Assembly: GCA_900548695.1 (NCBI GenBank) | Contig: URLC01000001.1 | Span: 271,354 to 335,353 of the forward strand | Reading direction: 5' to 3' | Source of the DNA: an uncultured Mycoplasmatota bacterium | GTDB taxonomy: Bacteria > Bacillota_I > Bacilli_A > RF39 > UBA660 | Length of the DNA stretch: 64,000 bases | Shown: positions 1-64,000 of the stretch, piece by piece | Layout: every line of letters starts with the position of its first letter | How positions within the stretch are numbered: position 1 is the first letter of the stretch | Program-made: the position numbers and the translations under genes | The notes under the pieces: model-generated | Databases searched by the model: none | Told to the model about the DNA's origin: nothing | The model's input: only the letters and a program-made list of their open reading frames with translations

Positions 1-222
1 GTCCTTTTGACAGACCTGGGAGAAACTGCAACAAGAGAACTTGCTAAAAAACATAAGCCTTATGGTTTAGAACAAAACAAAAAAATAGCAAGAATGGGTG
101 GTAATACTGCTAAAGTTGCTAGAGATGACCTTGAAAGAAAATTAGGAGAATCAGTAATAACTAAAAATAATAACTTAAACTATAAATATATTGAATCGCA
201 AGATAAAATAGAAAATAAATAA
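1..222 (+). CDS. C-terminal fragment of a DNA-damage-inducible protein D (DinD)-like protein; the reading frame continues upstream of the window
   Basis: The ORF is open to base 1. The C-terminal sequence ...ELAKKHKPYGLEQNKKIARMGGNTAKVARDDLERKLGESVIT resembles the conserved DinD C-terminus, recalled from memory. Confidence 0.4.
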   Translation, partial: VLLTDLGETATRELAKKHKPYGLEQNKKIARMGGNTAKVARDDLERKLGESVITKNNNLNYKYIESQDKIENK

Positions 223-263
223 ATTTAATAATATATATAAGATACTATAAAAATTTAAAACTT

Positions 264-995
264 TTGTGTGTTATAGTTGTTACACCATCTTTAAATAAAA
301 GTTTTAAATTCCAAAGTGATTGGCCTTATAGTAATTCTCAAATTTATTTATTAGAGTCTTTAGTTAATGATATTAAGGATGATAAAGATAGAAAGTTTAC
401 TGAAAATAAGGCTGGTTATACATTTATTACTAGTGTTAATTATCCCAATAATAGAAGCCTAGTAAAACAAAGAATCGAACTTTCTAAAAAGTTAAAATTA
501 AAGAGGGTTAAAGTTTATAATGATGATTCTGTTATTTGTATGACTATGGAATTTAAAAATATAGATTATTCTCCTACTTTTAAGAAAAGTTATTTTTCTT
601 TAGATGAAGTTATGAAGACATATTCGGTTTCTGAGGAGACTGAAAAAACCAGTAATTTAGGAGAAAGTATTTATCCGTTGATGATTCCTAGTGGTACTAA
701 ACTTACAAACGAAGAAAAGTTAGAAACAGATAGTGGTGAACGAATTATTATGACTTTTGATGGTGAAAAACCCTTTTTGTTGGTTGAAGAAACAGCTAAT
801 ATAGCATCAGAGTTTACAGTTATTCCTACGTATGGAGAACCATATCATTTAATGGATACTTTGGGGGTAATGACTAATAATTCTTTAAATTGGACTACCA
901 ATGGTGTTGAATATTACTTAGTTAGTGATGTTATGAATCAAGATGAATTAATAGAGGTAGCACAATCTATTGGAGTTGTTCAGACTATGAAATAA
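264..995 (+). CDS. hypothetical protein (243 codons). The start is uncertain: TTG at 264 is the only canonical in-frame start before an ATG at 540.
   Basis: Long stop-free frame in an AT-rich context. No ATG until codon 93; the TTG lies inside a promoter-like TGTGTTATAGT motif. Confidence 0.4.
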   Translation: MCVIVVTPSLNKSFKFQSDWPYSNSQIYLLESLVNDIKDDKDRKFTENKAGYTFITSVNYPNNRSLVKQRIELSKKLKLKRVKVYNDDSVICMTMEFKNIDYSPTFKKSYFSLDEVMKTYSVSEETEKTSNLGESIYPLMIPSGTKLTNEEKLETDSGERIIMTFDGEKPFLLVEETANIASEFTVIPTYGEPYHLMDTLGVMTNNSLNWTTNGVEYYLVSDVMNQDELIEVAQSIGVVQTMK

Positions 996-1046
996 AAGAG
1001 CTTTACCTCTTTTTTTTTGTGTGTTATAATTTTTATGGGTGATAAT

Positions 1047-1580
1047 ATGGCAAATAATCGACAAAATAGAAGAAAAATGCACCAAAAAATTGATACCATG
1101 TCAACTTCTTTTTCTGGAGAAATTGGTAAAGTTGTTAAAATTTTAATTGCAGTTGCTATCTTTTTAATTATTTTTTATTTTTTGACTGTTTACTTGTTAA
1201 ATAATGATACGACTGATACAGTTATAGATGCAACACCGGGAGAAGCTGATATTCAATATCAAGAAATACTGGCAGGAAATAGCTTTAGTATTAGTGATGA
1301 TAAATATTTAGTACTTTATTATGATATGTCAGATGAAAATTTAAAATCAGATTATACTAATATGATTAGTACTTACGAAGCTAAGGAAGGACATGTTCCA
1401 ATTTATACAGTTGATATGTCTTCAGCATTTAATAAGGATTATGTTGCAGATAGTTCTAATAAAGATGTAGATAGTTTGGAAAATTTGAAAATTTCAGGGG
1501 CAACATTATTAGAATTTGAAAAAGGAACAGTTGTTAATTATATCGAAGGAAAAGATGGTATAAAACAATTTTTAGAATAG
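1047..1580 (+). CDS. single-pass membrane protein, hypothetical (positively charged N-terminus, one TM, extracytoplasmic domain)
   Basis: ATG at 1047 is preceded by GGTGA and lies downstream of an extended -10 TGTGTTATAAT (1020-1030). TM segment VVKILIAVAIFLIIFYFLTVYLL. Confidence 0.45.
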   Translation: MANNRQNRRKMHQKIDTMSTSFSGEIGKVVKILIAVAIFLIIFYFLTVYLLNNDTTDTVIDATPGEADIQYQEILAGNSFSISDDKYLVLYYDMSDENLKSDYTNMISTYEAKEGHVPIYTVDMSSAFNKDYVADSSNKDVDSLENLKISGATLLEFEKGTVVNYIEGKDGIKQFLE

Positions 1581-1648
1581 GGATTAGTTTCCTTATTTTT
1601 TTTGTCATTTTATGATATGATAGTAATAGATTGTATCGAGGTGGTAAG

Positions 1649-2959
1649 ATGGCGAAGGATAAGAAAAACTTTTTTGTTAAACCTAGATTTCGAAAAATTC
1701 CACAATTTGAAGATGTTGAAAGTGAAATTGATTGTGATAGTGAAGTTAGAGAGATTATTGTTGAACATAAGTCAGGTTTTAACACTTTAGAAGTATTGCT
1801 TATAATTTTAGTTTCTATAGCATTTGGGGTGGTTATTGGAATTACGATTTCAGTTGTTCGCCAAGACTATAAAGGTGAAGAAGTATCCAAACCAGTTCAA
1901 GAATTATTAACCACTTATCATAATATTTTAGATACTTATTACAAGGACTTAGATGAAAATGAGTTAGTTGATGCGGCAATTAATGGAATGTTAACATCTT
2001 TAAATGATCCACATTCTAATTATTTCAATAAAGAAGACGCTAGTAGTTTTAATGAAACCGTTGATGGTCATTATGAGGGAATTGGTGTTACTGTTGGAAT
2101 GAAAGATAATAAGGATTTTGTTATTTTAAAAGTAGAGGCTAATTCACCTGCTAAGAAAGCAGATCTCAAAGAAGGAGATATTATCCTTAAGATTGGCAAG
2201 AAAGATATTTCAGGGTTAACTTTGAAGGAAGTTAGTTCGATGATTAAAGATGAAAGTAAAGAAAAATTAGAGTTTACCTTATTACGTGATGGTAAAGAAA
2301 TTAAAAAGAATGTAAAACCTGGGATTATTGAACTTGTCTCTGTAAAGTCAGAAATTATTTCAGAGGAAGCCGGCATTGGTTATATTTATATTCAATCGTT
2401 TGCTGCTAATACCTATGACCAGTTTAAAAAAGAATTAAAAAAATTAGAAAATAAGAAAATAAAATCTTTGATTATCGATGTTAGGGATAACCCGGGTGGA
2501 CATTTATCTCAAACCAGAGATATTTTAGAGTTGTTTATGAAAAAAAATAAAGTATTATATCAAGTTGAATTTAAAGGAGATACTACTAAGATTATGGATG
2601 AAACTAAAGAATTTAGAAGTTATCCAGTTGTTGTGTTAATAGATTCATCTAGTGCTTCCGCTGCAGAAATATTAGCATCTGCATTTAAGGAAAGCTATTC
2701 TAATGTTACATTGGTTGGTGAAACAACTTACGGTAAAGGAACTGTTCAAACAGCATATTCTTTATCTGATGGTTCTACTTTAAAGTATACTACTGAAAAA
2801 TGGTTAACTCCAAAAGGAAATTGGATTGATGGTAAAGGTATAGTGCCGGATGAAGAGATTTTCCTTACAGCGGATTACTTAGAAAATCCAGTTTTATCTA
2901 ATGACTGTCAGTTACAAAAGGCTATTGAGATATTAAAAAATAAAAGTACTAGTAATTGA
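1649..2959 (+). CDS. ctpA: S41 family C-terminal processing peptidase (CtpA-like) with a PDZ domain
   Basis: Motifs DVRDNPGGHLSQ and TTYGKGTVQT; PDZ-like region; N-terminal TM. ATG at 1649 follows a GAGGTGG RBS; the track's start at 1631 is a TTG. Confidence 0.8.
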   Translation: MAKDKKNFFVKPRFRKIPQFEDVESEIDCDSEVREIIVEHKSGFNTLEVLLIILVSIAFGVVIGITISVVRQDYKGEEVSKPVQELLTTYHNILDTYYKDLDENELVDAAINGMLTSLNDPHSNYFNKEDASSFNETVDGHYEGIGVTVGMKDNKDFVILKVEANSPAKKADLKEGDIILKIGKKDISGLTLKEVSSMIKDESKEKLEFTLLRDGKEIKKNVKPGIIELVSVKSEIISEEAGIGYIYIQSFAANTYDQFKKELKKLENKKIKSLIIDVRDNPGGHLSQTRDILELFMKKNKVLYQVEFKGDTTKIMDETKEFRSYPVVVLIDSSSASAAEILASAFKESYSNVTLVGETTYGKGTVQTAYSLSDGSTLKYTTEKWLTPKGNWIDGKGIVPDEEIFLTADYLENPVLSNDCQLQKAIEILKNKSTSN

Positions 2960-3440
2960 TACTGGTACTTTTATTGATGCTATTGATAACTAGTTGTTTA
3001 TTTGTTTTTGTGGGACTACACGTGGTTAGAATTAGTTGATTCCTATTTTCTTTATTAATATGTATATATCCATTTTTGTTTTCTTCCCAAATTTTATTAA
3101 CTTTATATTCATATTTTTGGTTTTTATATTCTAAATTTATAGTATCACCAATTGTTAGTTGGTTTAATTCTTCAAAATAAGCAATTTTTCCTGTTCCTGA
3201 GTGAGCTGCTAGAAAGACAATGCTATTTTTTTGATCTGGCATAATAGAATCTCTTAATATAGTTACATTTTCTTCAATGTTATTTTTTTCACTATCAATT
3301 TTATATAGTGGTTGGTTTAGATTTAATTTTTTAATTTTTATACTGCCTATTTGTTCTGAATCTATGTTATTAACTTTTTCTATAGATTCTATTTTTTTGG
3401 TATTATATTTTGTATAATTATATATTTTGTAACAAATCAC
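2949..3440 (-). CDS. sortase (class B-like transpeptidase). The annotated start is GTG; a TM-encoding open frame continues upstream with no canonical start.
   Basis: Catalytic His in FLAAHSGTGK and Cys in LILTTCSP (TLxTC motif). Adjacent to a surface protein gene. Confidence 0.7.
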   Translation of the reverse strand: MICYKIYNYTKYNTKKIESIEKVNNIDSEQIGSIKIKKLNLNQPLYKIDSEKNNIEENVTILRDSIMPDQKNSIVFLAAHSGTGKIAYFEELNQLTIGDTINLEYKNQKYEYKVNKIWEENKNGYIHINKENRNQLILTTCSPTKTNKQLVINSINKSTSINY

Positions 3441-3484
3441 CGAATATAGAAGTATTATTAGTCCTAATACAATTATATTTCGTT

Positions 3485-4939
3485 TTATAAGTTTAATAGC
3501 TTTAATATGATATTTAATATATAAGTTATTATATTGTTTTTTGTATTAGGAACTTTAATTTTATAGTCGGTTAGAGTTATTATTTCATCTTTGGTGTCTG
3601 TAACATTTAGATTAATGTTTTCAACTTTATGGTAACCTTCTGTTGAATTTTCTTGGACAATACGATATTCTCCGTAAGGAAGTGTTACTTCGGCTTTGCC
3701 ATTTTCATCTGTGGTAATTGTTGTTACTAAGTTGTTGTTTTTATCATAAATTGAAAAGCGAATGTTTTTTTCTGGTTTCTTATTGTTTTCATCATATGTT
3801 TTATAGATGATTATTTTTTTCTTGATAATTTCGTCAAATACGGATACCTTTATTTTATTATTTTCTTTAGATATTTCTATATGGTGTTTTTCTTTATCTA
3901 ATTGATAACCGAGTGGTGCCTTTATCTCTTGTAAATAATATTTACCAAATGGGATATTTTCAATTTTACCTAGACAATTCTCATTGATGGTAATTTTAGC
4001 AATTTCTTGTCCGTCTAAATTATATAGACCATAGATGGCACCCACTAGAGAACCTTGACCTGATGCTATTTTAGAATTTGTATCTTTATCTAGCTTTTCT
4101 ATTTCTATTTCAGTATTAACTACTTCTACTTGGAATTTTGTTATTTTATCAGTTAAGTCACCAGTTTTCATTAGTGCTTGGCTTGTTTTAGATTGATAGA
4201 ATAGTATTGGCTTATTGTAATTTTTTTCACTTCTTATTAAATCTATGCTATACCTACCTGTTGTTAGATTTTTTGCAATTATTTTATTTCCTTGAATTTC
4301 AAATTTCGAATTTGTTGATTTATATTCAGATAAGACATTATTTGCGTCTTCTATTATTAAATCATTACCTTCAATAATAGTGTATGTTTTATTTGACATC
4401 GTTGGGTCTTTTTTGTAGTTTGATATTAATTGATTTATTTCGTTCATTTCTTGAGTAAATCTTTCTATTTTAGGACCGTTTAGACCATCGGTAAAATAGA
4501 AATTACCTGTAGGATCAGCTGTTTGCCAAATCATGAATTGAGTTATAGCATACCATTTAGTATCGGTGTGATTTTTATAACCGTATCCAAAGTACGCAAT
4601 TAAAGATATTTGTTCTTGTTGTTCTTTAGTTAAGTTACTTGGAGTTATTGTTTCCTCATAGATACTACCGCTTTCAAAAAATACAAAAGGATCAATACAG
4701 TAAGCATAATTATTTGTACCAGTTTGTCTAAAAAATCTGGCTTTTTGATAATAAATAGTGGAAGAGTTTGCTTTTTGTTTGTTGATGTAGATATCGTCAA
4801 TATATTCTCCTTCATAAAATGTACTGCTTTTAGCATAGATATTAGTAGTGCTACTTATTAGTATTATGATAAATGTAATTAGAATAAATAATATTTTTTT
4901 CATAACTTTCCTCCTTCGTTTCGCTTTTGATAGTAGCAA
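3485..4939 (-). CDS. secreted cell-surface adhesin with Cna B / prealbumin-like domains and a possible N-terminal thioester-type domain; atypical C-terminal sorting signal
   Basis: Signal peptide MKKILFILITFIIILISS. YCIDP and TQFMIWQ motifs (thioester-domain-like). Cna B-like segment ...GKYYLQEIKAPLGYQLD. C-terminus VPNTK followed by a hydrophobic tail; sortase gene immediately downstream. Confidence 0.55.
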   Translation of the reverse strand: MLLSKAKRRRKVMKKILFILITFIIILISSTTNIYAKSSTFYEGEYIDDIYINKQKANSSTIYYQKARFFRQTGTNNYAYCIDPFVFFESGSIYEETITPSNLTKEQQEQISLIAYFGYGYKNHTDTKWYAITQFMIWQTADPTGNFYFTDGLNGPKIERFTQEMNEINQLISNYKKDPTMSNKTYTIIEGNDLIIEDANNVLSEYKSTNSKFEIQGNKIIAKNLTTGRYSIDLIRSEKNYNKPILFYQSKTSQALMKTGDLTDKITKFQVEVVNTEIEIEKLDKDTNSKIASGQGSLVGAIYGLYNLDGQEIAKITINENCLGKIENIPFGKYYLQEIKAPLGYQLDKEKHHIEISKENNKIKVSVFDEIIKKKIIIYKTYDENNKKPEKNIRFSIYDKNNNLVTTITTDENGKAEVTLPYGEYRIVQENSTEGYHKVENINLNVTDTKDEIITLTDYKIKVPNTKNNIITYILNIILKLLNL

Positions 4940-5139
4940 AATCTTTTAAGGCTCGCAAATGAGACATTTTTAATTTCTGTAGGAAAAGGCATAGTAATTT
5001 TTATTTTATATAGATACTTTTTATATTTTTAGATTGAGCAATTGATTTGAAAATTCAAATTTTTATGTTTTTTTAATATTTAATATTTACTTTTTTTTTA
5101 TTTATATTTGTCTTATAATATAGATAGTTTGGAGGTGTT

Positions 5140-6759
5140 ATGATGACAGATATTGAAATTGCTAATGAATTTTTAAAGAAGAGTATAAGTGAGGTAGCTT
5201 CGGACTTGGGATTGAGTAGAGAAAATTATATTTTATATGGTGATGATAAAGCTAAAATTTCATCTGTTTCATCTAATAAAAATGGTAAGTTGATTTTAGT
5301 GACAGCAATTAGTCCAACACCTTACGGTGAGGGTAAAACTACTGTTAGCATTGGTCTTGGAGATGCATTACATAGATTAAATAAAAATGCGGTTATTGTA
5401 TTGCGTGAACCTTCTATGGGACCAGTTTTTGGGATGAAAGGTGGCGCGACTGGTGGAGGTTATAGTCAAGTTGTTCCAATGGAGGATATTAATCTGCATT
5501 TTACTGGTGATTTTCATGCTATAACTGCTGCTAATGATTTATTGTGTGCAGCTATTGATAATCATATTTATCATGGAAATGAGTTGGGAATTGTGGAAGT
5601 TACCTTTAATCGATGTTTGGATGTAAACGATCGAGCTCTTCGTAAAATTAATTTGGATGGTCGCTTTGAAAAGTTTAATATTACAGCAGCTAGTGAAATC
5701 ATGGCACTATTTTGTTTGGCAAAAGATTTTGATGATTTGAAAGAAATGCTTGGTAATATTGTTATTGGTTATAACAAAGATAAAAAAATGATTTTTGCAA
5801 GGGATTTACATATTGAAGGTGCATTAGCTACTTTATTAAAGGATGCCTTTTTACCGAATTTAGTACAAACATTAGAACATACACCGACAATTATTCATGG
5901 TGGCCCTTTTGCTAATATTGCCCATGGTTGTAACAGTATTGTTGCGACTCAAATGGGAATTAAGCTTGGAGATTATGTAATTACAGAGGCTGGTTTTGGG
6001 GCAGATTTAGGTGCAGAAAAATTTTTTGATATTAAGTGTCGTAAAGCTGATATTAAGCCAGACTGTGTTGTTTTAGTAGCTACTATTAAAGCTTTGAAAT
6101 ATAATGCTGGTGTTTCTAAAGAGAATATGTTAAAAGAAGATTTAGATGCTGTTTCACGGGGAATTTGTAATTTGGAGGCTCATGTTACGAATTTAAAAAA
6201 ATTTGGTGTTCCCTTTGTGGTGTGTTTAAATGCTTATGATACGGATACAAGTGAAGAACAAAAGATTGTATTAGATTGGTGTTCTCGAAGGGGGATTGCA
6301 GTTTCTATTAGTACTGCTTATCGAGATGGTGGAAAGGGTGCTATTTCTTTGGCTCAGATGGTAGAAAAGACTTTGACTCAGTCATCTAATTTTAAGATGC
6401 TTTATAATGATGATGATAGTATTTTTGATAAAATTAATAAGTTAGCAACAGAAATTTATCATGCTGATAGAGTAGAATATAGTCAAGAAGCATTAGATAA
6501 AATTGATGTTTTAGAAAAAAACAACCTATCTTATCCTCCTATTTGTGGTGCTAAAACACAATACTCTTTATCAGATGATGCTAAAAAGTTGGGTAATCCT
6601 ATGAATTATCCAATTTATGTTAGAGATATTGAATTATATAATGGAGCGGGATTTATTACTGTACTTTTTGGTAGTATTTTAAGAATGCCTGGTTTACCAA
6701 CACATCCTAATTATGAAAAGATTAATGTAGTGGATGGTAAAATTATTGGTTTAGATTAA
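5140..6759 (+). CDS. fhs: formate--tetrahydrofolate ligase
   Basis: PTPYGEGKTT P-loop region; length 539 aa; overall Fhs-like conservation. Confidence 0.93.
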   Translation: MMTDIEIANEFLKKSISEVASDLGLSRENYILYGDDKAKISSVSSNKNGKLILVTAISPTPYGEGKTTVSIGLGDALHRLNKNAVIVLREPSMGPVFGMKGGATGGGYSQVVPMEDINLHFTGDFHAITAANDLLCAAIDNHIYHGNELGIVEVTFNRCLDVNDRALRKINLDGRFEKFNITAASEIMALFCLAKDFDDLKEMLGNIVIGYNKDKKMIFARDLHIEGALATLLKDAFLPNLVQTLEHTPTIIHGGPFANIAHGCNSIVATQMGIKLGDYVITEAGFGADLGAEKFFDIKCRKADIKPDCVVLVATIKALKYNAGVSKENMLKEDLDAVSRGICNLEAHVTNLKKFGVPFVVCLNAYDTDTSEEQKIVLDWCSRRGIAVSISTAYRDGGKGAISLAQMVEKTLTQSSNFKMLYNDDDSIFDKINKLATEIYHADRVEYSQEALDKIDVLEKNNLSYPPICGAKTQYSLSDDAKKLGNPMNYPIYVRDIELYNGAGFITVLFGSILRMPGLPTHPNYEKINVVDGKIIGLD

Positions 6760-6888
6760 AAGTTATTTTTTGATAACATTATTTCTCATATGGAATTATT
6801 TAATGATTTTATAGTTTTCATAGAAAAACAACTAGTTTAACTAGTTGTTTTCTCTTTATTGTAATTTCGTTTTATTTTTGTTCTTTGT

Positions 6889-7407
6889 TTATGTTGTAGG
6901 ATTATTATTAGAAGTAGTTTGTTGTTGAGTTAGGATTCCTTGATTATTGATTATTTGTTTTGTTTTTTTCTTTTTTTTACTTTTGTTAGTAAGTCCTATT
7001 ATACCGGTAATTGTAAAAAGTATACCAATTATTGGTGTAATAATATTGGTAGTATCTAGTTTCCAAATGATATCTTGTGGATTTTTAGGATTATACTTTA
7101 TTGGAATTTTAGTTCCTATCATTGGTGGGACATTTGTATAAGTAGTTGATTTATTCTGGTATGTTTTTCCCTTGACCGTATATTCTACTATAATGGCTTT
7201 AGTATCATCTGATTCGTAGTCGTAATTGATAACTTCTGATATTGTTTCAACAAATCTTTGACTTTTTTCTATATAGTTTTTTATGTACTTTATTGAAAAT
7301 AATAGTGTTATAATACCGACTATAATAAAAATTAATGATATCATAGTAGTTTTGTCAATGATTGGTTTATCTTCAAATACTCTTGGAGCTGAAACATCGT
7401 TATACAT
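6889..7407 (-). CDS. DUF3592-like membrane protein (TM, beta-rich domain, TM, then a poly-Lys tail)
   Basis: Two TM segments flanking a ~70 aa domain; K-rich C-terminus KSKKKKKTKQ. Confidence 0.4.
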   Translation of the reverse strand: MYNDVSAPRVFEDKPIIDKTTMISLIFIIVGIITLLFSIKYIKNYIEKSQRFVETISEVINYDYESDDTKAIIVEYTVKGKTYQNKSTTYTNVPPMIGTKIPIKYNPKNPQDIIWKLDTTNIITPIIGILFTITGIIGLTNKSKKKKKTKQIINNQGILTQQQTTSNNNPTT

Positions 7408-7433
7408 ATTTATACTCCTTTTGTTTGTTTTTA

Positions 7434-8117
7434 TTATTTGTCTTCATTCTTATCATCTGGTGTTTTTTCTGGTGTCTTTGGTGGTTCTTCTGTTTTTTGT
7501 GGTTCGAAAATTGTAATTGTTCCTGTATATAATCTACCATTATAAGTTACGGTGTATTGATAACTTCCTGCTTGAGCAGTATTTACATTAGTTAGATTTA
7601 ACTTCACATTAGCTTTAACTTCATCTGTTAATGTTTCATTAATATAAGTCGCAAGATCTGTTGATAGTGCGGAACCTAGTTCTAAGTTTAAGTTTTTTAA
7701 AGTCAATATCATATCTGGTAAGGGCTTTTCTTTAATTTTAAATGCCCCATTAAAAGTTTTCTTTTTATATGTAATGGTGTATGTATAGTTTCCGGCTTGG
7801 TTAACATTTACCATAGAGGTATCTAGTTTTAATTCTTGTAAGATACTGTCTTCAATATCATTAGCATTTTCTAGGTAATCTTTTATGTTCATGCTTAATG
7901 GTTGGTTTATTTCTTGTTCCATTTCTTTTAGACGAATTTCGTTACTTTTCATATTGGCAACTCTTTTTTGAGTTATTTTTATTTCTTGTTTTGTTACTGC
8001 AGTAGCGGGTTTACTCATGAGATTCATAGTAACGCCACTGCCTATTAGAACAAATCCCCAAATAGAAACAGTTGCAACTATAATGTTTCTTTGTTTCGGT
8101 GTGATATTTTTTAGCAT
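7434..8117 (-). CDS. membrane-anchored protein with two Ig-like repeats, hypothetical
   Basis: N-terminal TM. Internal duplication NQAGNYTYTITYKKKTFNGAFKIKE / AQAGSYQYTVTYNGRLYTGTITIFE. Confidence 0.4.
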   Translation of the reverse strand: MLKNITPKQRNIIVATVSIWGFVLIGSGVTMNLMSKPATAVTKQEIKITQKRVANMKSNEIRLKEMEQEINQPLSMNIKDYLENANDIEDSILQELKLDTSMVNVNQAGNYTYTITYKKKTFNGAFKIKEKPLPDMILTLKNLNLELGSALSTDLATYINETLTDEVKANVKLNLTNVNTAQAGSYQYTVTYNGRLYTGTITIFEPQKTEEPPKTPEKTPDDKNEDK

Positions 8118-8219
8118 ATTTTGTACTCCTATTCTTCCTTTTAATTATAATATAATTTGTATTTATAAACAAGAAAAAATGTTGAAAAAAAGAGGGGGTT
8201 AGCATATAATCTAATTAAG

Positions 8220-8660
8220 GTGGTGAGTTTTATGGCTATTTATTGGATTATTTTATTTTTGGTACTATTATTTATTGAATTGGCAACGGTAAATTTAGTA
8301 TCTATTTGGTTTGCTATCGGAGCAGTTGCAGCATTTGTTACGTCATTTATCACAGATTCAGTTGTTATTCAATTGTTAGTGTTTGTGGTTGTAAGTGTTG
8401 TTACTTTATTTCTTACTATGCCAATGGTTAAAAAGGTGCGAAATAAGGAAAAAGTCGTTCCTACTAATTTAGATAGAGTAATTGGAAAAGAAGCCGAAGT
8501 TACCAAAAAAATTGATGCTACTCATTATGGTGAAGTGGAAATTTTTGGGACTGTTTGGACTGCTACAAGTGGGGATAGTCTAAAGGTTGGAGAAAAAGTT
8601 ATTGTTGATGCCATAGATGGGGTAAAACTGATTGTCAAAAAAAGGGAGGATAAGAAGTAA
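8220..8660 (+). CDS. NfeD-family membrane protein (stomatin operon partner)
   Basis: N-terminal TM helices plus a C-terminal OB-like soluble domain; stop overlaps the start of the SPFH gene (TAAATG). Confidence 0.7.
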   Translation: MVSFMAIYWIILFLVLLFIELATVNLVSIWFAIGAVAAFVTSFITDSVVIQLLVFVVVSVVTLFLTMPMVKKVRNKEKVVPTNLDRVIGKEAEVTKKIDATHYGEVEIFGTVWTATSGDSLKVGEKVIVDAIDGVKLIVKKREDKK

Positions 8661-9641
8661 ATGAGTTTTGGAATTTTATTGTTAGTTATTTTGATTATCA
8701 TTTTATTGGTTGTAGTTGCAGGAGTAAAGATTGTTTCTCAATCTAAAGCTTATGTTGTTGAACGTTTGGGTGCATATCACAGAACTATGCAAACGGGTTT
8801 ACATTACGTTGTACCTATTTTAGATAGAGTTGCTAGTAATGTTAGTTTGAAAGAAATGGTGAAAGATTTTGCTCCCCAACCTGTAATTACTAAAGATAAT
8901 GTTACTATGCAAATTGATACAGTTGTTTATTATCAAATTACTGATCCTAAATTGTATACTTATGGTGTAGAAAGTCCTATTAGTGCAATTGAAAATTTAA
9001 CTGCAACTACACTTCGTAATATTATTGGTGATTTAGAACTTGATGAAACTTTAACTAGTCGTGATGTTATCAATACTAAAATGCGTAGTATTTTAGATGA
9101 AGCTACAGATGCTTGGGGAATTAAAGTGCATCGTGTAGAAGTAAAGAATATTTTACCACCTCGTGATATTCAAGAAGCTATGGAGAAGCAAATGCGTGCA
9201 GAGCGTGAACGACGTGAGGCTATATTAAAGGCTGAAGGAGAAAAGAAAAGTCAAATTTTAATTGCTGAAGGAGAAAAAGAAAGTACTGTACTACGTGCTG
9301 AAGCAGCTAAACAAGCTAAAATTAAGGAGGCTGAAGGTGAAGCTGAATCTATTGTTAAGATTCAACAAGCAACAGCTCAAGGTTTACAATTAATTAAAGA
9401 TGTTCATATGGATGAGGCTGTATTGAAATTTAAAAGTTATGAAGCTATGGTTGATGTTGCTAATGGTCAAGCAACTAAGATTATTGTTCCTAGTGAACTT
9501 CAGAATTTAGCAACACTTGGTACTACTCTTAATGAGATGGTTGATAGACCGGTTCCACCTAAGCCAAAAGACAAACCTGTTCCACCAAAACCAGTACCAA
9601 TGGCTGCTGAGCAATTAGAGGATTCAATAAAGAATATATAA
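8661..9641 (+). CDS. SPFH/band-7 (stomatin/prohibitin-like) protein
   Basis: N-terminal TM, the band-7 core ...QSKAYVVERLGAYHRT..., and an Ala/Glu-rich coiled-coil tail. Confidence 0.85.
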   Translation: MSFGILLLVILIIILLVVVAGVKIVSQSKAYVVERLGAYHRTMQTGLHYVVPILDRVASNVSLKEMVKDFAPQPVITKDNVTMQIDTVVYYQITDPKLYTYGVESPISAIENLTATTLRNIIGDLELDETLTSRDVINTKMRSILDEATDAWGIKVHRVEVKNILPPRDIQEAMEKQMRAERERREAILKAEGEKKSQILIAEGEKESTVLRAEAAKQAKIKEAEGEAESIVKIQQATAQGLQLIKDVHMDEAVLKFKSYEAMVDVANGQATKIIVPSELQNLATLGTTLNEMVDRPVPPKPKDKPVPPKPVPMAAEQLEDSIKNI

Positions 9642-9653
9642 AAAGATCAGGAA

Positions 9654-10598
9654 TTAATCCTGGTCTTTTAGTTTATTTCCTTGATAAGTATTTCTTTTTA
9701 CCATTTCTTTATCGATGTCATTTAAAACACAGAATTTTTTCGTTAACCAATTTGGTTCTACAAGATCATCTAATTTAGGATCTCCTGTGATTCGATGAAT
9801 TACGATTTCTGGTCTTAGTAGCTCTAGCTGAGAAACAACAATATCTATGTATTCTTCTTTGGTTAATATAGGAAACTGTTTACTTTGGTACAGTTTTTCT
9901 AATGGAGTATCTTTTAAAATACTTAGCATATGGATTTTTATACCCTGAATATCTAAACTATTTAAATATTTTATAGTGTTTAACATATCTTCTTTAGTTT
10001 CATAGGGTAATCCATTAATAATATGTACAACAACATCAATATTATTGTCTCTTAATTTTTTTACCATATTTTCGAAGCAAGTTAAGCTATGGCAACGATT
10101 AATTAATTTAGAAGTATTTTTGTTGGTGGTTTGTAATCCTAATTCTATTGTTAAATATGTTTTTTTATTTAATTCCGACAAATAGTTTAGACATTCTTCA
10201 CTTATAGCGTCTGGCCTTGTAGCGATGTTTAAGCCAATAACATTATCGAATGAAAGGACTGTTTCATATAATTTTTTTAAAGTTTTTACAGGTGCATAGG
10301 TGTTGGTTCTAGCTTGAAAATAGCCAATATATTTAGCATTAGGCCATTTTTTTAACATCATATTTTTAATTTCTATAAATTGTTTACGTAAGGAATCTTC
10401 TTTATTGCCAGCAAATTCACCACTACCACTTTTAGAACAGTATATGCATCCACCATATCCTACGGTACCATCAATATTAGGACAAGAAAAACCCGCATTT
10501 AGACTAACTTTAAATACTTTCGAATTGAATTTTTGTTTGTAATAATAATCTAATGTATGATAGCGTTTATTAGTGTTACTATATTTAAATTGATTCAT
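9654..10598 (-). CDS. radical SAM protein, TIGR01212 (YhcC-like) family
   Basis: CPNIDGTVGYGGCIYCS cysteine motif near the N-terminus. Confidence 0.8.
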   Translation of the reverse strand: MNQFKYSNTNKRYHTLDYYYKQKFNSKVFKVSLNAGFSCPNIDGTVGYGGCIYCSKSGSGEFAGNKEDSLRKQFIEIKNMMLKKWPNAKYIGYFQARTNTYAPVKTLKKLYETVLSFDNVIGLNIATRPDAISEECLNYLSELNKKTYLTIELGLQTTNKNTSKLINRCHSLTCFENMVKKLRDNNIDVVVHIINGLPYETKEDMLNTIKYLNSLDIQGIKIHMLSILKDTPLEKLYQSKQFPILTKEEYIDIVVSQLELLRPEIVIHRITGDPKLDDLVEPNWLTKKFCVLNDIDKEMVKRNTYQGNKLKDQD

Positions 10599-11815
10599 TA
10601 TATTTCAATTATTGTATATAAATATAGAGCTTTTAGAAATGCCCAAGGATTCAGTAAGGCTCTTTTTTTAATACCTTTTTTCTTGTTTTTAATCATATCT
10701 ATCATACTTTTTAGTTCCTCTATTTCTTTTTTGTTTTCGGCTTTTAATTTTTTCTTTAATTGCCGATTGAAAGATTTTTCAGTATAGATTTTTGTTTCAT
10801 CTAAATTAAAGTCTTTAGCTAGGCTTTCCATTAGTTTTAAAGATATTTTATCTACCATTTCTTCGACTGAGGTTTCTTTTATTTTTAAGACTTTTTGGAA
10901 GTTATCAATCATTTTTTGGCCATTAATCGTTTGTTCAAATAAATAACCGAAAGTTTCTAGATGTTTTTTCTTGTTTTTTTTGATTGAACCTTTTTTAAAA
11001 GTATACTTATTTCCTTCTAGCTTATTGAATTTTTTTAGAGTGTCATTATAGCCTAAAGCAATATTTCTTTTGGCACATTCTTCATGAAAGTTTAAAAAGT
11101 TAGTTAACTTGTTATTTGGTTTTATTTTTATGGTTGGTACTTTTCTTTTTGGTTTACGATTGAATCCTGGAGCTGATAAATCTATTGCGATTATTTCATC
11201 GGCTCCCATATCTAAGGCTAAATTAATAGGAAGATTATCATAGATTCCACCATCAATATACTTATTTCCTTCTATTTCTTTTTGTTTGAAGGCAGGGTAG
11301 CAAGAAGCAGAGGCCATTAAGTAGTCACCAATTAAATGTTTAGGAATTTTTTCTTTCGTAATTTGAATTGGTTTTTTATTAGTTAAATTAAAGGTTACTA
11401 AACCATAATTAATCTTCGATTTATAAAACTTTTTATAGTTTATTTCTTTTTCAATTAATTCTTCTAGTTGTTTTACTTCCATACCACCATGTTTTATAAA
11501 ATTATTTCCATACATTTTCATTACTTCTAAATCATTGGTACTATTGGTTGCATTTTCTCCAAATAGTATTTGTAAATTTATTTTTTTCCATAGGTTGATA
11601 GCTTTGTGATAACTATTTTGAGTAATCAAGGCTCCATTTAATGCTCCTACTGATGTACCTGTTACTATATCAAATTTTATATGTAATTTTTTTAAGGCTT
11701 TCCAAACTCCTATTTGATAAGAGCCTTTTGAACCTCCACCAGACAAGACTAATGCTTTCATCTCTTCACATCCTTTTTCGTGCATTATTATATCATAAAA
11801 ATGTTGTAAATTCAA
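10598..11815 (-). CDS. patatin-like phospholipase
   Basis: GGGSKGSYQIGV oxyanion motif, GTSVGA nucleophile elbow, and DGG(I/V) catalytic Asp motif. Confidence 0.75.
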   Translation of the reverse strand: MNLQHFYDIIMHEKGCEEMKALVLSGGGSKGSYQIGVWKALKKLHIKFDIVTGTSVGALNGALITQNSYHKAINLWKKINLQILFGENATNSTNDLEVMKMYGNNFIKHGGMEVKQLEELIEKEINYKKFYKSKINYGLVTFNLTNKKPIQITKEKIPKHLIGDYLMASASCYPAFKQKEIEGNKYIDGGIYDNLPINLALDMGADEIIAIDLSAPGFNRKPKRKVPTIKIKPNNKLTNFLNFHEECAKRNIALGYNDTLKKFNKLEGNKYTFKKGSIKKNKKKHLETFGYLFEQTINGQKMIDNFQKVLKIKETSVEEMVDKISLKLMESLAKDFNLDETKIYTEKSFNRQLKKKLKAENKKEIEELKSMIDMIKNKKKGIKKRALLNPWAFLKALYLYTIIEI

Positions 11816-11841
11816 TTTGTGTGTTATACTTGTTATAGTAG

Positions 11842-12972
11842 GTGATGATTTTGAAAAGAAAATTTAAGTTGAAAAAATCTGTTTTGAAAAAAGTCAAAAT
11901 TTTAGGTGTTTTTTTACTTGTTTTCGTTTTGATATTTTGTTTTTATTCATCACGTATTCACCCTTTAACTAGTCTTGGCTACAGTAAAGAAGCTAGTCGA
12001 AAAATTTTGTTTAAGTTTAAGAGAGAGTATGTTTTATCTGTTGGTGAAAATAAAACACTTAATGCTGCGTTTGAAAGTGATGATTATCGTGAGGAGTATT
12101 TAGATCAGTATTCTAAAATAGATTATCAAAACCACAAACATTTGATTCGTAATATTAATACTTTGATAAAAAAAGGATATAGTAATGATAATATATCCAT
12201 GATATTAGCTCACGGTAATGATCAGGATGTAACAGAGTTTGCTAAAAGAGATAAAATTAGATATTTAGAAGAGTTTTTTAGCGTTCCATATGCTAAACTG
12301 AGAAATTATGATAGATATGTTTTATATAGTGATGAAACTGGTGAAGATGATGAGACTACTGTTTTGGCAGTCAATCTTGATATGGATAGGGAGGATTATC
12401 AAAATCCAGAAATCGTTGAAAAGTTTAGTACGGATATGTTGGTTAATAAGCATCGTTCTCTAACAAAGAAGTATGTTCCCAAAGACTTAGTTTCTATCGA
12501 TTTAAAGTATGCTGCTGATAATACACAAAAAGGGGCAAGAATTGCTGTTAATGCTTTTATTTCGATGTATAAAGCAGCTAAAAAAGACGGGTATGATTTA
12601 GTTATTAATTCTAGTTATCGAAGTTATAAAGATCAAGAAGAACTTTGTGAAACTTATAGAAAATTATATGGTGATAGTTATGTTGAGAAATATTTACCAA
12701 AGCCAGGTTTCTCAGAACACCAGACAGGTCTTTCCTTTGATATTGGTAGTAGAAATTCAGATGTTTTTGCAGAATCAGATGAGTATGAATGGGTACAAGA
12801 TAATGCTTATAAATATGGGTTTATTCAGAGGTTTAAGAAAAAAGACGAAGCTGTTACAGGCTTTCGGGCTGAGCCATGGCATTATCGATATGTAGGTAAA
12901 AAAATTGCCAAATATATATATGAAAATAATATTTCATTTGAAGAATATTATGCGATGTTTTTAGATTCATGA
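11842..12972 (+). CDS. M15 family D-alanyl-D-alanine carboxypeptidase (VanY-like), membrane anchored
   Basis: SEHQTGLSFDI and EPWHYRYVG zinc-binding motifs of the M15B/VanY family; N-terminal TM. Confidence 0.7.
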   Translation: MMILKRKFKLKKSVLKKVKILGVFLLVFVLIFCFYSSRIHPLTSLGYSKEASRKILFKFKREYVLSVGENKTLNAAFESDDYREEYLDQYSKIDYQNHKHLIRNINTLIKKGYSNDNISMILAHGNDQDVTEFAKRDKIRYLEEFFSVPYAKLRNYDRYVLYSDETGEDDETTVLAVNLDMDREDYQNPEIVEKFSTDMLVNKHRSLTKKYVPKDLVSIDLKYAADNTQKGARIAVNAFISMYKAAKKDGYDLVINSSYRSYKDQEELCETYRKLYGDSYVEKYLPKPGFSEHQTGLSFDIGSRNSDVFAESDEYEWVQDNAYKYGFIQRFKKKDEAVTGFRAEPWHYRYVGKKIAKYIYENNISFEEYYAMFLDS

Positions 12973-13056
12973 AAATAGCGATTTGCTATTTTTTTTCTTG
13001 GAATATATTTTGTTTTATGATATTATGTTACTAGAATAATAGGAAGGTGTTGGCTT

Positions 13057-15477
13057 ATGTATCCACTTGGAAGACAATTTGAAATAAATGATGACCGAGC
13101 AAAAAGTGATGACAAAACTATTGTCAAAGGTAAAAACTTTCGAATTACTGTTATTACTGAAAGAGTTGTCCGTTTAGAGTATTCTCCTAGTGGAGTTTTT
13201 GTAGATCGTCCGACTCAGCTTGTAGTACGGAGAAATTTGGGGTATCCAGAATTTCAAGTAAAGCAAGATACACAGTTTGTGGAGATTACTACTAAGTATT
13301 TTCATTTAACATATCTTAAAAAGCAACCTTTTGTTGGAAGTAAAGTTGATCCGATGCGAAATTTAAAAATAACGTTATTAAGTCGTGACCGTGATCGAAA
13401 TAAAGATTGGTATTATGGTCATCCTGAAGCTCGTAATATGTTGGGTAATTTTATTGGTGTTGATGTTGCTACTGATAAGAATTTGTGCAAGGGATTATAC
13501 TCATTAGATGGGTTTGCTTCTATTGATGATAGTAAAAATAAGATTTTGCTTGATGATGGAACGCTAGCGGATCCACCAACTGACCATACAGATATTTATG
13601 TTTTTATGTATGATCGAGATTTTAAACAAGCTTTATTTGATTATTTTAAACTAACTGGTTCTCCAGCGATGATACCTAGGTATGCTCTTGGTAATTGGTG
13701 GAGTAGAAATATTACATATGATGATTTTTCAACGACAGAGTTGCTTAAGAAGTTTGAAAAAAAGAAGATACCTTTTTCAGTTATGCTTTTTGACCATGAT
13801 TGGCATTATAGAAATGTTGGGGATTATACTGATTTAAAAGTTGGATATACTTTTAATACTAATTTATTTAGAAACCCGAAGGAAATGATTGATAAATTTC
13901 ATCAAAGAGGTATTAGGGTTGGTCTTTGTATTAATCCAGAACAAGGATTTTATCCGCACGAGCAATATTATAAACAAGCTAGTGAATTTTTAGGAGTTAC
14001 TGATTCTAAAATTATTATGTTTGATCCTTTAAATCCTAAGATTTTAGATGTTTTATTTAAAGCGTTTTTACATCCTTTAGAAAATTATGGAGTTGATTTC
14101 TTTTGGAATGATTATAAAGGAGATTCTAATCCAACTAATTTATGGACTATAAATCATTATTTATATTTAGATTCTGGAAAAAGTCAGGAAAAAAGAAGTA
14201 TGATTTTAGCTAGAAATGGTATTTATGGTGCTCATCGTTATCCGGTTCTTTATGGAGGAAGTAGTGAGGTTAGTTGGGAAGCCTTGAAAAAATTGCCATT
14301 TCAATATTTAAATGCTGCTAATATAGGAGTTAGTTGGTGGAGTCATGATGTTGCTGGAAATCATGGTGGAATTGAAGAGAGTGAACTTTATATTAGATAT
14401 TTGGAACTTAGTGTATATTCTCCTATTTTACGATTTCATGGGGCTAGAGGTCCTTACTATAAAAGAGAACCATGGTTATGGGATGTAAAAACAGAAAATA
14501 TTGCAGCTGAGTATTTACGCCTTCGCCATAGATTGATTCCTTATTTATATACAGAAGCTTATAATTATACAAAGGCTGGCACACCACTCATTCAACCATT
14601 TTATTATAATTATCTTTGGGTTTATGATGATGATTTGTATAAAAATCAATACTATTTTGGTTCACAATTGTTAGTTTGTCCGATTTTAGATAAGAAAGAT
14701 CCTACTATGAATCGTACTATTCATCGTTTCTTTATACCTGATGGTATTTGGTATGATTTTAAGACGGGAAAGAAATTTCCAGGTAATAAAAAATATATTT
14801 CTTTCTTTAAAGAAGAGGATTATCCAGTATTTGCACATGCTGGTAGTATTATTCCACTTTCTAATAGAAGTGATTATAATAACATTGGTCTTCCTACTGA
14901 TATGGAAATTCAAATATTTCCTGGTGTTTCTAATACATATACTTTATATGAAGATGATGGTATTACTTCTTTGTATAAGGAAGGGTATTATTTGAAAACT
15001 TCTATTGACTATAATTATTTAAGAAATAATTATACAGTTATTATTAGAGCGATTGATGGTAAAACGGGTATTGTTCCTGATAAGAGAAATTATAAGCTAG
15101 TATTTAGAAATACAAAGCAAGCTCAAGATGTGACGGCATACTATAATTCAAATAAAATACCAGTTACTTCATCTATTGATGGAAATGATTTTGTAGTTGA
15201 AATCAAAGATTGTCCTACCGTTGGTCAGTTAACGGTTAGTTGTAAAGGTAGAGATATTGAAATCGATGCGGTTCGTTTAATTAATGATGATATTAATAGT
15301 ATTTTAGTGGATTTACAGATTGAAACCTATTTAAAAGAAGATATTGCTAAAATTATGTTTGGTAAAGACACTATTAGTCATAAAAGAATAGCCATTAGAA
15401 AGTTAAAGAGTAGGGGACTTTCTAAAGAATATATTCAATTATTCTTGAGGTTATTAGAATATATTAGTGAATTTTAG
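13057..15477 (+). CDS. glycoside hydrolase, probably family 31 (alpha-glucosidase/alpha-xylosidase-like), cytoplasmic
   Basis: ALGNWWSRN, FFWNDYKGD (WxDMNE-like nucleophile region) and WWSHDVAGN (acid/base region). 806 aa, no signal peptide. Confidence 0.5.
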   Translation: MYPLGRQFEINDDRAKSDDKTIVKGKNFRITVITERVVRLEYSPSGVFVDRPTQLVVRRNLGYPEFQVKQDTQFVEITTKYFHLTYLKKQPFVGSKVDPMRNLKITLLSRDRDRNKDWYYGHPEARNMLGNFIGVDVATDKNLCKGLYSLDGFASIDDSKNKILLDDGTLADPPTDHTDIYVFMYDRDFKQALFDYFKLTGSPAMIPRYALGNWWSRNITYDDFSTTELLKKFEKKKIPFSVMLFDHDWHYRNVGDYTDLKVGYTFNTNLFRNPKEMIDKFHQRGIRVGLCINPEQGFYPHEQYYKQASEFLGVTDSKIIMFDPLNPKILDVLFKAFLHPLENYGVDFFWNDYKGDSNPTNLWTINHYLYLDSGKSQEKRSMILARNGIYGAHRYPVLYGGSSEVSWEALKKLPFQYLNAANIGVSWWSHDVAGNHGGIEESELYIRYLELSVYSPILRFHGARGPYYKREPWLWDVKTENIAAEYLRLRHRLIPYLYTEAYNYTKAGTPLIQPFYYNYLWVYDDDLYKNQYYFGSQLLVCPILDKKDPTMNRTIHRFFIPDGIWYDFKTGKKFPGNKKYISFFKEEDYPVFAHAGSIIPLSNRSDYNNIGLPTDMEIQIFPGVSNTYTLYEDDGITSLYKEGYYLKTSIDYNYLRNNYTVIIRAIDGKTGIVPDKRNYKLVFRNTKQAQDVTAYYNSNKIPVTSSIDGNDFVVEIKDCPTVGQLTVSCKGRDIEIDAVRLINDDINSILVDLQIETYLKEDIAKIMFGKDTISHKRIAIRKLKSRGLSKEYIQLFLRLLEYISEF

Positions 15478-15488
15478 GGGGGATTTAT

Positions 15489-16391
15489 ATGATTTCAGGT
15501 AATCAATTTCGTGAGTTGCAAAATTATGTTATTAAAAATTTTGATTATGAAAAAGATTATGATTATAATATAGCTATTAATGATTCTTTAATTTCACATT
15601 TAGTATCTGGGGATTTAGATAATATCTTGTTTTCTGATGCTGATGAAAGTACCTTAAAACTGTTACATCAATATCAGTATTTATGTTTTTATGAGGGTGA
15701 TTCGGAGCTTTGGATGGACTCTGTTGAAGATTATCATCAAATTGATGAGTCTTTGAATGCTTATCAAGTTTTGAATAATTTTATATTTTTATATTATGTT
15801 GCTAAAGATGGCGGCAAGGAAACGTTAGAACAATTGTCGAAATTTCAGGATTATGAGGGTTATAATGAAAGTTCGGTTATTGAGTATTTACGTAATACCT
15901 TTGGAAATGATACTCTTTTAGAACATGCTTTATTGATTATGGCTAATCCTTCTAGTTTATATTCTGTATTTACTGATTCACAAAAAGCAGAATTATTAAC
16001 TTTTCCAGAGGGTACAGTTTATTTTTATGGAGAAAATGGTCCTGAACTTTCACATCCTTTACTACTATCTATGGAAATTTATAATCGTATGAAAGATAGT
16101 CCAACAGATATTACATCTTTAGATGAATTTTCTAGTATGGCTTTAGAACTTAGACAAATCATGGGTGAATCACCTAATTTTTCGGAGACTGTACGAACGA
16201 TGTCTGGTGATTATCATGAGGCAATTCGAAGAATTACTGGTGGTAAGCAACAAAGTGTGTATGAACTTTTTCGTGATTATAAAAATGATATGCCACAGTT
16301 GGGATGGAGTATTGAGCAAAATGAATTAGTAAAAATGTTAAATACTCCTTATAGTCCGGTTTCTTCAGACAATTCTAAGGGAAAAAAATAA
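15489..16391 (+). CDS. hypothetical acidic cytoplasmic protein, probably co-transcribed with the GH31 gene
   Basis: 12-bp gap from the upstream gene; no recognisable motifs. Confidence 0.4.
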   Translation: MISGNQFRELQNYVIKNFDYEKDYDYNIAINDSLISHLVSGDLDNILFSDADESTLKLLHQYQYLCFYEGDSELWMDSVEDYHQIDESLNAYQVLNNFIFLYYVAKDGGKETLEQLSKFQDYEGYNESSVIEYLRNTFGNDTLLEHALLIMANPSSLYSVFTDSQKAELLTFPEGTVYFYGENGPELSHPLLLSMEIYNRMKDSPTDITSLDEFSSMALELRQIMGESPNFSETVRTMSGDYHEAIRRITGGKQQSVYELFRDYKNDMPQLGWSIEQNELVKMLNTPYSPVSSDNSKGKK

Positions 16392-16398
16392 AATATGC

Positions 16399-16427
16399 TT
16401 GTCAAAAAGAGAAAAATTTACTATACT
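16399..16427 (+). promoter_or_regulatory. sigma-A-type promoter TTGTCA-17 bp-TATACT driving the leucine T-box leader
   Basis: -35 at 16399-16404, 17-bp spacer, -10 at 16422-16427. Confidence 0.6.
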
Positions 16428-16433
16428 AGTAAC

Positions 16434-16645
16434 ATATTGAAATATTGCTAGTAGTAGTAGTGTAGTTTCTTATTTCTAGAGAGTTTATGGTTGGTGAAAG
16501 TAAACAATAAGTGCTATATGAACTTGATTGGCTGATAGTATTTAGGGTTAGACCTTTATCTCAATAAAGCTGCGTAGTAGAACTACGAAGTAAGGTGGTA
16601 CCGCGAAGATTCGTCCTTATAGTTGTATAGGGGCGTTTTTTTTAT
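16434..16645 (+). promoter_or_regulatory. T-box riboswitch leader, leucine-specific (candidate specifier CUU at 16523-16525), ending in an intrinsic terminator
   Basis: AGAGAG stem-I element; GAACUUGA specifier context; conserved T-box AAGGTGGTACCGCG at 16593-16606; terminator hairpin TCGTCCTTATAGTTGTATAGGGGCG plus a T-tract. Confidence 0.85.
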
Positions 16646-16656
16646 AGGAGGATTTT

Positions 16657-17013
16657 ATGTTTCAGGAGTTTATTTTATTTACTATGTGTTTTTTTGTAGT
16701 GTTAGTGGTATATGAAATTTTTATTGTTAGGAAAACTAAAAAGGATAAGAACAAAAAAAAACCTATGGAAGTTAGATACTTAATTACTAGGTATCATTTA
16801 AATATGCAAAAAGTGGATTATCCACAATTGTTACAAATTGTTGCTTTAGTATCATCGTTTGATATTGCACTTATAGTTTCTTTAGCGATGATTGTTGATT
16901 CCTATTTATGGCAACTTCTTTTGGTTTTAATACTAGTTTTACCTGTTATTGTTGTTAGTTATCATTTTGTTGGGATATTTTATAGAAAGAGAGGAATGAC
17001 GAAGAATGTATAA
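16657..17013 (+). CDS. small polytopic membrane protein (118 aa), hypothetical; translationally coupled to leuS
   Basis: Strong RBS AGGAGG 7 nt upstream; 3 TM segments; stop overlaps the leuS start (ATGTATAA). Confidence 0.45.
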
Positions 17014-19819
17014 TTTTAGTAAAATAGAGGAAAAATGGAGAAAATATTGGGAAGATAATGATACTTTTCATACTGATGTTTGGGATTTTAGTAAGCCTAA
17101 GTTTTATGCTTTAGATATGTTTCCTTATCCTTCTGGAGTAGGACTACATGCAGGACATGCTGAAGGGTATACTGCTACTGATATTATTTCTCGAATGAAG
17201 AGAATGCAAGGATATAATGTATTGCATCCGATGGGCTATGATTCTTTTGGGTTACCAGCAGAACAGTATGCTGTAACTACTGGTAATCATCCTAATGGAT
17301 TTACACAAAAAAATATTGAAACTTTTAGTAATCAGTTAAAAGCTATTGGTTTTGATTATGATTGGTCTAAAACTTTACAAACAAGTGATCCTAAATTTTA
17401 TAAATGGACACAATGGATTTTTAAACAATTATATAATGATGGTTATGCTAAATATATTGATATGCCAGTTAACTGGTGTGAAGAACTTGGGACTGTATTA
17501 TCTAATGATGAAGTAATTGATGGTAAAAGTGAACGTGGTGGATTTCCTGTTGTTAGAAAGAATATGAAACAATGGGTTATTGATCAAGCTGCTTTTGCTG
17601 AAAAATTACTTGCTGGGCTTGATGAACTTGACTGGCCTGAGTCTACTAAGGAAATGCAAAGAAATTGGATTGGCAAATCCATTGGAGCGCAGGTTATTTT
17701 TAAAGTGGCTGGTACTTCAGAAGAATTTAAAGTTTTTACTACTCGTTGTGATACTTTATTTGGAGCTACTTATTGTGTTATGGCCCCAGAACATGAGCTT
17801 GTTGATAAAATTACAACAGCTTCACAGAAAGAAGCAGTAGATTCTTATAAGAGAGTATGTGCTACTAAAAGTGATTTAGAAAGAACAGAACTTAATAAAG
17901 AAAAAACGGGTGTTTTTACTGGTTGTTATGCGGTTAATCCAGTTAATAATAAAGAAATTCCAATCTATATTTCGGATTACGTTTTAGCAAGTTATGGTAC
18001 TGGTGCTATTATGGCGGTTCCAGCACATGATGATCGTGATTTTGAATTTGCAACTAAGTTTAATATTCCAATTATTCAAGTGTTAGAAGAAGTTACTGGT
18101 AAAAAACATGATGATGAGTCTAAAAAAGAGTCTATTGTGGCTATTGTATATGATAAAGAAGAAGATAAGTACTTAACCGTTAATTGGAAAGAAAATGGTG
18201 GTCGTCTATTTATTGGTGGAACTAGAAAAGAAAATGAGTCTGCGGTAGATTGTGCTATTCGTGAGGTTTTAGAAGAAACTGGGTATACTGATATCGAACT
18301 TGTATGTGAGGATTTTAAAATTAATCATCATTATTATGCTTATAATAAAGATAAATACTTTAATATTGAGGCTACTCCATTATTGTTTGCACTTAAGAGT
18401 AAGAAACAAGATTCTCAAAATTTAGAGGAAGATGAAAGTTTTACTGTTGAATGGGTAGATAAGTCTACTATTTTAAAAGAAATCAAGGATGAATTACATT
18501 TGAAATCGTTTGAATATGTTTTAAATCCACGTGCGATGTCAGGTGATGGTATTCATATTAATTCAGATTTTTTAAATGGTTTAAATAAAGAAGATGCTAT
18601 TGACAAAATGATAGATTGGCTTACTGAGCATAATTGTGGTTCTAAGCAAGTGAATTATCGCATGAGAGAGTGGATTTTTGCTAGACAAAGATATTGGGGA
18701 GAACCAATGCCAGTTGTTTATTTAGAAAATGGGGATATTCATATTTTAGATGATGATGAGTTACCACTTATTTTACCTGAGCTTGATGATTATAAAGGTC
18801 ATGGTGGTAAGGCTCCACTTGAAAATGCCAGTGATTGGAAACAATATAGTCATAATGGTTTGAAAGGGGTTCGAGAAACTTCTACTATGCCTGGTTCGGC
18901 TGGCTCATCTTGGTATTATTTAAGATATATTGATCCAGAAAATAATGACTTTTTTGCTAATCAAGAGCTATTGAAACACTGGATGCCAGTTGATTTATAT
19001 ATTGGAGGACCAGAGCATGTTGTTGGTCATTTGATGTATTCTAGAATTTGGAATAATTATTTATATGATAAGGGATTATCTCCTGTTAAAGAACCATTTA
19101 AAAAACTAGTTCATCAGGGAATGATTTTAGGGGCTAATGGTATTAAGATGGGTAAACGTTATCCTGAGTTTGCAATTGATCCACTTGATATTGTTCGTGA
19201 TTATGGAGCTGATACTTTAAGGCTTTATGAAATGTTTATGGGTCCACTTGAAGCTTCTAAACCTTGGAGTCAACAAGGAGTTGAAGGTGCTCAAAAATTT
19301 TTGGATAGAATTTATCGTTTATATGAATCAGAAAAACTTCAAGATACAGAAAATAAAAATCTTGAAAAGATTTATCATCAAACTGTTAAAAAGGTAACTG
19401 ATGATTTTGAAACACTTAATTTTAATACTGCAATTAGTCAAATGATGATATTTATCAATGCAGTTTATAAAGAAGAAATATTTCCTAAAGAATATGCTGA
19501 AGGATTTGTTAAATTGTTAAATCCTGTTGCTCCTCATATTTCTGAAGAGATTTGGGAAATGTTAGGTCATCATGGTACTATGGCTTATGAAGCTTGGCCT
19601 ACTTATGACGCATCTAAATTGGTTGAAAATACTAAAGAGATAGCAGTTCAGGTAAATGGTAAGGTTCGGGCTACTATAACTATCTCTGTTGATGAAGATG
19701 AGGAAATTATTAAAGAGAAAGCATTGGATGCTGAGAATGTTAAGCGTCATACGGATGGCAAAGAGATTATAAAAGTAATCGTTATAAAAGGTAAAATTGT
19801 TAATATCGTGGTTAAATAA
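17006..19819 (+). CDS. leuS: leucine--tRNA ligase carrying an in-frame Nudix hydrolase domain insertion (937 aa)
   Basis: HAGHAEGY (HIGH); CP1 editing motifs TTRCDTLFG and [15 protein letters not shown]; KMGKR in place of KMSKS; anticodon-binding and C-terminal domains present. Nudix box [24 protein letters not shown] at 18215-18286. Confidence 0.93.
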
Positions 19820-19887
19820 TAAATTATTATAAAAAAATACAAAAGTATCTTACTTTTGTTCTAAAAAATGATTTTTTATTACTAAAA

Positions 19888-19929
19888 AAAGAGGTAATGA
19901 TATTCGCTTGGATATCATCTCTTTTTTTG
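19888..19929 (+). terminator. rho-independent terminator after leuS
   Basis: Hairpin AGAGGTAATGATAT...ATATCATCTCT followed by a T7 tract. Confidence 0.7.
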
Positions 19930-20010
19930 GAAATTTATTTTAATGGTTAATACGTTTTATATAGTTAAGTAAAATATTTTACTTTGTTCATTTATGTGGT
20001 TAATTATAAA

Positions 20011-20039
20011 TTGACATTTTAAATTTAATATGTTATAAT
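20011..20039 (+). promoter_or_regulatory. perfect consensus sigma-A promoter TTGACA-17 bp-TGtTATAAT
   Basis: -35 TTGACA at 20011-20016, 17-bp spacer, extended -10 TGTTATAAT at 20031-20039; ATG at 20065 with an AGAGGGGGA RBS. Confidence 0.7.
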
Positions 20040-20064
20040 CTATACACATTTAGAGGGGGATGTT

Positions 20065-21009
20065 ATGAATATTTGTATTCAAGCCGCAGAGGCATCAACT
20101 CGTTTTGAAAAAAATAATTCAGAGTTGAAACGTTTATATTTAATAAAAAATATTGATACAATTAATACTATTATGGGAATGGCTCCTGGTTATTGTGGTT
20201 CTTTTGGTACAGGTTATCCTTTTTATGCATTGAATTCTGAACTAGAGGGGCAATTACCAATTATTGATGAGCAAATACGTTATAATGAGGAGTTATTTAA
20301 AGAAGCTCAACAATTAGGTACAACTTGGGTTTGTGCAAAATGCTTATCTACAACAGGACAAAATATGCCTGATTTGAAACAGATTTGTAAGCCATGTCCT
20401 CAATTGACAGATTCATTGAAGCCTAGAAAGGTTATTAATAGGTTGCCGGATGTTGATATGTGGATGGTGTGCGCTGATAGTGAAGTAGAATCAGCAAAAA
20501 CTGCATTATCTAAATTGTTTGATTCTTTTAATATGCATACTTCAGATGTTGATCCTGTTCAAACAATTAAAGATGTTACAGAAATTTCTATCGATATACA
20601 AAATGGAAAGATGCCTACGAAATTACTTCCTTTAGATATTCATATTATTGAATATTCAACTTTAAGTAATTTGTTTAATCAAATTCCATTTGTTTTACAA
20701 AAATCTATGGAAGAAAATAATGTTCCATATCTTCCTATTCATCCAACATCATTAAGAAAAAAATGGCAACATGATGATGTTGCATACAATTTTGTGTTAG
20801 ATTTTTTATATACTATGACGCCATTTTCTTTTGAGGAGAACTTAGATCGTAAGTTGGATTTTACTAGAGGAATTATTTCTCAAGTTTTTGATAATGATCA
20901 ATTAACAGCTTTTCTACATTCTGTTGCTCCGGCATCTGTTGAAAGAAGATTTCAAACTCCTCAATTACAAAAAACATATGAAAGAAGGATTGAATCATGG
21001 AGAAAATAA
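20065..21009 (+). CDS. uncharacterised Cys-rich protein (CxxC-x19-CxxC zinc ribbon), possibly a divergent pol-beta-fold nucleotidyltransferase
   Basis: GSFGTGYPFYALNSELEG (fits the hG[GS]-x13-[DE]h[DE] pattern of minimal NTases); WVCAKC...CKPCP zinc ribbon; 13-bp overlap with the downstream PHP gene. Confidence 0.45.
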   Translation: MNICIQAAEASTRFEKNNSELKRLYLIKNIDTINTIMGMAPGYCGSFGTGYPFYALNSELEGQLPIIDEQIRYNEELFKEAQQLGTTWVCAKCLSTTGQNMPDLKQICKPCPQLTDSLKPRKVINRLPDVDMWMVCADSEVESAKTALSKLFDSFNMHTSDVDPVQTIKDVTEISIDIQNGKMPTKLLPLDIHIIEYSTLSNLFNQIPFVLQKSMEENNVPYLPIHPTSLRKKWQHDDVAYNFVLDFLYTMTPFSFEENLDRKLDFTRGIISQVFDNDQLTAFLHSVAPASVERRFQTPQLQKTYERRIESWRK

Positions 21010-21890
21010 TTGACTTACACATTCATACAAATTGTTCTGATGGAGACTTATCTCCTAAGCAGGTTATCGATGAAGCTTTAAAAAATGGTGTTAGTGTTGT
21101 TGCAATTGCTGATCATGATACGATAGATGCTTATGATGATGAGTTATTTCAATATGCAAAGGATAAAAATATTAAAATTATTCCTGCTGTTGAAATTTCT
21201 ACTAAGAATAAAAAATGTGGCTTTCATGTTTTAGGCTATAATTTTGATATGAAAAATAACGAGTTAGTACAAAAATTATTTGAATTAAGAAATGCTAGAC
21301 ATGATTATTTATATAATGTGTCTGTTAAGTTAAATGATTTAGGATATAAAGTAAATGTTGAAGACCTTGATAAGATTGAAGCTGTTACAAAGGCACATAT
21401 TTATTTTGATATTATAAATAATCCTGATAATCATGAATCTTTATTAAAAACTTTTGGACATATTCCTGATAAGGGAGAGTTTATTGAGAGTATTATGAAT
21501 GAAGGCTGTCCTGCATACGTTAAAAAAGCAACTATTACTCCAGTTGAAGCATCTAAGTTAATACATAATGCTGGTGGAAAAGTTATTTTAGCTCATCCTG
21601 TTGCTTATAAATATGAAGATAACTTTATGGCTGAAGATGTTTTAAAATTAGTGCAAGATATGCAGGCTGATGGAATTGAAGCTAATTATGTTTATGTTGA
21701 TAAAGATAATCATAAAATAAATGACAGTGCTTTTTGGAATCAATTTGCTAAGGAACATAATTTAAAGACTACAATTGGTTCTGATTTTCACAATAAAGAT
21801 GGATTACATCCTGTTATTGGACTTCTTGGTGAAAACATTACTATACTTGAAAATTATATTGATGGTCTTCTAGATTGGTTATTGAGTTAA
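20997..21890 (+). CDS. PHP-domain phosphoesterase (TrpH/YciV, RNase AM-like)
   Basis: N-terminal DLHIHTNCSDGDLSP metal-binding motif; ADHD motif; ~297 aa, typical TrpH length. Confidence 0.75.
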   Translation: MEKIIDLHIHTNCSDGDLSPKQVIDEALKNGVSVVAIADHDTIDAYDDELFQYAKDKNIKIIPAVEISTKNKKCGFHVLGYNFDMKNNELVQKLFELRNARHDYLYNVSVKLNDLGYKVNVEDLDKIEAVTKAHIYFDIINNPDNHESLLKTFGHIPDKGEFIESIMNEGCPAYVKKATITPVEASKLIHNAGGKVILAHPVAYKYEDNFMAEDVLKLVQDMQADGIEANYVYVDKDNHKINDSAFWNQFAKEHNLKTTIGSDFHNKDGLHPVIGLLGENITILENYIDGLLDWLLS

Positions 21891-21952
21891 TGTTTACTAG
21901 TTTTCAACAAATTTTGTTGAAAACTTTTTTTATAGTTATTTTAGGTGATATT

Positions 21953-22123
21953 ATGAAAGTGAAAATTTTTGATGAAGAAGATGAAAAGGATTTAGAAGCT
22001 GATATTAATGAATTTTTGGAGGATTTAGAAGGAGAAGTTGTTGATATAAAGTACCAAGTTGGAGTTGGAGTTTTTAGTGAAGAACAAGTGTTTTGTTTTT
22101 CAGCGATGGTAGTTTATTATTAG
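21953..22123 (+). CDS. Cse60-like small acidic protein (sporulation-associated family)
   Basis: MKVKIFDEEDEKDLEADINEFLEDLEG...IKYQVGV...FCFSAMVVYY resembles Cse60/YteV. ATG at 21953 follows an AGGTGA RBS; upstream part of the tracked ORF is intergenic. Confidence 0.5.
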   Translation: MKVKIFDEEDEKDLEADINEFLEDLEGEVVDIKYQVGVGVFSEEQVFCFSAMVVYY

Positions 22124-22160
22124 GAAAAGAGAAATCTTTTTCTTTTTTTTCTTTTATGGT

Positions 22161-23849
22161 ATGATGTTAATAGAGGAGGAAGCTATGAAGAAGGATAAGA
22201 CACTGAAGAAAAATGGTTTTTTAACTGGTGCATTTATTGCGACTTTTTGTATTGTTCTTACAAAAATATTGGGAATTGTTTATGTTATTCCTTTTCATGC
22301 TATTATTGGAGAACAAGGTGGGGCTTTGTATGGTTATGCTTATACCATCTATCTTCTTTTTATGTCTTTATCTTCAGCTGGTATTCCTTTAGCTATTAGT
22401 AAAATAGTATCAGAATATCAAACTTTAGGATATTATAATGCTAAAAAACGGGCTTTTATCATTGGTAAAAAAATAGCTTTGTTGTTGGGGTTTGTTTGTT
22501 TTATTATTTTGCTTTTGTTTGCACCTATGATTGCTCAGGCTGTTTTGGGGGACTTGACTGGTGGAAATACCATTGAAGATGTTACGTTTGTAATTAGAAT
22601 TATTGGTACGGCGATACTAGTTGTTCCTGTACTTAGTATTTATAGAGGATATTTTGAAGGTCATAGATTTATGCAGATTCCTTCTTTTTCTCAGATTGTA
22701 GAGCAGCTAGTTAGAGTTTTTATTATAGTACTTGGTAGTTTTATGGCTTTAAAAGTGTTTAAGTTATCATTAACATCTGCGGTTGGAGTTGCTGTTTTTG
22801 GAGCAACCGCTGGGGCAATAGTTGCTTATTTATACTTAGTGTTTAAAAAGAATAAGAATAAAAGTAAGTTTAACGAGAAAATCAGAAGTGTTAATGAACC
22901 TATTATTACTAATAAACAAATATTTAAAAAGATTGTTATTTATGCTTTACCTTTTATTATGATTGATATTTTTAAATCACTTTATAGTTATATTGATATG
23001 GTAACAGTAGTAGAAGGCTTGGTTAATTATGCTAATTTTTCAGTGGTTGATGCTGAGGTTGTTATGAGTATGTTATCTACTTGGGGAGCCAAATTTAATA
23101 TGATTTTACTGGCTTTATCTACTGGGATTGTAGTTAGTTTAATACCTAATTTAACACAAAGTGTGGTAAAAAAAGATCAAGCTGATAGTTATCATAAAAT
23201 CAATCAGTCACTTAGTGTTTTATTATTTTTTACTTTGCCAATGTCTTTAGGAATTAGTTTTTTATCTGAGTATATTTGGAATGTTTTTTATGGTAGTAGT
23301 GTGTATGGTCCAAGTGTTTTAGCTTATTATATTTTTGTAGGCTTAATTGTTGGTTTATTTACATTAGTAATATCTATTCTTCAGGTGTTAAAAGATTATA
23401 AGACAGTTTTTATTAGTTTAGTAGTTGGCGTTATTTTAAAAATTTTATTAAATAGTAATTTAATCCTTGCTTTTTATAAAATGGGTCTTCCAGCCTATTA
23501 TGGAGTTATTACAGCCAGTTTAATTGGTTATTTTGTCTCTTTCGTTATTTGTATTGTTCAATTAAGATATAAATATAAAGTGCGCTACGAAGAACTTGTT
23601 AAAAATTTTATGGATATATTATGTGGTGCAATGTTGATGGTTGTGGGACTTTTGGTTATTAAATATTTATTGCCAAGTAGTTCTAATCGTTTTGTCAGTT
23701 TTTTATATGTTGTGATTTACACTTTAATAGGTGGAAGTATTTATTTTATTTATGCTTATAAATCTAAATTATTATTTCATGTTTTTGGTGATAAAGTTAG
23801 AGATTTGTTTCGAAAAAAAAAGAGTAAGAGTAAAAGAAAAAGGTGCTAA
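22161..23849 (+). CDS. MOP-superfamily polysaccharide/lipid-II flippase (SpoVB/MurJ/YtgP-like)
   Basis: 562 aa, about 14 TM segments, typical MOP flippase topology and size. Confidence 0.7.
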   Translation: MMLIEEEAMKKDKTLKKNGFLTGAFIATFCIVLTKILGIVYVIPFHAIIGEQGGALYGYAYTIYLLFMSLSSAGIPLAISKIVSEYQTLGYYNAKKRAFIIGKKIALLLGFVCFIILLLFAPMIAQAVLGDLTGGNTIEDVTFVIRIIGTAILVVPVLSIYRGYFEGHRFMQIPSFSQIVEQLVRVFIIVLGSFMALKVFKLSLTSAVGVAVFGATAGAIVAYLYLVFKKNKNKSKFNEKIRSVNEPIITNKQIFKKIVIYALPFIMIDIFKSLYSYIDMVTVVEGLVNYANFSVVDAEVVMSMLSTWGAKFNMILLALSTGIVVSLIPNLTQSVVKKDQADSYHKINQSLSVLLFFTLPMSLGISFLSEYIWNVFYGSSVYGPSVLAYYIFVGLIVGLFTLVISILQVLKDYKTVFISLVVGVILKILLNSNLILAFYKMGLPAYYGVITASLIGYFVSFVICIVQLRYKYKVRYEELVKNFMDILCGAMLMVVGLLVIKYLLPSSSNRFVSFLYVVIYTLIGGSIYFIYAYKSKLLFHVFGDKVRDLFRKKKSKSKRKRC

Positions 23850-23867
23850 TGATTTTAGCACCTTTTT

Positions 23868-25160
23868 TTATTTGTGTCTTAAGTTTTTTAATTTATGATA
23901 TACGTTGAAAGCAAGATTATAGGTATGATACCATAATGGTGATATGATAAGATCAAATTCTCCAATTAATTCTACTACATGTCCTCCAAAACTTTTTTTA
24001 AATAAATATAGTCCATATAGTGGATTTTCTTTTCTAAAATCGCCTGTTATTCCGTAGAAATTATATTTTTTGTATCCATGTTCTACTGCGTATTTAATTC
24101 CAGCAAAGTGAATTGTATAAGCCGACTGAAATTGCATAACATTGTCTAAAGTTCCACCATGTAGGGATAATACTTCATTACCATATATTAGAAAGAGTAT
24201 ACCTCCTAATAATTTTTTATCGCCATATTCTTTTTTATAATCTGCAATTTTTTCTAGTTGTTTTTTTAGTCTTGCAATTTCTTGTTCATTTTTCTTATTA
24301 TTTTGTTCATATTTTTTGGGATTCATTTTTAGAATGTCATGTTCTTTTTTATAAATTCTATCTTTTAGTTCTTTTTCATTGCTACTTAGCTCTTCTTTAG
24401 TATTTTTTTCAAATTCTAAAAAATCAATTTCTGAGACTAATATTTTTAATATACCGGCATCATGTAAAGAGTCCCACATGTTTTCGTAATAAGACAAGGG
24501 TCTATCTACAAATTCACGTCTATCGCTGGTGTGTTGCATGATATCTTTAAATAATGGTAGTTCTTCTTTTTCTATTTCTCTGGTTTTAATACCTGATCTT
24601 TCATTTTTTCTAAGTATTTGTCTAGTTTTTGATTCCATATCTTTCATAATGTCATCTAAACTTTTATTTTCTGTTTCAATTACATGCATCCATCTTGGTT
24701 GTAGGGTATCTTGCATTAGATTAAAACCAAAGTGTTTATAACCTAATTCTTTTAAGTTGTCTACAGTAATACTGTTATCTATCCCATCTTTAACAATATC
24801 ACCGTTGTTATTTCTTTCCTTATATTCTACATAAGGGTCAATTTTCACAAAGATGGCATTTTCTTTTTTTGCATATTCTTTTAAATTTTTAGTAAAATTT
24901 TTTAATATGTTTTTGTCTTTATAATCTAATAAAAAACCACGCGGAGCATAAAACATTTTTTTATGTATGATTGGTAATGTTTTAGATAAGATTAAGCTTC
25001 CTGCTATGATTTTATTATCTTCTTCTAGAATTAAGTAGTGTGCTTGCCAATTGTTTTTACTTTTTAGGTTTGCCCATTCTTTAGTTTGATAAAAAGTAAT
25101 TTCAGAATTTTTATCGGCAAATTTTTTCCATTCTTTTTCACTGATTTTTTTTAACTTCAT
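23868..25160 (-). CDS. FemAB-family peptidoglycan interpeptide-bridge aminoacyltransferase (paralogue 1)
   Basis: Collinear with S. aureus FemA, including the coiled-coil insertion and C-terminal NFYGITGDF...GLYLFKKSFGG. Confidence 0.8.
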   Translation of the reverse strand: MKLKKISEKEWKKFADKNSEITFYQTKEWANLKSKNNWQAHYLILEEDNKIIAGSLILSKTLPIIHKKMFYAPRGFLLDYKDKNILKNFTKNLKEYAKKENAIFVKIDPYVEYKERNNNGDIVKDGIDNSITVDNLKELGYKHFGFNLMQDTLQPRWMHVIETENKSLDDIMKDMESKTRQILRKNERSGIKTREIEKEELPLFKDIMQHTSDRREFVDRPLSYYENMWDSLHDAGILKILVSEIDFLEFEKNTKEELSSNEKELKDRIYKKEHDILKMNPKKYEQNNKKNEQEIARLKKQLEKIADYKKEYGDKKLLGGILFLIYGNEVLSLHGGTLDNVMQFQSAYTIHFAGIKYAVEHGYKKYNFYGITGDFRKENPLYGLYLFKKSFGGHVVELIGEFDLIISPLWYHTYNLAFNVYHKLKNLRHK

Positions 25161-26451
25161 TTTCTATCTCCTTCTTACTTTTTCTTCTTACCATTTTTCT
25201 ATAAATGGGAACTAATTTAGTAAAGAAAAAATACATTGGTTTGTTGGTTATATAATCAAATTCTCCAAGAAATTCGATATAGTCTCCGCCAAATTTCCGT
25301 TTAAATTCATGAAGTCCAAAACGTGGATTGTCTTTTGATAAATCACCTATTGTTCCAAATTGATCATATATTTTAATGCCTTTTTCTTTACAATATTTAA
25401 TATGTTCTTCATAAGTATAATAATTGACATAAGTTTCAGTTAAAACATTATGGTTACCAGCATATAATACCCAAGCTTTATCAGCATATTCAATAATCAT
25501 ATGGGCACTTAGGGTTAAATTATTTCCATATTTTTCTTTGTATTCTTCGTATTTTTTAATTTCTTTTACATAGTTTTCTTTTTGTTTTGTTAGTTCATTT
25601 AATTTGTTTTTAGCACTTTTACTTAGATTATCAATTGGTAAAATAGATATTTGATTATTTACAGCTTTTAGATTTTCTTTCATTTTTTTGATAGTTCTAT
25701 CTAAATCAACTTTACCTAGAAAAAGTGTAGCCTTACCATTTTCACTACCATTGAAGATGTCATATAAAGTTTCATAATAATCTTCATTATAAGAGACAAA
25801 ATCTTTTCTTGTTTCTGTTAAGGTCATTAAATGATAAAATTCTTTTAAGTCTTTTTCAGTACCGATTTCTACATAAGTATCTAACTTTTTGGCTTTAGCA
25901 ATTCTTTGTTTAGTAGTTTTAGAAAAATGATTTTCTATATCTTCTAAGCTTTGATTCATATCAATTCTAAATGTATATCTTGGTTGCATTGTTTCAAAAT
26001 TTTTGGTAAAGCCTAAATGTTTATAACCTACTTTTTTTAAGGTTTCAAATATTTTATTTGTATCATAAGGTAGCTTTTGTTCTTGATCTAAGTAGTTGTA
26101 GTCTTTATAGATTAAGTCAGGATCTATTTTGACAAAAATGGCTTTTTTACTTTTCGCAAATTTTATTATTTCTTTAGTCATTTCTTTCACTAGTTTTTCG
26201 TCTTCATAGTTTAATATATAGCCTCTTGGACAATAAAAATAAGAGTATTTCATTGGTAGGTGTTTTTGTAGTAATAAAGCAGTCGCTAAAATATTTTTCT
26301 TATCATCTACTAATCCTAGATAGTAAGGTGTTAGATGCCTTTTTACTTTAGATAATTCTCCCCATGCATAGGATTGTAAAAAGTGTGATTTTTTTTGTTC
26401 TTTTACAAAGTTTTCATAAATTTCTTCAGTTAAATGTACTAGTTTAGCCAT
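25138..26451 (-). CDS. FemAB-family peptidoglycan interpeptide-bridge aminoacyltransferase (paralogue 2)
   Basis: Same architecture; YDQFGTIGD...GLHEFKRKFGG; 23-bp overlap with paralogue 1. Confidence 0.8.
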   Translation of the reverse strand: MAKLVHLTEEIYENFVKEQKKSHFLQSYAWGELSKVKRHLTPYYLGLVDDKKNILATALLLQKHLPMKYSYFYCPRGYILNYEDEKLVKEMTKEIIKFAKSKKAIFVKIDPDLIYKDYNYLDQEQKLPYDTNKIFETLKKVGYKHLGFTKNFETMQPRYTFRIDMNQSLEDIENHFSKTTKQRIAKAKKLDTYVEIGTEKDLKEFYHLMTLTETRKDFVSYNEDYYETLYDIFNGSENGKATLFLGKVDLDRTIKKMKENLKAVNNQISILPIDNLSKSAKNKLNELTKQKENYVKEIKKYEEYKEKYGNNLTLSAHMIIEYADKAWVLYAGNHNVLTETYVNYYTYEEHIKYCKEKGIKIYDQFGTIGDLSKDNPRFGLHEFKRKFGGDYIEFLGEFDYITNKPMYFFFTKLVPIYRKMVRRKSKKEIENEVKKNQ

Positions 26452-26523
26452 ATGTTTTCATCCTTTCTTTTATTAGTATATCATAAAAGTTTTTATTTCA
26501 ACAAAAAAGAACACAGTTTGTGT

Positions 26524-26709
26524 TCATAACATATACATACCATCTTCTTTTTTTAAATAATCATTTTGTCCACCTTGTTCTAATTTTGCAACTCTTTTTT
26601 TTAAAGCATTTATTTCAGCTTTTAATTTTTCTATTTCTTGTTCTAAATTTTTAGGAGTTGGTTGATAGGACATCGTAGGTGGAATATAAGGATACGGAAA
26701 TTGATTCAT
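26524..26709 (-). CDS. small Pro-rich / coiled-coil protein (61 aa), hypothetical
   Basis: RBS AAAGGAG 8 nt upstream of the ATG; its own terminator hairpin at 26509-26525 followed by a T-tract. Confidence 0.4.
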   Translation of the reverse strand: MNQFPYPYIPPTMSYQPTPKNLEQEIEKLKAEINALKKRVAKLEQGGQNDYLKKEDGMYML

Positions 26710-26785
26710 TTTTTACTCCTTTCCTGTTGCTTTATTATATGCACATTTATTTATTTCTGTTATAATATATGAAGGATGTGATATT

Positions 26786-27436
26786 ATGAGACTTAGAAAT
26801 GTAAAAAATAAAGAAGAAATTTTAAATGCCTCTTCATTTTTGGTAAAAAATCCAAAAGATTATTGTGGTAGATGGAATATATATTTTGGTAATAAGAATC
26901 CTATCTATATAGAGATTGGTATGGGTAAGGGACAGTTTATTAGAGAACATGCTAAAAAATTTCCTAATATTAATTTTATTGGGATTGAAAAATATGATAG
27001 TGTTGTTGCTAAATGTTTACCTAAAATAGATGAAGAATTAACTAATTTAGCTATTATTAGAATGGACGCTTTAGAAATTAATCAAGTTTTTGATAAAGAA
27101 ATTAGTAAAATATTTTTAAACTTTTCAGATCCTTGGCCTAAAAAACGTCATCATTTGCGTCGACTTTCTAGTAAAGTTTTCTTAGAAAAGTATGAGAAAA
27201 TTTTTATTTTAGATAAAGATATTTGTATGAGAACTGATAATGAAGATTTGTTTTGTTATTCTTTAATGAGTTTTAGTGAAGCTGGTTATATTCTTCGTAA
27301 TTTAACCTTTGATTTACATAGAGATTATCAGAAAGATGAACTTATTACTACAGAATATGAAGATCGTTTTTCAGAACGTGGTATGCCTATTTATAGTGTA
27401 GAAGCTGTAAAAGTGTCTAAAAAAGTAAACAAATAG
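26786..27436 (+). CDS. trmB: tRNA (guanine46-N7)-methyltransferase
   Basis: IEIGMGKGQF SAM-binding motif and FSDPWPKKRHHLRRL. Confidence 0.85.
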   Translation: MRLRNVKNKEEILNASSFLVKNPKDYCGRWNIYFGNKNPIYIEIGMGKGQFIREHAKKFPNINFIGIEKYDSVVAKCLPKIDEELTNLAIIRMDALEINQVFDKEISKIFLNFSDPWPKKRHHLRRLSSKVFLEKYEKIFILDKDICMRTDNEDLFCYSLMSFSEAGYILRNLTFDLHRDYQKDELITTEYEDRFSERGMPIYSVEAVKVSKKVNK

Positions 27437-27492
27437 AAAAAATTTTTACATTTATTAAAAATTTGATATAATGTAGTAAGAGTAGGTGAAAT

Positions 27493-28164
27493 ATGAAAAA
27501 GAAAATAGTTTTACTCTCTATTTTATTATTGCTTGTATCTGGGTGTAGTATTCATCAATTGAGTCCTACAAATTTTGCAGATAATATCGAGTTTATTTTG
27601 TCTCAAAATACAGATTTAGCAAATGTTAATTTTGATGGATATGAGTATTATGTACCAAAGGGCATGAGGTTTGTTAATAAAGATGAGTATAATGCTTTGT
27701 TACAGGATCGTTTTGCTAATCAGTATTATTTATATATTGATGCTATCAGTTATTTTCATCATACAAAAAATACTTATAAAGTAGATAAAGATGCTTATTA
27801 TTCTAAAAGGTTAAATTATAATAAAAAGACAGGTTATATTGAAATTAACAAAGTAGATAATCAGTATTTTGTAGAATTTGTTTTTAATTATGGAAAAATA
27901 GAAGCCTATGTTTCTAAGGAACATCTTGTTTATGCAATCAATAATATGTGTTATATTCTACAATCTATTCGTTATCATGATAAAGTATTAGAAAGTTTAA
28001 TAGGTAATAATGTATTAAATTATAAAGAAGAAACATTTAATATTTTTGAGTCTAAATCTGATGATAACTCTTCTTTAAAATATGAGGATTATGAGGAAGC
28101 AGATATGAATAGAAATAATGGTGCTATTGATGGTGATAATTTCGAAATAAATGAAGTGGATTAG
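27493..28164 (+). CDS. lipoprotein, hypothetical
   Basis: Signal peptide with lipobox LLVSGCS. Confidence 0.5.
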   Translation: MKKKIVLLSILLLLVSGCSIHQLSPTNFADNIEFILSQNTDLANVNFDGYEYYVPKGMRFVNKDEYNALLQDRFANQYYLYIDAISYFHHTKNTYKVDKDAYYSKRLNYNKKTGYIEINKVDNQYFVEFVFNYGKIEAYVSKEHLVYAINNMCYILQSIRYHDKVLESLIGNNVLNYKEETFNIFESKSDDNSSLKYEDYEEADMNRNNGAIDGDNFEINEVD

Positions 28165-28177
28165 AAGAGGTGGAATT

Positions 28178-29257
28178 ATGGGTGTTTTTGATAAAATTAA
28201 AAATGCTCTTTTTGAAGAAGAGTATGTAGAGGTTGAGGAAAAACCAAAAACTAAACCAAAATCAAAGAAAGATAAACCAAAAAGAGAAGTTAAGGAGTCT
28301 ATCAAGGTTCATGAAAATAAACCAATTGCTAAAAAAGTGGTTTTACCTGAAAGAAGAGAAGAAGTTCTTGAAGATTTAGAAGAATATGAACCAGAAGAGG
28401 AAGACTTTGAAATTGTTCCTGAACGTGAAGAAAAACACGATACTGCAGAATTTAAATTTCCAGCAGTTGATGATCAAGAATTTAGAGATGATGAATATTA
28501 TCAAGAACCTAAAATTGTTGAAGTAGTAGATAGAGAGGAAGAACAGAAGGAAAAAGAGTCAACGCCTTATCATATGGAACGAGAACCAGAATTATATCAT
28601 GGTCATGTGGATTCTAACTTATATTCTGGTAAAAAAGATTCAGGTTTATATCATAATGAATACCATAGTTCTGTTTCTATTCAAGAATACGGTACTTATG
28701 AGAAAAAAGAAGCTAAGCCAGCTTTTAAGCCCTCACCAATCATATCTCCTATTTATGGTATTTTAGATAAGAATTATAAGAAAGAAGAAATAGCTCCTAA
28801 AAGAGAAGTACGCTTATCTAGTTATACTAGAGAACATATGAATGTTGATGATGTTCGGAGAAAAGCTTATGGTAATTTAGCTGATGATATAGCAGCTGAT
28901 ATTGATGGTAGGGAACCTGATTTTCCAGTGGAAGAGGAAGTGACTGAAGAAGAAGTTGCTGATAATTTATTGGTTGATTTAAGTAATGATGATGAAAAAC
29001 CAAAGGTATCAGAAGTTACAGTTGGTGATGCTGAAGAATATTTTAGAGATTTAGGGTTAGAATATAATATAGATTATAAAGACTCTAGCAAGGAGAAGGC
29101 AACTGGTCGACGTGTTACAGAAGAATATGATGAAGATGAAAAGGTTGCAGCAGCTATTGATACAGTAGAGGAAAAGAAAAATACATCTAGTGAAGGTACT
29201 GACGATAATTTGTTTGACTTAATTGATTCAATGTATGAAAATACGGAAGAAGAATAG
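28178..29257 (+). CDS. highly acidic, low-complexity (Glu/Asp/Lys-rich) protein, hypothetical
   Basis: ATG at 28178 with an AGAGGTGGA RBS just after the lipoprotein stop; E/D-rich composition throughout. Confidence 0.45.
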   Translation: MGVFDKIKNALFEEEYVEVEEKPKTKPKSKKDKPKREVKESIKVHENKPIAKKVVLPERREEVLEDLEEYEPEEEDFEIVPEREEKHDTAEFKFPAVDDQEFRDDEYYQEPKIVEVVDREEEQKEKESTPYHMEREPELYHGHVDSNLYSGKKDSGLYHNEYHSSVSIQEYGTYEKKEAKPAFKPSPIISPIYGILDKNYKKEEIAPKREVRLSSYTREHMNVDDVRRKAYGNLADDIAADIDGREPDFPVEEEVTEEEVADNLLVDLSNDDEKPKVSEVTVGDAEEYFRDLGLEYNIDYKDSSKEKATGRRVTEEYDEDEKVAAAIDTVEEKKNTSSEGTDDNLFDLIDSMYENTEEE

Positions 29258-29268
29258 GAGGGACTTAA

Positions 29269-29559
29269 ATGGATGTACTAAATGCTATTTTACCGGTATT
29301 ATTATATATCTTCGGGATTATATTATTAATAGTATTAATTATTTTAGGAATAAGGATGATTCAAATCTTAGATAAGGTTGACCGTGTTGTCGATAATGTT
29401 GAGGAAAAAGTTAATTCTTTTAATGGTTTTTTCGAGGTATTAGATAAAACTGGATATGGCATATCTGTCATTGGAGATAAGGTGATTAATTTATTTTCTT
29501 CAGTGATTGCTAAAATATTTAATAGAAATAAAAAGGATGAGGAGGATATATATGAGTAA
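29269..29559 (+). CDS. DUF948 (YtxG-like) small membrane protein
   Basis: N-terminal TM plus a coiled-coil tail; precedes a ytxH-like gene as in B. subtilis ytxG-ytxH; stop overlaps the next start (ATGAGTAA). Confidence 0.5.
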   Translation: MDVLNAILPVLLYIFGIILLIVLIILGIRMIQILDKVDRVVDNVEEKVNSFNGFFEVLDKTGYGISVIGDKVINLFSSVIAKIFNRNKKDEEDIYE

Positions 29560-29968
29560 AGAAAAAAAATCTGGATTAGGTAAGTTTGTTGCTGGAGCAG
29601 CAATTGGAGCAGGACTTGGAATTTTATTTGCTCCTAGAAAAGGTAGTGAAACTAGAGCGGCTTTAAAAGAGAAAATGACTGAGTTGGTTAATCAAATTAA
29701 AAATATTGATATGGAAGAAGTAAAAGAAGAGTTTAATCATAAACTAGCAGAGATTAAAGCTGATCTTGCTGATTTGGATAAAGAAAAAGTGTTGGAAATT
29801 GCTAAAGAAAAAACTGAGCAATTAAAAATGAAAGCTCAAGAATTAGTTGATTTAGCGGTTGATAAAGGTACTCCAGTATTAAGAGATGCTGCTGAAGAAG
29901 TTCGCTTGAAGGCAATTGAAGTTACTAAAGAAGTATTAAAGAAATTAGAAAAAGAAGGGAAGAAATAA
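29552..29968 (+). CDS. YtxH-like (general stress) protein
   Basis: MSKEKKSGLGKFVAGAAIGAGLGILFAPRKGSETR N-terminus typical of YtxH; GGAGG RBS. Confidence 0.6.
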   Translation: MSKEKKSGLGKFVAGAAIGAGLGILFAPRKGSETRAALKEKMTELVNQIKNIDMEEVKEEFNHKLAEIKADLADLDKEKVLEIAKEKTEQLKMKAQELVDLAVDKGTPVLRDAAEEVRLKAIEVTKEVLKKLEKEGKK

Positions 29969-30044
29969 TTCTTTTCTTTTTTTTGGTACTTTTCAAAGAT
30001 TAAAATATATGATATATTAGATACATAATTTTTTATTGATAAGT

Positions 30045-30235
30045 GGATTAGTAATGATTATTTTTTATTTATAGAGATTTAGTGGTTGGTGAAAACTAAA
30101 ATGAGAATAGTTATGAAATACGACATTTGGAGAAAAATCGTTTATCGCGTTAAGATATTTGAGAGTATAGAGAAATCTATAAATTAAGGTGGTACCGCGA
30201 ACTATTCGTCCTTATTTGGGAGAATAGTTTTTTTG
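30045..30235 (+). promoter_or_regulatory. T-box riboswitch leader, tyrosine-specific (specifier UAC at 30119-30121), with an intrinsic terminator
   Basis: GAAAUACGA specifier context; conserved AAGGTGGTACCGCG at 30186-30199; terminator CTATTCGTCCTTATTTGGGAGAATAG plus T7. Confidence 0.85.
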
Positions 30236-30249
30236 TTGGAGGTGTTTAT

Positions 30250-30795
30250 ATGAATACTGAGTATGAAGTTAGAGTGTTAGGAATTGATGCTTCGAAAATT
30301 GAAAAGCAGTTGGAAGCTTTGGGAGCCGTCTTGCAATGGGATCATTTGCAAAAAAGATATGTTTATGATTTTATACCAAAAATAGAGGGTAAATGGATTA
30401 GATTACGAACTAATGGTGAGAAGACAACATTAACTATTAAAAATATTGTTTCTTCGGAGATAGATGGAACACAAGAATTAGAAATTGCAGTGGATGATTT
30501 TTTCAAGACTAATTTATTGCTTAATGAACTTGGTTTTGAAGCGAAAGGTTATCAAGAGAATAGGAGACGCCAATATATGTTGGATGGTGTTGAAATAGAT
30601 ATTGATTCTTGGCCTTTGATTCCTACTTATTTGGAAATTGAGGGTAAAAGCGAAGAGGCAGTATATCAAGTGTTAGATAAATTAAAAATTTCAAAAGATT
30701 CTGTTACTACTAGAGATGTAGAGGGAATTTATTTGGATTATGGTTATCAATTAGATAAAATATATAATTTAAGATTAGAGGAGGAAAGAAAATGA
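30250..30795 (+). CDS. CYTH-domain (triphosphate tunnel metalloenzyme / CyaB-like) protein
   Basis: N-terminal EYEVR (ExExK-type) motif, IRLRTNGEK, ELEIAV and YLEIEGKSEE motifs; 181 aa; stop overlaps the tyrS start (ATGA). Confidence 0.65.
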   Translation: MNTEYEVRVLGIDASKIEKQLEALGAVLQWDHLQKRYVYDFIPKIEGKWIRLRTNGEKTTLTIKNIVSSEIDGTQELEIAVDDFFKTNLLLNELGFEAKGYQENRRRQYMLDGVEIDIDSWPLIPTYLEIEGKSEEAVYQVLDKLKISKDSVTTRDVEGIYLDYGYQLDKIYNLRLEEERK

Positions 30796-32024
30796 CATTT
30801 TTTGAAGAGTTAAAGTGGAGAGGTTTAGTTAAAGATATTTCAAGTCCTGAACTTGAGAATAAATTAAATCAGGGAGGGTTAAAATTTTATATAGGTGCTG
30901 ATCCAACTGCTGAAAGTTTACATATTGGACAATTTCCTACCTTTTTAATGGTAGAGCGCTTGAAGAGAGCTGGACATCATCCATATATCTTAGTTGGTGG
31001 AGCAACTGGTAGAGTTGGTGATCCTCGTGGAACTGGGGAGCGAGAGAAAGCAGAAATTTCTGTAATTGAACATAATTATGGAAAAATGAAAGCTCAAATA
31101 AAAAAGTTGTTTGGAGAAGAAGTACAATTAGTTAACAACTATGATTGGTTTAAAGATATTAATTATATCGATTTTTTAAGAGATGTTGGAAAGTATATCA
31201 ATGTCAGTTATATGATTAATAAAGATTTAGTTAAACGTCAAATGGATATTGGTATTAGTTATGCAGAGTTTTCATATATGTTAATTCAAGGATATGATTT
31301 TAAAAAACTTCATGATAATTATGGAATTACTTTACAATTTGGCGGTTCTGATCAATGGGGTAATTTAACTACAGGCATTGAATTAATTAGAAAGCTTAAT
31401 AGTGAAGAAGTTTTTGCTTTCTCTATGCCACTAATTACTGATTCTACGGGTAAAAAACTAGGTAAAAGCTATGGTAATGCATTATGGCTAGACCCTGAGA
31501 AAACATCTAGTTATGAAATGTATCAGTATCTATTAAATTTAGAAGATATCATGATGGAAGAGTATTTAAAGAAGTTCACATTTTTGACTAAGGAAGAAAT
31601 AGCAGACATTATGAAGCAACAAAGTGCACAACCAGAAAAAAGAGTTGCTCAAAAAGCTTTGGCTAAAGAAGTGTTAGATTTTATTCATGGTGAAGGTGCT
31701 TATGAAAATGCTGTTAAAATAAGTGAAGCTTTGTTTAGTGGAAATATTAAAGATTTGACTGCCTCTCAAATTGAGGATGCATTTAAAGGAATTGAACCAT
31801 TTACAATTAAAGAAGAAGAAAATCTGGTTGACTTCTTAGTACATTTTCAAATTTGTTCTAGTAAGAGAGAGGCTAGAGAATTTATTGGTAATAATTCTAT
31901 TACATTAAATGGAGAAAAAATAACAGATTGTGCATTTTTAGTTACTAAAGATGTTGCTATAGAACAGAAATATGTAGTTGTTAGACGTGGAAAGAAAAAG
32001 TATTTTATTGGAACGTTTTGCTAG
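30792..32024 (+). CDS. tyrS: tyrosine--tRNA ligase
   Basis: HIGQ in the HIGH position, KKLGKS (KMSKS), C-terminal S4 domain; preceded by a tyrosine-specific T-box. Confidence 0.9.
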   Translation: MTFFEELKWRGLVKDISSPELENKLNQGGLKFYIGADPTAESLHIGQFPTFLMVERLKRAGHHPYILVGGATGRVGDPRGTGEREKAEISVIEHNYGKMKAQIKKLFGEEVQLVNNYDWFKDINYIDFLRDVGKYINVSYMINKDLVKRQMDIGISYAEFSYMLIQGYDFKKLHDNYGITLQFGGSDQWGNLTTGIELIRKLNSEEVFAFSMPLITDSTGKKLGKSYGNALWLDPEKTSSYEMYQYLLNLEDIMMEEYLKKFTFLTKEEIADIMKQQSAQPEKRVAQKALAKEVLDFIHGEGAYENAVKISEALFSGNIKDLTASQIEDAFKGIEPFTIKEEENLVDFLVHFQICSSKREAREFIGNNSITLNGEKITDCAFLVTKDVAIEQKYVVVRRGKKKYFIGTFC

Positions 32025-32122
32025 ACTGTAAAATCTATCTTTTATGATAGATTTTTTTTTGTTATACTTCTAATATTTTTGTTTTTTTGTTACAATGTAT
32101 GTGGATTTGGAGATGATGTGTT

Positions 32123-33277
32123 ATGCAACGTAAAATTATAAAGATTTTATTTATTTTTCTATCTATTCTTATTTTGATAGTTAGTTTTTTGCTATTTTTT
32201 TATAAAGAAGAAGAACCTACTTATTTTGATAGTATTAATGCAATTGATGTTTCTGTTTCTTCAGATATTTTTGCAGTAGGTATTAATAATGCTAATGAGA
32301 GAGAAATATCTAAGGCTAAAGTAGCTAGATATGATTCTAAACAAGAAAAGATATGGGAAAAAGTTTATAATAAAGGTTATCGTAGTAAGTTTAATGATAT
32401 TATTTGTGATGGTGATGAAATTGTTTTTGTAGGTAGTTATGAAGCTACTAAAAATGATTATAAGAATAGGATTGAAACAGCTATTATATTAAAATATGAT
32501 TTAGATGGTGATTTAATTTTTGAAAAAGAATTTAATGGTTACGATAATACAAAGTTTTCGTCTATATTTGCAACAGATGATGGTTATGTAGTAATTGGTA
32601 CTGGAGAACAAGATGACAAGAGGATAGGCGTTTTAGTTAAATATCATACTGATGGTACTCTAGATTGGAAGAAGAAATTTAGTGAGGGAGATAATATTAA
32701 ATTTAATGATGTGATTATGACTTCTGATTTTATTTATGTAGTTGGAAGTAAAAATGCTAATCAGGGTTTGATTGCTAAATATGATATGGAGGGAAATCTT
32801 TTAGATACTGTGATTTATGATGGTATTTCTTCCTATGGCTTTTCTAGTGTTACGTTTATTGATTCCAGTCTAGTTGTTACTACTGGTAAGCAAGTAGATG
32901 ATAGTAAAACGGATGCTATGTTAGTTCGTTATGATTTGGATTTGAATTATTTGAATGAAGCAACTCATAAGCTTAAAGATTCTAGCTTTTTTAGAAAAGT
33001 TATTGTAGATTCTAATCAAGATTTATTAGTGTTAGGAACAGCCAGAGAGATTAAAAAAGATAAGGTTATTCATCATTCTTTCATTGGAAAGTATCGAAGT
33101 AATTTGGAAAAAGCTCAGGTAGTTAATTATTATAATGAAACAGATGATTATCTTACGGATATTGAAATTTTTGATGATAACTATTTAGTATCTGGTTATT
33201 CATTTTATTCTGATCAAGGTTATTTAAGTAAATTCCTTTTATATAGTCAAGCATTAAAGTTATTGGAGGTAAAATAA
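32123..33277 (+). CDS. membrane-anchored protein with beta-propeller-like repeats, hypothetical
   Basis: N-terminal TM; repeated ~45-aa units (YVVIGTGEQDD / IYVVGSKNANQG / LVVTTGKQVDD / LLVLGTAREIKKD). Confidence 0.4.
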   Translation: MQRKIIKILFIFLSILILIVSFLLFFYKEEEPTYFDSINAIDVSVSSDIFAVGINNANEREISKAKVARYDSKQEKIWEKVYNKGYRSKFNDIICDGDEIVFVGSYEATKNDYKNRIETAIILKYDLDGDLIFEKEFNGYDNTKFSSIFATDDGYVVIGTGEQDDKRIGVLVKYHTDGTLDWKKKFSEGDNIKFNDVIMTSDFIYVVGSKNANQGLIAKYDMEGNLLDTVIYDGISSYGFSSVTFIDSSLVVTTGKQVDDSKTDAMLVRYDLDLNYLNEATHKLKDSSFFRKVIVDSNQDLLVLGTAREIKKDKVIHHSFIGKYRSNLEKAQVVNYYNETDDYLTDIEIFDDNYLVSGYSFYSDQGYLSKFLLYSQALKLLEVK

Positions 33278-33813
33278 TGAAAATCACATTAGTTCGTCAT
33301 GCTCAAACAGATCAAAATTATGATGGCATTTTGCAAGGAAGAGCTAATAATTTATTAAATGATACAGGTAGAAGGCAATGTCAAAAATTAAGGGAAAAAT
33401 TAAAAGATGTTTCTTTTGATTTTTGCTATATGTCACCTTTAGTTAGAACTGTTGAAACAGCTTTTATTTTAGTAGGTGATAGGGTAGAGACTTTTCCTGA
33501 TGATAGGTTGTTAGAAAGAAATTTAGGAGAACTTGAGGGGAAAAGCCATGATTTATATGATGCTAAAAAGTATTGGGATTATGATTTAAATTGTTCTGAT
33601 TTAGGGGTTGAGGCAGTTCAAGATATTTTTAAACGATGTGAAGACTTTTTAGATTATGTTACAAAAAAGCATCCTAATGGTCATATTTTAGTTGTTACTC
33701 ATGCTGCACCACTTAGAGCACTTAGACATTTAATATTGCATCATGATTTACATGGCAATTTATTGGATAAAGGATTTGATAATTGTTATTGTGAGACTTT
33801 TGATATTGAATAA
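33277..33813 (+). CDS. histidine phosphatase family protein (phosphoglycerate mutase-like)
   Basis: KITLVRHAQTDQN RHG-type catalytic motif; conserved His in VVTHAAP. Confidence 0.7.
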   Translation: MKITLVRHAQTDQNYDGILQGRANNLLNDTGRRQCQKLREKLKDVSFDFCYMSPLVRTVETAFILVGDRVETFPDDRLLERNLGELEGKSHDLYDAKKYWDYDLNCSDLGVEAVQDIFKRCEDFLDYVTKKHPNGHILVVTHAAPLRALRHLILHHDLHGNLLDKGFDNCYCETFDIE

Positions 33814-33821
33814 AAAAATAT

Positions 33822-33888
33822 AAAAAGGAGGGTTATTTAGTAACACTCCTTTTTTGTTAAAGAAAAAAATTCACTAAATAGTGAATTT
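33822..33888. terminator. two back-to-back terminators: AAAAGGAG...CTCCTTTTTT for the + gene and AATTCACTAAATAGTGAATT with a T-tract on the minus strand for rpsD
   Basis: Two hairpins with flanking A/T tracts between convergent genes. Confidence 0.65.
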
Positions 33889-34490
33889 TATTTATTGTAG
33901 AATTCAACGATTAATGCTTCATCGATATCGGCATTAAGTTCATTTCTTTCAGGAAGTCTAACATAAGTTCCTTCCATCTTTCCTTCATCGTAATTAATGA
34001 AGTCAACACGTTTTGTTACTTTAGCTAAGCTTTCAGCAACAACTTTTAAGTTTTTATGGTCTTCTTTAATAGAAATTACATCACCAACTTTAACTTGATA
34101 TGATGGAATATCTACTTTTTTACCATTTACTGTAACGTGTCCATGATTTACAAGTTGTCTAGCTCCACGACGAGTACTAGCAAAACCGATTCTGTATACT
34201 AAATTGTCTAAACGAGATTCTAGCATTCTTAAAAAGTTAGTACCAGTAACACCTTTTAATTTAGATGCTTTGTTAAAAGTATTATGGAATTGTCTTTCAT
34301 TAATTCCATACATGAAACGAACTTTTTGTTTTTCTTTTAATTGAGTTCCATAATCAGATAATTTACCTTTACGTGCATTTCCGTGTTGTCCTGGTCCGTA
34401 TGGACGACGAGCTAATTCTTTACCAGTTTCGCTAATTGAGAATCCAACGTGACGAGCTTTCTTGTAACTTGGTCCAGTATATCTTGCCAT
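33888..34490 (-). CDS. rpsD: 30S ribosomal protein S4
   Basis: [18 protein letters not shown]...; full-length S4. Confidence 0.95.
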
Positions 34491-34831
34491 ATAAATCTTC
34501 TTCCTTTCTTTTTATTACATTCATTGAAATGATTTAGTCGTAGATTAGGGAGTTTTTCTTTCTCTTTCGCGTAAACAGCAATTGTTACTTGATTTCATAA
34601 AAAACACATTAATATACTCTAAATCTGCTGTTTCAAGTGAATTGCAGTTATAATTATAATCGAAAAGTCCTTATATGTCAATGGTTATGTTAGTTCTTTG
34701 ATTATTGTTTTGGAGTTTTTTTGTTTTTTCTTTCTACTTGGTATTTATTTGTGATATTATTTTTCTAAAATAGTAGAAATTTGTTGATATTTTGTGATAG
34801 AATATGAATAGATATTATAAGGTGGTGGAGT

Positions 34832-36544
34832 ATGCAAGGACAGTATTTAATTATTGGCTCTTATTTAGCTATTTGTATTGTGATTGTTATTGTAACTCTT
34901 CATTTTATTCGTAGAGGTATTGCTAGTCGTTATCGAAAGAGGGTAAGAGATTTAGAAATTGCTAAGAATATGGTGGCAAGTACACCTGTTTCTTTGGAGT
35001 TATCTAAAGTGGAACCAATTATTAAAAATGATAAGATGGAAGAAAAGTATAATGATTGGCAAGAGCGTTTTGATCAAATTCGTGAAAAGAAGTTATCTCA
35101 AATTGATGATATGTTAATTGATTTAGATATTTATATTGATAAAAGAGATTATAAGAATTGTATCTATCGTTTAGCTAAAACAGAAATGGAAATTTATAAG
35201 GCTCGTGAGTCTGCTGATTATTTACTTGATGAGATTAAAGAAATTACTTTGAGCGAGGAAAAATATCGAGCAATTGTTATTAAATTGAAGACAAAGTATC
35301 GTGAGCTTAATAAAGATTTTCAGGATCATAAACAGATGTATGATGAGATGCAAGATGCAGTTGAATTACAGTTAGAAAATATTGAACGTCGGTTTTTAGA
35401 TTTTGAAAAGGTTATGGAGAAAAATGAATATAATGAAGTTGTTCATATCGTAAAAGCCTTGGATGCGATGATTGAGCATATGAGTATTGTTATTAAGGAA
35501 GTACCGGATTTATTATTAATGGCAAAGCAAGTAATTCCTAATAGGATGAAAGAAATAAGAGAACTTCATGATGATATGGTTAAGCAAGATTTCCCACTAG
35601 ATTATTTAAATATTGATTATAATTTAGAAGAATCTCAAAAAAATATTGATCATATTTTAGATAAGATAAGAGTCCTTAATTTGGAAGATTGTATGTTTGA
35701 ACTTAAGACAATGCTTGAATATTTTGATTCATTGTTTGTGGATTTTGAAAAAGAGCGACTTTCTAGAAAAGTTTATGAAGAGATGGAAGTTGATTTGGAT
35801 AAGAAATTAGTTAAAACTAATAAAGTGGTTCAAGAAATTTATAATCAGTTAGACGATATTAAGAGTATGTATGATTTAAATGATCAAGATGTAGAAACTA
35901 TTCATGAAGTTAATAAAATATTAGTTGTTATTAATGATGATTATAAAAAGATGTTAGCGAAAGTAGAAGCCAAATCTTCTCCTTATTCTATGTTGCAAAA
36001 GGAAGTAGAAGAATTAACTGTACGATTAAAGGATATGGAGGAAGATTTGGATAGAGCACTTAAGTCTTTAGGAAATATGTACGATGATGAAGTTCGTGCT
36101 CGTGAACAATTAGAAGAAATTGAATCTTTTCTAAAACAAAGTAAAGAAAAGATGAGAGGCTATAAGTTGCCAGTTATTACTAATAATTATTTTGTTCAAT
36201 TAGCTGAAGCTAATGAAGCAATTGAGGAAGTTATAAAGGAATTATCAAGAAAACCAATTGTTATTAAAACTTTAAATACTAGAGTAGATACAGCAAGAGA
36301 TTTAGTATTAAAGTTATATAATACGACAAATGAAATGATTAAGACTGCTCAGCTAGCTGAGATGGCTATCGTTTTTGGTAATCGATATCGCTCATTATAT
36401 GATGAAGTTGATGCGGGACTTAGTGATGCTGAAGGGATGTTTTTTAAGGGAGAGTATAAAAAAGCATTAGATATTTCAATTAAAGCAGTTTCTGTAGTTG
36501 ATGAAAATATTTATAGAAAGTTGTTGGCGGTCTATGATAGGTAA
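34832..36544 (+). CDS. ezrA: septation ring formation regulator EzrA
   Basis: N-terminal TM followed by ~540 aa of coiled-coil; 570 aa; divergent from rpsD as in Bacillus. Confidence 0.8.
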   Translation: MQGQYLIIGSYLAICIVIVIVTLHFIRRGIASRYRKRVRDLEIAKNMVASTPVSLELSKVEPIIKNDKMEEKYNDWQERFDQIREKKLSQIDDMLIDLDIYIDKRDYKNCIYRLAKTEMEIYKARESADYLLDEIKEITLSEEKYRAIVIKLKTKYRELNKDFQDHKQMYDEMQDAVELQLENIERRFLDFEKVMEKNEYNEVVHIVKALDAMIEHMSIVIKEVPDLLLMAKQVIPNRMKEIRELHDDMVKQDFPLDYLNIDYNLEESQKNIDHILDKIRVLNLEDCMFELKTMLEYFDSLFVDFEKERLSRKVYEEMEVDLDKKLVKTNKVVQEIYNQLDDIKSMYDLNDQDVETIHEVNKILVVINDDYKKMLAKVEAKSSPYSMLQKEVEELTVRLKDMEEDLDRALKSLGNMYDDEVRAREQLEEIESFLKQSKEKMRGYKLPVITNNYFVQLAEANEAIEEVIKELSRKPIVIKTLNTRVDTARDLVLKLYNTTNEMIKTAQLAEMAIVFGNRYRSLYDEVDAGLSDAEGMFFKGEYKKALDISIKAVSVVDENIYRKLLAVYDR

Positions 36545-37157
36545 GAATAGAAATGGTTTTGGAGCATATGAAATGCTTACGGTTTGTGTTATGTTACTAA
36601 TTATAGTGGCATTTGCTCTTGCTAATGTATTTAAGACAGATTATAAAGAAAAGTATGATGTTATGGAATATAATGCAAGGATGTTTTCCTTGTCAGCTAA
36701 CAATCTTTATATGATGGATGGAGTAAAGTCGGTTTATACATTGCAAATGTTAATTGATAAAAAAATATATTCTAACATCAAGAATCCGTTTCAAGGTACT
36801 AAGTATTGTGATTCTAATCTTTCTAAGGTTGAATTTAAAAATGGTAAGAGATATGTTACTTTGGAATGTGGAAATTATTTGATTTATAATCAAAATGCTT
36901 TAGATGATTCTTATACCATTTATAGAGTTTCTAAATGGTCAGATGAGAAAGGTAATAAAGATAATCAAAGGGTAGTTTTTTATAATTATCAAGTAGATGG
37001 AAAAGATGTTTTTAAAAATGATTTAGAGAAAGATACTTTTTTATATGAATATAATAAAATAAATGGTACTGAGTTTAAAACTATTAAGGAAATTCCTGAT
37101 AGTAGTAATGTATCTAAAAAAACAATGTATAGAAATATTGAAAAAGTTAGTGATTAG
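36534..37157 (+). CDS. type IV pilin-like / competence pseudopilin-like protein (class III signal peptide); start uncertain (36534 vs 36573)
   Basis: N-terminus MIGKNRNG|FGAYEMLTVCVMLLIIVAFALA matches ComGC-type prepilins (G|F...E5 ML.V). Confidence 0.4.
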   Translation: MIGKNRNGFGAYEMLTVCVMLLIIVAFALANVFKTDYKEKYDVMEYNARMFSLSANNLYMMDGVKSVYTLQMLIDKKIYSNIKNPFQGTKYCDSNLSKVEFKNGKRYVTLECGNYLIYNQNALDDSYTIYRVSKWSDEKGNKDNQRVVFYNYQVDGKDVFKNDLEKDTFLYEYNKINGTEFKTIKEIPDSSNVSKKTMYRNIEKVSD

Positions 37158-37220
37158 AAGAAAGTATTTTCTTCTTTTCTTTTTATGTGTTAAAATATTA
37201 GAGATGTAGAGGTGATTTAG

Positions 37221-38405
37221 GTGAAAAGAGTAATATTAATTAAGTATGGTGAACTTACTACAAAGAAGGGAAATCTTAATTTTTTTATAAAGACACTTTA
37301 TCAAAATGTTAAAAATAAGTTAAAAGATTTTGATGTTAAAATTTATAAAGAACGTAGTCGTATGTATATTGAATTTCAAGATGTTGATTTTTTAGCCATT
37401 AAAGAAAAGTTAGATTGTATTTTTGGTATTCATATGTATCATGTTGCCTATATTGTTGATACTAATATTGATTCTATAAAAAGTTTATTATTAGAATTAG
37501 TACAAACACTTTCTTTTTCTACTTTTAAAGTTGAAAGTAGAAGAAGTGATAAGAGTTTTCCTATTCATAGTCAGGAGTTAAATCGTATTCTTGGTGGGCT
37601 TGTTTTAAAAAATAAAGATAATGTGACGGTTGATGTTCATCACCCAGAATTATTTATTAAAGTAGAGGTGCGTGAGGAACATAGTTATATTTATTTTAAT
37701 GCTTATAAAGGATGTGGTGGATATCCAATTGGAACACAGCCAAAAGGGTTATTAATGTTATCTGGAGGAATTGATTCACCAGTTGCTGGATATTTAGCTA
37801 TGAAAAGAGGAATACCAGTAGATGCCGTTTATTTTGAGGCAATTCCTCACACTAGTTTAGAAGCAAGAAATAAAGTGATATCTTTATCAAAGAAATTAGC
37901 AAAATATAGTGATACAGTTAATTTACATGTTGTTAATTTTACGCCTATTCAAGAAGAAATATATAAAAATTGTCATCCTAATTACTGTATTACTATTATG
38001 CGTAGAATGATGTATCGCATTATGGAAAAATTAGCTAAAAAATATCAAGCTTATGCCATTATTAATGGTGAGTCTGTTGGACAAGTAGCTTCTCAAACTC
38101 TTAGTAGCATGTCAGTTATTAATGAAGTTACTAGTATGCCTGTACTTCGTCCAGTTGCTTGTTTTGATAAACTAGAAATTATTGATTTAGCTAAAAAAAT
38201 AGATACTTATGATATAAGTATTTTACCATATGAAGATTGTTGTACCGTTTTTGTTCCTAAACATCCAGTTATTAATCCATCGTTAGAACAAGCTAAAAAA
38301 GAAGAGGAAAAGTTTGATTTTATGCCGATGATTGATGATGCTGTTTGTGGTGTTGATACTATTACCTTAAAAGATGAAAAAGAAAACTTTTCTGATTTGT
38401 TATAA
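37221..38405 (+). CDS. thiI: tRNA 4-thiouridine synthase / thiamine biosynthesis protein ThiI
   Basis: THUMP N-terminal region; PP-loop LSGGIDSPVAGYL; GTG start. Confidence 0.88.
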   Translation: MKRVILIKYGELTTKKGNLNFFIKTLYQNVKNKLKDFDVKIYKERSRMYIEFQDVDFLAIKEKLDCIFGIHMYHVAYIVDTNIDSIKSLLLELVQTLSFSTFKVESRRSDKSFPIHSQELNRILGGLVLKNKDNVTVDVHHPELFIKVEVREEHSYIYFNAYKGCGGYPIGTQPKGLLMLSGGIDSPVAGYLAMKRGIPVDAVYFEAIPHTSLEARNKVISLSKKLAKYSDTVNLHVVNFTPIQEEIYKNCHPNYCITIMRRMMYRIMEKLAKKYQAYAIINGESVGQVASQTLSSMSVINEVTSMPVLRPVACFDKLEIIDLAKKIDTYDISILPYEDCCTVFVPKHPVINPSLEQAKKEEEKFDFMPMIDDAVCGVDTITLKDEKENFSDLL

Positions 38406-38464
38406 ATTTCCAGTTAATTTTAAGTATTAAAATAAAAAAAATTCACAACCTATGAATGTAGGAG

Positions 38465-38686
38465 GTGAATGAAATGAACAACACAAAGAATTCTACTATG
38501 AAAATGAGAGTTCCTGGTGCTAAACAAGCTATTGATAAAATGAAATATGAAATAGCTAATGAATTTGGTGTTAATTTAGGACCAGATGCTACTAGCCGTG
38601 CTAATGGTACTGTTGGTGGTGAAATTACTAGACGTTTAGTTCAAAATGGAATGAACCAAGTTAGTGGAAGCTACAATAACAAATAG
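38465..38686 (+). CDS. alpha/beta-type small acid-soluble spore protein
   Basis: [41 protein letters not shown], a textbook alpha/beta SASP. Confidence 0.85.
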
Positions 38687-38699
38687 TAATGTATAGCTT

Positions 38700-38733
38700 A
38701 AAAGATAGGCGAATTTAGGCCTATCTTTTTGGT
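38700..38733 (+). terminator. rho-independent terminator after the SASP gene
   Basis: AGATAGGC-loop-GCCTATCT followed by a T5 tract. Confidence 0.7.
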
Positions 38734-38776
38734 TGCTTTTTTTTAGTTCGTTTGTTATAGTAAGGGAAAGAGAGGG

Positions 38777-39973
38777 ATGAATATGAAATTATTATCAGTA
38801 AATGCAGGTAGTAGTACTTTAAAATTTCGTTTATATGAAATGCCTGAGGAACGATTAATTATGAAAGGTCAATATGAGCGTATTGGATTAGAAGGCTCTT
38901 GCTATAACATAAAAATAAAAGATGTTAAAGAATCTCAATTAGTTGTTTTAAAAGATCATAAAGATGCGGTTAAATTGTTATTAAAACATTTGTTAGAACA
39001 TCATGTCATTGAATCTTTGGAAGAAATTGAAGCGGTAGGTCATAGAATTGTTCATGGCGGAAATAAATACTCTAAATCTACGGAAATTAATGATCGAGTT
39101 TTATTAGAAATTGAAGCGATTGCTCCACTTGCTCCACTTCATAATCCGGCAGCACTTAAAGGAATTAATGCTTTTATGAGTGCTATTCCTAATGCGCGTA
39201 ATGTCGCTTGTTTTGATACAGCTTTTCATCAAACGATGGAAGAAGCAACCTATTTATATCCCGTACCTTATGAATGGTATGTAAAATATGATGTTAGAAA
39301 ATATGGTTTTCATGGTTTGAGTCATAAATTTATTACGGAAAAAATGACTGAAATGTTAAATAAAGTGCCAAATTTAATTATTTGTCATATCGGTAGTGGA
39401 GCATCCATTACAGCGGTAAAGGAAGGTAAATGCATTGATACATCTATGGGATTTACACCTAATGCAGGAATTATGATGGGAACTCGTTCTGGAGATATTG
39501 ATTATTCTTTAATTAATTATGTAATGAAAAAAGAAGAAAGAAATTTAGAATGGGTAGAAAAACAACTTAATTTTGCTAGTGGGTTACAAGGTATTGCTGG
39601 TATGAGTGATTTACGTGATATCGATAGGGCTTATGAGGCTCATGAACAAAAGGTTGTTTTGGCTATTGATATGTATACAAATAAGATAGTTGATTATATT
39701 GCTAAATATTATGTTAAACTTGGTGGTGTAGTTGATGCTATTTGCTTTACTGCTGGTGGTGGTGAAAATGATGATATTATTAGAGGCGAGGTTGTAGAGA
39801 AACTTTATCCATTGGGACTTAAGTTAGATGAAGAAAAGAATAAAAAAACTATTGTACGAAAAGGTGTAGAAGGAATTATTACTAGTGAAGACTCTAAAAT
39901 ACCAGTATATGTTTTAGGTACAGATGAGGAGTTAATGATTGCTAGAGATACTTATGAAATTGTTACAAAATAG
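38777..39973 (+). CDS. ackA: acetate kinase (paralogue 1)
   Basis: SVNAGSSTLKF N-terminal motif, HRIVHGG, HLGSG-type conservation. Confidence 0.9.
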   Translation: MNMKLLSVNAGSSTLKFRLYEMPEERLIMKGQYERIGLEGSCYNIKIKDVKESQLVVLKDHKDAVKLLLKHLLEHHVIESLEEIEAVGHRIVHGGNKYSKSTEINDRVLLEIEAIAPLAPLHNPAALKGINAFMSAIPNARNVACFDTAFHQTMEEATYLYPVPYEWYVKYDVRKYGFHGLSHKFITEKMTEMLNKVPNLIICHIGSGASITAVKEGKCIDTSMGFTPNAGIMMGTRSGDIDYSLINYVMKKEERNLEWVEKQLNFASGLQGIAGMSDLRDIDRAYEAHEQKVVLAIDMYTNKIVDYIAKYYVKLGGVVDAICFTAGGGENDDIIRGEVVEKLYPLGLKLDEEKNKKTIVRKGVEGIITSEDSKIPVYVLGTDEELMIARDTYEIVTK

Positions 39974-40063
39974 GGTTTCCCTATTTTTTTTGGTTTTTAG
40001 TTTTTCTTTCAATTTTTTATGCTTTGTAGTATAATGTTAATAGGTTAAAGAAAGAGGGATGTT

Positions 40064-41245
40064 ATGAAAATAATTTCTATTAATGCAGGAAGTAGTTCCT
40101 TAAAATTTAGTTTATTTAATATGGATAATGAAACTGTAATTGCTAGTGGACTATTTGAGCGTATTGGAATAGATGGTAGTAGATATACTATTAATTTTAA
40201 TGGAGAAAAGATAATCCAAGAAATTGAGCTTCCAACTCATGTTGATGCGGTTAATATTTTACTTGATAAGCTCACTGATTTAAATATTATTTCTTCATTA
40301 GATGAAATTAATGGTGTTGGTCATCGTATTGTTCAAGGTAAGGATGTGTTTAAAGAATCTGTCCTTGTTAATGATGATGTTATGGAAAAGTTAGAGGCAA
40401 TTAAAGGATTTGCTCCTTTACATAATCCAGCTAATATGTTAGGAATAGAAGCTTTTAGAAAAGTATTACCTGATGTACCAATGGTTGCTGTTTTTGATAC
40501 TTCTTTCCATCAAACTATGGATAAAGCAACTTATTTATATCCAGTTCCATATAGTTGGTATGAAGATTATGGTGTTCGTAAATATGGGGCTCATGGTACT
40601 TCTCATCGTTATATTGCTGAGACAGTTAAAAAAATATTGGGTAAAGAGGATTTCCGTTTGATTAGTTGTCATATTGGTAATGGTGGTTCTATTACAGCTA
40701 TTAAGGATGGTAAATGTGTAGATACTTCTATGGGATTTACACCGCTTGCAGGAATTATGATGGGAACTCGTTCTGGAGATATCGATCCATCTATTATTCC
40801 TTATGTTATGGAAAAAGAAGGAAAGAATGCTAGCGAAGTCATTGATGACTTAAATAAGCGTAGTGGCCTTTTTGGAATGAGTGAATATAGTAGTGATATG
40901 CGTGATGTGTTAGAAAAATGTGATCTTCAAGATGAAAAAGCCATCGTGGCTCGTGATAAATATGTTCGTCGTGTTGTGGATTACATTGCACAATATTATG
41001 TATTGCTTGGTGGTGCAGATGTCATTGTATTTACAGCTGGTGTGGGAGAAAATAGTATTCCTGTTCGCAGACAAATTTGTGAAGAGTTAGCGTGTCTTGG
41101 GGTTAAGATTGATTTGGATCTTAATAATAAAAGAGGAGAAGTTGTAAAAATAAGTACAGCTGATTCTAAAATTGATGTTTACGTTATTCCAACGGATGAA
41201 GAATTGATGATTGCTAGGGATACTTTAAGTTTAATTAATAGATAG
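40064..41245 (+). CDS. acetate/propionate kinase family (paralogue 2)
   Basis: SINAGSSSLKF, HRIVQG; collinear with the upstream paralogue at roughly 50% identity. Confidence 0.85.
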   Translation: MKIISINAGSSSLKFSLFNMDNETVIASGLFERIGIDGSRYTINFNGEKIIQEIELPTHVDAVNILLDKLTDLNIISSLDEINGVGHRIVQGKDVFKESVLVNDDVMEKLEAIKGFAPLHNPANMLGIEAFRKVLPDVPMVAVFDTSFHQTMDKATYLYPVPYSWYEDYGVRKYGAHGTSHRYIAETVKKILGKEDFRLISCHIGNGGSITAIKDGKCVDTSMGFTPLAGIMMGTRSGDIDPSIIPYVMEKEGKNASEVIDDLNKRSGLFGMSEYSSDMRDVLEKCDLQDEKAIVARDKYVRRVVDYIAQYYVLLGGADVIVFTAGVGENSIPVRRQICEELACLGVKIDLDLNNKRGEVVKISTADSKIDVYVIPTDEELMIARDTLSLINR

Positions 41246-41255
41246 GAAGATTTGG

Positions 41256-42215
41256 ATGTATAAGAAGATACTAAAGGCTATAAAGAAATACCAGACGATT
41301 GTGATTGCTAGGCATATTGGTGTTGATCCTGATGCTTTGTGCAGTCAATTAGCTTTGCGTGATGCGATTAAGTATAATTTTCCAGAAAAAAAAGTTATTG
41401 CTATTGGGACAGGTAGTGCTAAGTTTGCACATATTGGGAAACTTGATAAATTGGAAAATGTTCAAAATGCATTATTGATTGTTACTGATACGCCAGATAA
41501 AAGAAGAGTAGATTCTGCTGATTTTTCCCAGTTTTCATCTGTTATTAAAATTGATCATCATCCGTTTGTTGAAACATTTGGAGATATTGAATTGATTGAT
41601 GATAAAGCTTCTTCTACCTGTGAAGTTATTATGAATTTTTTGTATCATACTAAGTTGGCTATTAACTCTTCTATTGCAGAGTTATTGTATATGGGGCTTG
41701 TTTCAGATTCTAATCGTTTCTTATTTAATAGCTGTACTGCAGCTACTTTTGAAGTTGTTGCACATTATCTTCGAGAATATCCTTTCGATATTGCTACTGC
41801 TTATCAAAAACTTTATTTGAGACCACTTAGTGAGGTTAGATTGGAAGGATATATCTCTTCTAATATGATTGTAACTGAGAATGGTCTGGGGTATGTTAAG
41901 ATAACTAATCAAATTATTCAAGAGTATGGTGTTGATAGTGCTTCCGCAGGAAATATGATTAATGATTTTAACTATATTAAAGAAGTTGTTGTTTGGGCAA
42001 CTATTACGGAAGATATCAAGAATAATCAAATTCGTATTTCCATTCGGTCTAGAGGGCCTGCTATTAATCAAGTTGCTGAAAAATATAATGGTGGTGGCCA
42101 TAAATTTGCTTCTGGAGCTAGAGTTAAAAGTTTTGAAGAAGCATTAGATTTGATGCATGATTTAGATTTAGTTTTAGAAAAATATCAAAGTGAGGTGGAA
42201 AACGATGGTAATTAA
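41256..42215 (+). CDS. nrnA: DHH/DHHA1 phosphoesterase (NrnA-like oligoribonuclease / pAp phosphatase)
   Basis: DHH motif IKIDHHPF; DHHA1 GGGH (NGGGHKFASGA). Confidence 0.8.
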   Translation: MYKKILKAIKKYQTIVIARHIGVDPDALCSQLALRDAIKYNFPEKKVIAIGTGSAKFAHIGKLDKLENVQNALLIVTDTPDKRRVDSADFSQFSSVIKIDHHPFVETFGDIELIDDKASSTCEVIMNFLYHTKLAINSSIAELLYMGLVSDSNRFLFNSCTAATFEVVAHYLREYPFDIATAYQKLYLRPLSEVRLEGYISSNMIVTENGLGYVKITNQIIQEYGVDSASAGNMINDFNYIKEVVVWATITEDIKNNQIRISIRSRGPAINQVAEKYNGGGHKFASGARVKSFEEALDLMHDLDLVLEKYQSEVENDGN

Positions 42216-42801
42216 AGATGCTAATTTAGAGATTATTGCGACTAGAAGAAGTCAGTATCCTGATCTTAATAAACCAGAATTTTTATTGGTTGGTCGTAGT
42301 AACGTTGGCAAAAGTAGTTTTATTAATGCAATTTTATCAAGAAAAAATTTAGCATATACATCTTCTCGACCAGGAAAGACACAAACATTAAATTTTTACT
42401 CAGTGAATGATAGTTTTTATTTAATTGATGTACCAGGGTATGGCTATGCTTCTGTTGATAAAAAATCACAATCTAAATTTGGCATGATGATAGAGGAATA
42501 CTTGGAAAAAAGAGAAGTATTAAAAAGGGTATTTTTGTTAATTGATTTCCGTCATAAACCTACTGAAGATGATTTGTTGATGTATAATTTTTTGAAATAT
42601 TATAACTTACCAGTAACGGTTGTTGCTACTAAGGCCGATAAAGTTGGAGGAAGTAAGAAACAAAAAAATTTAAAAGATATTTTAGATACTTTAGATTTAG
42701 TAGTGGGAGATGATTTAATCGTTTTTTCTAGTGTGACTAAATTGGGAGTAAAAGAAGTAGTTAAAAAAATTGAAAGTCTAATTAACGGTGATGTTATTTA
42801 G
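42190..42801 (+). CDS. engB: ribosome biogenesis GTPase YsxC/EngB
   Basis: GRSNVGKSSFINA G1 motif, DVPGYGY G3 motif, TKADK G4 motif. Confidence 0.85.
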   Translation: MRWKTMVIKDANLEIIATRRSQYPDLNKPEFLLVGRSNVGKSSFINAILSRKNLAYTSSRPGKTQTLNFYSVNDSFYLIDVPGYGYASVDKKSQSKFGMMIEEYLEKREVLKRVFLLIDFRHKPTEDDLLMYNFLKYYNLPVTVVATKADKVGGSKKQKNLKDILDTLDLVVGDDLIVFSSVTKLGVKEVVKKIESLINGDVI

Positions 42802-43285
42802 ACTTTTTTCATATATTACAGTAGGTGAATGTATGAAGATTGAAAAAATCAACTTAAGACAATTTTTAATTTTTATTAATTCTTCTTATTGTAAAGATAT
42901 TAATTTTTTTAATAAAGATAGTTTGATTCAAGGAGTAAAGAAAATATTATTAAAATTGAAAGATAAGATATTTTTACGAGGCTTTTATAAGGTTAAAGTA
43001 TATGTTAATGCGAAATTAGGTCTTTTTTTAGAGGTTAATCAATTAGAAGAGTTTGAATATGAAAATAGTTTAGATTTTAGAGTTATTGTGTATTTAGATG
43101 AGAAGATTTATTTTAGAACCGAAGATTATTTTTTGTTGCCAGCAAAAACTAATGTATATTATGATAAGAAATATTATTATTGTGATGTAGATGAAGTTTC
43201 TGATATTCAATCTATTTTAGAATTTGGAGATTTTGTTTATGGTAAAAATCTATATCAAGTAATGAATAACTGGAACTTTTTATAA
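42788..43285 (+). CDS. hypothetical protein
   Basis: ORF only; bounded downstream by a bidirectional terminator at 43322-43346. Confidence 0.35.
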   Translation: MMLFRLFSYITVGECMKIEKINLRQFLIFINSSYCKDINFFNKDSLIQGVKKILLKLKDKIFLRGFYKVKVYVNAKLGLFLEVNQLEEFEYENSLDFRVIVYLDEKIYFRTEDYFLLPAKTNVYYDKKYYYCDVDEVSDIQSILEFGDFVYGKNLYQVMNNWNFL

Positions 43286-43346
43286 TTATAGAGTTTATTT
43301 CATAGAAGTTCTTATCACTAAAAAATCCACATTATTGTGGATTTTT

Positions 43347-44828
43347 TTATATGACAATAGTTATTAGATTGTTAGATCCTTTATTGACCACTTTAGCAAG
43401 GGTTGTTTGGAGTTTTAATCTGATGTTATCTGGCATTAGGTTTATTTTGGATTGAATACCTTCTTGAACTATTGAATCTAGGCTTCTACCGAATATTTCA
43501 CTTTTCCAAATGTCACTAGGATTTTTGTCTTTATCTTTAGTGAGGTAGTCAATTAATTCTTTGCTTTGAACTTCGCTACCAATTATTGGTTCAAAAGTTG
43601 ATTCTACGTCGACTCTTATCATATGAATTGATGGAGCAACTGCTTTTAATTTTACTCCATAACGTGGACCTTGTTTCACGATTTCTGGCTTATCTAGTTT
43701 CATATCTTCAATCGATGGAGTAGCAACACCATAGCCGGTTTGTTTTACCATTTTTAGCGCATATTTAATTTGATCATATTCTTTTTTAGCAGTATTGAAT
43801 TCTTGGAATAATGCTAGTAGCTGTGCTTTACTTTGGACATCTATTTTTATAATGTCGGTTAATACTTGATTATAAAGATTTGGTGGTGCAGTTAAAGTTA
43901 TAGTAATTATTCCAGTTGATGCATCTACTTCTGAGAGATAGGCTTTTTCAATCATATCATTGGTTAGAAAATGATCCGTTATATGTTCTATATCTTTTAG
44001 TTTATCTATTTCAATTACACTTTCTCTGATGGTATTCATATAAGTCTTTTTAACCGGGTGATCTGGGTTTAAAATAGTAATCCATTCTGGCATATTTACT
44101 TTTACTTCTAGCACTGGAAATTCATATAGGGCTTCCCGTAATATATTGTACATATCTTTTTCATTCATTGCTTCTATACTAATTGGTAGGACGGGTACTT
44201 GATGTTCTTCTTTTAGAGATTCAGCTAAACGAATCGTTTCTGGTAGAGTAGGATGCGTAGTGTTTAAAATTACGATAAATGGTTTACCAATACTTTTTAG
44301 CTCATCTATTACTCTTTTTTCAGCTTCAATATAGTCATTTCTATCGAATTCTCCAATAGATCCATCTGTTGTGATAACAATACCGATGGTTGAGTGATCC
44401 TTAATAACTTTTTCTGTTCCTATTTCAGCTGCTTCAACAAAGGGAATTTCTTCGGTATACCAAGGAGTTTTTACCATTCGAGGACCATTTTCATCCGTTG
44501 CTCCCAAAGCTTTCTCAATCATATAACCGACACAATCTATTAGTCTAATATTACAAGTTACTTCATCTATTTTTATTTTTGCGGTATTATTAGGGACAAA
44601 TTTTGGTTCAGTAGTCATAATTGTTTTTCCGGCTGCACTTTGCGGTATTTCATCTAAAGCTCTTTTTCGTTCATATTCATCTTCGATGTGTGGGACAATT
44701 AAAGTTTCAACCATTCTTTTTATAAAAGTTGATTTTCCTGTTCTTACTGCACCAACAACTCCAAGATAAATATCTCCGCCACTTCGCTTTGCAATATTTT
44801 TAATAATTTCTTGTTTATCCATACACAT
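43347..44828 (-). CDS. spoIVA: stage IV sporulation protein A (spore coat morphogenetic ATPase)
   Basis: GGDIYLGVVGAVRTGKSTFIK Walker A; collinear with B. subtilis SpoIVA over the full length. Confidence 0.92.
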   Translation of the reverse strand: MCMDKQEIIKNIAKRSGGDIYLGVVGAVRTGKSTFIKRMVETLIVPHIEDEYERKRALDEIPQSAAGKTIMTTEPKFVPNNTAKIKIDEVTCNIRLIDCVGYMIEKALGATDENGPRMVKTPWYTEEIPFVEAAEIGTEKVIKDHSTIGIVITTDGSIGEFDRNDYIEAEKRVIDELKSIGKPFIVILNTTHPTLPETIRLAESLKEEHQVPVLPISIEAMNEKDMYNILREALYEFPVLEVKVNMPEWITILNPDHPVKKTYMNTIRESVIEIDKLKDIEHITDHFLTNDMIEKAYLSEVDASTGIITITLTAPPNLYNQVLTDIIKIDVQSKAQLLALFQEFNTAKKEYDQIKYALKMVKQTGYGVATPSIEDMKLDKPEIVKQGPRYGVKLKAVAPSIHMIRVDVESTFEPIIGSEVQSKELIDYLTKDKDKNPSDIWKSEIFGRSLDSIVQEGIQSKINLMPDNIRLKLQTTLAKVVNKGSNNLITIVI

Positions 44829-44881
44829 TCTCCTTATACAGTTAACTTTATGTTAATGTATAAAAAAAAAGAACGATTTTA

Positions 44882-45937
44882 TCATTCTTTATAATTAATT
44901 GATTGTAATATCTTTTGATATTCTAATTTACAGCTATCTATATCATTTGAATCTAGTGTATCAGTAGTTTTTATTTCATAGATATGGTCTTTATATTGAA
45001 GGGCATACGTAGTATCTTGTGAATATTCATCTTGAATTATTTTATAAGACCAAATTTGGTTGTTGATTGGCATCGTTAATAACTGACTAACTTGATCTTT
45101 GCCGGATAAATAAATATTACTATTAATGTAGTCTTCTATACTATCATACATACTTAAATAATCTGTTGATTTGAATGATATACTACAATATTTATAGTCT
45201 TCATAGTAATGGTATGATTGATATGTTTCAGTTCTATAGCTACTTGGTTCAAAACCTTTTGGTATAGTGTAGTTCAAGTCATTTATTTGATAGTTTTGAT
45301 TGTTTTCTAATGTCTTGGTTTTGGAGTCTTTATGATTGAGATATGCTTCATATGTACCTATAGCAACTAAGATACCGAACATTATTATAATAAGAAGCAT
45401 GATAGCTAAAATAGTTTTATTAGTTCCACCTTTTATTTTACAACGATTGATTAATAAGTCTCTATTAATATTTTGATTTAACAATCTGAGATTTTCCACT
45501 CTTTTTTTGACTTCAGTTAAATAAATGGTAGAGAATCCAATTGCTAATAGCAATCGAATAATAATTGCCATGATAACACTTGTTGGTAGTAAAATAGCCT
45601 CTACTAAAAACCAAATAAAACCATATAGATATAGCTTTCTATATAAAAAGTAGATTGGTCCAAATAGTAGTGTAGGGATAGAAAAGTGAGAATTTTTAAT
45701 CTTTTCATAATTACTACCTACATATCCTTCTATTAATTCATCTGCTCCTTTATAACTATAGTTTAGACTGTATTGATATTGATCTTCATGAGATGGTGAA
45801 ATTTTTTCTTGATTTTTTTCTTCTTTGTTAGGTACATAATTGTAACGATTTAATTCTTCTTTAATATTTGCACCACAATGGGGACAAAATTGAGTATTTT
45901 CTTCTACTTTAGTACCACATCTAAAACAATAACGCAT
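44882..45937 (-). CDS. zinc-ribbon (N-terminal CxxC...CxxC) polytopic membrane protein, hypothetical
   Basis: MRYCFRCGTKVEENTQFCPHCG followed by TM helices. Confidence 0.45.
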   Translation of the reverse strand: MRYCFRCGTKVEENTQFCPHCGANIKEELNRYNYVPNKEEKNQEKISPSHEDQYQYSLNYSYKGADELIEGYVGSNYEKIKNSHFSIPTLLFGPIYFLYRKLYLYGFIWFLVEAILLPTSVIMAIIIRLLLAIGFSTIYLTEVKKRVENLRLLNQNINRDLLINRCKIKGGTNKTILAIMLLIIIMFGILVAIGTYEAYLNHKDSKTKTLENNQNYQINDLNYTIPKGFEPSSYRTETYQSYHYYEDYKYCSISFKSTDYLSMYDSIEDYINSNIYLSGKDQVSQLLTMPINNQIWSYKIIQDEYSQDTTYALQYKDHIYEIKTTDTLDSNDIDSCKLEYQKILQSINYKE

Positions 45938-46000
45938 AACTTCCTCCTATTTTCTTCATTTTATCATAAAATTTGTATAAGAAAAATACCTTTAAGGTAT

Positions 46001-46240
46001 TTAAAACATTTTATCTATATCTTTTGGAACATTATCTTTCATAATACTATTAACAATTTTATCTTCTTTTTCTTTTGAAACTTCTTTTCCTGTCATTTTA
46101 CTTATTTCTTGAACTACTTCACGAAGTGTTTTTTCATCTTTCATGTTAGAATCTTGAATTTTACTTGCTAAAGACATAATGGTATTTTTATCAATATTAG
46201 TCTTTTTTTCTACTCGTTTAAAAAAGTTATCACCAAACAT
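46001..46240 (-). CDS. small hypothetical protein
   Basis: ORF with an upstream AGGAGGTATC RBS-like sequence. Confidence 0.3.
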   Translation of the reverse strand: MFGDNFFKRVEKKTNIDKNTIMSLASKIQDSNMKDEKTLREVVQEISKMTGKEVSKEKEDKIVNSIMKDNVPKDIDKMF

Positions 46241-46275
46241 AGATACCTCCTGGTATAGTGTATGTTTAGTGATAA

Positions 46276-46599
46276 CTATTGTTGACTTCTTTTTTTACCT
46301 AATTGTGCGCATTTTTTATTAAATTCATCTAAAGTGATAGATCCTTGCTCTAATCTTTCATGTAATAAAGCTAAGGTTTTATCACTCATATCGTTTTTAT
46401 TTAAAGGATTTATGTGTTGTTGTGTTTTTATATCTTTCGTGAAAATATTTTTTTGATTTGTATTTTGAATCTGTTGTTGAAATTCTTGATTTTTATTGAT
46501 GAACTTATTATTTTCAAAATGATTTCCTATTGGCTTTTGAAAACCAGTAGATTGATTATTATTGAAATTATTTCCCATTAACATATTATTCATCTCCAC
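46276..46599 (-). CDS. Q/N-rich small protein with a C-terminal SHOCT-like domain
   Basis: C-terminus DKTLALLHERLEQGSITLDEFNKKCAQL. Confidence 0.4.
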   Translation of the reverse strand: MEMNNMLMGNNFNNNQSTGFQKPIGNHFENNKFINKNQEFQQQIQNTNQKNIFTKDIKTQQHINPLNKNDMSDKTLALLHERLEQGSITLDEFNKKCAQLGKKRSQQ

Positions 46600-47890
46600 T
46601 TCGGTTTTTAAATTGAAGAATGATTGGAGTTCCTTCTAACTCAAAGTTTTCTCTTAATTTATTTTCTAGGTATCTTTCGTATGAGAAATGAACTAATCCT
46701 TTATTATTTACTCTTAATGTAAATTTTGGTGGCTTTGTTCCAGTTTGAGATGAGAAGTATATTTTTAAACGATTTCCTTTATATGATGGTGGAATATTTA
46801 ATTGATAAGCATCTTGAATAACGTTGTTTAAAAGACTAGTCGGTATTTCTCGTTTAATATTTTCTCCGACTTTAATAATTTCTGGCATTAAAGTATGAAT
46901 TCTTTTCTTTGTTAGAGCTGATAGATAGACTATTGGGGCATATGTTGCAAATTGAAATTCCGCACGCATTAATTTTTCAAATTCTTGGATGGTTGTATCT
47001 TTGATAGTGTCCCATTTATTGACAACGAAGATTAAACCTTTTCCACGTTCAATAGCGTATCCAGCTATGTGTTTATCATGTTCTTTGATTCCTTCTTCGG
47101 CATTTATTACAACTAAACATATATCACTTCTGTCTATGGCTTTTAAGGAACGAAATAGACTGTATTTTTCTACAGCTTCAAAGATACGTCCTTTTTTACG
47201 CATACCAGCAGTATCTATTAGGAGATATTCTTCGTTATGGTATTTTAATACAGAATCAATAGAGTCTCTTGTTGTACCAGCAACATTAGATACTACTACA
47301 CGTTCTTCATTTAATAAAGCATTCATCAAACTACTTTTACCAACATTAGGTCTACCAATAATGGAAAATTTTAATCTTGTATCAATTACTTCTTCTTTTT
47401 CTTGAAAATCTTTAGTAACAGCATCCATTAATTCAATATAACCAGTATTATGAATACTACTAATTGGTATATAAGTATCAAAACCTAGTTCATAGAAATC
47501 ATAAATGTTATTTTGTGCTTCTTTATTATCAACTTTATTAATTGCAACAATGACTTCTTTTTTACTTTTTCTAAGTAAATCTCTTACTAATAAATCATTA
47601 CTAGTTAGCCCTTCTTTACCATCTACGATAAAAACTACGATATCTGCTTCTTTGATGGCTATTTCTGCTTGCATTTTAATTTCATCGTTGAATTTCATTT
47701 TGCTTGCATCAATACCACCAGTATCTACTAAATAAAAACGTTTATTATTATAACTTGCTTCTTGATAAATTCTATCTCTAGTTACCCCAGGTAAATCTTC
47801 GATTATAGAAACTTTTTTTCCTACAATTTTATTAAATAAAGTTGATTTTCCAACATTAGGTCTTCCAACTAAAGCAACAGTAGGTATCAT
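46586..47890 (-). CDS. der: ribosome-associated GTPase Der (EngA), two GTPase domains plus a KH-like domain
   Basis: Two G-domains (GRPNVGKST / GRPNVGKSS); C-terminal KH-like domain. Confidence 0.92.
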   Translation of the reverse strand: MIPTVALVGRPNVGKSTLFNKIVGKKVSIIEDLPGVTRDRIYQEASYNNKRFYLVDTGGIDASKMKFNDEIKMQAEIAIKEADIVVFIVDGKEGLTSNDLLVRDLLRKSKKEVIVAINKVDNKEAQNNIYDFYELGFDTYIPISSIHNTGYIELMDAVTKDFQEKEEVIDTRLKFSIIGRPNVGKSSLMNALLNEERVVVSNVAGTTRDSIDSVLKYHNEEYLLIDTAGMRKKGRIFEAVEKYSLFRSLKAIDRSDICLVVINAEEGIKEHDKHIAGYAIERGKGLIFVVNKWDTIKDTTIQEFEKLMRAEFQFATYAPIVYLSALTKKRIHTLMPEIIKVGENIKREIPTSLLNNVIQDAYQLNIPPSYKGNRLKIYFSSQTGTKPPKFTLRVNNKGLVHFSYERYLENKLRENFELEGTPIILQFKNRSGDE

Positions 47891-48012
47891 AGTATCCCCT
47901 CCAATTCATTGGTATTATATCATAGGATTGTCAAATTTTAAAGAAAAATTCAGTTCTTGAATAAAAGTTATTACAATATATGTTATAATACTAGTATGTT
48001 AGGAGGCTAAAG

Positions 48013-48882
48013 ATGGAATTAGAAAAAAAACAAACAGAAATTGAATGGTATGATAATCCTTTAATTGTTACTAATATTATTATTGGTTTGATTGCAATTA
48101 TTATTATTTTAAGTCAGTCTTTTGCGATTAATAATAATCTTAGTACTCAGGCTATTTTAAGAAGTATTATTAATCATAATAGTATTTATTTAATCGTACT
48201 TGTTTATTTTGTAGCATTAAAGACAAATATTGGTAAAAAATATTTTGATTTTTTAAATATATTTTTAATTATATTATATTTTCTTACTGCTATTACGTCT
48301 GTACTTACTTTATTTCAATCATTTTCATTAGAAAGTTTGATTGGTTGTCTTTTACAGATAGTATTATTTGTTTATTTATTTCATACACTATTACGTAGAA
48401 CTAGGGTATGGAAAGATTTTCATTTAAAGAAATCACCATTTAATGAAATTAAAAATGATTCTTATTTTTATATCGTTATGATATTAGCAATTATTTTACT
48501 TGCTATTGATTTAATTGCTACTACTACATTTGATGGAACAGTACTTGCTTTACTGGATGCAATTTATATTATTCTTTTTGCAAGATATGTTTATTTATAT
48601 GGTTGTTTTTTAGATAATAAAGAAAAAAAGATTAATACTACTACTAGTGTGGAAGAAATAAAAGAAAAAGTAGAGTTGGTGAAAGACAAATTAGATGAAG
48701 TTGTCGATGATATTCAAGATACAGTAGAAGAAAGTATTCATACTATTGTAGAAAAAGTTGATGATATAAAAAAAGATAATAAAGTTGTTAAGGATACTAG
48801 AACTACCACAAAAAAAACTACTAAGAAAGTTATTAAGAAAACATCAAGTAAAGATACAAAGAAAAAAGAGGAGGATAAATAA
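48013..48882 (+). CDS. polytopic membrane protein with a Lys-rich C-terminal tail, hypothetical
   Basis: Multiple TM helices; C-terminal K/T-rich tail. Confidence 0.4.
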   Translation: MELEKKQTEIEWYDNPLIVTNIIIGLIAIIIILSQSFAINNNLSTQAILRSIINHNSIYLIVLVYFVALKTNIGKKYFDFLNIFLIILYFLTAITSVLTLFQSFSLESLIGCLLQIVLFVYLFHTLLRRTRVWKDFHLKKSPFNEIKNDSYFYIVMILAIILLAIDLIATTTFDGTVLALLDAIYIILFARYVYLYGCFLDNKEKKINTTTSVEEIKEKVELVKDKLDEVVDDIQDTVEESIHTIVEKVDDIKKDNKVVKDTRTTTKKTTKKVIKKTSSKDTKKKEEDK

Positions 48883-48884
48883 TT

Positions 48885-49223
48885 ATGAATATGTTTGAGG
48901 AGATAGAACGTCAAAAAGAAGATCTTCCTAAGTTTAAAAATATTACTACTGAAGTGTCACATTATACTTTTAATGGGTATCAAAAATTTGCAATTGTAAC
49001 CTTTTTAGTTTGCTTTTGTATTGGTATTATTTTAGGAAATTTATTTCCTGCTTGTGGAACAAGTTCTAGTCTTTATGGGGCTTGTACCTCTACGGAATTT
49101 AATTTTTCTTTGATGGTGTTTTTTTGGTTTATTTCTTTTATTGGTTGTTTATTCTTTTATGCTATTGGTCACATTATTTCATTACTTACATCTATTGATG
49201 AATCTTTGCGTAAAAATAAGTAA
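48885..49223 (+). CDS. small membrane protein, hypothetical
   Basis: Two TM helices; 2-bp gap from the upstream gene. Confidence 0.35.
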   Translation: MNMFEEIERQKEDLPKFKNITTEVSHYTFNGYQKFAIVTFLVCFCIGIILGNLFPACGTSSSLYGACTSTEFNFSLMVFFWFISFIGCLFFYAIGHIISLLTSIDESLRKNK

Positions 49224-49322
49224 AAAAGCTTTTAATTACTTGCAATTTCAATAAAGTCATGGTAGATTTAATATGTAAGCATATAGTGCTTAATTAAGAT
49301 TATTAGGGAGGTATATATTAAT

Positions 49323-49595
49323 ATGAAGAAAGTTGAATTAGTAGAAGCAGTTGCTGAAGAAACTGGATTAACTAAAGCTGATGCTACAAGAGCAATTGAT
49401 GCTACTTTTAAAGCCATTGCTAATGCTTTAGCAAATGGAGACAAAGTACCACTAGTTGGATTTGGAACATTTGATGTATCTAAGAGAGCTGCTCGTGAAG
49501 GACGTAATCCTAGAACTGGTGAAACAGTTACTATCGCTGCTAGAAACGCAGTTACTTTCAAAGCTGGTTCTGCATTAAAAGATGCTGTAAACTAG
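49323..49595 (+). CDS. hup: DNA-binding protein HU
   Basis: MKKVELVEAVAEETGLTKADA...GFGTF...RNPRTGE; 90 aa. Confidence 0.93.
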   Translation: MKKVELVEAVAEETGLTKADATRAIDATFKAIANALANGDKVPLVGFGTFDVSKRAAREGRNPRTGETVTIAARNAVTFKAGSALKDAVN

Positions 49596-49610
49596 AATTA
49601 ATATGTATAC

Positions 49611-49640
49611 TGGAGGGATGAGTTATCATCCCTTTTTTTG
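49611..49640 (+). terminator. rho-independent terminator after hup
   Basis: GGGATGA-loop-TCATCCC followed by a T7 tract. Confidence 0.75.
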
Positions 49641-49712
49641 TCGCTTGTTTGACAGTGATTTGTTTATAAAATATGTTTATTTTTTAATTTATGATATAAT
49701 GTAGATGGTGAT

Positions 49713-50813
49713 ATGATGTTAGAAAATGCTTTAAAGTTATTGAAAGAACTTACTAATCATGATTATAAAGCTTATATTGTAGGGGGATTTGTTCGTGACT
49801 ATCTATTAGGTATTGAGTCTCAAGATATAGATGTTGCGACTAATGCTACTCCAAAGGAAATAAAAGAAGTATTTAATGATTCTTTTTTACCAACTGAAGA
49901 TTATGGTTCTGTTATAGTTAATAAGTATGGGATTCGTTTTGAAATTACAACTTTTCGTAAAGAAATTAATTACCAAGATCATCGCAGACCAATAGAAATT
50001 GAATATATCGATGATTTATATCAAGATTTATTAAGAAGAGATTTTACTATCAATGCTATTTGTATTGATGATGAAGGGGAAGTTATTGATTTTCTTGGAG
50101 GAAGAGATGATTTAAATCGTAAACTTATTAGAACGATTGGTGATGCTGATGAGCGATTGTCTGAAGATGCTTTGAGGATGCTTAGAGCTATTAGATTTGC
50201 GACTGTTTTGGATTTTCAATTAGATGGAGAAGTGGTGGAAGCTATTAGAAAGCATAGACATTTGTTAAAAGAGTTGTCTTATCAACGAAAAAAGGATGAG
50301 TTGGATAAAATGTTTACTAGTGGTTATGCAGCACAGGGAATTCAGTTATTATTAGAGTTTCATTTGGATAGGGTTTTAGAATTAGATAATTTATCTAAGG
50401 TTGAAAATACAGATAGTGTAGTTGGTATTTGGAGTGTTTTGAACGTTGATTCTATTTATCCTTTTTCGAATAATGAAAAAGAGATTATGGAAAGTATTAG
50501 AAAGGTTATGCCACTAAATAACTTAGATCCTATGGCATTATATAAATATGGTCTTTATGTTAATAGTGTGGCTGGAGAGATGAAAGGTTTGGATAAGAAA
50601 AAAATAACAGAGTCTTATAGTTCTCTTACTATTCAACGTCGTCAGGATTTGGATATTTCTAGTGAAGAAATTATGAAGTGTTTAAATAGACAGCCTGGAG
50701 AGTATCTTAGTGATATTTATGAGAATATTGAAAGGGAAGTACTGTACCATAGATTAGGTAATGAAAAATCTCAGCTACTTTCTTATATAGAGGAAAATTT
50801 TGCTTCTAATTAA
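49713..50813 (+). CDS. cca: CCA-adding tRNA nucleotidyltransferase
   Basis: GGFVRDYLLG-x4-DIDVAT pol-beta NTase motif; RRDFTINA. Confidence 0.8.
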   Translation: MMLENALKLLKELTNHDYKAYIVGGFVRDYLLGIESQDIDVATNATPKEIKEVFNDSFLPTEDYGSVIVNKYGIRFEITTFRKEINYQDHRRPIEIEYIDDLYQDLLRRDFTINAICIDDEGEVIDFLGGRDDLNRKLIRTIGDADERLSEDALRMLRAIRFATVLDFQLDGEVVEAIRKHRHLLKELSYQRKKDELDKMFTSGYAAQGIQLLLEFHLDRVLELDNLSKVENTDSVVGIWSVLNVDSIYPFSNNEKEIMESIRKVMPLNNLDPMALYKYGLYVNSVAGEMKGLDKKKITESYSSLTIQRRQDLDISSEEIMKCLNRQPGEYLSDIYENIEREVLYHRLGNEKSQLLSYIEENFASN

Positions 50814-50877
50814 GTAGGAGCTTTTTTTCTTTATTATTTTATGGTATTATATAGACATTATTTAAGGAGATGGTATA

Positions 50878-51558
50878 GTGAAGAGTGCACAATTTATTGA
50901 TATTTTCAAACAAGGTCATTTAGTGATTCCTCTTTACTTGTTGCAACAATATAAAAAGTTAAAAATCTCGTTAGAAGAGTTTATCTTCTTGATGTATTTA
51001 TATCAATTAGGTGATCATAGCCTATTTAATCCATCTAAGTATCAAGAAGAATTACAATTAGATTTAACTAAGATTATGGAATACATTGATTCTCTTACGG
51101 AGAAGAATTTAATACAAGTAGATGTTGTTAAGAATGAAAAAGGTTTAATGGAAGAAGTAGTTCTTTTAGACGGATTTTTTAGAAAACTTTCTTTATTGAT
51201 GGTTGAAGATAGTAATGAAAAAAAAGCTAGTTATCAGTCTAATATTTTTGAAGTAGTAGAAAAAGAGTTTGGACGAACACTTAGTCCTATTGAATATGAA
51301 ATAATTAGGGCTTGGCTTGATAATGATATGAGTGAAGAATTAATTAAAGAGGCTATCAAAGAAGCTACATTTAATGGGGTGTCTAATTTAAGATATATTG
51401 ATAAAATTCTTTATGAGTGGGGAAAACTTGGTATTAAAACAGTAAAAGATGTGGAAAATCAACGTAAGAAGAGGGCGCAAAAACGTGAAGAAGAAGCAGA
51501 TAGTAATATTGATTTAGATATAGTTGATTGGGATTGGTTTGATGATGATGACGAGTAA
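50878..51558 (+). CDS. dnaD: DnaD-domain replication initiation / membrane attachment protein
   Basis: C-terminal DnaD/DDBH2-like region ...EYEIIRAWL...YIDKILYEW; GTG start with an AAGGAGA RBS. Confidence 0.7.
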   Translation: MKSAQFIDIFKQGHLVIPLYLLQQYKKLKISLEEFIFLMYLYQLGDHSLFNPSKYQEELQLDLTKIMEYIDSLTEKNLIQVDVVKNEKGLMEEVVLLDGFFRKLSLLMVEDSNEKKASYQSNIFEVVEKEFGRTLSPIEYEIIRAWLDNDMSEELIKEAIKEATFNGVSNLRYIDKILYEWGKLGIKTVKDVENQRKKRAQKREEEADSNIDLDIVDWDWFDDDDE

Positions 51559-52174
51559 AATATTAGAATATTTGGACTTTTTATTTCCTAATCCAGTTTG
51601 TGAGCTTACTTTTAATACAGATTATCAATTATTAATGGCAGTTGTACTTAGTGCACAATCTACTGATAAAAGAGTAAATTCTGTGACACCTCTTATTTTT
51701 AGTAAGTATCCAACTTTAGAAGAATTAAAAAATGCGCCTCTTGATGATTTGGAAATGATTATTAGACCAGTGGGTTCTTTCCGTAAAAAAGCCAGTTTTT
51801 TGAAAGGGATAGCACAAAGATTAGTTGATGAATTTGATGGTGTAGTACCAACTGATAGAGAAGTGTTAGAGTCTTTTCCAGGTGTTGGTCACAAGACAGC
51901 AAATGTCTTTTTATCGGAATATTATCATGTTCCTGCTATTGCGGTTGATACTCATGTAGAAAGAGTTTCCAAGAGACTAAAATTGGCATATATGAAGGAT
52001 TCTGTTTCTGACGTTGAACGGAAATTAATGAAAAAAATACCAAAAGAGAAATGGTCAAAGTTTCATTTACAGATGGTTTTGTTTGGAAGATATTATTGTA
52101 AGGCAATAAAACCGAGTTGTAAGGACTGTCAACTCAGAGATTTTTGTCGAGAAAAAAAGAAGAATTTTGAATAA
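51542..52174 (+). CDS. nth: endonuclease III (DNA-(apurinic or apyrimidinic site) lyase)
   Basis: HhH-GPD region (LPGVGHKTANV) and the [4Fe-4S] motif C-x6-C-x2-C-x5-C at the C-terminus. Confidence 0.88.
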   Translation: MMMTSKILEYLDFLFPNPVCELTFNTDYQLLMAVVLSAQSTDKRVNSVTPLIFSKYPTLEELKNAPLDDLEMIIRPVGSFRKKASFLKGIAQRLVDEFDGVVPTDREVLESFPGVGHKTANVFLSEYYHVPAIAVDTHVERVSKRLKLAYMKDSVSDVERKLMKKIPKEKWSKFHLQMVLFGRYYCKAIKPSCKDCQLRDFCREKKKNFE

Positions 52175-52187
52175 TTCTTCTTTTTTA
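52153..52187. terminator. bidirectional terminator between nth and ponA
   Basis: AGAAGAATT-loop-AATTCTTCT flanked by A and T tracts. Confidence 0.7.
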
Positions 52188-54875
52188 TGTTGTTGGCAAA
52201 GTACATTTTCCAGTTACAGAATCCCATGTGCCACCTGCTGCAATACATGATTTTTCATCTGTTGGTGTTTCTGGTTCTTCAGGCTCTTCTGGTTCTGTTG
52301 GCTTTTCTGGCTCTTTTAGTGTAAAGGTTGCTGGATCTCCTTGTAGTCCATTATAGCCTTTATAAGTTGCGACTACTTTATAAGTTCCATATGGAGAGGC
52401 ACTTCCTAAACTATAAGTATAACTTGTACCTTCTGTAAATCCAATTAGAGTTGAACCTAGGTAAATATTATATCCAAAAGTACCAAGATTTTTATTGTCA
52501 CCAGGATTTACTGCAGACCAGCTTAATGTTACTTTACCAGTTGTCTCGTCGTATGATACTTTAAAGTTTCCTGGTTTTCCAAGTTTTACACTTGAGATAT
52601 CTTGTTTTTCTGGCTCATGGCCTTTTTTAAAGAATTCATAAACTACACTACCGGTATATCCTGAACCCGCAACTATTGGTGGATTAGAACCAGGTATTAT
52701 GCCAAGTTTTACCACACTAGATGGTTGTTTGAAAGCTTCTCTATTTGCTTCCATAGCCCCTGCTTTTACTAAGGCATTGAAGATTTTATCTTTTTGAATT
52801 GTTGCTGGAACATTATGTAGGACATATCTTCCTGTTGTATCATTTAATTCATATCCATACCATAAAGCTACTACTGTTTTAGTAGAATATCCAACTACCC
52901 AAGAATCTCTGATAGCGTCTCCTGGTAGATTATGTGCTTCCATATATTTTGAATCATAGTTAGTTGTTCCTGTTTTAGCGGCAACATTTTTTGGTGTACC
53001 ACCAGTTAAAGCAACATCTTGTAGTACGTCTGAAATCATGAATGCAGTAGCATCAGACATGGCTTTTTTCTTTTCACCCTTATATTCTATAACTTCTCCT
53101 GTGTCACGATAAACAATTTTTTCTATTGTGTGAGGTTTATTGTAGTATCCCCCATTAGAGAATGCGGCATAGGCAGCTGCCATATCCATAGAAGAAACTC
53201 CAGGACTAAATGCTCCGATTGAATGAGCTTCATGAATTTTACCATTTTCAATTTCAGGTGTAATTCCTAAGTTTTGTACAAATTCTATAATTTTTTTGTT
53301 ATCTACTTGTTGGAATGCTTTTAATGCTGGGATATTACGAGATGTAGATAAGGCTTTTCTTAATGTAATCGTACCAAAGTAACCATTATCCCAGTTTTTT
53401 ATTGGACGTCCACCAGTATATGTATATGGTGAATCATCAAATAATGTATATGTAGACCAGTTGTTGTATTCAATTCCAGGACCGTAGTCAAATAGTGGTT
53501 TTGCAGTTGAACCTGGTTGACGTTTAATACCAGTTGCAAAGTTTAATCCACCAGCAGGTCTATTTCTACCAGCACCAATTGCTTGAACTTTTCCGGTAGC
53601 TGAATCTAACACTGTAACACCAGCCTGAACTTTGTCATCGATCCATTTGTAAGTTTCACCATTCATTACGGAGTTTACAGCATCTTGTTTAGAACGGTCT
53701 AGGTTAGTATACACTTCCACAGGTGTTTTATTTGGATCAATTCCATAAACTTCTTCTAATTCATCTTTAACAGTATCGGCGTATCCTTGGTATGGATCAG
53801 ATGCTGCTGTTTGGTCTACTACTAAATCAGAGACTGGAATGCTATTGGCAATTTCTTCTTGTTCTTTGGTGATGTAACCATGGCGTCTCATTAAATATAA
53901 TACGGTTGCACGTCTTTTTTCAGCATTTTGTGGATTAATATCAGGTCTATATGAAGTTGGTGCTTGGAACATTCCAGCAATTGTTGCTGCTTCTGATAAG
54001 TTTAATTCACTAGCACTTTTTCCGAAGTATGTTTGTGCTGCTTCTTCGACACCATAAATCATTCCACCTAAACTATGGTTGTTTACATAAAATTCAATAA
54101 TTTGTTCTTTGGTATAATTTTTTTCTAGTTTGAATACTGCTAAATAAATATCAGTAAATTTACGAATAATACCTTGAATTCCAGTATCTGTTGTAGATGT
54201 AATGGAATTTTTAATTACTTGCATCGAAATAGTTGAGGCACCACCAGCATCAGAGTTTCCTAATAATTGTCCAGCACTGGCTTTTAAAAATCTTGGTGCA
54301 TCAAATCCATTGTGTTGGAAGAATCTTGAATCTTCTGTTGCGACAAGGGCATCAATAAAAACTTGAGGTAACTCATCGTATGTTATTTTTTCACGACGTT
54401 CATCACCGGTTTCGTCAAAAATTTTGCCATCTTTATCACGGAAGATACTCATCTCTTTACTGTCTAAGTCTTTGGCATCAAATTTTGGCGCGGTTACAGT
54501 AATGTAAATTAAGAAAGCTGAAAAGGCTATTAAACATATGATTCCTAGCCCTAAAATAATAATGAGGATTATATTGATAATTTTTTTCTTTTTTTTGTCA
54601 TTTTTAGCTTTCCTTAATAATTCGGCCACTCCTATAATGATACCGATACCAACAGCTGTAAAAATTGTGAAGGCTAAACCTAATTTTAAGTAGCATAGCA
54701 GTAATAATGCTACAAAAGCAATCCAACAAGCAATTATGATGTTTTTATTTTCTTGCTTTTTCTTTTTGCTTGTTTGAGGTTTCCTTTTTGTACTGTATTC
54801 TTTTGTGTTGTTGGTATTTCTTTTTGAGGAACTTTTCCTTTTTATTACTTTTTTTTGCATTTTATATACCTCCAA
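52185..54875 (-). CDS. ponA: class A penicillin-binding protein 1A/1B (glycosyltransferase + transpeptidase) with a C-terminal FN3-like extension
   Basis: GT51 motifs (EDSRFFQHNG), TP motifs (STAKP, SRN, KTGTT); recU immediately upstream, as in the B. subtilis recU-ponA operon. Confidence 0.9.
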   Translation of the reverse strand: MEVYKMQKKVIKRKSSSKRNTNNTKEYSTKRKPQTSKKKKQENKNIIIACWIAFVALLLLCYLKLGLAFTIFTAVGIGIIIGVAELLRKAKNDKKKKKIINIILIIILGLGIICLIAFSAFLIYITVTAPKFDAKDLDSKEMSIFRDKDGKIFDETGDERREKITYDELPQVFIDALVATEDSRFFQHNGFDAPRFLKASAGQLLGNSDAGGASTISMQVIKNSITSTTDTGIQGIIRKFTDIYLAVFKLEKNYTKEQIIEFYVNNHSLGGMIYGVEEAAQTYFGKSASELNLSEAATIAGMFQAPTSYRPDINPQNAEKRRATVLYLMRRHGYITKEQEEIANSIPVSDLVVDQTAASDPYQGYADTVKDELEEVYGIDPNKTPVEVYTNLDRSKQDAVNSVMNGETYKWIDDKVQAGVTVLDSATGKVQAIGAGRNRPAGGLNFATGIKRQPGSTAKPLFDYGPGIEYNNWSTYTLFDDSPYTYTGGRPIKNWDNGYFGTITLRKALSTSRNIPALKAFQQVDNKKIIEFVQNLGITPEIENGKIHEAHSIGAFSPGVSSMDMAAAYAAFSNGGYYNKPHTIEKIVYRDTGEVIEYKGEKKKAMSDATAFMISDVLQDVALTGGTPKNVAAKTGTTNYDSKYMEAHNLPGDAIRDSWVVGYSTKTVVALWYGYELNDTTGRYVLHNVPATIQKDKIFNALVKAGAMEANREAFKQPSSVVKLGIIPGSNPPIVAGSGYTGSVVYEFFKKGHEPEKQDISSVKLGKPGNFKVSYDETTGKVTLSWSAVNPGDNKNLGTFGYNIYLGSTLIGFTEGTSYTYSLGSASPYGTYKVVATYKGYNGLQGDPATFTLKEPEKPTEPEEPEEPETPTDEKSCIAAGGTWDSVTGKCTLPTT

Positions 54876-55431
54876 TAATTGTGTCGACTACTTTTAAGTA
54901 GTCAATTCTTGGTCTATAGCCATCCTTTATTAAGTATCCTTTTTGTTGAAAAAAAGAATGTGGAATCGATTTTCTATCATTTTTATTAAGAAAGTCTAGA
55001 AGATCTTTTCCTGGTAATAAATAAGTCTCATTTAAGTTTGTAAATCTAACAATTATAAAAGTAATACCTTGATGGTTATATATATTTTTAATATGTTTTA
55101 TTTGGTGTGAGTGAATATTAGCAAGTGGGAAAGCAGTTTTATTTTTAGTTTCTTTTGCTTCAAAGTCTATATATTTTCCTTTATATATGCCATTATAGTC
55201 TGTTGTTGATGGTACTGTATAATATGCTTCAGTGATTACTGCTTTGTCACGTGAAGGATAATTAACTTTTACAATTTTCACAGGTGTTGGCTTTTTATAT
55301 ATATATGCTTTATCTATTGCTTGATAATATTCATTAGACTCATTAAGGTCGCTTTCTAATGTCATTCCTCGATTGCTGTATGTGATCTGGGATGCATTGT
55401 TTTGCTTTTTAATTCCGTTTGGATAGTTCAT
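54862..55431 (-). CDS. recU: Holliday junction resolvase RecU
   Basis: Size ~190 aa, overlaps the ponA start, RecU-like core. Confidence 0.8.
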   Translation of the reverse strand: MNYPNGIKKQNNASQITYSNRGMTLESDLNESNEYYQAIDKAYIYKKPTPVKIVKVNYPSRDKAVITEAYYTVPSTTDYNGIYKGKYIDFEAKETKNKTAFPLANIHSHQIKHIKNIYNHQGITFIIVRFTNLNETYLLPGKDLLDFLNKNDRKSIPHSFFQQKGYLIKDGYRPRIDYLKVVDTIIGGI

Positions 55432-55735
55432 CTCATCACCTATTTTGTATTATACTATATTTTTCGTAATTTTTCTATAATTTTTATGGTTAAAATTTAT
55501 AATCATTATTTTGTTATCTTTTGTCGAAAGTAATGAAATTAATTTTATTTTGGGTATGATAGTAATAGGTGATAGATATGAATAATTTTGAAGTTATAAG
55601 AATTCTTAATAGAATGTATGATAAGACAAGAAGTGCTAAATTAGAGATGTTTTTAACTTTTATAAAACAAGGGCAAGACAATTGACAAAAAAGTCAAGAA
55701 ATGACATAATATTACTGTAAGGGATTGGTGATAAA

Positions 55736-56077
55736 ATGTATCAGAATAAGATTACACTTATGCCACAAGATATTTTGGAGAAAGAATTTAAAATTGATAC
55801 TCGTGGATACCGTTTAAAAGAAGTAGACCAGTTTCTTGATATTATTATTGGTGATTATGAACAGTTTTTAAATATTATCAATAATTTAGAGAAAGAAAAA
55901 GCTGACTTGTTGGGTGAAATTATGAATTTGAAGCAAGAACTTCGCAATTCTAAAATGAGTATGGAAGTTGCTCGCAATAATGTTGAAGTTCCAGAAGTTA
56001 CAAATTTAGATATTTTAAGACGTCTTTCTCAACTTGAGAAGATGGTGTACAGTAGTAACAAGGATAATAACAATTAA
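55736..56077 (+). CDS. gpsB: cell-cycle protein GpsB (DivIVA-domain)
   Basis: MPQDILEKEFKIDTRGYRLKEVDQFLDIIIGDYE DivIVA N-domain; 113 aa; rnpB follows directly as in Bacillus. Confidence 0.8.
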   Translation: MYQNKITLMPQDILEKEFKIDTRGYRLKEVDQFLDIIIGDYEQFLNIINNLEKEKADLLGEIMNLKQELRNSKMSMEVARNNVEVPEVTNLDILRRLSQLEKMVYSSNKDNNN

Positions 56078-56079
56078 TA

Positions 56080-56432
56080 TATAGACAAACGCTGATATTT
56101 TTAAGATATTAGAGGAAAGTCCATGCTCGCACAGTCTGTGATGATTGTAGTGTTCGTGCCTAGGGAAAAAATAACCTAGGGTAGCATATGCTAACGGCGG
56201 AAGATAATCTAAGTCTTTGATATGATTTATTCCATAATGTGCCGCAGAGACGAGGCTTTAGGAAACTAAAGAGTGAAACGTGGTAAACCCCGCGAGCGAG
56301 AAACCCAAATTTGGTAGGGGAGCTCTAATGAAAGAATCGAATGGAGTTAGGGACCAAGTAATTGGTAGATAAATGTTTGTCGCCTGGCAACAGGAACGGA
56401 ACATGGCTTATTTATATTATTTGTTTATTATA
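56080..56432 (+). ncRNA. rnpB: RNase P RNA, type B (Bacillus-type)
   Basis: AGAGGAAAGTCCATGCTCGCACAG, GTAGTGTTCGTGCCTAG, GTGAAACGTGGTAAACCCCGCGAGCGAGAAACCCAAATTTGGTAGGGGA and ACATGGCTTA match conserved B. subtilis RNase P RNA blocks. P1 pairing is between 56081-56089 and 56422-56430. Confidence 0.85.
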
Positions 56433-56445
56433 GTGAGGTGTTTTT

Positions 56446-56943
56446 ATGAAAGAACTGGGAGAGTATTTAAAACATACTAGAATTAGTAATGGGGTTAGTA
56501 TGGAGGAAGCTGCAGAAGATTTAGAACTTTCTACATCTCAACTTGAAAATATAGAGAATGGTAATGTACGAGCTTTTAAAGATGTTTATGGATTAAAACA
56601 ATACATATATCAATATGCAAAGTATTTAGGTTTAAACCCTGAAAAAGTTGTGGATGAGTTCAATGGTTTTTTATTTGAACATACTTCAAAGATCTCTTTG
56701 GATGATATTAAAGAAGCACAGCGTAAGTTGGAGGAAAAAGAAGAAAAAAAAGTTAAGTCTCCTTATACAATTGCTCATAAAAGAAAATTGCCGATTTGGC
56801 TTTTTGCTTTCATTCCAGCGATTATCGTCTTACTTTTTATTGTCATTTATTTTATTGTTAGTAGTATCAACAAAGCACCTGTTGTTGATGCAGAATTAAC
56901 GGCAGAGGTAAGGGAGGAGTATAGAAATGAATTTACCTACTAA
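56446..56943 (+). CDS. RodZ/YmfM-like XRE-family HTH protein with a C-terminal TM anchor (short form)
   Basis: N-terminal Cro/C1-type HTH, single TM; located upstream of pgsA as ymfM (rodZ) is in B. subtilis. Confidence 0.5.
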   Translation: MKELGEYLKHTRISNGVSMEEAAEDLELSTSQLENIENGNVRAFKDVYGLKQYIYQYAKYLGLNPEKVVDEFNGFLFEHTSKISLDDIKEAQRKLEEKEEKKVKSPYTIAHKRKLPIWLFAFIPAIIVLLFIVIYFIVSSINKAPVVDAELTAEVREEYRNEFTY

Positions 56944-57532
56944 GATTACAGTTCTTCGTTTAGCGTTAACTGTGATTCTAATTATTTTTTTATGTTTCCC
57001 ATTTTATAGTGTGGGAATACAGTTTCCTACTTATGGAATATTAGGTGGAGTATCATTGCAATACATAATAGCTGGAGTTGTTTTTGTTGTTGCAAGTCTT
57101 ACAGATTTTCTTGATGGTTATTTAGCCAGAAAGAATAATCAAGTAACAAATACTGGTAAGATGTTAGATGCGATTGCTGATAAAGCATTAGTTAATAGTG
57201 TTTTGATTATTTTAGCAGGACAAAATATGATTCATCCAATTATCCCTGTTATTGTAGTTCTTCGGGATATTGTTGTTAATGCAATTAAGATGGAGGCTGC
57301 TGGTCGTGGAAAAGTTGTAGCAGCTATTGGCTCTGGTAAATTAAAAACTGCAACTTTAATGGTTGGAACTACACTTGTATTCTTCTATAATATGCCTTTT
57401 GAGTTTATCAATATTAGTCTTGCAGAAATTTTATTATATATTGCTACTGTTTTATCAATTGTTTCAGCAGTACAGTATTTTAATATGAATAAAGCATTAA
57501 TTTTTGGTAAATCAGAAAATGTAAATTCGTAA
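56927..57532 (+). CDS. pgsA: CDP-diacylglycerol--glycerol-3-phosphate 3-phosphatidyltransferase
   Basis: CDP-alcohol phosphotransferase motif DFLDGYLAR...G...DAIADK. Confidence 0.88.
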   Translation: MNLPTKITVLRLALTVILIIFLCFPFYSVGIQFPTYGILGGVSLQYIIAGVVFVVASLTDFLDGYLARKNNQVTNTGKMLDAIADKALVNSVLIILAGQNMIHPIIPVIVVLRDIVVNAIKMEAAGRGKVVAAIGSGKLKTATLMVGTTLVFFYNMPFEFINISLAEILLYIATVLSIVSAVQYFNMNKALIFGKSENVNS

Positions 57533-57546
57533 GATTTTATGCTGTA

Positions 57547-57585
57547 ATTTTCCCTATTTATTTAGGGAATTTTTATTTTTTAGGC
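57547..57585 (+). terminator. rho-independent terminator after pgsA
   Basis: TCCCTA-loop-TAGGGA followed by a T-tract. Confidence 0.6.
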
Positions 57586-57688
57586 AATGAGGCCTATATA
57601 AAACAATTGTTCGAAAAAAATGTTGCTTTTTCTTTTTTTTTATTATATAATTAATTTGTAATACATTTGGATATTAATAGGAGGAATT

Positions 57689-58729
57689 ATGAAAAGTGTA
57701 AGTAAGGATGTTTCTAAAGATAAAGCGTTAGAACAAGTGTTGAATGATATAGAAAAACAATTTGGTAAGGGTTCTATTATGAAACTAGGGGACAGTAAAC
57801 ATATGAAAGTTGATGTTGTTTCTAGTGGATGTTTATCTTTAGATATTGCTTTAGGAGTGGGTGGATATCCTAGAGGAAGAATTGTTGAAATTTATGGTCC
57901 AGAATCTAGTGGTAAAACTACGTTTGCCTTACAGGCTATTGCTGAAGTACAAAAGACTGGTGGAAGAGCAGCTTTTATCGATGCAGAACATGCTCTTGAT
58001 CCAGTTTATGCTGAACGTTTAGGTGTTAATATCGATGAATTGTTACTTTCACAACCTGATACAGGGGAACAGGCATTAGAAATTTGCGAAGCATTAGTTC
58101 GTAGCGAAGCTGTTAGTATAGTAGTTATTGATTCGGTTGCCGCATTAGTTCCACAAGCGGAAATAGATGGTGAAATGGGAGATTCTCATGTTGGACTTCA
58201 AGCACGATTGATGTCACAAGCTCTTAGAAAATTATCTGGTACCATTAATAAAACGAATACCATTGCTATTTTTATTAATCAATTACGTGAAAAAGTTGGG
58301 GTTATGTTTGGTAATCCAGAGACTACTCCTGGTGGAAGAGCTTTGAAATTTTATTCAACTATTCGCTTAGATATTCGTCGTAATGAACAATTAAAAATGG
58401 GAGATGGAGTTGTTGGTAATAAAACAACTATTAAAGTTGTAAAAAATAAGGTGGCACCGCCATTTAAAACAGCAGTTGTTGATATTATGTATGGTGAAGG
58501 TGTTTCACATGAAGGAGAAGTTATTGACTTGGCAGTAGAAGCTGGTATTGTTGAAAAAACTGGTGCTTGGTATTCTTATCAAACGGAAAAGCTTGGACAA
58601 GGCAAAGAAAATGTTAAATTACTTTTAAAAGATAATCCTGAGTTATGTCAGGAAATTGAGCAAAAGGTAAGAGATTATTATGATATATCTTTAAATAAGG
58701 CTAATAATGAAGGAAAAGAAAAAAAGTAA
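57689..58729 (+). CDS. recA: recombinase RecA
   Basis: GPESSGKTT Walker A and full-length RecA conservation. Confidence 0.97.
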
Positions 58730-58782
58730 AAGAAAGATAATATCTTTTCTTTTTTTTCATATATTGAATAGAGGGTGGGATT

Positions 58783-60180
58783 ATGAAAAAGTTAAATCAA
58801 TTAATTTCTTGTGATTATGATATAGAAATTTCTGGGATTACTACTGATTCGAGAAAAGTAGAACCAGGGTATTTATTTGTTGCAACTAAGGGCTTTAATG
58901 TTGATCATTTTGATTATATTGAAGATGCTATTTCTCGTGGTGCTGTAGCAGTTATTGTTGATCGTCAATGTAGTTTTTCTATTCCAACTGTTTTTGTTTT
59001 AGATATCGATAAGACTTTGATTAAAATTTGTGAGACTTTTTATGAAGTTGATATTTCAGAATTTCATTTTGTTGGTATTACTGGTACAGACGGAAAGACA
59101 ACAACAGCAATGATTACTAGAAATTTATTAAATATGTTTTATCCTACGGCATATCTTGGAACTAATGGTCTTGTTTGTGGTGATGATAATTATGCTACTT
59201 CTAATACTACTCCTTGTATTGAAGAACTTTATCATTATTTTTCTATTATTAAAGAACATAAGTGTAAACATATTGTTATGGAAGTGTCTAGCGAAGCTTT
59301 ATTACATCATAGAGTTGATTCAATAATATTTGATGTTGTAGCTTTTACTAATATTACAGAAGATCATTTGAATGTTCATAAAACGCTTGAAAAATATAGA
59401 AGTTGCAAATTTAAATTGGCTGAGCTATGCAAACCATCTGGTAAGATATTTATCAATGGTGATGACAAAAACTGTCAATTGTTGACTGTAAATGATAAAG
59501 TTAGTTTTGGACTAAATAGTGGTAATGACTGTGTCATTTCTGATGTTAACAAATGTAAAGATTATGTAAATTTTATGACTACATATCAAGGCAAGCAGTT
59601 TACTTTTTCTAGTCCATTTGTTGGTCTTTACAATGTGTATAATGTTACATTGGCTTGGTTAATCGTTGGTTTTTTTGTATCAGATTTAGATGTTTTATCA
59701 AAGAAAATTTCATTATTGCCTGGTGTTTTAGGTAGAAGGGAAATTTTTAAGACTTCTTTAGGTGTTGATATTTTATTGGATTATGCTCATACAGAAAATG
59801 GAATTTTAAATTTATTAAGGAGCTTAGATGATTATAAGTCGCTTATTGTAGTAACTGGAGCAGCTGGTGGGAGAGAAGTGGAAAAAAGAAGTAGGATTGG
59901 GGATATTTTATTTAAATATGCCACCTTTATTGTATTTACTATGGATGATCCACGATATGAAGATCCTGAAGAAATTGCAAAGCAAATCATAGGAAAACAT
60001 CAGGAGAAAAATTATACATTTATAAAAGATAGAAAAGAAGCTATTAGTTATGCTTTATCTATTAGTTCAAAAGATTCGGTCGTGGCAGTGATTGGAAAAG
60101 GTAGGGATAATTATATGGCTATTGAAGATAAAAGACTTCCTTATTCTGATTATGATGTTATTAAAAAATTATTGAAATAA
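58783..60180 (+). CDS. murE: UDP-N-acetylmuramoyl-L-alanyl-D-glutamate--diamino-acid ligase (MurE)
   Basis: N-terminal DSRKVEPGYLFVATKG; Mur ligase P-loop GITGTDGKTTTA; DDPR motif in the position of DNPR. Confidence 0.8.
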   Translation: MKKLNQLISCDYDIEISGITTDSRKVEPGYLFVATKGFNVDHFDYIEDAISRGAVAVIVDRQCSFSIPTVFVLDIDKTLIKICETFYEVDISEFHFVGITGTDGKTTTAMITRNLLNMFYPTAYLGTNGLVCGDDNYATSNTTPCIEELYHYFSIIKEHKCKHIVMEVSSEALLHHRVDSIIFDVVAFTNITEDHLNVHKTLEKYRSCKFKLAELCKPSGKIFINGDDKNCQLLTVNDKVSFGLNSGNDCVISDVNKCKDYVNFMTTYQGKQFTFSSPFVGLYNVYNVTLAWLIVGFFVSDLDVLSKKISLLPGVLGRREIFKTSLGVDILLDYAHTENGILNLLRSLDDYKSLIVVTGAAGGREVEKRSRIGDILFKYATFIVFTMDDPRYEDPEEIAKQIIGKHQEKNYTFIKDRKEAISYALSISSKDSVVAVIGKGRDNYMAIEDKRLPYSDYDVIKKLLK

Positions 60181-60186
60181 CCAATT

Positions 60187-60213
60187 ATCGACAATATTCG
60201 ACATTGTTCGACA
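60187..60213 (-). promoter_or_regulatory. three tandem Spo0A boxes (TGTCGAT, TGTCGAA, TGTCGAA on the minus strand) phased at exactly 10 bp
   Basis: Plus-strand TATCGACA (60187-60193), ATTCGACA (60196-60203), GTTCGACA (60206-60213). The reverse complement TGTCGAA is the 0A-box consensus. Confidence 0.55.
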
Positions 60214-60282
60214 AAATAATTTGGCATATTATTTTACGTTACTTGTGAGTAATATTAAGATTATTTTGAAAGGAATGTTAGT

Positions 60283-60837
60283 TTGAAAAATAAGAAAGTT
60301 ATTTTTTGTTATTTTGATGTTGAAAAAAATAATTATATGGAAATTAGTGGTAAAATTAATCCTTATGATTATGCTGATTTTAAAAATGAGGTTTATCATA
60401 TGAAACTTGATTCTATTCATTCTACGAATTCTTTTTTTAAGGAAGCATTTTCAACAGCCGATTTGCTGAGACTATTCTGTTCAAGTTCTGAGGTTGTTGA
60501 TTTAACTTTTTTATCTAGAATTTTAAATGATGTCAGTTTAGATGATGATAGATTAAAAGCTATTTTAAATTCTTTTTTTAGTAAAATAGAAATTGATGGT
60601 ATTTTTTCATATACGAAAGAGCAGCTTGGGACGATTATTAGGGAGGCTAATAACCCTATTTTTCTACAGCCGTTTACGTATAATCAGGTTAATAGACAAG
60701 TAGCTAGTCTTGATTATAATACAAAGGCTTTATTAGCTAGTGATTATGATTTTGTTAAAGCTTATCGTTTGCAACAAGAGGGCTTTAAAAATGAGGAATA
60801 CAACAGAGTTTCTACTTTAGTAAAAACAGTTTCTTAA
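60283..60837 (+). CDS. hypothetical protein (TTG start), candidate Spo0A-regulated gene
   Basis: AAAGGAA RBS 7 nt before TTG at 60283; terminator at 60836-60872; 0A boxes about 70 bp upstream. Confidence 0.4.
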   Translation: MKNKKVIFCYFDVEKNNYMEISGKINPYDYADFKNEVYHMKLDSIHSTNSFFKEAFSTADLLRLFCSSSEVVDLTFLSRILNDVSLDDDRLKAILNSFFSKIEIDGIFSYTKEQLGTIIREANNPIFLQPFTYNQVNRQVASLDYNTKALLASDYDFVKAYRLQQEGFKNEEYNRVSTLVKTVS

Positions 60838-60872
60838 AAAGTCTAGAAAGTTAATTTCTAGACTTTTTCTTT
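60836..60872 (+). terminator. rho-independent terminator
   Basis: GTCTAGAAA-loop-TTTCTAGAC followed by a T-tract. Confidence 0.75.
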
Positions 60873-60948
60873 TTCTTGACAATGGTTAGAATTGAAATTA
60901 CAATAGAATTAGATTTAGGTGTTTACTTAATCTAGATGGAGGGAATAT

Positions 60949-62502
60949 ATGGATAATTATTTTTTCTCCATTTTACTTGTAGTACTTGGATTACTTATTG
61001 GTATTTTTATAGCTTTTGTTATAAATAGTATCAGAGTTAGTGCTACTTCTAAGAAAGTTGCTCGTCTTATGGAAGAAGCGAAGAAGGATGTTGAAAAATT
61101 ACGTCGTGATGCAGCTTTAGAACAAAAGGAAGAAGCACATAAATTAAAAATGGATTTAGATAGGGAAATTCGTGAGAAGAAAGAAGAAATAAAAGAATCT
61201 GAGAGTAGATTATTGCAACGTGAGGCTAGTATTGATAAGCGTGATGAATTATATCAGAAGAGAGAATCTGCTTTAGACGAACGTGAAGAAAAGCTTTCTC
61301 AAAAACAACTTGAAATCCAGAATGAGAAAAGTAAAGTGGATGAAATAAAAAAAGAACAATTAGAATTGTTAGAAAAAATCTCTGGTTTTAGTAAAGAAAA
61401 AGCGAAGAGTATGGTTATGAGCCAAGTAAAAGAAAATATGAGTAAAGAAATTGCTGAGTTTATTCGTGAAAGTGAAAATGAGGCAAAGCTTAACGCAGAT
61501 AGAAAAGCTAAAGAGTTAATTGTTACTTCTATGCAGAAGTATGCTGCAGATATTGCTAGTGAGCAAACAGTTACAGTTGTTGATTTACCTAATGATGAGA
61601 TGAAGGGACGAATTATTGGTCGTGAGGGACGTAATATTCGTACTATTGAAGCTATTACTGGTGTTGATTTAATTATTGATGATACTCCGGAAGCAGTAGT
61701 TTTATCTAGTTTTGATCCTTTACGTCGGGAAATTGCTAGAGTCACTTTAGAAACATTGATTAAGGATGGTCGAATTCATCCAACTAGAATAGAAGAGTTG
61801 TATGATAAAGTGTGTCATGACATGAAGCAAAAGATTATTGAGTATGGTCAAGATGCTACTTTTGAGTTGGGACTAACAAAGTTTGATCCATCTTTGATTG
61901 AAACAATTGGTAAACTTTATTTTAGATCTAGTTATGGGCAAAATGCTTTACAACACTCGTTAGAGGTTGCTCATTTATCAGGATTGTTAGCTAGTGAATT
62001 AGGTGAAAATGAAACAATTGCTAAAAGAGCAGGGCTTTTACATGATATTGGTAAAGCAATTGATCATGAAATTGAAGGTAGTCATGTAGATATCGGAGTT
62101 GATATTGCCAAGAAATATCATGAAGATTCTATTGTAATTAATGCGATTGCCTCTCATCATGGCGATGTTCCAGCGACCAGTATTATTGCTAGTATCGTAT
62201 CAATTGCTGATGCTTTATCAGCTTCTAGACCTGGTGCTAGAAACGACTCCTTGGAAAATTATATTAAGAGACTTTCTCAATTAGAGGAGGTTGGAAATAA
62301 TATTCCTGGTGTTGAAAAGACTTTTGCAGTTCAAGCGGGACGTGAGTTACGTGTAGTTGTTAAACCAGAAGAGGTTGATGATTTAGAAGCACATCGTATT
62401 GCTAGAGAAGTAAAAGAAAAGATTGAAGCAAATATGAAATATCCTGGAACTATTAAGATTACAGTAGTTAGAGAAGTCAGAGCACAGGAGGAAGCAAAAT
62501 AG
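60949..62502 (+). CDS. rny: ribonuclease Y
   Basis: N-terminal TM, coiled-coil, KH domain, HD domain (HSLEVAHL...LLHDIGK); 517 aa. Confidence 0.93.
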
Positions 62503-62634
62503 TTGCTTCTTTTTGTTTTATAGAAAAAACTTTACATTTATATACATATTAGATATTTGTTTTATCACGTAAATCTTGATATAAAAAATTATAAGTTGCT
62601 ATAATATGGTTATAGTAGTGAGAGGTAAGTTTAT

Positions 62635-63372
62635 ATGAAACAATGTTTTAAATGTGGTAATTATTTGGATGACAATCAAAATTTTTGTGCTAATTGTGGA
62701 ACAGCAATAAATGGGTATGATAACAACTTTAGCAATATTAATACTCAGAATAATTTAACTTCGAATGATAATCCCAATAATTCAGTAAGTAATATGACAA
62801 CTAGTTTTCAAAATCTTGATAATAATATTAATCAAGATAATAACTTTTCTGGTATGAGTACTAATAATTCTAGTACGGCTAGTAGTTATCAAGTTAATAG
62901 TATGATAAGTTCTAAAGATAGTGGTGGAAGTACTATTCCAAGAATTAGTAAAAGAAATATTGTTGGGGCTGTTATTTTTTGTATTATTACGTGTGGCTTG
63001 TTTGGAGTTTTTTGGCAATTTTGGATTATTAATGATACTAAAAAGTTAACTGGTGATAATAAAATAACAACTTTACCATTAGTACTAATTATTGTAATGA
63101 GCTTGCTATTTTATATATTAACTTTTATAAGTCCAATTTTAGGAATTATAGATTTAATTATTATTTGTGGTTGTATCATTTATACTTACTATCTAAATTA
63201 TAAAATAGGTAGAGGCTTATATTTAGCCGGGCAACAATATAATAAGGTTGTATCAGATTATTCAATTATTTATTTGGTTTTATCTATTTTTGGTGTGGGA
63301 ATAGGTTATATGATAAATATGTGTTTAATGCAAAATGATTTAAATAAATTTGGTGTTAATAAGGGTGAATAA
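62635..63372 (+). CDS. zinc-ribbon / low-complexity / TM membrane protein, hypothetical (architecture similar to 44882-45937)
   Basis: CFKCGNYLDDNQNFCANCG followed by an N/S-rich linker and 3-4 TM helices. Confidence 0.45.
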   Translation: MKQCFKCGNYLDDNQNFCANCGTAINGYDNNFSNINTQNNLTSNDNPNNSVSNMTTSFQNLDNNINQDNNFSGMSTNNSSTASSYQVNSMISSKDSGGSTIPRISKRNIVGAVIFCIITCGLFGVFWQFWIINDTKKLTGDNKITTLPLVLIIVMSLLFYILTFISPILGIIDLIIICGCIIYTYYLNYKIGRGLYLAGQQYNKVVSDYSIIYLVLSIFGVGIGYMINMCLMQNDLNKFGVNKGE

Positions 63373-63653
63373 GTAGATATTTGTGTTGTAAAAGTATTAA
63401 GATATTAATCTTAATGCTTTTTTTATTAAAATTTGGAGTACATCAGTTTAATTATATTTTAATTCTATATTATAAGTGTATTTTCTTGGCAGATTATTTG
63501 TTTCGAAATTTCTATCGTCTAAATAACATTTACAAATAAATTATAAGGAACTATCTTTTTAATTAATATTTGACACTTTAGTAAATAATTCTATTTATTA
63601 TACTTAATCATTTATATAGAAATCGTCTTGCGAATTGGTTCTTTTATTGTATT

Positions 63654-63680
63654 AAAAAACCGCACCATTTGGTGCGGTTC
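63654..63680 (-). terminator. rho-independent terminator of the RNase J-like gene (minus strand)
   Basis: AACCGCACC-loop-GGTGCGGTT; the T-tract is on the minus strand. Confidence 0.7.
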
Positions 63681-63710
63681 GAATTTTAATTGAGGGAAAA
63701 ATAGAGTTAA

Positions 63711-64000
63711 CTATTTTTCTTTTTTAATGTCTAAAATGATAGGTAGAATAATAGGCTTTCTACCTGTTAATCCATTAATGAAAGGATATAATTCTTCGGT
63801 TATATCACTTTTTAATGTTTGGAATGTTGTTTTAGGATTTGCTAACTCGGATTTAATAATTGCTTCAGCTTTGTCTTCAATTTTGTGGATTAGTTCTTCA
63901 TTTTCATTTACAAGTACGAATCCTCTAGTTGTAATATTTGGCTTGATTAATAGTTCTTTTTTCTTCATGTTTACATTTACTATAACAACTAAGATACCAT
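63711..64000 (-). CDS. C-terminal part of a ribonuclease J-like protein (partial; continues beyond the window)
   Basis: The frame is open to the window edge. TTRGFVLVNENEELI resembles the RNase J C-terminal ISRGFVYVRESEELL region. Confidence 0.45.
   Translation of the reverse strand, partial: GILVVIVNVNMKKKELLIKPNITTRGFVLVNENEELIHKIEDKAEAIIKSELANPKTTFQTLKSDITEELYPFINGLTGRKPIILPIILDIKKEK

What the first reader, a model, noticed from the sequence alone, without database searches (positions are those of the whole stretch)
17006..19819. LeuRS carries a complete Nudix hydrolase domain inserted just after the CP1 editing domain
In the 937-aa LeuRS (bacterial LeuRS is usually about 800-860 aa), roughly 150 extra residues lie at nt ~18086-18540. 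They sit between the end of the editing domain (...[33 protein letters not shown]) and the point where the canonical sequence resumes (...INSDFLNGL...[17 protein letters not shown]). This segment contains a perfect Nudix box, G-x5-E-x7-REUxEExGU, as [24 protein letters not shown] (18215-18286). It is preceded by the typical Nudix beta-strand region [30 protein letters not shown]. The editing-domain motifs (TTRCDTLFG, conserved Asp) and catalytic motifs look intact, so this is a domain acquisition rather than a split or decayed gene. Nudix enzymes hydrolyse nucleoside-diphosphate-X compounds such as Ap4A, and class I/II synthetases produce Ap4A and aminoacyl-adenylates. A Nudix module placed at the editing-domain hinge could clear such products, adenylates or NAD-type RNA caps. 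I am not aware of a described LeuRS-Nudix fusion. Note the parallel at tyrS, which is translationally coupled to a CYTH triphosphatase; both synthetases in the window are linked to a polyphosphate/NDP-X hydrolase.
Basis: partly seen in the sequence, partly recalled or inferred. Interest (0 to 1): 0.88.

Follow-up and report, generated by a model that had tools for sequence, protein, structure and literature searches.

The report
Nudix hydrolase nested inside LeuRS editing domain
This gut bacterium's leucyl-tRNA synthetase really does carry a complete, conserved Nudix pyrophosphatase domain inside its proofreading domain; the combination is widespread in small-genome microbes, seems never to have been described or studied, and its substrate is unknown.

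Summary
ORF 17006-19819 is a 937-aa bacterial LeuRS with intact catalytic and editing motifs. Residues 362-509 (nt 18089-18532) form a confidently modelled Nudix domain with a canonical Nudix box.

The domain lies inside CP1, at the tip of a late beta-hairpin where it replaces about 7 loop residues, not after CP1.

It is not an artefact. The same architecture occurs in about 75 of 80 fetched species genomes (298 genomic matches). It is under purifying selection (dN/dS 0.17), and its catalytic residues are conserved in at least 72 of 73 species.

New findings:
- CP1 plus Nudix (aa 221-548) behaves as a cassette shared by two LeuRS backbones that are only 46-49% identical.
- Close relatives carry zero or two Nudix domains at the same locus.
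- In some genomes the Nudix is a separate "mini-CP1-Nudix" gene just upstream of an insert-less leuS.
- The Nudix belongs to a distinct family found mostly in LeuRS, and it is the norm in many Patescibacteria. A stand-alone form occurs in a DPANN archaeon.

I found no paper describing it. The substrate is unknown. My best guess, at low confidence, is a dinucleoside-polyphosphate or nucleotide house-cleaning hydrolase. I file it as a new variant of known kinds.

The parts
16441..16621 (+). T-box leader with a CUU (Leu) specifier that controls the operon
   Evidence: Rfam RF00230 scores 101.5 bits (gathering 93). The alignment shows GAA-CUU-G in the specifier position. The same leader is present in the split-form loci L081 and L083.
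16657..17013 (+). 118-aa predicted membrane ORF whose stop overlaps the leuS start (ATGTATAA). It is the first gene of the operon.
   Evidence: It is conserved in the same position in L081, L083, L084/L085 and L086. It has no Pfam family.
17006..19819 (+). leuS: 937-aa bacterial-type leucyl-tRNA synthetase with a nested Nudix domain
   Evidence: ORF. TIGR00396 scores 991.5 bits. Pfam finds tRNA-synt_1, tRNA-synt_1_2, NUDIX and Anticodon_1. The AF2 model has mean pLDDT 82.5.
17666..18649 (+). CP1 editing domain plus Nudix (aa 221-548), a cassette whose history is separate from that of the synthetase body
   Evidence: The ratio of between-type to within-type identity jumps from about 0.45 to 0.95-0.99 over aa 221-548. 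Editing motifs TTRCDT (17738-17755), GTG and HDDRD (18026-18040) are intact and nearly invariant.
18089..18532 (+). Nudix hydrolase domain (aa 362-509) inserted at the tip of a CP1 beta-hairpin
18218..18286 (+). Nudix box G-x5-E-x7-REUxEExGU ([23 protein letters not shown])
   Evidence: G405, E411, R419, E420, E423, E424 and G426 are each conserved in at least 72 of 73 species.
18326..18349 (+). Family-specific aromatic motif HHYYAYNK at the X-loop position, 14-21 residues after the Nudix box. It probably contacts the substrate's 'X' moiety.
   Evidence: Nearly invariant in the clade. Distant family members have [FY][FY]Ax[HN]K at the same place. The X-loop concept is from PMC5389931. The substrate-contact role is inferred.
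18533..18649 (+). CP1 return strand and helix ([11 protein letters not shown]...WL) that completes the editing domain after the insert
   Evidence: It aligns to T. thermophilus LeuRS 375-413 and to insert-less LeuRS. It is also kept in the stand-alone mini-CP1-Nudix proteins.
19616..19816 (+). LeuRS C-terminal domain (aa 871-937), which shares the cassette's history between backbone types
   Evidence: The between/within identity ratio is 0.90-0.96 here, against about 0.4-0.7 in the neighbouring anticodon-binding region.

Best explanation
The gene encodes a working leucyl-tRNA synthetase. A catalytically competent Nudix pyrophosphohydrolase has been spliced into a surface beta-hairpin loop of its CP1 proofreading domain, so one polypeptide carries three active sites: aminoacylation, editing and Nudix.

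CP1 and Nudix form a unit that evolves and moves together. The unit has been exchanged between two divergent LeuRS backbones. Its Nudix domain has been duplicated in some relatives, lost in one sister lineage, and in some genomes survives as a separate 'mini-CP1-Nudix' gene in the same leucine-T-box operon.

The Nudix belongs to a distinct family (Nudix box plus [FY][FY]Ax[HN]K) that is found mainly in or next to LeuRS in small-genome lineages: gut Bacilli MAGs, Patescibacteria and a DPANN archaeon.

Shown: the domain, its position, its conservation, the cassette behaviour, the alternative architectures and the distribution.

Inferred: the Nudix domain most likely hydrolyses a nucleoside-polyphosphate small molecule. 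Candidates are dinucleoside polyphosphates such as Ap4A/Ap4N, which synthetases make from the aminoacyl-adenylate, or aberrant NTPs. It would act as a house-cleaning enzyme that is co-expressed with LeuRS and physically tethered to it. The confidence given (0.55) is for the statement as a whole, including the inferred small-molecule hydrolase role. The structural and evolutionary part alone I put above 0.9, and the specific substrate class (ApnN or nucleotide house-cleaning) at about 0.35-0.4.
For: Domain and fold.

Not an artefact: about 75 of 80 species loci have an uninterrupted ORF of roughly 935-963 aa. There were 298 confirmed matches in the species-genome collection, more than 100 protein clusters carry the architecture, and a 100%-identical protein is seen on 18 contigs.

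Selection: dN/dS is 0.165 for the Nudix, 0.114 for CP1 and 0.067 for the body. Nudix box residues are conserved in at least 72 of 73 species. LeuRS motifs are intact.

Cassette: between backbone types the body is 46-49% identical, while CP1 and Nudix are 64-71% identical, the same as within types. The boundaries are sharp at about aa 221 and 548.

Split form: a stand-alone mini-CP1-Nudix gene lies 15-17 nt upstream of an insert-less leuS that has a type-II body and a different CP1. Synteny and T-box are the same.

Zero-Nudix and two-Nudix forms occur at the same locus.

Family specificity: of 148 representatives classified among the hits to the Nudix core across 1.84 billion proteins, 93 have LeuRS flanks. 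A free Nudix of the family lies 2 nt upstream of a LeuRS-Nudix. 119 of the 120 closest relatives of a distant LeuRS carry NUDIX, and the named ones are Patescibacteria.

Against: The best PDB sequence matches are RNA-decapping Nudix enzymes (Dcp2, g5R), though only weakly at E about 1e-4.

A pure house-cleaning passenger does not explain why the Nudix keeps a CP1 scaffold even when it is a separate gene.

The domain is dispensable in at least one sister lineage.

From my own knowledge, LeuRS is not a prominent Ap4A producer compared with LysRS or PheRS. Leucine starvation, which turns the T-box on, should lower Leu-AMP formation and hence Ap4A formation.

The orientation of the Nudix active site relative to the editing pocket could not be measured, because no model coordinates were available.
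Confidence: 0.55

Rival explanations
1. tRNA-end-directed enzyme. CP1, or the truncated mini-CP1, docks the acceptor end of tRNA(Leu). The attached Nudix then removes a pyrophosphate-type group from the tRNA. One candidate is a 3'-CCA pyrophosphate added by toxSAS (RelA-SpoT homologue) toxins. Another is a 5' triphosphate or an Np4A/NAD-type cap. The module would be a tRNA repair or decapping device.
For: The Nudix is persistently coupled to a CP1 scaffold in fused, split and duplicated forms. From established knowledge, CP1 is the module that binds the tRNA CCA end. The best PDB sequence matches are the RNA-acting Nudix enzymes Dcp2 and ASFV g5R. RppH and decapping effectors are among the structural neighbours. 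An IleRS-like protein carries Nudix plus a histidine phosphatase, which together could convert a 3'-diphosphate to 3'-OH. The stand-alone forms could act in trans.
Against: The domain is strongly acidic (mean net charge -10.5). The stand-alone mini-CP1 has lost most of the editing-pocket residues that hold A76: the T-rich region is degenerate, the GTG loop is deleted and the conserved Asp is not invariant. The Dcp2 similarity is weak and largely confined to the Nudix box. Nudix plus histidine phosphatase also occurs in mycobacterial MutT1, described as acting on 8-oxo-(d)GTP (PMC11784022, abstract). Co-inserted Ham1 and HAD domains point to small-molecule nucleotides.
Confidence: 0.15
2. Passenger fusion with no LeuRS-specific role. 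Small-genome organisms park a generic house-cleaning Nudix in a permissive loop of an essential, well-expressed protein. CP1 is simply a tolerant insertion host.
For: Carriers are small-genome lineages. Patescibacterial LeuRS carry several unrelated hydrolase domains at three sites. The Nudix has been lost without loss of leuS in a sister lineage. Nudix-only family members exist.
Against: The family is overwhelmingly tied to LeuRS rather than spread over many hosts: 93 of 148 representatives. The Nudix travels with CP1 as a cassette between backbones. It stays in the leuS operon, with a CP1 remnant, when it is separate. A free family member lies directly upstream of a leuS-Nudix in an unrelated lineage.
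Confidence: 0.2
3. Non-catalytic regulatory or structural domain. The Nudix fold binds a nucleotide ligand, as in NrtR-type or AraR-type Nudix regulators, and modulates editing or CP1 movement. Alternatively it only mediates protein contacts.
Against: All the metal-binding and catalytic box residues are conserved in at least 72 of 73 species and in the stand-alone forms. Non-catalytic Nudix domains usually lose them, which I state from my own knowledge. Only one cluster shows E424A.
Confidence: 0.08
4. Assembly or annotation artefact that joins a separate nudix ORF to leuS.
For: None found. The split-gene arrangement in L081 and L083 shows that separate genes exist in other genomes.
Against: The reading frame is continuous with no stops. 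An identical protein occurs on 18 independent contigs up to 365 kb. About 75 of 80 species genomes from many studies have the same uninterrupted ORF. The CP1 sequence resumes in frame after the insert. GC content is homogeneous across the junctions.
Confidence: 0.01

Closest known systems
Bacterial leucyl-tRNA synthetase (T. thermophilus 1H3N/2BYT, E. coli 4AQ7; NCBIfam TIGR00396)
   Same: It has the class Ia catalytic core with HIGH and KMSKS-type motifs. The CP1 editing domain has the T-rich region, the GTG loop and the conserved Asp. The anticodon-binding and C-terminal domains are present. It is regulated by a Leu T-box, as in many Bacillota.
   Different: A 148-aa Nudix domain is nested in the CP1 hairpin loop, between T. 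thermophilus residues 364 and 375. No solved LeuRS has anything there. The leucine-specific domain is missing.
Small monomeric Nudix pyrophosphohydrolases (E. faecalis 2AZW; T. thermophilus Ndx1 Ap6A hydrolase 1VC8; Ap4A hydrolases 1JKN, 1KT9, 3I7U; DIPP/DDP1; RppH)
   Different: Sequence identity is only 11-21%. It has its own downstream motif, HHYYAYNK or [FY][FY]Ax[HN]K. It is embedded in another domain rather than free-standing. No subfamily-specific motif is met, and the substrate is unknown.
Free-standing trans-editing factors (AlaX, ProX/YbaK, ThrRS-ed, DTD)
   Same: The stand-alone mini-CP1-Nudix proteins are, like these, detached homologues of a synthetase editing domain encoded as separate genes.
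   Different: The known factors derive from class II editing domains or from DTD. The 2024 review does not list a CP1-type factor among its free-standing editing-enzyme structures (PMC11295145). The mini-CP1 is truncated, lacks conserved editing residues, and carries a Nudix.
Synthetases with appended accessory enzyme domains (NCBIfam NF040702, IleRS with a GNAT domain; mycobacterial MutT1, Nudix plus histidine phosphatase)
   Same: In both cases an extra enzyme domain is fused to another protein: GNAT to IleRS, and a histidine phosphatase to a Nudix in MutT1. The Nudix plus His-phosphatase combination recurs in the IleRS-like protein P0189.
   Different: Here the extra domain is a nested insertion inside CP1, in LeuRS. 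No curated family model exists for it: no LeuRS-with-Nudix model appeared in the NCBIfam scan.

Membership tests
Bacterial LeuRS (TIGR00396 leuS_bact) | Whole-protein score above the curated cut-off | tested here: met
   991.5 bits against a cut-off of 548.4.
Bacterial LeuRS (TIGR00396 leuS_bact) | Class I signature motifs HIGH and KMSKS | tested here: met
   HAGH at aa 48-51 and KMGKR at aa 714-718. Both are nearly invariant in 70 relatives.
Bacterial LeuRS (TIGR00396 leuS_bact) | CP1 editing domain with the T-rich region, the GTG loop and the conserved Asp | tested here: met
   PF13603 scores 211.5 bits. TTRCDT is at 245-250, GTG at 331-333 and HDDRD at 341-345. D249 and D345 are invariant.
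Bacterial LeuRS (TIGR00396 leuS_bact) | Leucylation and editing activity | not testable with these tools
   Inferred only, from the intact motifs, from dN/dS of 0.07 for the body, and from this being the only leuS found at this T-box-controlled locus.
Nudix hydrolase superfamily (Pfam PF00293) | Profile score above the gathering threshold | tested here: met
   37.6 bits (whole protein) and 41.6 bits (insert alone) against 21.1.
Nudix hydrolase superfamily (Pfam PF00293) | Nudix box G-x5-E-x7-R-E-U-x-E-E-x-G-U | tested here: met
   [23 protein letters not shown] at aa 405-427. The key residues are conserved in at least 72 of 73 species.
Nudix hydrolase superfamily (Pfam PF00293) | Alpha/beta/alpha sandwich fold | tested here: met
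Nudix hydrolase superfamily (Pfam PF00293) | Metal-dependent pyrophosphohydrolase activity | not testable with these tools
   Needs an enzyme assay.
Ap(n)A hydrolase subfamily of Nudix enzymes | Conserved Tyr in the X-loop downstream of the Nudix box that stacks on adenine (Dunn 1999, as cited in PMC5389931) | tested here: inconclusive
   Y443 and Y444 lie 16-17 residues after the box and are nearly invariant. The model places them in a beta-strand, and register equivalence to human NUDT2 Y87 was not established.
Ap(n)A hydrolase subfamily of Nudix enzymes | Significant sequence match to characterised Ap4A hydrolases | tested here: not met
RNA pyrophosphohydrolase and decapping Nudix enzymes (RppH, YtkD, Dcp2) | Score above the family cut-offs | tested here: not met
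   YtkD TIGR02705 scores 24-28 bits against a cut-off of 154. RppH PRK00714 scores about 13 bits against 116-118. Dcp2 PDB matches have E about 1e-4 and are mostly confined to the Nudix box.
RNA pyrophosphohydrolase and decapping Nudix enzymes (RppH, YtkD, Dcp2) | Basic RNA-binding surface | tested here: not met
   Net charge is -11 in the window protein, with a clade mean of -10.5. This is a charge count only. The surface was not mapped.
Intein or mobile insertion element | Splice-junction residues (N-terminal C/S/T and C-terminal HN followed by C/S/T) | tested here: not met
   The insert begins EVTGKK and ends LNPR|AMSG, and no intein family appears in the Pfam scan.

The most novel reading that the evidence does not exclude
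CP1-Nudix is a dedicated tRNA acceptor-end repair or decapping module. CP1, or its truncated stand-alone version, recruits the CCA end. The Nudix removes pyrophosphate-type lesions or caps, for example toxin-installed 3'-pyrophosphate or Np4A/NAD 5' caps. That would give small-genome symbionts (gut Bacilli, Patescibacteria, DPANN archaea) a built-in defence of the tRNA pool. More broadly, LeuRS in these lineages would serve as an assembly platform for nucleotide or RNA sanitation enzymes.
Probability: 0.12. Interest if true: 0.9.

Novelty: new variant of a known kind. Interest (0 to 1): 0.74.

Why it matters
Aminoacyl-tRNA synthetases are among the most studied enzymes. Bacterial ones are usually thought of as architecturally conservative, and a 2026 survey reported that the LeuRS editing domain never hosts an insertion (PMC13114784). 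Three points make this finding matter.

1. Here the editing domain carries a second, conserved hydrolase. This holds in hundreds of gut species and in much of the Patescibacteria, and related stand-alone proteins reach a DPANN archaeon.

2. The natural series at one locus (zero, one or two Nudix domains, a split gene, and the cassette swapped between backbones) amounts to a ready-made genetic experiment on what the domain contributes.

3. If the Nudix clears Ap4N-type by-products or repairs tRNA ends, it would directly link translation fidelity machinery to nucleotide or alarmone homeostasis in uncultivated, host-dependent microbes. It would also define a new Nudix family with a testable substrate.

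The finding also flags that LeuRS from these lineages is systematically under-annotated.

Tried and rejected
- **Assembly artefact:** rejected on the comparative evidence.
- **UGA recoding behind the ~283-aa hits:** rejected. They are complete genes upstream of a full leuS, and the window uses TGG for Trp.
- **'Foreign leuS displaced the resident gene' (my first reading of the split loci):** revised. The neighbouring leuS has the type-II body common in the clade, but with a different CP1.
- **Simple deletion as the origin of the Nudix-less sister:** rejected. Its loop is the ancestral GGDISEAAYTG type.
- **Intein:** no junction motifs.
- **Metagenome scans with alignments of free-standing family members:** failed, because no stretch was conserved enough.
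- **AFDB50 fold search:** unavailable.
- **Model geometry:** coordinates are not exposed, so the position of the Nudix pocket relative to the editing site and the tRNA path could not be measured.
- **Specificity assignment from NCBIfam and PDB sequence searches:** only sub-threshold matches.
- **Literature:** None returned a paper on it. The Nudix clan review (PMC5389931) does not mention tRNA or synthetases.
- **Second Nudix in the window:** none found.
Full report
**1. Observation**

The window holds an uninterrupted ORF at 17006-19819 (+) of 937 aa. It is a bacterial leucyl-tRNA synthetase: TIGR00396 scores 991.5 bits against a cut-off of 548.4. Pfam finds the class I catalytic domain, the LeuRS editing domain PF13603 and the anticodon-binding domain. 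It also finds a NUDIX domain (PF00293) at aa 377-489, above its gathering threshold: 37.6 bits in the whole protein and 41.6 bits for the insert alone, against 21.1.

The Nudix box [23 protein letters not shown] lies at aa 405-427, nt 18218-18286. HAGH, TTRCDT, GTG, HDDRD and KMGKR are all present. GC content runs smoothly across the junctions.

**2. Where exactly the domain sits**

It is inside CP1.
- The Pfam CP1 model breaks at position 152 of 185.
- Alignment to T. thermophilus LeuRS stops at residue 364 and resumes at 375.
- The remaining CP1 strand and helix ([11 protein letters not shown]...WL) follow the insert.

A closely related LeuRS without the domain (P0127, 796 aa, 85% identical) has the 7-residue loop GGDISEA where the window protein has E362-R509. 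That short loop is the generic one, also seen in the solved CP1 domains of S. pneumoniae ([21 protein letters not shown]) and M. tuberculosis.

So a 148-aa domain is nested at the tip of a beta-hairpin of a domain that is itself an insertion in the Rossmann fold. The linkers are short and confidently modelled (pLDDT 84-93), which suggests a fixed orientation. I could not measure that orientation because model coordinates are not exposed.

**3. Not an artefact, and under selection**

A scan of one genome per species (185,579 species) gave 298 confirmed matches to the insert. The best 80 are all uncultured gut or rumen Bacilli, 'Tenericutes' or Mycoplasmatota MAGs, such as Ca. Onthousia, Ca. Faecimonas and Clostridium sp. 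CAG:451 and CAG:433. In about 75 of them the motif lies in an uninterrupted ORF of about 935-963 aa.

A 100%-identical protein is recorded on 18 contigs up to 365 kb, and more than 100 clusters share the architecture.

Across 73 species the insert is as conserved as the rest of the enzyme: majority-residue frequency is 0.76 against 0.65-0.80 for the other regions. G405, E411, R419, E420, E423, E424 and G426 are each conserved in at least 72 of 73. Median dN/dS over 65 pairs is 0.165 for the Nudix, 0.114 for CP1 and 0.067 for the body. Conservation of every metal-binding residue argues that catalysis is retained. That step is an inference.

**4. A family of architectures at one locus**

Relatives show five states.
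- **One Nudix**, as in the window.
- **No Nudix:** P0127, P0133 and P0137. Their locus has the same gene order as the window (GH31, a 300-aa ORF, T-box region, a ~120-aa membrane ORF, leuS, a 313-aa ORF, PHP), and no separate Nudix gene lies nearby.
- **Two tandem Nudix domains:** P0053, P0071 and P0076, about 1,103 aa. The first is a divergent copy followed by a duplicated DGIHINS strand.
- **A split form:** a 276-284-aa gene encodes a truncated, degenerate CP1, then the Nudix, then the CP1 return helix. It lies 15-17 nt upstream of an insert-less 806-aa leuS, behind the same T-box and the same small membrane ORF.
- **A free Nudix:** in an unrelated metagenomic contig, a free 163-aa Nudix of the same family lies 2 nt upstream of a LeuRS that also carries a Nudix.

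**5. CP1 plus Nudix is a cassette**

The 73 LeuRS-Nudix proteins fall into two backbone types. Between types, the N-terminal catalytic half, the second catalytic half and the C-terminal region are 49%, 47% and 46% identical. CP1, the Nudix and the CP1 return segment are 71%, 66.5% and 64% identical, the same as within each type.

A sliding window shows sharp boundaries at about aa 221 and 548. A second shared segment covers the C-terminal domain, aa 871-937.

The leuS of the split loci has the type-II body (81-84% identity, up to 93%) but a different, Nudix-less CP1 that is only about 50% identical to the cassette CP1. The module has therefore been exchanged between divergent synthetase bodies. 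Where the body carries another CP1, the Nudix is kept as a separate gene with a CP1 remnant.

The Nudix-less type-I proteins nest among Nudix-bearing ones in a neighbour-joining tree, yet they carry the ancestral loop. So the gain or loss there involved short-patch recombination, and its direction is unresolved.

**6. A LeuRS-associated Nudix family far beyond this clade**

An exhaustive HMMER search of 1.84 billion cluster representatives with the Nudix core found only 215 hits at E<=1e-3.
- Of the 148 listed representatives I classified, 93 have LeuRS-type flanks, 44 are Nudix-only and 11 have other flanks.
- Of the 49 hits of at least 600 aa, 47 are LeuRS that are only 35-55% identical to this clade. 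They carry one to three Nudix domains at the same site, at a second site at the entry to CP1, or at both.
- One hit is IleRS-like and carries both a Nudix and a histidine-phosphatase insertion.

The family shares a motif [FY][FY]Ax[HN]K about 14-17 residues after the Nudix box. This is the position of the specificity-determining X-loop.

Named members are Patescibacteria. Among the 120 closest relatives of one distant LeuRS, 119 carry NUDIX. Some reach 1,558 aa with additional Ham1/ITPase, HAD or serine-hydrolase domains.

Stand-alone mini-CP1-Nudix proteins of 270-312 aa form a diverse family of their own, only 21-34% identical to the gut ones. One comes from a complete Ca. Aenigmatarchaeota genome, where it is annotated only as 'NUDIX domain-containing protein'. 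Another sits 13 nt downstream of a CYTH gene.

**7. Mechanism**

The following are shown: a tri-functional polypeptide by sequence, leucine-T-box control with a CUU specifier, the cassette behaviour and the tight LeuRS linkage.

The substrate is inferred. I favour a small-molecule nucleoside polyphosphate, either Ap4N-type by-products of the adenylate intermediate or aberrant NTPs, for five reasons.
- The structural neighbours include Ap6A, Ap4A and diphosphoinositol hydrolases and M. tuberculosis Rv2985, deposited as a Nudix diadenosine polyphosphatase.
- The X-loop position is aromatic.
- The domain is acidic, with mean net charge -10.5.
- Other classic house-cleaning domains are co-inserted in Patescibacterial LeuRS.
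- Synthetases are the main Ap4N source, and Nudix enzymes are among the known Ap4A hydrolases (PMC13627108).

Several points weigh against it. No subfamily test is met. LeuRS is not a major Ap4A producer, which I state from my own knowledge. A generic cleaner would not need a CP1 scaffold.

The main rival is a tRNA-end-directed activity that uses CP1 as the acceptor-end binder. It fits the CP1 dependence and the weak Dcp2 and RppH resemblance. It is disfavoured by the acidity of the domain and by the decay of editing-pocket residues in the mini-CP1. A non-catalytic role is unlikely given the invariant box.

**8. Comparison with what is known, and novelty**

Both parts are members of well-known families, and the membership tests are met for LeuRS and for the Nudix superfamily. 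The combination matched no curated NCBIfam model. Ten full-text literature searches turned up no paper on it.

The Nudix clan review does not mention tRNA or synthetases. A 2024 review does not include a CP1-type protein among its free-standing editing enzymes. A 2026 survey states that the LeuRS editing domain never acts as an insertion host. Public records simply label these proteins leucine--tRNA ligase.

I therefore rate it a new variant of known kinds: real, widespread, conserved and uncharacterised. It is a clade feature, but not a documented or characterised one.

**9. The tyrS parallel**

The window does contain T-box (30027-30216), then CYTH (30250-30795), then tyrS (30792-32024, 4-nt overlap). 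A CYTH gene that is 28% identical lies directly upstream of a stand-alone mini-CP1-Nudix gene in another organism.

Noticed in passing
window 16657-17013 (+): A 118-aa predicted membrane ORF lies between the Leu T-box and leuS, and its stop codon overlaps the leuS start (ATGTATAA). It is conserved at this position in the one-Nudix, zero-Nudix, two-Nudix and split-form loci (L081, L083, L084/L085, L086). It matches no Pfam family.
   Followed up: partly
window 30027-32024 (+): A second T-box (30027-30216) is followed by a CYTH-domain gene (30250-30795) that overlaps tyrS (30792-32024) by 4 nt. A CYTH gene 28% identical to it lies 13 nt upstream of a stand-alone mini-CP1-Nudix gene in L091/L092.
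   Followed up: partly
window 19616-19816 (+), LeuRS aa 871-937: The LeuRS C-terminal domain shows the same 'shared between backbone types' signal as the CP1-Nudix cassette (between/within identity ratio 0.90-0.96). This suggests that two modules were co-inherited or co-transferred.
   Followed up: no
P0189 (metagenomic protein, 1345 aa): An IleRS-like synthetase carries a NUDIX domain (aa 270-396) and a histidine-phosphatase domain (aa 665-809) as insertions. So the theme is not limited to LeuRS.
   Followed up: no
P0352, P0357, P0358, P0399 (Patescibacteria LeuRS, 1367-1558 aa): These giant LeuRS proteins carry up to three Nudix domains plus Ham1/ITPase, HAD or serine/alpha-beta hydrolase domains, at the CP1 entry, at the late CP1 loop, and at a third site after CP1.
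   Followed up: partly
L089 5001-5864 (CP066684.1, Ca. Aenigmatarchaeota, 875-kb genome): A stand-alone mini-CP1-Nudix protein (QQG39722.1) with a bacterial-type CP1 remnant occurs in a DPANN archaeon. It is not next to leuS and is annotated only as a NUDIX domain-containing protein.
   Followed up: partly
P0044 and the L017 group (937-aa LeuRS-Nudix): One cluster has the Nudix box REIEEATGY, in which the second Glu of the EE pair is replaced by Ala. It may be a naturally inactivated copy. It is sister to the lineage that lacks the Nudix altogether.
   Followed up: no
window 19124-19190 (LeuRS aa 707-729): The window LeuRS has no counterpart of T. thermophilus LeuRS residues about 580-650, the leucine-specific domain. 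Without the Nudix, the enzyme body is therefore a compact 789 aa.
   Followed up: no
window 56076-56415 (+): A class B bacterial RNase P RNA is present (285.9 bits). This is consistent with a Bacillota or Mycoplasmatota-type organism and with normal 5' processing of tRNAs.
   Followed up: no
P0016 (244 aa): A short protein joins unrelated N- and C-terminal sequence (PF16916) to a clade-type Nudix core. It is probably a chimeric or mis-assembled short contig.
   Followed up: no

Follow-up and report, generated by a model that had tools for sequence, protein, structure and literature searches.

A gene for a 314-aa protein of no annotated family, placed behind a consensus promoter and running into the gene of a PHP phosphoesterase, raises two questions: what kind of protein it encodes, and why the two genes stand together. 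The pair, referred to here as ORF A and ORF B, lies in a stretch of 64,000 nucleotides from an uncultured Mycoplasmatota bacterium that was analysed as a whole (the window). From its sequence, the initial annotation had proposed a possibly nucleotidyltransferase (NTase)-like protein coupled to a TrpH-like PHP enzyme, in analogy to a split and reduced PolX.

Organisation of the locus

The two genes are preceded by a σA promoter with an extended -10 element (Table 1), which reaches the full score. Only two perfect TTGACA-N17-TATAAT arrangements occur in the 64-kb window, where 0.05 would be expected. Extended -10 promoters scoring at least 11/12 are also found about 25-30 nt 5' of ORF A in 16 of 80 loci of other species, the best score in a shuffled-sequence control averaging 8.8, and the homology of the window to loci L008 and L103 begins at position 20010, at the -35 box of this promoter. 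Both reading frames were recovered with the lengths and the overlap originally reported, together with the strings GSFGTGYPFYALNSELEG and DLHIHTNCSDGDLSP and the DVD motif.

The 13-nt overlap, which suggests translational coupling, is also present in loci L001-L007. Across unrelated contexts ORF A usually overlaps the PHP gene or lies within 25 nt of it, and in roughly half of the loci from species genomes the tblastn matches of the two proteins run into each other where the genes meet. The hairpin that follows ORF B is kept in L008, L096, L103 and L104. This organisation suggests that ORF A and PHP form a self-contained, strongly transcribed, usually translationally coupled two-enzyme module.

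Table 1. Positions of the features of the locus, numbered from the first nucleotide of the window.
Feature	Position	Strand	Basis
Strain-variable cassette (intergenic region, promoter and ORF A)	19821..20996	.	Homology breaks against L096, L098 and L104
σA promoter, TTGACA-17-TATAAT with extended TG	20011..20039	+	Score 12/12
Ribosome-binding site (RBS) of ORF A, AGAGGGGGA	20052..20060	+	Read from the sequence
ORF A, 314 aa, unannotated; NTase-like predicted fold and zinc module	20065..21009	+	
Gly-rich loop GSFGTGYPFY of ORF A (aa 45-54), right after strand 43-48	20197..20226	+	Conservation
Cys4 zinc module of ORF A, W88-x-C90-x2-C93-x14-C108-x2-C111	20326..20397	+	Conservation
KPR-x7-PDVD of ORF A (aa 119-131), with P120, R121, D129 and D131	20419..20457	+	Invariant in alignment
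D191-I-H193 of ORF A, on strand 190-196	20635..20643	+	Alignment and structure model
ORF B, 297 aa, PHP phosphoesterase of TrpH/RNase AM/pAp-phosphatase type	20997..21890	+	Profile and PDB matches
13-nt overlap of the ORF A stop with the ORF B start	20997..21009	+	Window sequence
Intrinsic terminator-like hairpin followed by a T-run; operon end	21899..21925	+	Sequence

ORF B, a PHP phosphoesterase of a distinct subfamily

Judged from its sequence, ORF B is a PHP enzyme of the TrpH/RNase AM/pAp-phosphatase type that belongs to a distinct subfamily. The assignment to this type, already made in the initial annotation, is borne out by matches to Pfam PHP (E 1.9e-10), to NCBIfam and to the PDB (9etk, 7ug9, 2yb1 and 3e0f), as well as by intact metal ligands. 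The NCBIfam matches are to nucleoside bisphosphate phosphatase (NF041577, 139 bits) and to RNase RNM (NF047791, 126 bits); they stay far below the respective equivalog cut-offs of 400 and 375 bits, which indicates a related but distinct subfamily. TrpH/YciV, that is, RNase AM, and the Cv1693 phosphatase share with ORF B the PHP barrel and the insertion domain, although they align with it only weakly (phmmer E about 1e-18 to 1e-16) and, in contrast to these two enzymes, the ORF B family is usually preceded by ORF A.

Nine metal ligands of ORF B (H8, H10, D15, H40, E66, H77, H200, D263 and H265) align to those of RNase AM, and each of them is kept in at least 97% of 83 partner proteins, so that the trinuclear site is complete. 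Of the residues expected to line the 5'-phosphate pocket, R98 (conserved in 88%), R101 (99%) and K132 (100%) are present, the equivalents of R107, R110 and R141 of RNase AM (PMC9410882), whereas the position of the phosphate-contacting RNase AM R201 is taken by a conserved alanine, Ala203. TrpH-type PHP enzymes act as 5'-3' exoribonucleases and in decapping (PMC9410882; PDB 7ug9), and short 5'-phosphorylated oligonucleotides as well as pAp are among their substrates (PMC9410882; NCBIfam). When PHP proteins linked to ORF A, linked to Fic or without a partner were compared, T165S was the only difference found, which does not amount to a partner-specific substitution.

ORF A, a protein of predicted NTase-like fold outside the annotated families

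Sequence and profile searches left ORF A without a family, in agreement with the first reading. Searches against Pfam, NCBIfam, PADLOC and the PDB, with the single sequence and with a 50-sequence profile, returned weak zinc-ribbon noise only, and no curated NTase match was found in Pfam (over 50 family members), in NCBIfam or in the PDB profile search. Within 5.8 billion proteins, the profile retrieved only the same closed, unnamed family. An hhalign comparison of the profile with kanamycin nucleotidyltransferase gave a probability of 0.2%, a value to be taken only as a lead. Foldseek searches of the structure model gave no significant match in the PDB or among viral structures.

The structure model (pLDDT 96.4) predicts an alpha/beta core that can be superimposed on known NTases, with a [DE]h[DE] motif on a core strand and a putative third carboxylate on a neighbouring strand. 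Weak structural matches include the CD-NTases CdnD and DncV as well as HalB, the best structural relatives are not polymerases, and the C-terminal helical domain is ANT/Tam41-like.

Eight residues (D129, D131, D191, H193, P120, R121, C108 and C111) show no variation in sequences of down to 20% identity. The DVD motif singled out in the initial annotation is among them, as an invariant DxD; D129 and D131 open strand 130-136 in the model and are the candidate catalytic metal ligands. On strand 190-196, D191-I-H193 is a modelled candidate for the third carboxylate or a catalytic base, and P189, D191 and H193 are invariant in the 50-sequence alignment. In alignment and model, the invariant carboxylates fall on the strands where NTase carboxylates are expected. 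The Gly-rich loop (P52 invariant, G50 nearly invariant in 50 sequences with identity down to 20%) is probably the counterpart of the NTase hG[GS] loop; its conserved residues G48, G50 and P52 precede D129 by about 80 residues, with the zinc insertion between them. A canonical hG[GS] loop is absent 9-13 residues before the DxD, and K119-P120-R121 occupy this distance. The active site had originally been placed elsewhere, in a GS-x13-ELE segment whose E59 and E61 vary even in close homologues; the NTase-like fold is retained from that proposal, its active-site assignment is not.

A similar correction concerns the zinc ribbon described as CxxC-x19-CxxC, which is a Cys4 module (C90, C93, C108 and C111) with an actual spacing of x14. 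C108 and C111 never vary, C90, C93 and W88 are present in at least 90% of the sequences, and the structure model places the module in an insertion of about 70 residues that follows the Gly-rich loop and precedes the DxD strand. It bears a weak likeness to RanBP2-type ribbons (E about 0.3, PDB profile search).

The family comprises about 600 sequence clusters outside all annotation; it occurs in uncultured Bacilli of the human and animal gut, in more than 100 species, as well as in Patescibacteria, and combines a confident structure model, a conspicuous candidate metal-binding active site and a near-obligatory PHP esterase partner. That ORF A is active as an enzyme, belongs to an undescribed family with a pol-beta-NTase-like fold and as such forms part of a two-enzyme module with PHP is a serious possibility, which we place somewhat short of probable.

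Linkage of ORF A with PHP

Conservation of the pair, which the initial annotation had suggested checking, is strong and extends from gut Bacilli as far as Patescibacteria. A PHP gene lies directly 3' of ORF A in all 80 species genomes, in all seven metagenome loci and in six of the seven assessable deep-branch loci, a Patescibacteria genome included. ORF A without PHP was seen once, at a locus where HAD and NUDIX hydrolase genes adjoin it in convergent orientation. Among 96 gene neighbourhoods (95 fetched loci and the window region), ORF A is present in all, PHP in 91, and the next most frequent cluster in 11, so that no third conserved gene accompanies the pair.

Seen from PHP, the picture differs. 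About 47 of 84 PHP-centred loci carry ORF A, three carry remnants of it and eight carry Fic, the remaining ones having unrelated genes or nothing upstream; PHP without ORF A or Fic upstream accounts for about a quarter to a third of the 84. The linkage is one-sided: ORF A almost never occurs without PHP, and PHP persists alone.

Relatives of ORF A were not found in phage or plasmid collections (tblastn) or in a scan of IMG/VR, and PADLOC gave no significant match for either protein. This absence from phages, plasmids and viral contigs, together with the PADLOC result, lends no support to a classical mobile toxin or defence system, and the lack of both a PADLOC match and a third conserved gene sets the pair apart from CBASS/CD-NTase and other known defence systems.

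Exchange of ORF A for Fic genes

The region upstream of PHP varies between strains. Homology of the window to L096, L098 and L104 stops at the leuS stop codon (19820) and restarts at the PHP start, and Fic-containing cassettes occupy the gap. L096 is a conspecific contig with flanks about 99% identical, in which a cassette with a Fic gene at its end stands in place of ORF A and its promoter. Two unrelated Fic families are found in this slot, both with an intact HPFx[DE]GNGR motif, and a separate RBS, possibly together with a terminator, is present at the Fic-PHP junctions. The Fic gene of L098 is preceded by GAGGGGGAT, which resembles the RBS of ORF A.

The replacement of ORF A by a Fic AMPylase gene within a species makes ORF A look like an accessory nucleotide-transfer module. 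Fic enzymes modify proteins, whereas the PHP pocket fits a nucleotide, and a substrate common to ORF A and Fic is accordingly not obvious. A literature search on NTase-PHP or Fic-PHP modules found nothing relevant. The slot also holds a ThyA-like gene, epsilon/zeta modules or nothing, and the stretch 5' of PHP may be no more than a hot spot of insertion. Epsilon/zeta toxin modules repeatedly adjoin the pair of ORF A and PHP; a functional partnership of the zeta toxin with PHP is doubtful, because zeta loci carry their own epsilon-like antitoxin ORF.

Possible function of the module

In the explanation that we favour, at the strength given above, ORF A is an accessory NMP-transferring 'writer' that depends on PHP. 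We infer its catalytic activity, its NTP donor and its acceptor: it would transfer NMP from the NTP onto a hydroxyl or phosphate of the acceptor, and long RNA or DNA would be a less likely acceptor than a protein, a nucleotide or a small molecule. PHP, presumed to act on the product of ORF A, could then use its trinuclear metal site and its pocket for a 5'-phosphate nucleotide to hydrolyse the resulting phosphoester or a nucleotide by-product, which would render the modification transient or remove a harmful product. Such a module would follow a writer-eraser logic, as in DarT-DarG or DrrA-SidD, and would be accessory rather than housekeeping, given that ORF A is almost never kept without the hydrolase, that the hydrolase persists alone and that Fic AMPylases can fill the writer slot. 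In its full form, this proposal makes the pair an unrecognised writer-eraser NMP system, common to reduced-genome gut Bacilli and Patescibacteria, in which the zinc-bearing, NTase-fold ORF A sets an NMP mark on a cellular target, is interchangeable with Fic, conditionally harmful and carried only with its antidote, and PHP is the first de-nucleotidylase (deAMPylase) of the PHP family; as a whole it is regarded as rather unlikely. The activities known to date for PHP esterases are those of a pAp phosphatase, a 5'-3' exoribonuclease and a decapping enzyme, and an active NMP transferase in ORF A would add a new two-enzyme logic for them and help to annotate the large 'hypothetical' fraction of reduced genomes. 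It would also turn the alternation of ORF A with Fic at one locus within a species into a natural experiment on the equivalence of NTase-fold and Fic-fold AMPylators, whereas an ordinary accessory metabolic step would limit the value of the pair to the naming of a new family.

The comparison with writer-eraser systems rests on established knowledge of DarT-DarG and DrrA/SidM-SidD. In both, the transferase gene lies directly 5' of the hydrolase gene, as in the pair described here, and the transferase is never found without the hydrolase, members of whose family also occur alone, a distribution to which that of ORF A and PHP appears analogous. The folds differ, being ART and macrodomain in DarT-DarG, and GlnE-like NTase and PPM phosphatase in DrrA/SidM-SidD.

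The target of ORF A could instead be PHP itself, nucleotidylated (AMPylated) as an activity switch, in the way that the MNT nucleotidyltransferase of HEPN-MNT type VII toxin-antitoxin systems AMPylates its HEPN partner, and Fic likewise elsewhere. In HEPN-MNT, too, the upstream NTase gene overlaps that of its partner; ORF A and the protein-modifying Fic share no constant neighbour other than PHP, PHP keeps a normal nucleotide pocket, and an ORF A that is useless without its target would explain the one-sided linkage. We nevertheless hold this to be doubtful, as no PHP residue separates partnered from unpartnered proteins, and PHP is partner-less in about a third of the loci and hence not a toxin in need of neutralisation. 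ORF A, with its 314 aa and its ANT/Tam41-like C-terminal helical domain, is three times larger than a minimal MNT, and its partner is a PHP esterase rather than a HEPN RNase; the frequency with which PHP stands alone, also next to decayed remnants of ORF A, does not fit a type VII toxin-antitoxin system. ORF A could also be a small-molecule or lipid nucleotidyltransferase of the ANT/Tam41 kind, serving, for instance, to inactivate a xenobiotic or to convert a phosphorylated metabolite into its activated NDP derivative, with PHP catalysing the following phosphoester step of one accessory pathway. ORF A is acidic, as ANT enzymes are, and it is strain-variable and strongly promoted, like resistance cassettes; its single PHP-less locus adjoins HAD and NUDIX hydrolase genes, a context that is, however, confined to that locus, with the genes convergent. 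This explanation is considered unlikely, since ORF A resembles none of the ANT, Lnu or Tam41 families in sequence: no relationship was found with ANT(3'')(9)/AadA, AAD(9), ANT(4') or LinB, and Tam41, the mitochondrial and bacterial CDP-diacylglycerol synthase (PDB 7ecd, 6ig2), shows 9-11% identity and no profile match. Where ANTs have a GS-x(9-13)-DxD spacing, ORF A has its zinc-containing insertion of about 70 residues, and Tam41 is without a Cys4 insertion; no membrane or lipid context was seen at ORF A loci. Unlike the ANTs, ORF A is almost always paired with PHP and absent from plasmids, and the pair is kept in Patescibacteria as well as in gut Bacilli. To our knowledge, ANT enzymes need no esterase partner, which also counts against this reading, and no obligate PHP partner of Tam41 is known to us.

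A pair that processes or repairs the ends of RNA or DNA, comparable to a split PolX or a CCA-adding enzyme with an HD domain, in which PHP would shorten or dephosphorylate the ends and ORF A extend them by nucleotides, would agree with the exoribonuclease and decapping activities of TrpH-type enzymes and with the weak resemblance of the zinc module to RNA-binding RanBP2 ribbons. PolX, a pol beta NTase fused to a PHP domain, does share with the pair the combination of an NTase fold and PHP; the match to it spans only 36 residues, which falls short of a Pol beta-like polymerase core with a PolX-type PHP, the best structural relatives are not polymerases, and the split-PolX analogy of the initial annotation fails. 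The end-processing role proposed with it is quite improbable: ORF A is acidic, unlike nucleic-acid-binding NTases (pI about 5-6, with medians of 5.9 in close and 5.1 in distant relatives; net charge -3 to -11), it is strain-variable and often lost where PHP stays, and the protein-modifying Fic fills its slot in some strains. The last of these observations does not fit either with ORF A as a synthase of a second messenger or oligonucleotide that PHP would degrade as a phosphodiesterase, comparable to CD-NTase/OAS enzymes and ring nucleases. Synthase-hydrolase pairs are common, CdnD, DncV and HalB are among the weak structural matches, and cleavage of short 5'-phosphorylated oligonucleotides and pAp by TrpH-type PHP would suit such a role; no conserved effector or receptor gene lies nearby and PADLOC gave nothing, and we regard this explanation as very improbable. 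Hardly credible at all is a complete absence of functional coupling, with a housekeeping PHP beside a recombination hot spot and ORF A as one of many cargo genes, even though the slot can accommodate ORF A, either of two Fic types, a ThyA-like gene or epsilon/zeta modules, or be empty, and leuS and PHP provide the homologous arms of the swap. In gut Bacilli as in Patescibacteria, and in unrelated genomic surroundings, ORF A lies directly 5' of a PHP gene of this subfamily, and its occurrence without PHP only once is more than a hot spot in one lineage can explain.

Operon organization

The operon is real and sharply bounded. The promoter and two overlapping ORFs reported in the initial annotation are all present, with a 13-nt overlap between the reading frames of ORF A and ORF B, and a ribosome-binding site precedes ORF A. 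The 64-kb window contains two perfect (12/12) promoter matches, where shuffled sequence predicts 0.05. The other one (34653-34681, minus strand) precedes a minus-strand ORF of 200 aa (33888-34490), and there is no further TTGACA-17-TATAAT in the window. DNA homology to other species (loci L008 and L103) sets in precisely at the -35 box (20010), and a strong extended -10 promoter is found again in other species about 25-30 nt upstream of ORF A, scoring at least 11/12 in 16 of 80 loci (shuffled best, about 8.8). Downstream of the Cse60 gene lie murJ and two femAB genes, whose Pfam labels were taken from the syntenic contig of a conspecific strain (L096). The neighbouring genes, Cse60 among them, therefore identify the host as a low-GC spore-forming Firmicute, and Cse60 shows that sporulation genes are retained in this small-genome lineage of gut Bacilli.

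Coordinates of the operon, its neighbours and the corresponding slots (between leuS and the PHP gene) in related contigs
Feature	Location	Coordinates	Strand	Content or basis
leuS, upstream of operon	window	17006-19819 (stop about 19820)		leucyl-tRNA synthetase, 937 aa
sigma-A promoter	window	20011-20039	+	perfect TTGACA-17-TATAAT with extended TG; sequence, 12/12
RBS of ORF A	window	20052-20060	+	AGAGGGGGA; sequence
ORF A	window	20065-21009	+	314 aa
ORF B	window	20997-21890	+	297 aa
Terminator-like hairpin	window	21899-21925	+	sequence
Cse60 sporulation gene, directly past operon terminator	window	21953-22123		Pfam E 2.9e-22
Slot	L096 (same-species strain)	513-4934		transglutaminase-like gene, 136-aa ORF, ThyA-like/DUF4346 gene, 378-aa Fic gene
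Slot	L098 (sister lineage)	3979-4875		single Fic gene
Slot	L104 (sister lineage)	2907-3893		single Fic gene

Linkage of ORF A to the PHP gene

Seen from the side of ORF A, the partnership with PHP is nearly without exception. In all 80 A-encoding species-representative genomes, almost all of them MAGs of uncultured gut Bacilli or 'Clostridia', a homolog of ORF B (49-79% identical) lies on the same strand and starts between -13 and +205 nt from the end of A, and the same arrangement is present in 7/7 metagenome loci. Among deep-branch loci, in which A is only 20-32% identical, PHP is directly downstream in six of the seven that were assessable, and one such A-PHP locus is annotated as Patescibacteria. 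The sole A locus devoid of PHP (L095) carries convergent HAD phosphatase and NUDIX genes (7062-8212) in its place. Clustering of all flanking ORFs in 96 loci (95 fetched plus the window region) recovered A in 96, PHP in 91 and, as the next most frequent, LeuRS in 11, with no third conserved partner gene. A CYTH (triphosphate tunnel) gene stands 16 nt past PHP in one deep-branch lineage (L093, 7913-8509; L094, 3559-4155).

For the picture from the PHP side, the PHP protein served as query and yielded 84 loci (58-86% identity). The gene upstream of PHP is A in approximately 47 of them, a decayed remnant of the A C-terminus in three, a Fic-domain gene in eight, an epsilon-like/zeta-toxin module in two and a ThyA-like gene in one; in the remainder it is unrelated, or none could be assessed. 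Thus, A depends on PHP, but PHP can do without A, and the pairing put forward initially holds in one direction: A is nearly always accompanied by PHP, while PHP often occurs without A. The remnants (L137, 3681-4010; L155, 3783-4010; L161, 3786-4010) keep only the C-terminal 75-110 residues, stand between an unrelated upstream gene (of the RumA methyltransferase type in L155) and an intact PHP gene, and look like decayed copies of A.

ORF A as a divergent family with a predicted NTase-like fold

The view that ORF A falls outside any recognisable family is borne out by the lack of significant matches in Pfam, NCBIfam, PADLOC or PDB sequences. The family is a closed one: it falls into 596-613 clusters at 90% identity, and 165 representatives remain at 50% identity. 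Nearly all members span 300-370 aa, and they are named only 'hypothetical protein' and are devoid of Pfam domains. Neither 50 diverse members compared individually with Pfam nor their profile compared with PDB sequences gave more than weak zinc-ribbon noise. In an alignment reaching down to 20% identity, P52, C108, C111, P120, R121, D129, D131, D161, P189, D191 and H193 are invariant, and G50, E69, W88, C90, C93, P128, S160, W234, D246 and W312 nearly so. The cysteine spacing is CxxC-x14-CxxC, which corrects the earlier x19, and both glutamates of the formerly proposed ELE motif vary among homologs. Its acidity, with a median pI of 5.9 among close relatives and 5.1 among distant ones, sets the protein apart from polymerases and RNA-tailing NTases.

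The AlphaFold2 model built from the A alignment is very confident (pLDDT 96.4, pTM 0.93). Foldseek returned no significant match for it, although known nucleotidyltransferases top the list. In the predicted structure, the Gly-rich GSFGTGYPFY loop directly follows strand 43-48, D129 and D131 open strand 130-136, and D191 and H193 lie on strand 190-196, the order expected of an NTase core. What departs from that core is an insertion of about 70 residues, holding helices 68-82 and 89-100 and the Cys4 site, which separates the Gly loop from the DxD strand. Further on, a helical C-terminal domain (about 243-313) resembles those of ANT enzymes and Tam41. The model agrees with the fold and the carboxylate placement expected of NTases. 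The canonical hG[GS]-x9-13-DxD spacing is absent from A, and every sequence or profile test for membership in curated NTase families was negative. From the model, we infer that A makes up a new and divergent family of NTase-like fold, with residue equivalences to NTases and a probably metal-dependent active site.

ORF B as a TrpH-type esterase

ORF B contains a PHP domain (Pfam E 1.9e-10). Against its nearest NCBIfam models it reaches 139 bits for 3',5'-nucleoside bisphosphate phosphatase and 126 bits for RNase RNM, in each case far under the equivalog cut-off. Its PDB relatives are 9etk, 7ug9 (RNase AM), 2yb1 (Cv1693) and 3e0f. When residues were mapped by sequence alignment from the description of RNase AM (PMC9410882), all nine metal ligands were found (H8, H10, D15, H40, E66, H77, H200, D263 and H265), each at least 97% conserved in 83 partner proteins, and the 5'-phosphate pocket was retained (R98/R101/K132), whereas R201 of RNase AM, which contacts sulfate (PMC9410882), is replaced by a conserved Ala. 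The TrpH/RNase AM-type assignment made at the outset agrees with these relatives and ligands. By its sequence, B therefore looks like an active TrpH-type esterase that belongs to a separate subfamily and probably acts on the 3' phosphoester of a 5'-phosphorylated nucleotide.

Replacement of ORF A by Fic genes

Fic genes fill the slot in contigs that share the synteny (LeuRS with Nudix insert, slot, PHP, Cse60, MurJ and two FemAB genes) and have a PHP homolog 83-86% identical to ORF B. The L096 DNA is about 99% identical to the window up to around 19626 and again from around 21900, with no homology from the leuS stop to the start of PHP. Identity drops to 74-87% over the final 200 nt or so of leuS and the initial 500-900 nt of PHP, and such divergent edges around lost homology are the mark of a block brought in through homologous recombination. 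The Fic genes of L098 and L104 (298-328 aa) have their own promoter and a GAGGGGGAT RBS. Both Fic types keep an intact catalytic motif (HPFGDGNGRTIRG and HPFNDGNGRTGRI) and share 38% identity over just 50 residues, so they represent independent acquisitions. The A-PHP module is accessory: as a result of the exchange, A is strain-variable in the window species and alternates in the slot with genes for Fic, the second fold in which NMP transfer is known. Fic-PHP junctions do not overlap, PHP having its own RBS there, and no partner-specific substitutions were found among PHP proteins.

Proposed function and alternatives

The reading tentatively preferred is that A would move an NMP from an NTP onto an acceptor and would require the PHP esterase beside it, which may erase or process the resulting phosphoester. 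The dependence of A on PHP is one-sided, as in writer-eraser pairs such as DarT-DarG or DrrA-SidD, whose transferase is not known to be found apart from the hydrolase. Less probably, PHP would itself be the target of A. Mere adjacency of A and PHP at a hot spot is very improbable.

The acidic surface, the two-domain layout resembling ANT and Tam41, and the nucleotide pocket of PHP point to a nucleotide, small molecule or protein as acceptor rather than a long nucleic acid. An ANT/Tam41-like small-molecule pathway is doubtful, RNA or DNA end-processing, proposed initially, is more so, and synthesis and degradation of a second messenger has a slimmer chance still. The comparison with a split PolX did not hold, and a HEPN-MNT-type TA system, whose partner here occurs alone, and a recognised defence system were likewise rejected. 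Searches of the literature turned up neither an NTase-PHP nor a Fic-PHP module. New features would be a family with an NTase-like fold, its unusual zinc-module insertion and a near-obligate partnership with PHP. The alternation of A and Fic in one slot constitutes a natural experiment, and the function of A-PHP is directly testable.

Zeta-toxin neighbours and the LeuRS Nudix insert

A Zeta_toxin-family kinase gene is directly upstream of A-PHP in 11 species (loci L050, L054, L060, L062, L066, L067, L074, L077, L079, L082 and L084), seven of which also have an epsilon-like small ORF. In L174 (284-1253) and L176 (178-1316), an epsilon-like ORF and zeta lie directly 5' of PHP without A, and the zeta gene of L176 runs 13 nt into the start of PHP. 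Because zeta modules have their own epsilon-like ORF, this adjacency may be incidental. To our knowledge, an aminoacyl-tRNA synthetase bearing a Nudix insertion has yet to be described. In the LeuRS of the window, a NUDIX hydrolase domain (aa 377-489, Pfam E 2.6e-9; about 18134-18472) is inserted right after the CP1 editing domain (aa 219-372), and the same architecture is present in the LeuRS of L096 and L098.

Follow-up and report, generated by a model that had tools for sequence, protein, structure and literature searches.

Why should the gene of a triphosphate-tunnel metalloenzyme stand between a tyrosine T-box riboswitch and the tyrosyl-tRNA synthetase gene tyrS? We investigated this question in a window of 64,000 nt (the whole stretch of DNA that was analyzed) from an uncultured Mycoplasmatota bacterium, in which a gene with a CYTH domain separates the two. 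We lean somewhat towards the explanation, taken jointly with all its parts, that a class-I-type, transcription-attenuating and tRNA-Tyr-specific T-box riboswitch heads a bicistronic CYTH–tyrS operon. The link between the two genes is most likely a regulatory one, and a specific catalytic or physical partnership of the CYTH protein with tyrosyl-tRNA synthetase (TyrRS) probably does not exist. The locus comprises the following features:

29990–30018, forward strand: candidate sigma-70-type promoter (TTTTCA, 17-nt spacer, TATATT, TG before the −10 hexamer), from a consensus scan only
30027–30216, forward strand: T-box leader RNA with Stem I, linker helices, Stem III and antiterminator (Rfam RF00230)
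30119–30121, forward strand: specifier codon UAC for Tyr (sequence and Stem I fold)
30185–30214, forward strand: antiterminator with helix A1 (UAAGG/CCUUA), a 7-nt bulge and helix A2 (GCGAA/UUCGU), by folding
30186–30199, forward strand: conserved T-box sequence AAGGUGGUACCGCG (sequence, Rfam match and fold)
30199–30236, forward strand: intrinsic terminator with the stem 30199–30207/30222–30230, an inner 3-bp extension and a following U-run, by folding
30238–30242, forward strand: Shine-Dalgarno sequence GGAGG of CYTH, 7 nt ahead of the start codon (sequence; kept in relatives)
30250–30795, forward strand: CYTH/triphosphate-tunnel-metalloenzyme (TTM) gene, 181 aa (Pfam PF01928)
30778–30795, forward strand: putative coupling junction, with the tyrS Shine-Dalgarno sequence and the stop/start overlap ATGA (sequence)
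30792–32024, forward strand: tyrS, tyrosyl-tRNA synthetase, 410 aa (TIGR00234, 360 bits; Pfam tRNA-synt_1b and SYY C-terminal domain)
32030–32061, forward strand: intrinsic terminator closing the bicistronic operon, by folding

The leader matches the T-box covariance model RF00230 over its full length (model positions 1–219) with 97.1 bits and an E-value of 4e-20, above the gathering score of 93 bits. The UAC triplet belongs to the 3' strand of the internal loop of Stem I (GAAAUACG) and stands in the context GAA-A-UAC-G (30115–30122), with the purine G30122 directly after it and tyrS downstream. No variation of this specifier was observed among 64 aligned orthologous leaders, and by a regex count nearly all of 71 leaders contain GAA, zero to two nucleotides, UAC and then A or G. 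The 14-mer AAGGUGGUACCGCG is identical in 49 of 71 relatives and is represented by ACG or ATG variants in 20 of the 71; its bulge UGGUACC (30190–30196) contains UGGU, the complement of the tRNA 3' end ACCA. We calculated a minimum free energy of −5.1 kcal/mol for the antiterminator with this classical 7-nt bulge. The alignment of the 64 leaders yields the same structure as its consensus, and RNAalifold indicates compensatory changes in 14 of its 23 predicted pairs. The terminator reaches −14.0 kcal/mol (z −4.1), a value equalled by none of 200 shuffles, and its U-run extends to 30234. Because 16 nt (30199–30214) in the 3' half of the antiterminator also form part of the terminator, the two structures are mutually exclusive. 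A hairpin with a U-run is present in the leaders of 68 of 69 relatives (median −15.8 kcal/mol). The earlier note had proposed at these positions a Tyr T-box with its specifier and T-box sequence, a CYTH reading frame and an ATGA overlap, all of which agree with Rfam, Pfam and the sequence itself, and the alternation of antiterminator and terminator that it had called for takes the form of the two exclusive folds. Upstream of the leader the case for the candidate promoter (29990–30018) is weak: promoter-like consensus matches are not commoner here than in shuffled sequence, and a TATAT/TATAG-like element occurs at the equivalent place in the leaders of relatives. No tRNA gene was found within the window.

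In T-box systems, uncharged tRNA stabilizes the antiterminator and permits read-through. At this locus the anticodon GUA of uncharged tRNA-Tyr would pair with the UAC specifier and its free 3' ACCA end with the UGGU of the T-box bulge; this contact would stabilize the antiterminator, at −5 kcal/mol the weaker of the two folds, against a terminator of −14 kcal/mol, and RNA polymerase would then transcribe on into CYTH and tyrS. Such tRNA-dependent read-through is suggested by analogy. The present leader shares with the T-box leader of Bacillus subtilis tyrS (Grundy and Henkin) a UAC triplet in the internal loop of Stem I with a purine after it, the AGAGA and GGUUGGUGAAA distal motifs, a T-box sequence of 14 nt with its 7-nt bulge, a competing intrinsic terminator and tyrS as a regulated gene. 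It differs in its short linker, with most Stem II positions unmatched in the Rfam alignment, and in that the first gene here is CYTH, while tyrS is reached only via a stop/start overlap.

At this overlap, the tyrS Shine-Dalgarno sequence GAGGAGGA (30778–30785) lies within the last CYTH codons (..LEEERK), and the ATGA at 30792–30795, still within the CYTH reading frame, combines the tyrS start with the CYTH stop. As the ribosome binding site is embedded in CYTH and the ATG overlaps its stop, reinitiation on tyrS is to be expected: tyrS lacks a separate leader, and ribosomes ending CYTH would reinitiate on it. By this layout the two genes are probably translationally coupled, and the CYTH enzyme would be made alongside TyrRS, with more of it when tRNA-Tyr charging drops. 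Between CYTH and tyrS we found no T-box, no terminator and no excess of promoter-like sites. The LEEERK tail is missing from Clostridia orthologues that have no tyrS downstream. The tyrS product is of the variant type with the signature motifs HIGQFP and KLGKS, and its gene is followed by the terminator of the operon, a hairpin at 32030–32055 (−9.8 kcal/mol, z −4.4) and a run of 9 U. A consensus terminator scan of 29500–32400 found none, because the scanner demands at least three G-C pairs; direct folding reveals both AT-rich terminators.

The earlier note had made its reading depend on conservation of the CYTH–tyrS pair in relatives, and the pair is indeed conserved there. We observed tyrS directly downstream of CYTH in 70 of 80 species genomes of uncultured gut Bacilli, a count that covers CYTH-bearing genomes only, as the genome scan was entered via CYTH. 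A Tyr T-box was detected ∼60 nt upstream in 66 of the 70 CYTH–tyrS genomes. CYTH and tyrS overlap by 4 or 1 nt in 60 of the 68 measurable junctions (51 ATGA and 9 TAATG), while seven junctions have a gap of 1–3 nt and one has an inserted gene. The architecture is far beyond chance, recurring in 70 other species-level genomes with compensatory changes in its RNA helices, and CYTH, with a dN/dS of 0.10–0.16, is a real gene under purifying selection. In a first comparison among relatives CYTH was 64–83% identical and TyrRS 55–60%. The idea that CYTH is more conserved than TyrRS was rejected, since the low TyrRS values arose from comparing two TyrRS types; within one type the identity is 83–85% and the dN/dS 0.04–0.065, compared to 0.10–0.16 for CYTH.

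What kind of enzyme has been placed under this control? The CYTH protein matches PF01928 with 36.9 bits (gathering score 23.2, E-value 4e-9) and carries the motifs E4xE6xR8, W49xR51xR53, TxK64, E76xE78, R106, D119 and E129xE131, in which R51, R53, K64, R106, E76, E78, D119, E129 and E131 are all invariant or nearly so. Its AlphaFold model (a predicted structure, pLDDT 84) has the eight-stranded β-barrel tunnel fold, and the best PDB folds in a Foldseek search are PH1012 (2DC4), Pfu-838710 (1YEM) and SaTTM (7NSF), with a probability of 1.0 and TM scores of 0.70–0.78. SaTTM (Saci_0718, PDB 7NS8–7NSF), the archaeal CyaB-like PH1012 and Pfu-838710 are thus the best matches in both sequence and fold, and they share with the window protein a length of about 180 aa, a single-domain eight-stranded tunnel and the xRxR, TxK, ExE and ExE motifs. 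SaTTM itself is a triphosphatase that prefers inorganic triphosphate (PPPi) and was formerly mis-annotated as a cyclase (PMC8233210). In contrast to this group, with which it is only 21–24% identical, the protein described here comes from a bacterial host, its gene is T-box-controlled, and it has W49 for SaTTM A54, ExExR for ExExK and K/R-R-Y for the water-positioning DxY. At the N-terminal hallmark, E4-Y-E6-V-R8, both glutamates are invariant and an arginine replaces the lysine of ExExK; K and R alternate 48:40 at this position in the wider subfamily, and the N-terminal HMMER register relative to SaTTM is ambiguous, being shifted by two residues. The DxY motif of SaTTM is replaced by K35-R36-Y37. 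With ExExR instead of ExExK and the loss of DxY, substrate and rate could differ from those of characterized TTMs. The stretch W49-I-R51-L-R53 forms an aromatic W-x-R-x-R motif, which is otherwise typical of thiamine triphosphatases (ThTPases), and 83 of 97 sequences of the subfamily (96 representatives of 50% clusters plus the window protein) have the tryptophan of position 49. Judged by its motifs, the CYTH protein looks like a two-metal triphosphate-tunnel phosphohydrolase, for which PPPi and/or an organic triphosphate with a ring that would stack on W49 is the likely substrate. Fusions within the subfamily join CYTH with NUDIX, ASCH, DUF3658/DUF1835 or DUF1653; considered as a functional clue, they point to nucleotide or RNA metabolism and are not specific. 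The physiological role of CYTH/TTM enzymes is mostly elusive (PMC8233210), and our literature search found no paper pairing a CYTH domain with a T-box and one irrelevant paper mentioning CYTH together with tyrosyl-tRNA synthetase.

We compared the arrangement with tyrS loci and CYTH genes elsewhere. At 14 outgroup tyrS loci the T-box motif is found 59–136 nt upstream of tyrS, directly, which bears out the view that the T-box normally adjoins tyrS, and none of the 14 has a CYTH gene within 2.5 kb of tyrS. Conversely, CYTH orthologues of Clostridia, CPR bacteria and other contigs sit away from tyrS, and in four relatives at 49–52% identity and ten Clostridia MAGs the gene was linked neither to tyrS nor to another synthetase gene. 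The CYTH–tyrS arrangement is derived and lineage-specific. Within the lineage two TyrRS types (HIGQ and HIGH) have been exchanged beside near-identical CYTH genes, for example in L030 versus L034; the swapped-in type is 55–60% identical, and tyrS was replaced in situ with CYTH unchanged. In single species (L055, L075 and L056) unrelated extra genes are inserted into the CYTH–tyrS operon. Since a new tyrS came in while CYTH stayed the same, and since further passenger genes entered the operon, a catalytic link to TyrRS is somewhat disfavoured. The earlier note had taken the position of CYTH as the sign of a functional link, with PPPi or Ap4A-type by-products among the possible substrates. This does not necessarily follow for a subfamily that is unlinked elsewhere, beside a tyrS that has been swapped, in an operon that accepts other genes and in a genome whose Leu T-box operon carries an unrelated ORF. 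A plausible origin is the insertion of a housekeeping CYTH gene downstream of the T-box terminator and ahead of tyrS, in the ancestor of a single lineage of uncultured gut Bacilli with small genomes; at least 70 species would have kept it there since. Opportunistic recruitment of this kind into a T-box operon explains the locus no less well than a catalytic partnership.

A related situation has been described in streptococci, in which T-box-controlled 'tRNA-ligase related hypothetical' leading ORFs precede aminoacyl-tRNA synthetase (aaRS) genes (Wels et al. 2008, PMC2494555, Table 2). There, too, a non-synthetase ORF lies between T-box and synthetase gene and is co-regulated with it. However, these ORFs are not CYTH genes, they precede Val, Ala, Gly and Thr synthetases, and neither an enzyme family nor order-level conservation was described for them. 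The locus shows that unrelated genes can be caught and retained between a T-box terminator and its synthetase gene, a point to bear in mind when function is inferred from T-box specifier codons. For the CYTH subfamily, the locus means a switch with an exactly known input, uncharged tRNA-Tyr, and production together with an essential synthetase throughout the lineage; this gives a concrete regulatory context for CYTH and a small soluble protein. If regulatory hitch-hiking is all there is to the link, the locus is a neat yet commonplace variant of an operon.

The strongest competitor of a purely regulatory link, in our view unlikely, is that the CYTH enzyme clears a triphosphate side product or inhibitor linked to the aminoacyl-adenylate (PPPi, adenosine tetraphosphate or compounds of the Ap4A/Ap3A type) and is for this reason made in fixed proportion to TyrRS, with the NUDIX domain of LeuRS doing a related job. 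Aminoacyl-tRNA synthetases do convert the adenylate into Ap4A and similar compounds. The position held in about 70 species, the tight stop/start overlap, the intact NUDIX box in the LeuRS of the same genome and, in the wider subfamily, CYTH–NUDIX fusions and one CYTH–NUDIX gene pair would all suit such a partnership. So would the persistence of CYTH through the in-situ replacement of tyrS, and its retention in about 70 species through this replacement could equally reflect selection for catalytic co-expression with TyrRS. However, outside this lineage the subfamily adjoins no aaRS gene, and CYTH shows no covariation with the type of TyrRS beside it. Moreover, T-box induction would occur at tyrosine-limited charging, when adenylate by-products should be lowest, and characterized TTMs cut the terminal phosphate of tri- and tetraphosphates, not dinucleoside polyphosphates (PMC8233210).

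In the same genome, LeuRS contains an intact NUDIX domain with its NUDIX box, and the Leu T-box operon of the window opens with an unrelated 118-aa ORF that overlaps leuS. A search with the LeuRS-NUDIX protein gave 10 fragmentary matches, and the two contigs that were looked up are frameshift-ridden. This NUDIX domain hints at a wider theme of aaRSs and nucleotide hydrolases, for which a mere passenger role of CYTH offers no explanation. We regard it as quite doubtful, though, that the aaRSs of this lineage are deliberately paired with hydrolases, a ThTPase-like CYTH translationally coupled to TyrRS and a NUDIX domain within LeuRS, both T-box-controlled, such that the breakdown of a tri- or polyphosphate by-product or alarm molecule (PPPi, p4A, ApnA or a ThTP-like signal) would keep pace with the amount of synthetase and the charging of tRNA. 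If true, this pairing would be the first defined physiological role for bacterial CYTH proteins.

Very unlikely, in our estimation, is that the W-x-R-x-R enzyme hydrolyzes thiamine triphosphate (ThTP) or a similar ring-bearing alarm triphosphate, with the T-box tying its level to amino-acid limitation. W49 aligns with SaTTM A54, a position occupied by W53 in mouse ThTPase, and W/YxRxR is a determinant of ThTPases (Vogt et al., PMC8233210). The tryptophan is kept in 83 of the 97 sequences, ExExK/R and ExE are intact, and amino-acid starvation leads to ThTP accumulation in Escherichia coli (PMC3545222). The protein also shares the CYTH fold, W/YxRxR and the ExExK-type and ExE motifs with the animal 25-kDa ThTPase (3BHD, 5A64). 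However, no sequence relationship to this enzyme was detected: a profile search retrieves no animal ThTPases even at E ≤ 1. The Foldseek TM scores of 0.55–0.62 are below those of the SaTTM group, and both the length and the plug-helix region differ. Furthermore, an aromatic residue at W49 could equally stack a nucleobase, and there are no thiamine genes nearby.

There is hardly any chance that the protein is a class IV adenylate cyclase (AC-IV) with cAMP as a tyrosine-starvation signal, as the adenylate-cyclase-like and nucleotide-signalling option of the earlier note would have it. It belongs to the same superfamily as Aeromonas CyaB and Yersinia pestis AC-IV, has the same size, finds the Yersinia enzyme among its CYTH fold matches and shares a database name with these cyclases (some relatives are labelled 'adenylate cyclase class 2/IV'), but its weak match to the cyaB equivalog TIGR00318 (NCBIfam) scores 38.4 bits against a cut-off of 57.95, and all three AC-IV sequence determinants of Vogt et al. 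2021 (PMC8233210), HF, a small residue for the first Arg and ExA, fail. The HFxxxxExExK extension is missing, with only M-N-T before E4 and a reading frame that cannot extend upstream because the terminator and Shine-Dalgarno sequence adjoin it 5'; the first Arg of xRxR is kept as the invariant R51 where AC-IV has a small residue; and E129-I-E131 on strand β-8 is ExE, with both glutamates conserved, instead of ExA. We therefore rejected the cyclase on motifs and on the NCBIfam cut-off. SaTTM, the nearest characterized homologue, is likewise a triphosphatase that had been mis-annotated as a cyclase (PMC8233210), and the label 'adenylate cyclase' is hereby corrected for this CYTH subfamily.

The tyrosine T-box of the window leads into a CYTH gene and tyrS, and thereby combines a switch and an enzyme superfamily that are both known into an operon arrangement that is conserved and previously undescribed; we found no paper tying CYTH to T-boxes or TyrRS. 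The T-box, the CYTH gene and its overlap with tyrS were all recovered where the earlier note had placed them. The operon comprises the following features:

30027-30216, + strand: T-box RNA, full-length match to Rfam RF00230 (97.1 bits, E 4e-20; gathering score 93)
30119-30121, + strand: specifier UAC, part of GAAAUACG, on the 3' side of the Stem I internal loop
30186-30199, + strand: T-box sequence AAGGUGGUACCGCG
30238-30242, + strand: Shine-Dalgarno sequence GGAGG of the CYTH gene, 5' of its ATG
30250-30795, + strand: CYTH gene, 181 aa (Pfam CYTH, E 4e-9)
30778-30785, + strand: tyrS ribosome-binding site GAGGAGGA, inside the final CYTH codons
30792-32024, + strand: tyrS, 410 aa (TIGR00234, 360 bits), its ATG overlapped by the CYTH stop
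30918-30938 and ~31452-31466, + strand: TyrRS signature motifs
32030-32055, + strand: second intrinsic terminator, ending the operon (-9.8 kcal/mol, z -4.4)

Rfam and consensus scans revealed no further T-box, terminator or surplus promoter-like sites between CYTH and tyrS. Both distal Stem I motifs, AGAGA and GGUUGGUGAAA, were found in the leader, and by sequence and fold the nucleotide following the specifier is a purine, as is usual in known specifier loops. The antiterminator has the classical form, with helix A1, a 7-nt bulge (UGGUACC) and helix A2 (-5.1 kcal/mol for 30183-30216 folded in isolation). The terminator hairpin (30199-30230), followed by a U-run, reached -14.0 kcal/mol in the fold of 30196-30236 (z -4.1; 0 of 200 shuffles as good). 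Antiterminator and terminator are mutually exclusive because 30199-30214 is common to both. As an RNA, the leader is an ordinary T-box.

The earlier note would have given up its reading if the arrangement were not conserved in relatives or the leader could not fold; we observed that the arrangement is conserved and the leader foldable. Thousands of metagenome relatives of the CYTH protein exist, and 23 contigs carry the identical sequence in the same neighbourhood. A CYTH alignment, scanned against GTDB genomes at one per species, yielded 80 loci, 70 of which belong to MAGs labelled Bacilli, Mycoplasmatota, Tenericutes, Candidatus Faecimonas (Bacilli incertae sedis in NCBI) or 'Mycoplasma sp. 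CAG:877', from human, ruminant, rabbit, mouse and chicken gut. In all 70 of these MAGs tyrS lies 3' of CYTH. The 68 measurable junctions comprise 51 ATGA overlaps, 9 TAATG overlaps, 7 gaps of 1-3 nt and one inserted gene, and in 62 of the 70 loci the T-box 14-mer lies ~60 nt 5' of CYTH. Across 64 aligned leaders the specifier TAC is invariant, and RNAalifold recovered the distal Stem I helix, linker helix, Stem III and antiterminator, with compensatory changes in 14 of 23 predicted pairs. All but one of 69 leaders had a terminator hairpin with U-run (median -15.8 kcal/mol). In four loci (L030, L034, L037 and L040) the T-box lies ~230 nt upstream of CYTH; its Stem I distal loop is lengthened by a 28-nt insertion and its T-box sequence has the variant ACCAUG, which brings the score down to 66-68 bits, under the Rfam gathering score. 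Much-shortened leaders precede CYTH-tyrS at L062 (1-191) and L073 (2760-3000); they keep UAC, GGAUGGUACCGUG and the terminator, lack the Stem I distal platform motifs and gave no Rfam match even at E 0.01. These may be a reduced T-box variant.

The position of CYTH between T-box and tyrS is derived and restricted to one lineage. When metagenome contigs were scanned with a TyrRS alignment, CYTH was found upstream of tyrS in only 1 of 80 tyrS loci, the closest one (L090). In 14 outgroup loci (TyrRS 44-57% identical) the T-box motif lies 59-136 nt directly 5' of tyrS, which is the canonical layout, and no CYTH was found within 2.5 kb of tyrS. Ten 'Clostridia' MAGs carry CYTH orthologues (60-63% identical) after [FeFe]-hydrogenase genes, with neither tyrS nor a T-box nearby. 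These orthologues end in ..VLKF(N) without the LEEERK tail, which in the Bacilli clade is merely the tyrS Shine-Dalgarno sequence translated. Relatives at 49-52% identity stand in differing contexts, for example near a CCA-adding enzyme, beside fur, peroxiredoxin and sod, or in an isochorismatase-CYTH-NUDIX row (contig of protein P0349). Some of their contigs are labelled CPR bacteria or DPANN archaea, and therefore the subfamily is common among organisms with small genomes. Fusions to ASCH, DUF1835+DUF3658, NUDIX or DUF1653 domains also occur in the subfamily (P0128, P0129, P0134, P0186, P0258).

For the enzyme itself, the earlier note had left open a triphosphatase or a cyclase-like activity. 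The AlphaFold model (pLDDT 84) shows a CYTH barrel, for which the archaeal CyaB-like proteins PH1012 and Pfu-838710 and the triphosphatase SaTTM (Saci_0718) were the best fold matches (TM 0.70-0.78), ahead of Yersinia class IV adenylate cyclase (AC-IV) and thiamine triphosphatases (ThTPases); PDB sequence and profile searches gave the same ranking. True AC-IV enzymes carry HFxxxxExExK, have a small residue where xRxR has its first Arg, and show ExA on strand beta-8, while ExE is kept by hydrolases and W/YxRxR marks ThTPases (Vogt et al., PMC8233210). Our protein starts M-N-T-E4-Y-E6-V-R8, without the HF motif and with no possible upstream extension of the ORF, and contains W49-I-R51-L-R53 and E129-I-E131. 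W49 aligns to SaTTM A54 (chain numbering offset by one, checked on E135/E137), a position equivalent to mouse ThTPase W53 (PMC8233210). Among 97 sequences (the window protein and 96 representatives of clusters at 50% identity), E4, E6, R51, R53, K64, E76, D119, E129 and E131 are almost invariant, W49 is kept in 83, and position 8 alternates between K and R (48:40). An AC-IV identity is rejected on the missing HF, the presence of R51, ExE in place of ExA and a score of 38.4 against the NCBIfam cyaB equivalog cut-off of 57.95. Motifs, fold ranking and cyaB score argue for a hydrolase, and the protein is best read as a predicted two-metal triphosphohydrolase that has an aromatic residue for stacking at the mouth of the tunnel. 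Within the superfamily its nearest neighbour is the SaTTM group; the protein is not a CyaB, and its likeness to ThTPase is limited to one motif. CYTH is under purifying selection (dN/dS 0.10-0.16), weaker than that on TyrRS of the same type (0.04-0.065). An apparently stronger conservation of CYTH than of TyrRS was an artefact from mixing two TyrRS types.

These two types, 55-60% identical to each other (L007-L086), both occur downstream of CYTH: one with HIGQ[FYL]P / K[LI]GKS (window and 16 loci), the other with the canonical H[LI]GH[YF]S / KFGK[ST]. Both stand next to near-identical CYTH genes and flanks (L030 versus L034), which points to replacement of tyrS in situ through recombination. 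The earlier note took the placement to imply a functional link. This is supported insofar as the position was held in ~70 species with tight tyrS overlap and despite the exchange of tyrS; however, the same exchange beside near-identical CYTH indicates no co-adaptation to the TyrRS partner, and elsewhere the subfamily has no synthetase linkage. Unrelated genes were moreover inserted in the operon in three separate species: an M78/IrrE-like peptidase-domain gene (L055, 2492-2995) and a 335-aa gene of no known family (L075, 1997-3004) between T-box and CYTH, and a cupin-like gene (L056, 3540-3962) between CYTH and tyrS. The leucine operon of the window shares the layout of T-box, extra gene and synthetase:

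16441-16621, + strand: second T-box (Rfam 101.5 bits), specifier CUU (Leu)
16657-17013, + strand: ORF of 118 aa, hydrophobic/membrane-like, no Pfam match, overlapping the leuS start by 8 nt
17006-19819, + strand: leuS (LeuRS, 937 aa), NUDIX part ~18134-18472

T-box induction also marks a charging-limited state, in which adenylate-derived by-products would be expected to be scarce. We therefore favour regulatory co-option, in which CYTH is co-produced with TyrRS, and more so when tRNA-Tyr is uncharged, over a catalytic partnership of the two. The partnership idea is kept alive by CYTH-NUDIX fusions and gene pairs in the wider subfamily and by a NUDIX domain (PF00293, E 2.6e-9) inserted at aa 377-489 of LeuRS, directly after the editing domain, its NUDIX box intact (G405..E411..R419-E420..E423-E424.G426). 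If the CYTH enzyme did act on a synthetase by-product or starvation signal, its significance would be considerably greater. For streptococci, additional ORFs lying between a T-box and a synthetase gene have already been listed (PMC2494555). For the LeuRS NUDIX insertion we found no literature; only 10 relatives were retrieved, largely fragments joining LeuRS editing domain and NUDIX, so judged by these matches it seems rare and lineage-restricted.

No tRNA genes were found across the 64-kb window. A class B RNase P RNA (56076-56415, + strand, Rfam 285.9 bits) fits a Bacillota host. Just after the tyrS terminator lies a 384-aa ORF (32123-33277, + strand) with no Pfam match and an N-terminal hydrophobic segment, whose position is conserved in the contigs with identical CYTH.

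Follow-up and report, generated by a model that had tools for sequence, protein, structure and literature searches.

Three direct repeats of the 0A box, which recur every 10 bp exactly and lie between murE and the gene for a 184-aa orphan protein, very probably make up, to judge from their sequence, a Spo0A-controlled sigma-A promoter of familiar kind. We put at roughly 80% the probability that the array is a Spo0A-bound site controlling the promoter of the 184-aa gene, with either sign. The Spo0A interpretation, already advanced in a preliminary description of this DNA, is supported by the motif and its spacing, by conservation of the array at orthologous genes, by equivalent arrays at spo0A and comK in other genomes, and by the sporulating nature of the lineage. 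Positions below are those of the window, the whole 64-kb stretch of DNA analysed.

The array and its setting

The array occupies 60187-60213 of the plus strand (ATCGACAATATTCGACATTGTTCGACA), where the heptamers ATCGACA, TTCGACA and TTCGACA are separated by ata and ttg; their minus-strand forms TGTCGAT, TGTCGAA and TGTCGAA agree with the Spo0A core at 6, 7 and 7 of 7 positions. The boxes start at 60187, 60197 and 60207, giving head-to-tail repeats of 7+3 bp with an exact 10-bp period. Reading of the window thus bears out the CGACA cores at 60189, 60199 and 60209 and the description of two perfect and one near-perfect 0A boxes in 10-bp phase. The 0A box is defined by a 7-bp TGTCGAA core with specific contacts at G2, C4 and G5, and is recognised alike by the Spo0A proteins of B. 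subtilis and C. difficile (PMC3485338); all three boxes match this core, with G2, C4 and G5 in place, and lie as direct repeats 3 bp apart. The array starts 6 nt beyond the murE stop codon (60178-60180), and its distance from the TTG start of the 184-aa ORF (60283), earlier put at about 70 bp, measures 69 nt from the end of box 3. The features of the region are as follows.

58783-60180, plus strand: murE, the gene 5' of the boxes, with no terminator before them
60187-60193, minus strand: 0A box 1, TGTCGAT (plus strand ATCGACA), with a single mismatch, at position 7; its TCGACA core is invariant in L001-L008
60197-60203, minus strand: 0A box 2, perfect TGTCGAA (plus strand TTCGACA); its TCGACA, 60198-60203, lies 21 nt 5' of the proposed -10
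60207-60213, minus strand: 0A box 3, perfect TGTCGAA (plus strand TTCGACA)
60214-60282, plus strand: putative core promoter, 5' UTR and ribosome-binding site, unusually conserved
60214-60224, plus strand: A/T-rich spacer of 11 nt, AAATAATTTGG, ending in TGn (TG at 60222-60223), with the same length and ending in orthologous and regulon loci
60225-60230, plus strand: proposed extended -10 hexamer CATATT, from an anchored sequence comparison of 29 loci
60227-60232, plus strand: alternative -10 register, TATTAT
60250-60255, plus strand: second -10-like hexamer, TAATAT, about 20 nt beyond the first; the L013 equivalent is TTGGCA-17-TATAAT
60268-60275, plus strand: good ribosome-binding site, GAAAGGAA, 5' of the TTG start
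60283-60837, plus strand: gene for the 184-aa cytoplasmic orphan protein, TTG start, proposed to be regulated by the array
60836-60868, plus strand: terminator-like intrinsic hairpin, which closes the one-gene unit of the 184-aa ORF

No terminator-like site was found between murE and the 184-aa ORF, the sole one being the hairpin 3' of the ORF, and the earlier statement that no terminator separates murE from the boxes therefore stands. Beyond this hairpin lies rny, with its own promoter, TTGACA-17-TACAAT. The region is part of a syntenic Bacilli-type block comprising recU, gpsB, a class B RNase P RNA (56076-56415, between gpsB and the RodZ-like gene), a RodZ-like HTH gene, pgsA, recA, murE, the 184-aa ORF and rny.

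Taken singly, TTCGACA is not enriched above background in this 29%-GC window, with 5 copies vs 3.8 expected over the 64 kb. The phased three-box pattern, with up to 3 mismatches allowed, was found just once in the window, and none of 100 shuffles contained it; no further good tandem pair of boxes was found in the 64 kb. A solitary perfect TGTCGAA, lacking a phased partner, is seen at 55522-55528, in the recU-gpsB intergenic region.

The window is from a sporulating lineage. Profile matches upheld the sporulation markers cited previously—SpoIVA (TIGR02836, E 3e-204; 43347-44828, minus strand), an alpha/beta SASP (PF00269, E 1e-18; 38465-38686, plus strand) and Cse60 (PF10957; about 21953-22123, plus strand)—and added SpoVIF (PF14069; 46001-46240, minus strand), these genes being scattered amid housekeeping genes. 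A search for spo0A within the 64-kb window found none; we infer both that the source genome encodes spo0A and that Spo0A is the protein that binds the array. Exact copies of the RecA and MurE of the window are present in NCBI, ENA and Logan assemblies.

Conservation of the array and of the gene it precedes

In the close relatives L001-L008, at 94-99% DNA identity, all three TCGACA hexamers are unchanged. Divergence from L001 at four-fold degenerate sites is 18.5%, and the neutral expectation for 18 unchanged sites is then 0.025; within 60181-60213, changes relative to L001 are found at 0 of 18 core positions vs 7 of 15 non-core positions (hypergeometric P = 0.0015). In L001 the seventh base of box 2 has changed (TTCGACA to ATCGACA), with the core kept. 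This comparison indicates that the array cores are under purifying selection and that the array is functional. The 69 nt that follow, 60214-60282, show just 2 differences from L001 (P = 1e-4 at the 18.5% neutral rate), which points to constraint on the core promoter and leader as well. A known RNA element or structured leader was considered for this segment and rejected, there being no Rfam match above threshold and no significant fold in 60214-60282 (z-score -1.2). A LexA (Cheo) box reading of TTCGACATTGTTCGA was discarded likewise: its length is wrong, it is non-palindromic, and it is lost in L001.

The 184-aa protein matched no Pfam or NCBIfam family and no PDB or viral fold, and no DNA-binding domain was detected in it. 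The family is tiny: 1.84 billion proteins yielded 16 representative clusters of it, every one of 170-200 aa. At all ten orthologue loci (25-98% protein identity), which cover two gene contexts, two or three boxes are present and the promoter-proximal position is kept. The distant members fetched, of 25-45% identity, all have 2-3 TTCGACA-type boxes with a 10-bp period directly 5' of the gene, distributed thus:

L013, L018: three boxes each
L012, L016: two boxes each
L015: two boxes and a degenerate third, at a contig end
L009, L017: two boxes and a degenerate third

A further orthologue with three boxes is found in L110, a GTDB genome labelled 'uncultured Mycoplasmatota bacterium', at about 80% DNA identity across the block. 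In L009 and L017 the neighbourhood differs: an unknown 436-aa gene is followed by the family gene and gltX, vs the murE/rny slot elsewhere, and in L009 a terminator-like hairpin precedes the array. Since L009 and L017 keep the array in the gltX context, it belongs to the 184-aa gene rather than to murE; the boxes travel with that gene, and their main role would therefore be control of its promoter.

In L010 an IS element (rve and HTH_Tnp_1 ORFs; 1633-2876) has inserted just 5' of the boxes of the family member, and one box has mutated to TTCGATA. In L063 (Bacilli MAG RGIG9169), a triple array with a TGc-TAGTAT module lies at 4655-4680, directly after rny and before a Bro-N domain gene; the rny-adjacent slot therefore holds genes other than the 184-aa family in relatives.

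The same module in other genomes

One genome per species, from 185,579 species (GTDB), was scanned for TCGACA-N4-TCGACA-N4-TCGACA, yielding at least 120 loci; counts by gene type and orientation given here are a sample, being those among the matches listed. High-GC matches listed mostly lie within ORFs or are simple tandem repeats. The low-GC loci, at least 27, are mostly intergenic and belong nearly all to MAGs of gut Bacilli, Erysipelotrichaceae, Mollicutes/Tenericutes/Mycoplasmatota or Clostridia; among the 27 listed, 20 have a same-direction ORF start within 200 nt and 5 have only a divergent one.

The genes downstream are varied. ComK-like ORFs of about 150 aa follow the array at no fewer than 7 loci among the matches listed, and both of those scanned proved to be ComK (PF06338, E 1e-46 and 1e-40). 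Multi-TM ORFs of about 400 aa follow it at 5 or more, both of those scanned being HisKA + HATPase_c histidine kinases. ORFs judged by eye to be PDDEXK_2-like are found at 3 or more, of which two matched the family and one (L062) matched nothing. Other downstream genes among the matches listed are one Bro-N gene and one DUF4364 gene, besides the 184-aa family. The recurrence of unrelated downstream genes argues that the motif serves a global regulator rather than being a private operator of the 184-aa gene.

Among the matches listed are also triple arrays 120-180 bp 5' of spo0A in Clostridia, namely in L026 (Hominifimenecus) and in two Agathobaculum loci, L069 and L072. The Spo0A proteins of L026 and L069 pass TIGR02875. 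Two low-GC MAGs carry a Spo0A whose recognition helix is SRVERAIRHAIEV: L127 ('Bacilli bacterium'), whose protein scores 235.7 bits vs a cut-off of 200, and L131 ('Erysipelotrichaceae'), where the protein is partial. The recognition helix is the same throughout the Firmicutes. An approximate B. subtilis Spo0A sequence served as query, and the matches were confirmed by NCBIfam.

Further arrays were noted in passing. In L021 (Oscillospiraceae MAG JAJQCH010000140), about 35 consecutive 10-bp units run for some 350 bp on the minus strand near a contig end, bounded by a stop codon and a ribosome-binding site. Of these units 32 are within one mismatch of TCGACA, and the spacers vary; the run resembles a very large phased series of 0A-box-like sites more than the product of recent tandem duplication. 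L096 and L111, both uncultured Bacilli MAGs, have triple arrays 136-137 nt from divergent ORFs of equal length (466 aa), which may be another recurrent regulon member in opposite orientation. [quoted passage not shown]

Anchoring of 29 loci at their last box revealed a common layout: the last box, then 11-12 A/T-rich nt ending in TGn, then a -10-like hexamer, as in TGgCATATT (the window), TGtCATAAT (L012), TGcTATAAT (L009) and TGcAATAAT (L016, L017). No -35 hexamer at 17 bp was found in the anchored loci. By this comparison the boxes are proposed to span roughly -50 to -24, box 3 covering about -24 to -30. Transcription is predicted to start at about 60237, though not uniquely, because a second -10-like element is present and because TTGGCA (60221-60226) stands 23 nt 5' of that element, TAATAT. 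Other readings of the promoter were tried and rejected. With box 3 taken as a -35, the place where a -10 should fall after 17 bp shows no conservation; a sigma-54 reading, TTGGCAT-N5-TTTAC, lacks the -12 GC, and other regulon members show TGnTATAAT there; and GCATA read as the -10 of a sporulation sigma factor is contradicted by the paralogous modules, which show sigma-A extended -10 elements.

Activation, repression and other readings of the array

At the spoIIG and spoIIE promoters, which need Spo0A~P, an 0A box coincides with a -35-like hexamer placed 21-22 bp 5' of a sigma-A -10 element. The window promoter is alike in its sigma-A type -10, in having no correctly spaced -35, and in an 0A box that provides a -35-like hexamer, here 21 nt from CATATT. 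It differs in having an extra consensus box (about -24 to -30) between the -35-like hexamer and the -10, for which we know of no counterpart in spoIIG or spoIIE; in the TGn of its extended -10; in boxes that are contiguous and not two separated sites; and in that the gene it would regulate is not a known sporulation gene. We propose that the three phased heptamers form a high-affinity Spo0A~P site that constitutes the upstream half of the 184-aa gene promoter. Protomers of Spo0A~P would occupy a single face of the DNA in head-to-tail order, from about -50 to -24, and sit immediately 5' of the extended -10 (TGn-CATATT); since a -35 hexamer is absent, the TCGACA of box 2 would replace the -35-like element, 21 bp from the -10. 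So placed, Spo0A~P would activate sigma-A RNA polymerase as at spoIIG and spoIIE—activation of the former by Spo0A is documented (PMC2731898, PMC12090719)—and the 184-aa gene would come on as cells enter stationary phase or sporulation, alongside the comK-like genes and orphan sensor kinases that bear this module in related genomes.

As to the sign of control, our preference for activation over repression is slight. Should Spo0A~P on the array, from -50 to -24, instead shut a constitutive extended -10 promoter, the gene would be off once Spo0A~P accumulates, like comK in late B. subtilis stationary phase; we regard this sub-case of the main reading as possible, though the less probable of the two. 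It is a strong rival because box 3 falls between the canonical -35 and -10 positions, where bound protein could occlude RNA polymerase, the last box being just 11 nt from the -10. The presence of three consensus boxes moreover points to binding of very high affinity, of the sort seen at abrB, a repressed promoter, and known sites offer precedents: two 0A boxes 3 bp apart over the core promoter, where Spo0A~P dimers protect 25-30 bp, repress phi29/Nf A2c (PMC2731898), and comK is repressed through its R1 and R2 boxes (PMC3297582). The abrB and phi29/Nf A2c sites, both repressing, have in common with the window the TGTCGAA core, the 3-bp gaps and the 10-bp head-to-tail period (PMC2731898, PMC3485338). 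They differ in that the 25-30 bp footprint covers two boxes whereas the window has three, all near-consensus, and the abrB boxes lie 3' of the start site whereas those of the window lie 5' of and over the -35 position. Against repression, and in favour of activation, are the spacing between the last box and the -10, which varies by no more than 1 nt among unrelated genes and genomes, and the strong bias of orientation toward the downstream gene (20 same-direction vs 5 divergent, among the matches listed), both more typical of activators in contact with RNA polymerase. The core promoter elements are also weak: with -10 hexamers mostly imperfect and the -35 absent, the unaided promoter should be weak, and its 21-22 bp '-35-like' geometry resembles that of spoIIG and spoIIE. 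The presence of an identical array 5' of spo0A and of sensor kinases, finally, fits positive feedback.

Other readings dispense with control of the 184-aa promoter by Spo0A. Were the array mainly a roadblock to read-through from murE, it would uncouple cell-wall genes from downstream genes in sporulation. The terminator-free interval between murE and the boxes would permit this, and roadblocks have been described for 0A boxes 3' of a promoter, at abrB and at spo0A Pv (PMC12090719). As the main function it is nonetheless improbable: the array stays with the 184-aa family where murE is absent upstream (L009, L017), there behind a terminator-like hairpin, and identical modules precede comK and kinase genes. 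Blocking of murE transcripts may be a side effect at most, confined to the murE context. That the repeats are bound by something other than Spo0A—a CtsR-type repressor, DnaA, or the 184-aa protein as its own regulator—we consider very unlikely. CtsR operators are likewise 7-bp direct repeats with 3-bp spacers, of form (A/G)GTCAAA-NAN-(A/G)GTCAAA, but every box at every locus has CG where CtsR needs CA (GTCGAA vs GTCAAA), the boxes of the array reading GTCGA(A/T) with the G invariant. Box 1 with its flank (TTATCGACA) differs from a DnaA box at a single position; a DnaA-box cluster (TTATNCACA) fails all the same, boxes 2 and 3 having three mismatches each and the conserved CGACA differing from CCACA/NCACA at the key base. 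Site and gene do move together, as an autoregulatory operator and its gene would, but no DNA-binding domain or fold match was detected in the 184-aa protein, and a private operator is ruled out because the array precedes comK, kinase, PDDEXK_2 and spo0A genes in genomes with no nearby copy of the 184-aa gene. The remaining reading, a chance or recently duplicated 10-bp tandem repeat devoid of function, could appeal to the background frequency of the single heptamer and to the simple 10-bp TCGACA tandem arrays of non-Firmicute genomes (L035, L044, L082, L128). It is refuted by the shuffles, by the orthologues, which carry the array at protein identities of just 25%, and by the conservation of the cores, which are identical from box to box where spacers differ and persist relative to L001 where spacers diverge.

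Control of the array by Spo0A also agrees with what its counterparts elsewhere precede. In B. subtilis, Spo0A~P makes direct contact with the comK promoter at boxes of which some activate and others repress (PMC3297582); those boxes (A1-A3, R1-R2) are degenerate and scattered, with sites for ComK and Rok among them, whereas the window boxes are consensus, contiguous and phased, and it is exactly the window module that comK homologues of MAG relatives carry. The spo0A arrays of L026, L069 and L072 are triple and phased like that of the window and fit the known autoregulation of spo0A via 0A boxes, of which those 3' of the promoter act as roadblocks (PMC12090719); unlike it, they serve spo0A itself, sit further from the start codon and probably precede a sigma-H type promoter.

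The array leaves the known mechanism of Spo0A unchanged. What it supplies is a well-supported candidate Spo0A target in uncultured low-GC gut Bacilli, whose sporulation control is unstudied, and a link between an orphan 184-aa family and the decision to enter stationary phase or sporulation. The module—three phased consensus boxes, 11-12 nt ending in TGn, and a -10—could serve to predict the core Spo0A regulon from MAGs, a prediction that would cover comK homologues and orphan kinases that may feed Spo0A. More speculatively, and with the odds in our view against it, the 184-aa family could be an unrecognised early developmental factor under direct Spo0A control, and the module the mark of a compact core regulon with high affinity for Spo0A, made up of comK, orphan sensor kinases and the 184-aa gene, in these uncultured low-GC gut Bacilli, labelled Mollicutes/Mycoplasmatota.

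Some features in the rest of the window were recorded in passing. Compared with its close relatives L001 and L008, the window has some 1.17 kb of inserted DNA at 62528-63695; the insertion carries, between rny and the RNase J gene, the gene for a 245-aa zinc-ribbon/DUF4234 membrane protein (62635-63372). T-box leaders at 16441-16621 and 30027-30216 lie 5' of leuS and tyrS, respectively. The LeuRS (17006-19819) is 937 aa long, and its match to the bacterial model of 843 positions is broken into three stretches, suggesting that it contains an insertion of some size. Two adjoining FemX-like peptidyltransferase paralogues are encoded on the minus strand at 23868-26451; at 430 and 437 aa, each is longer than its 337-position model.
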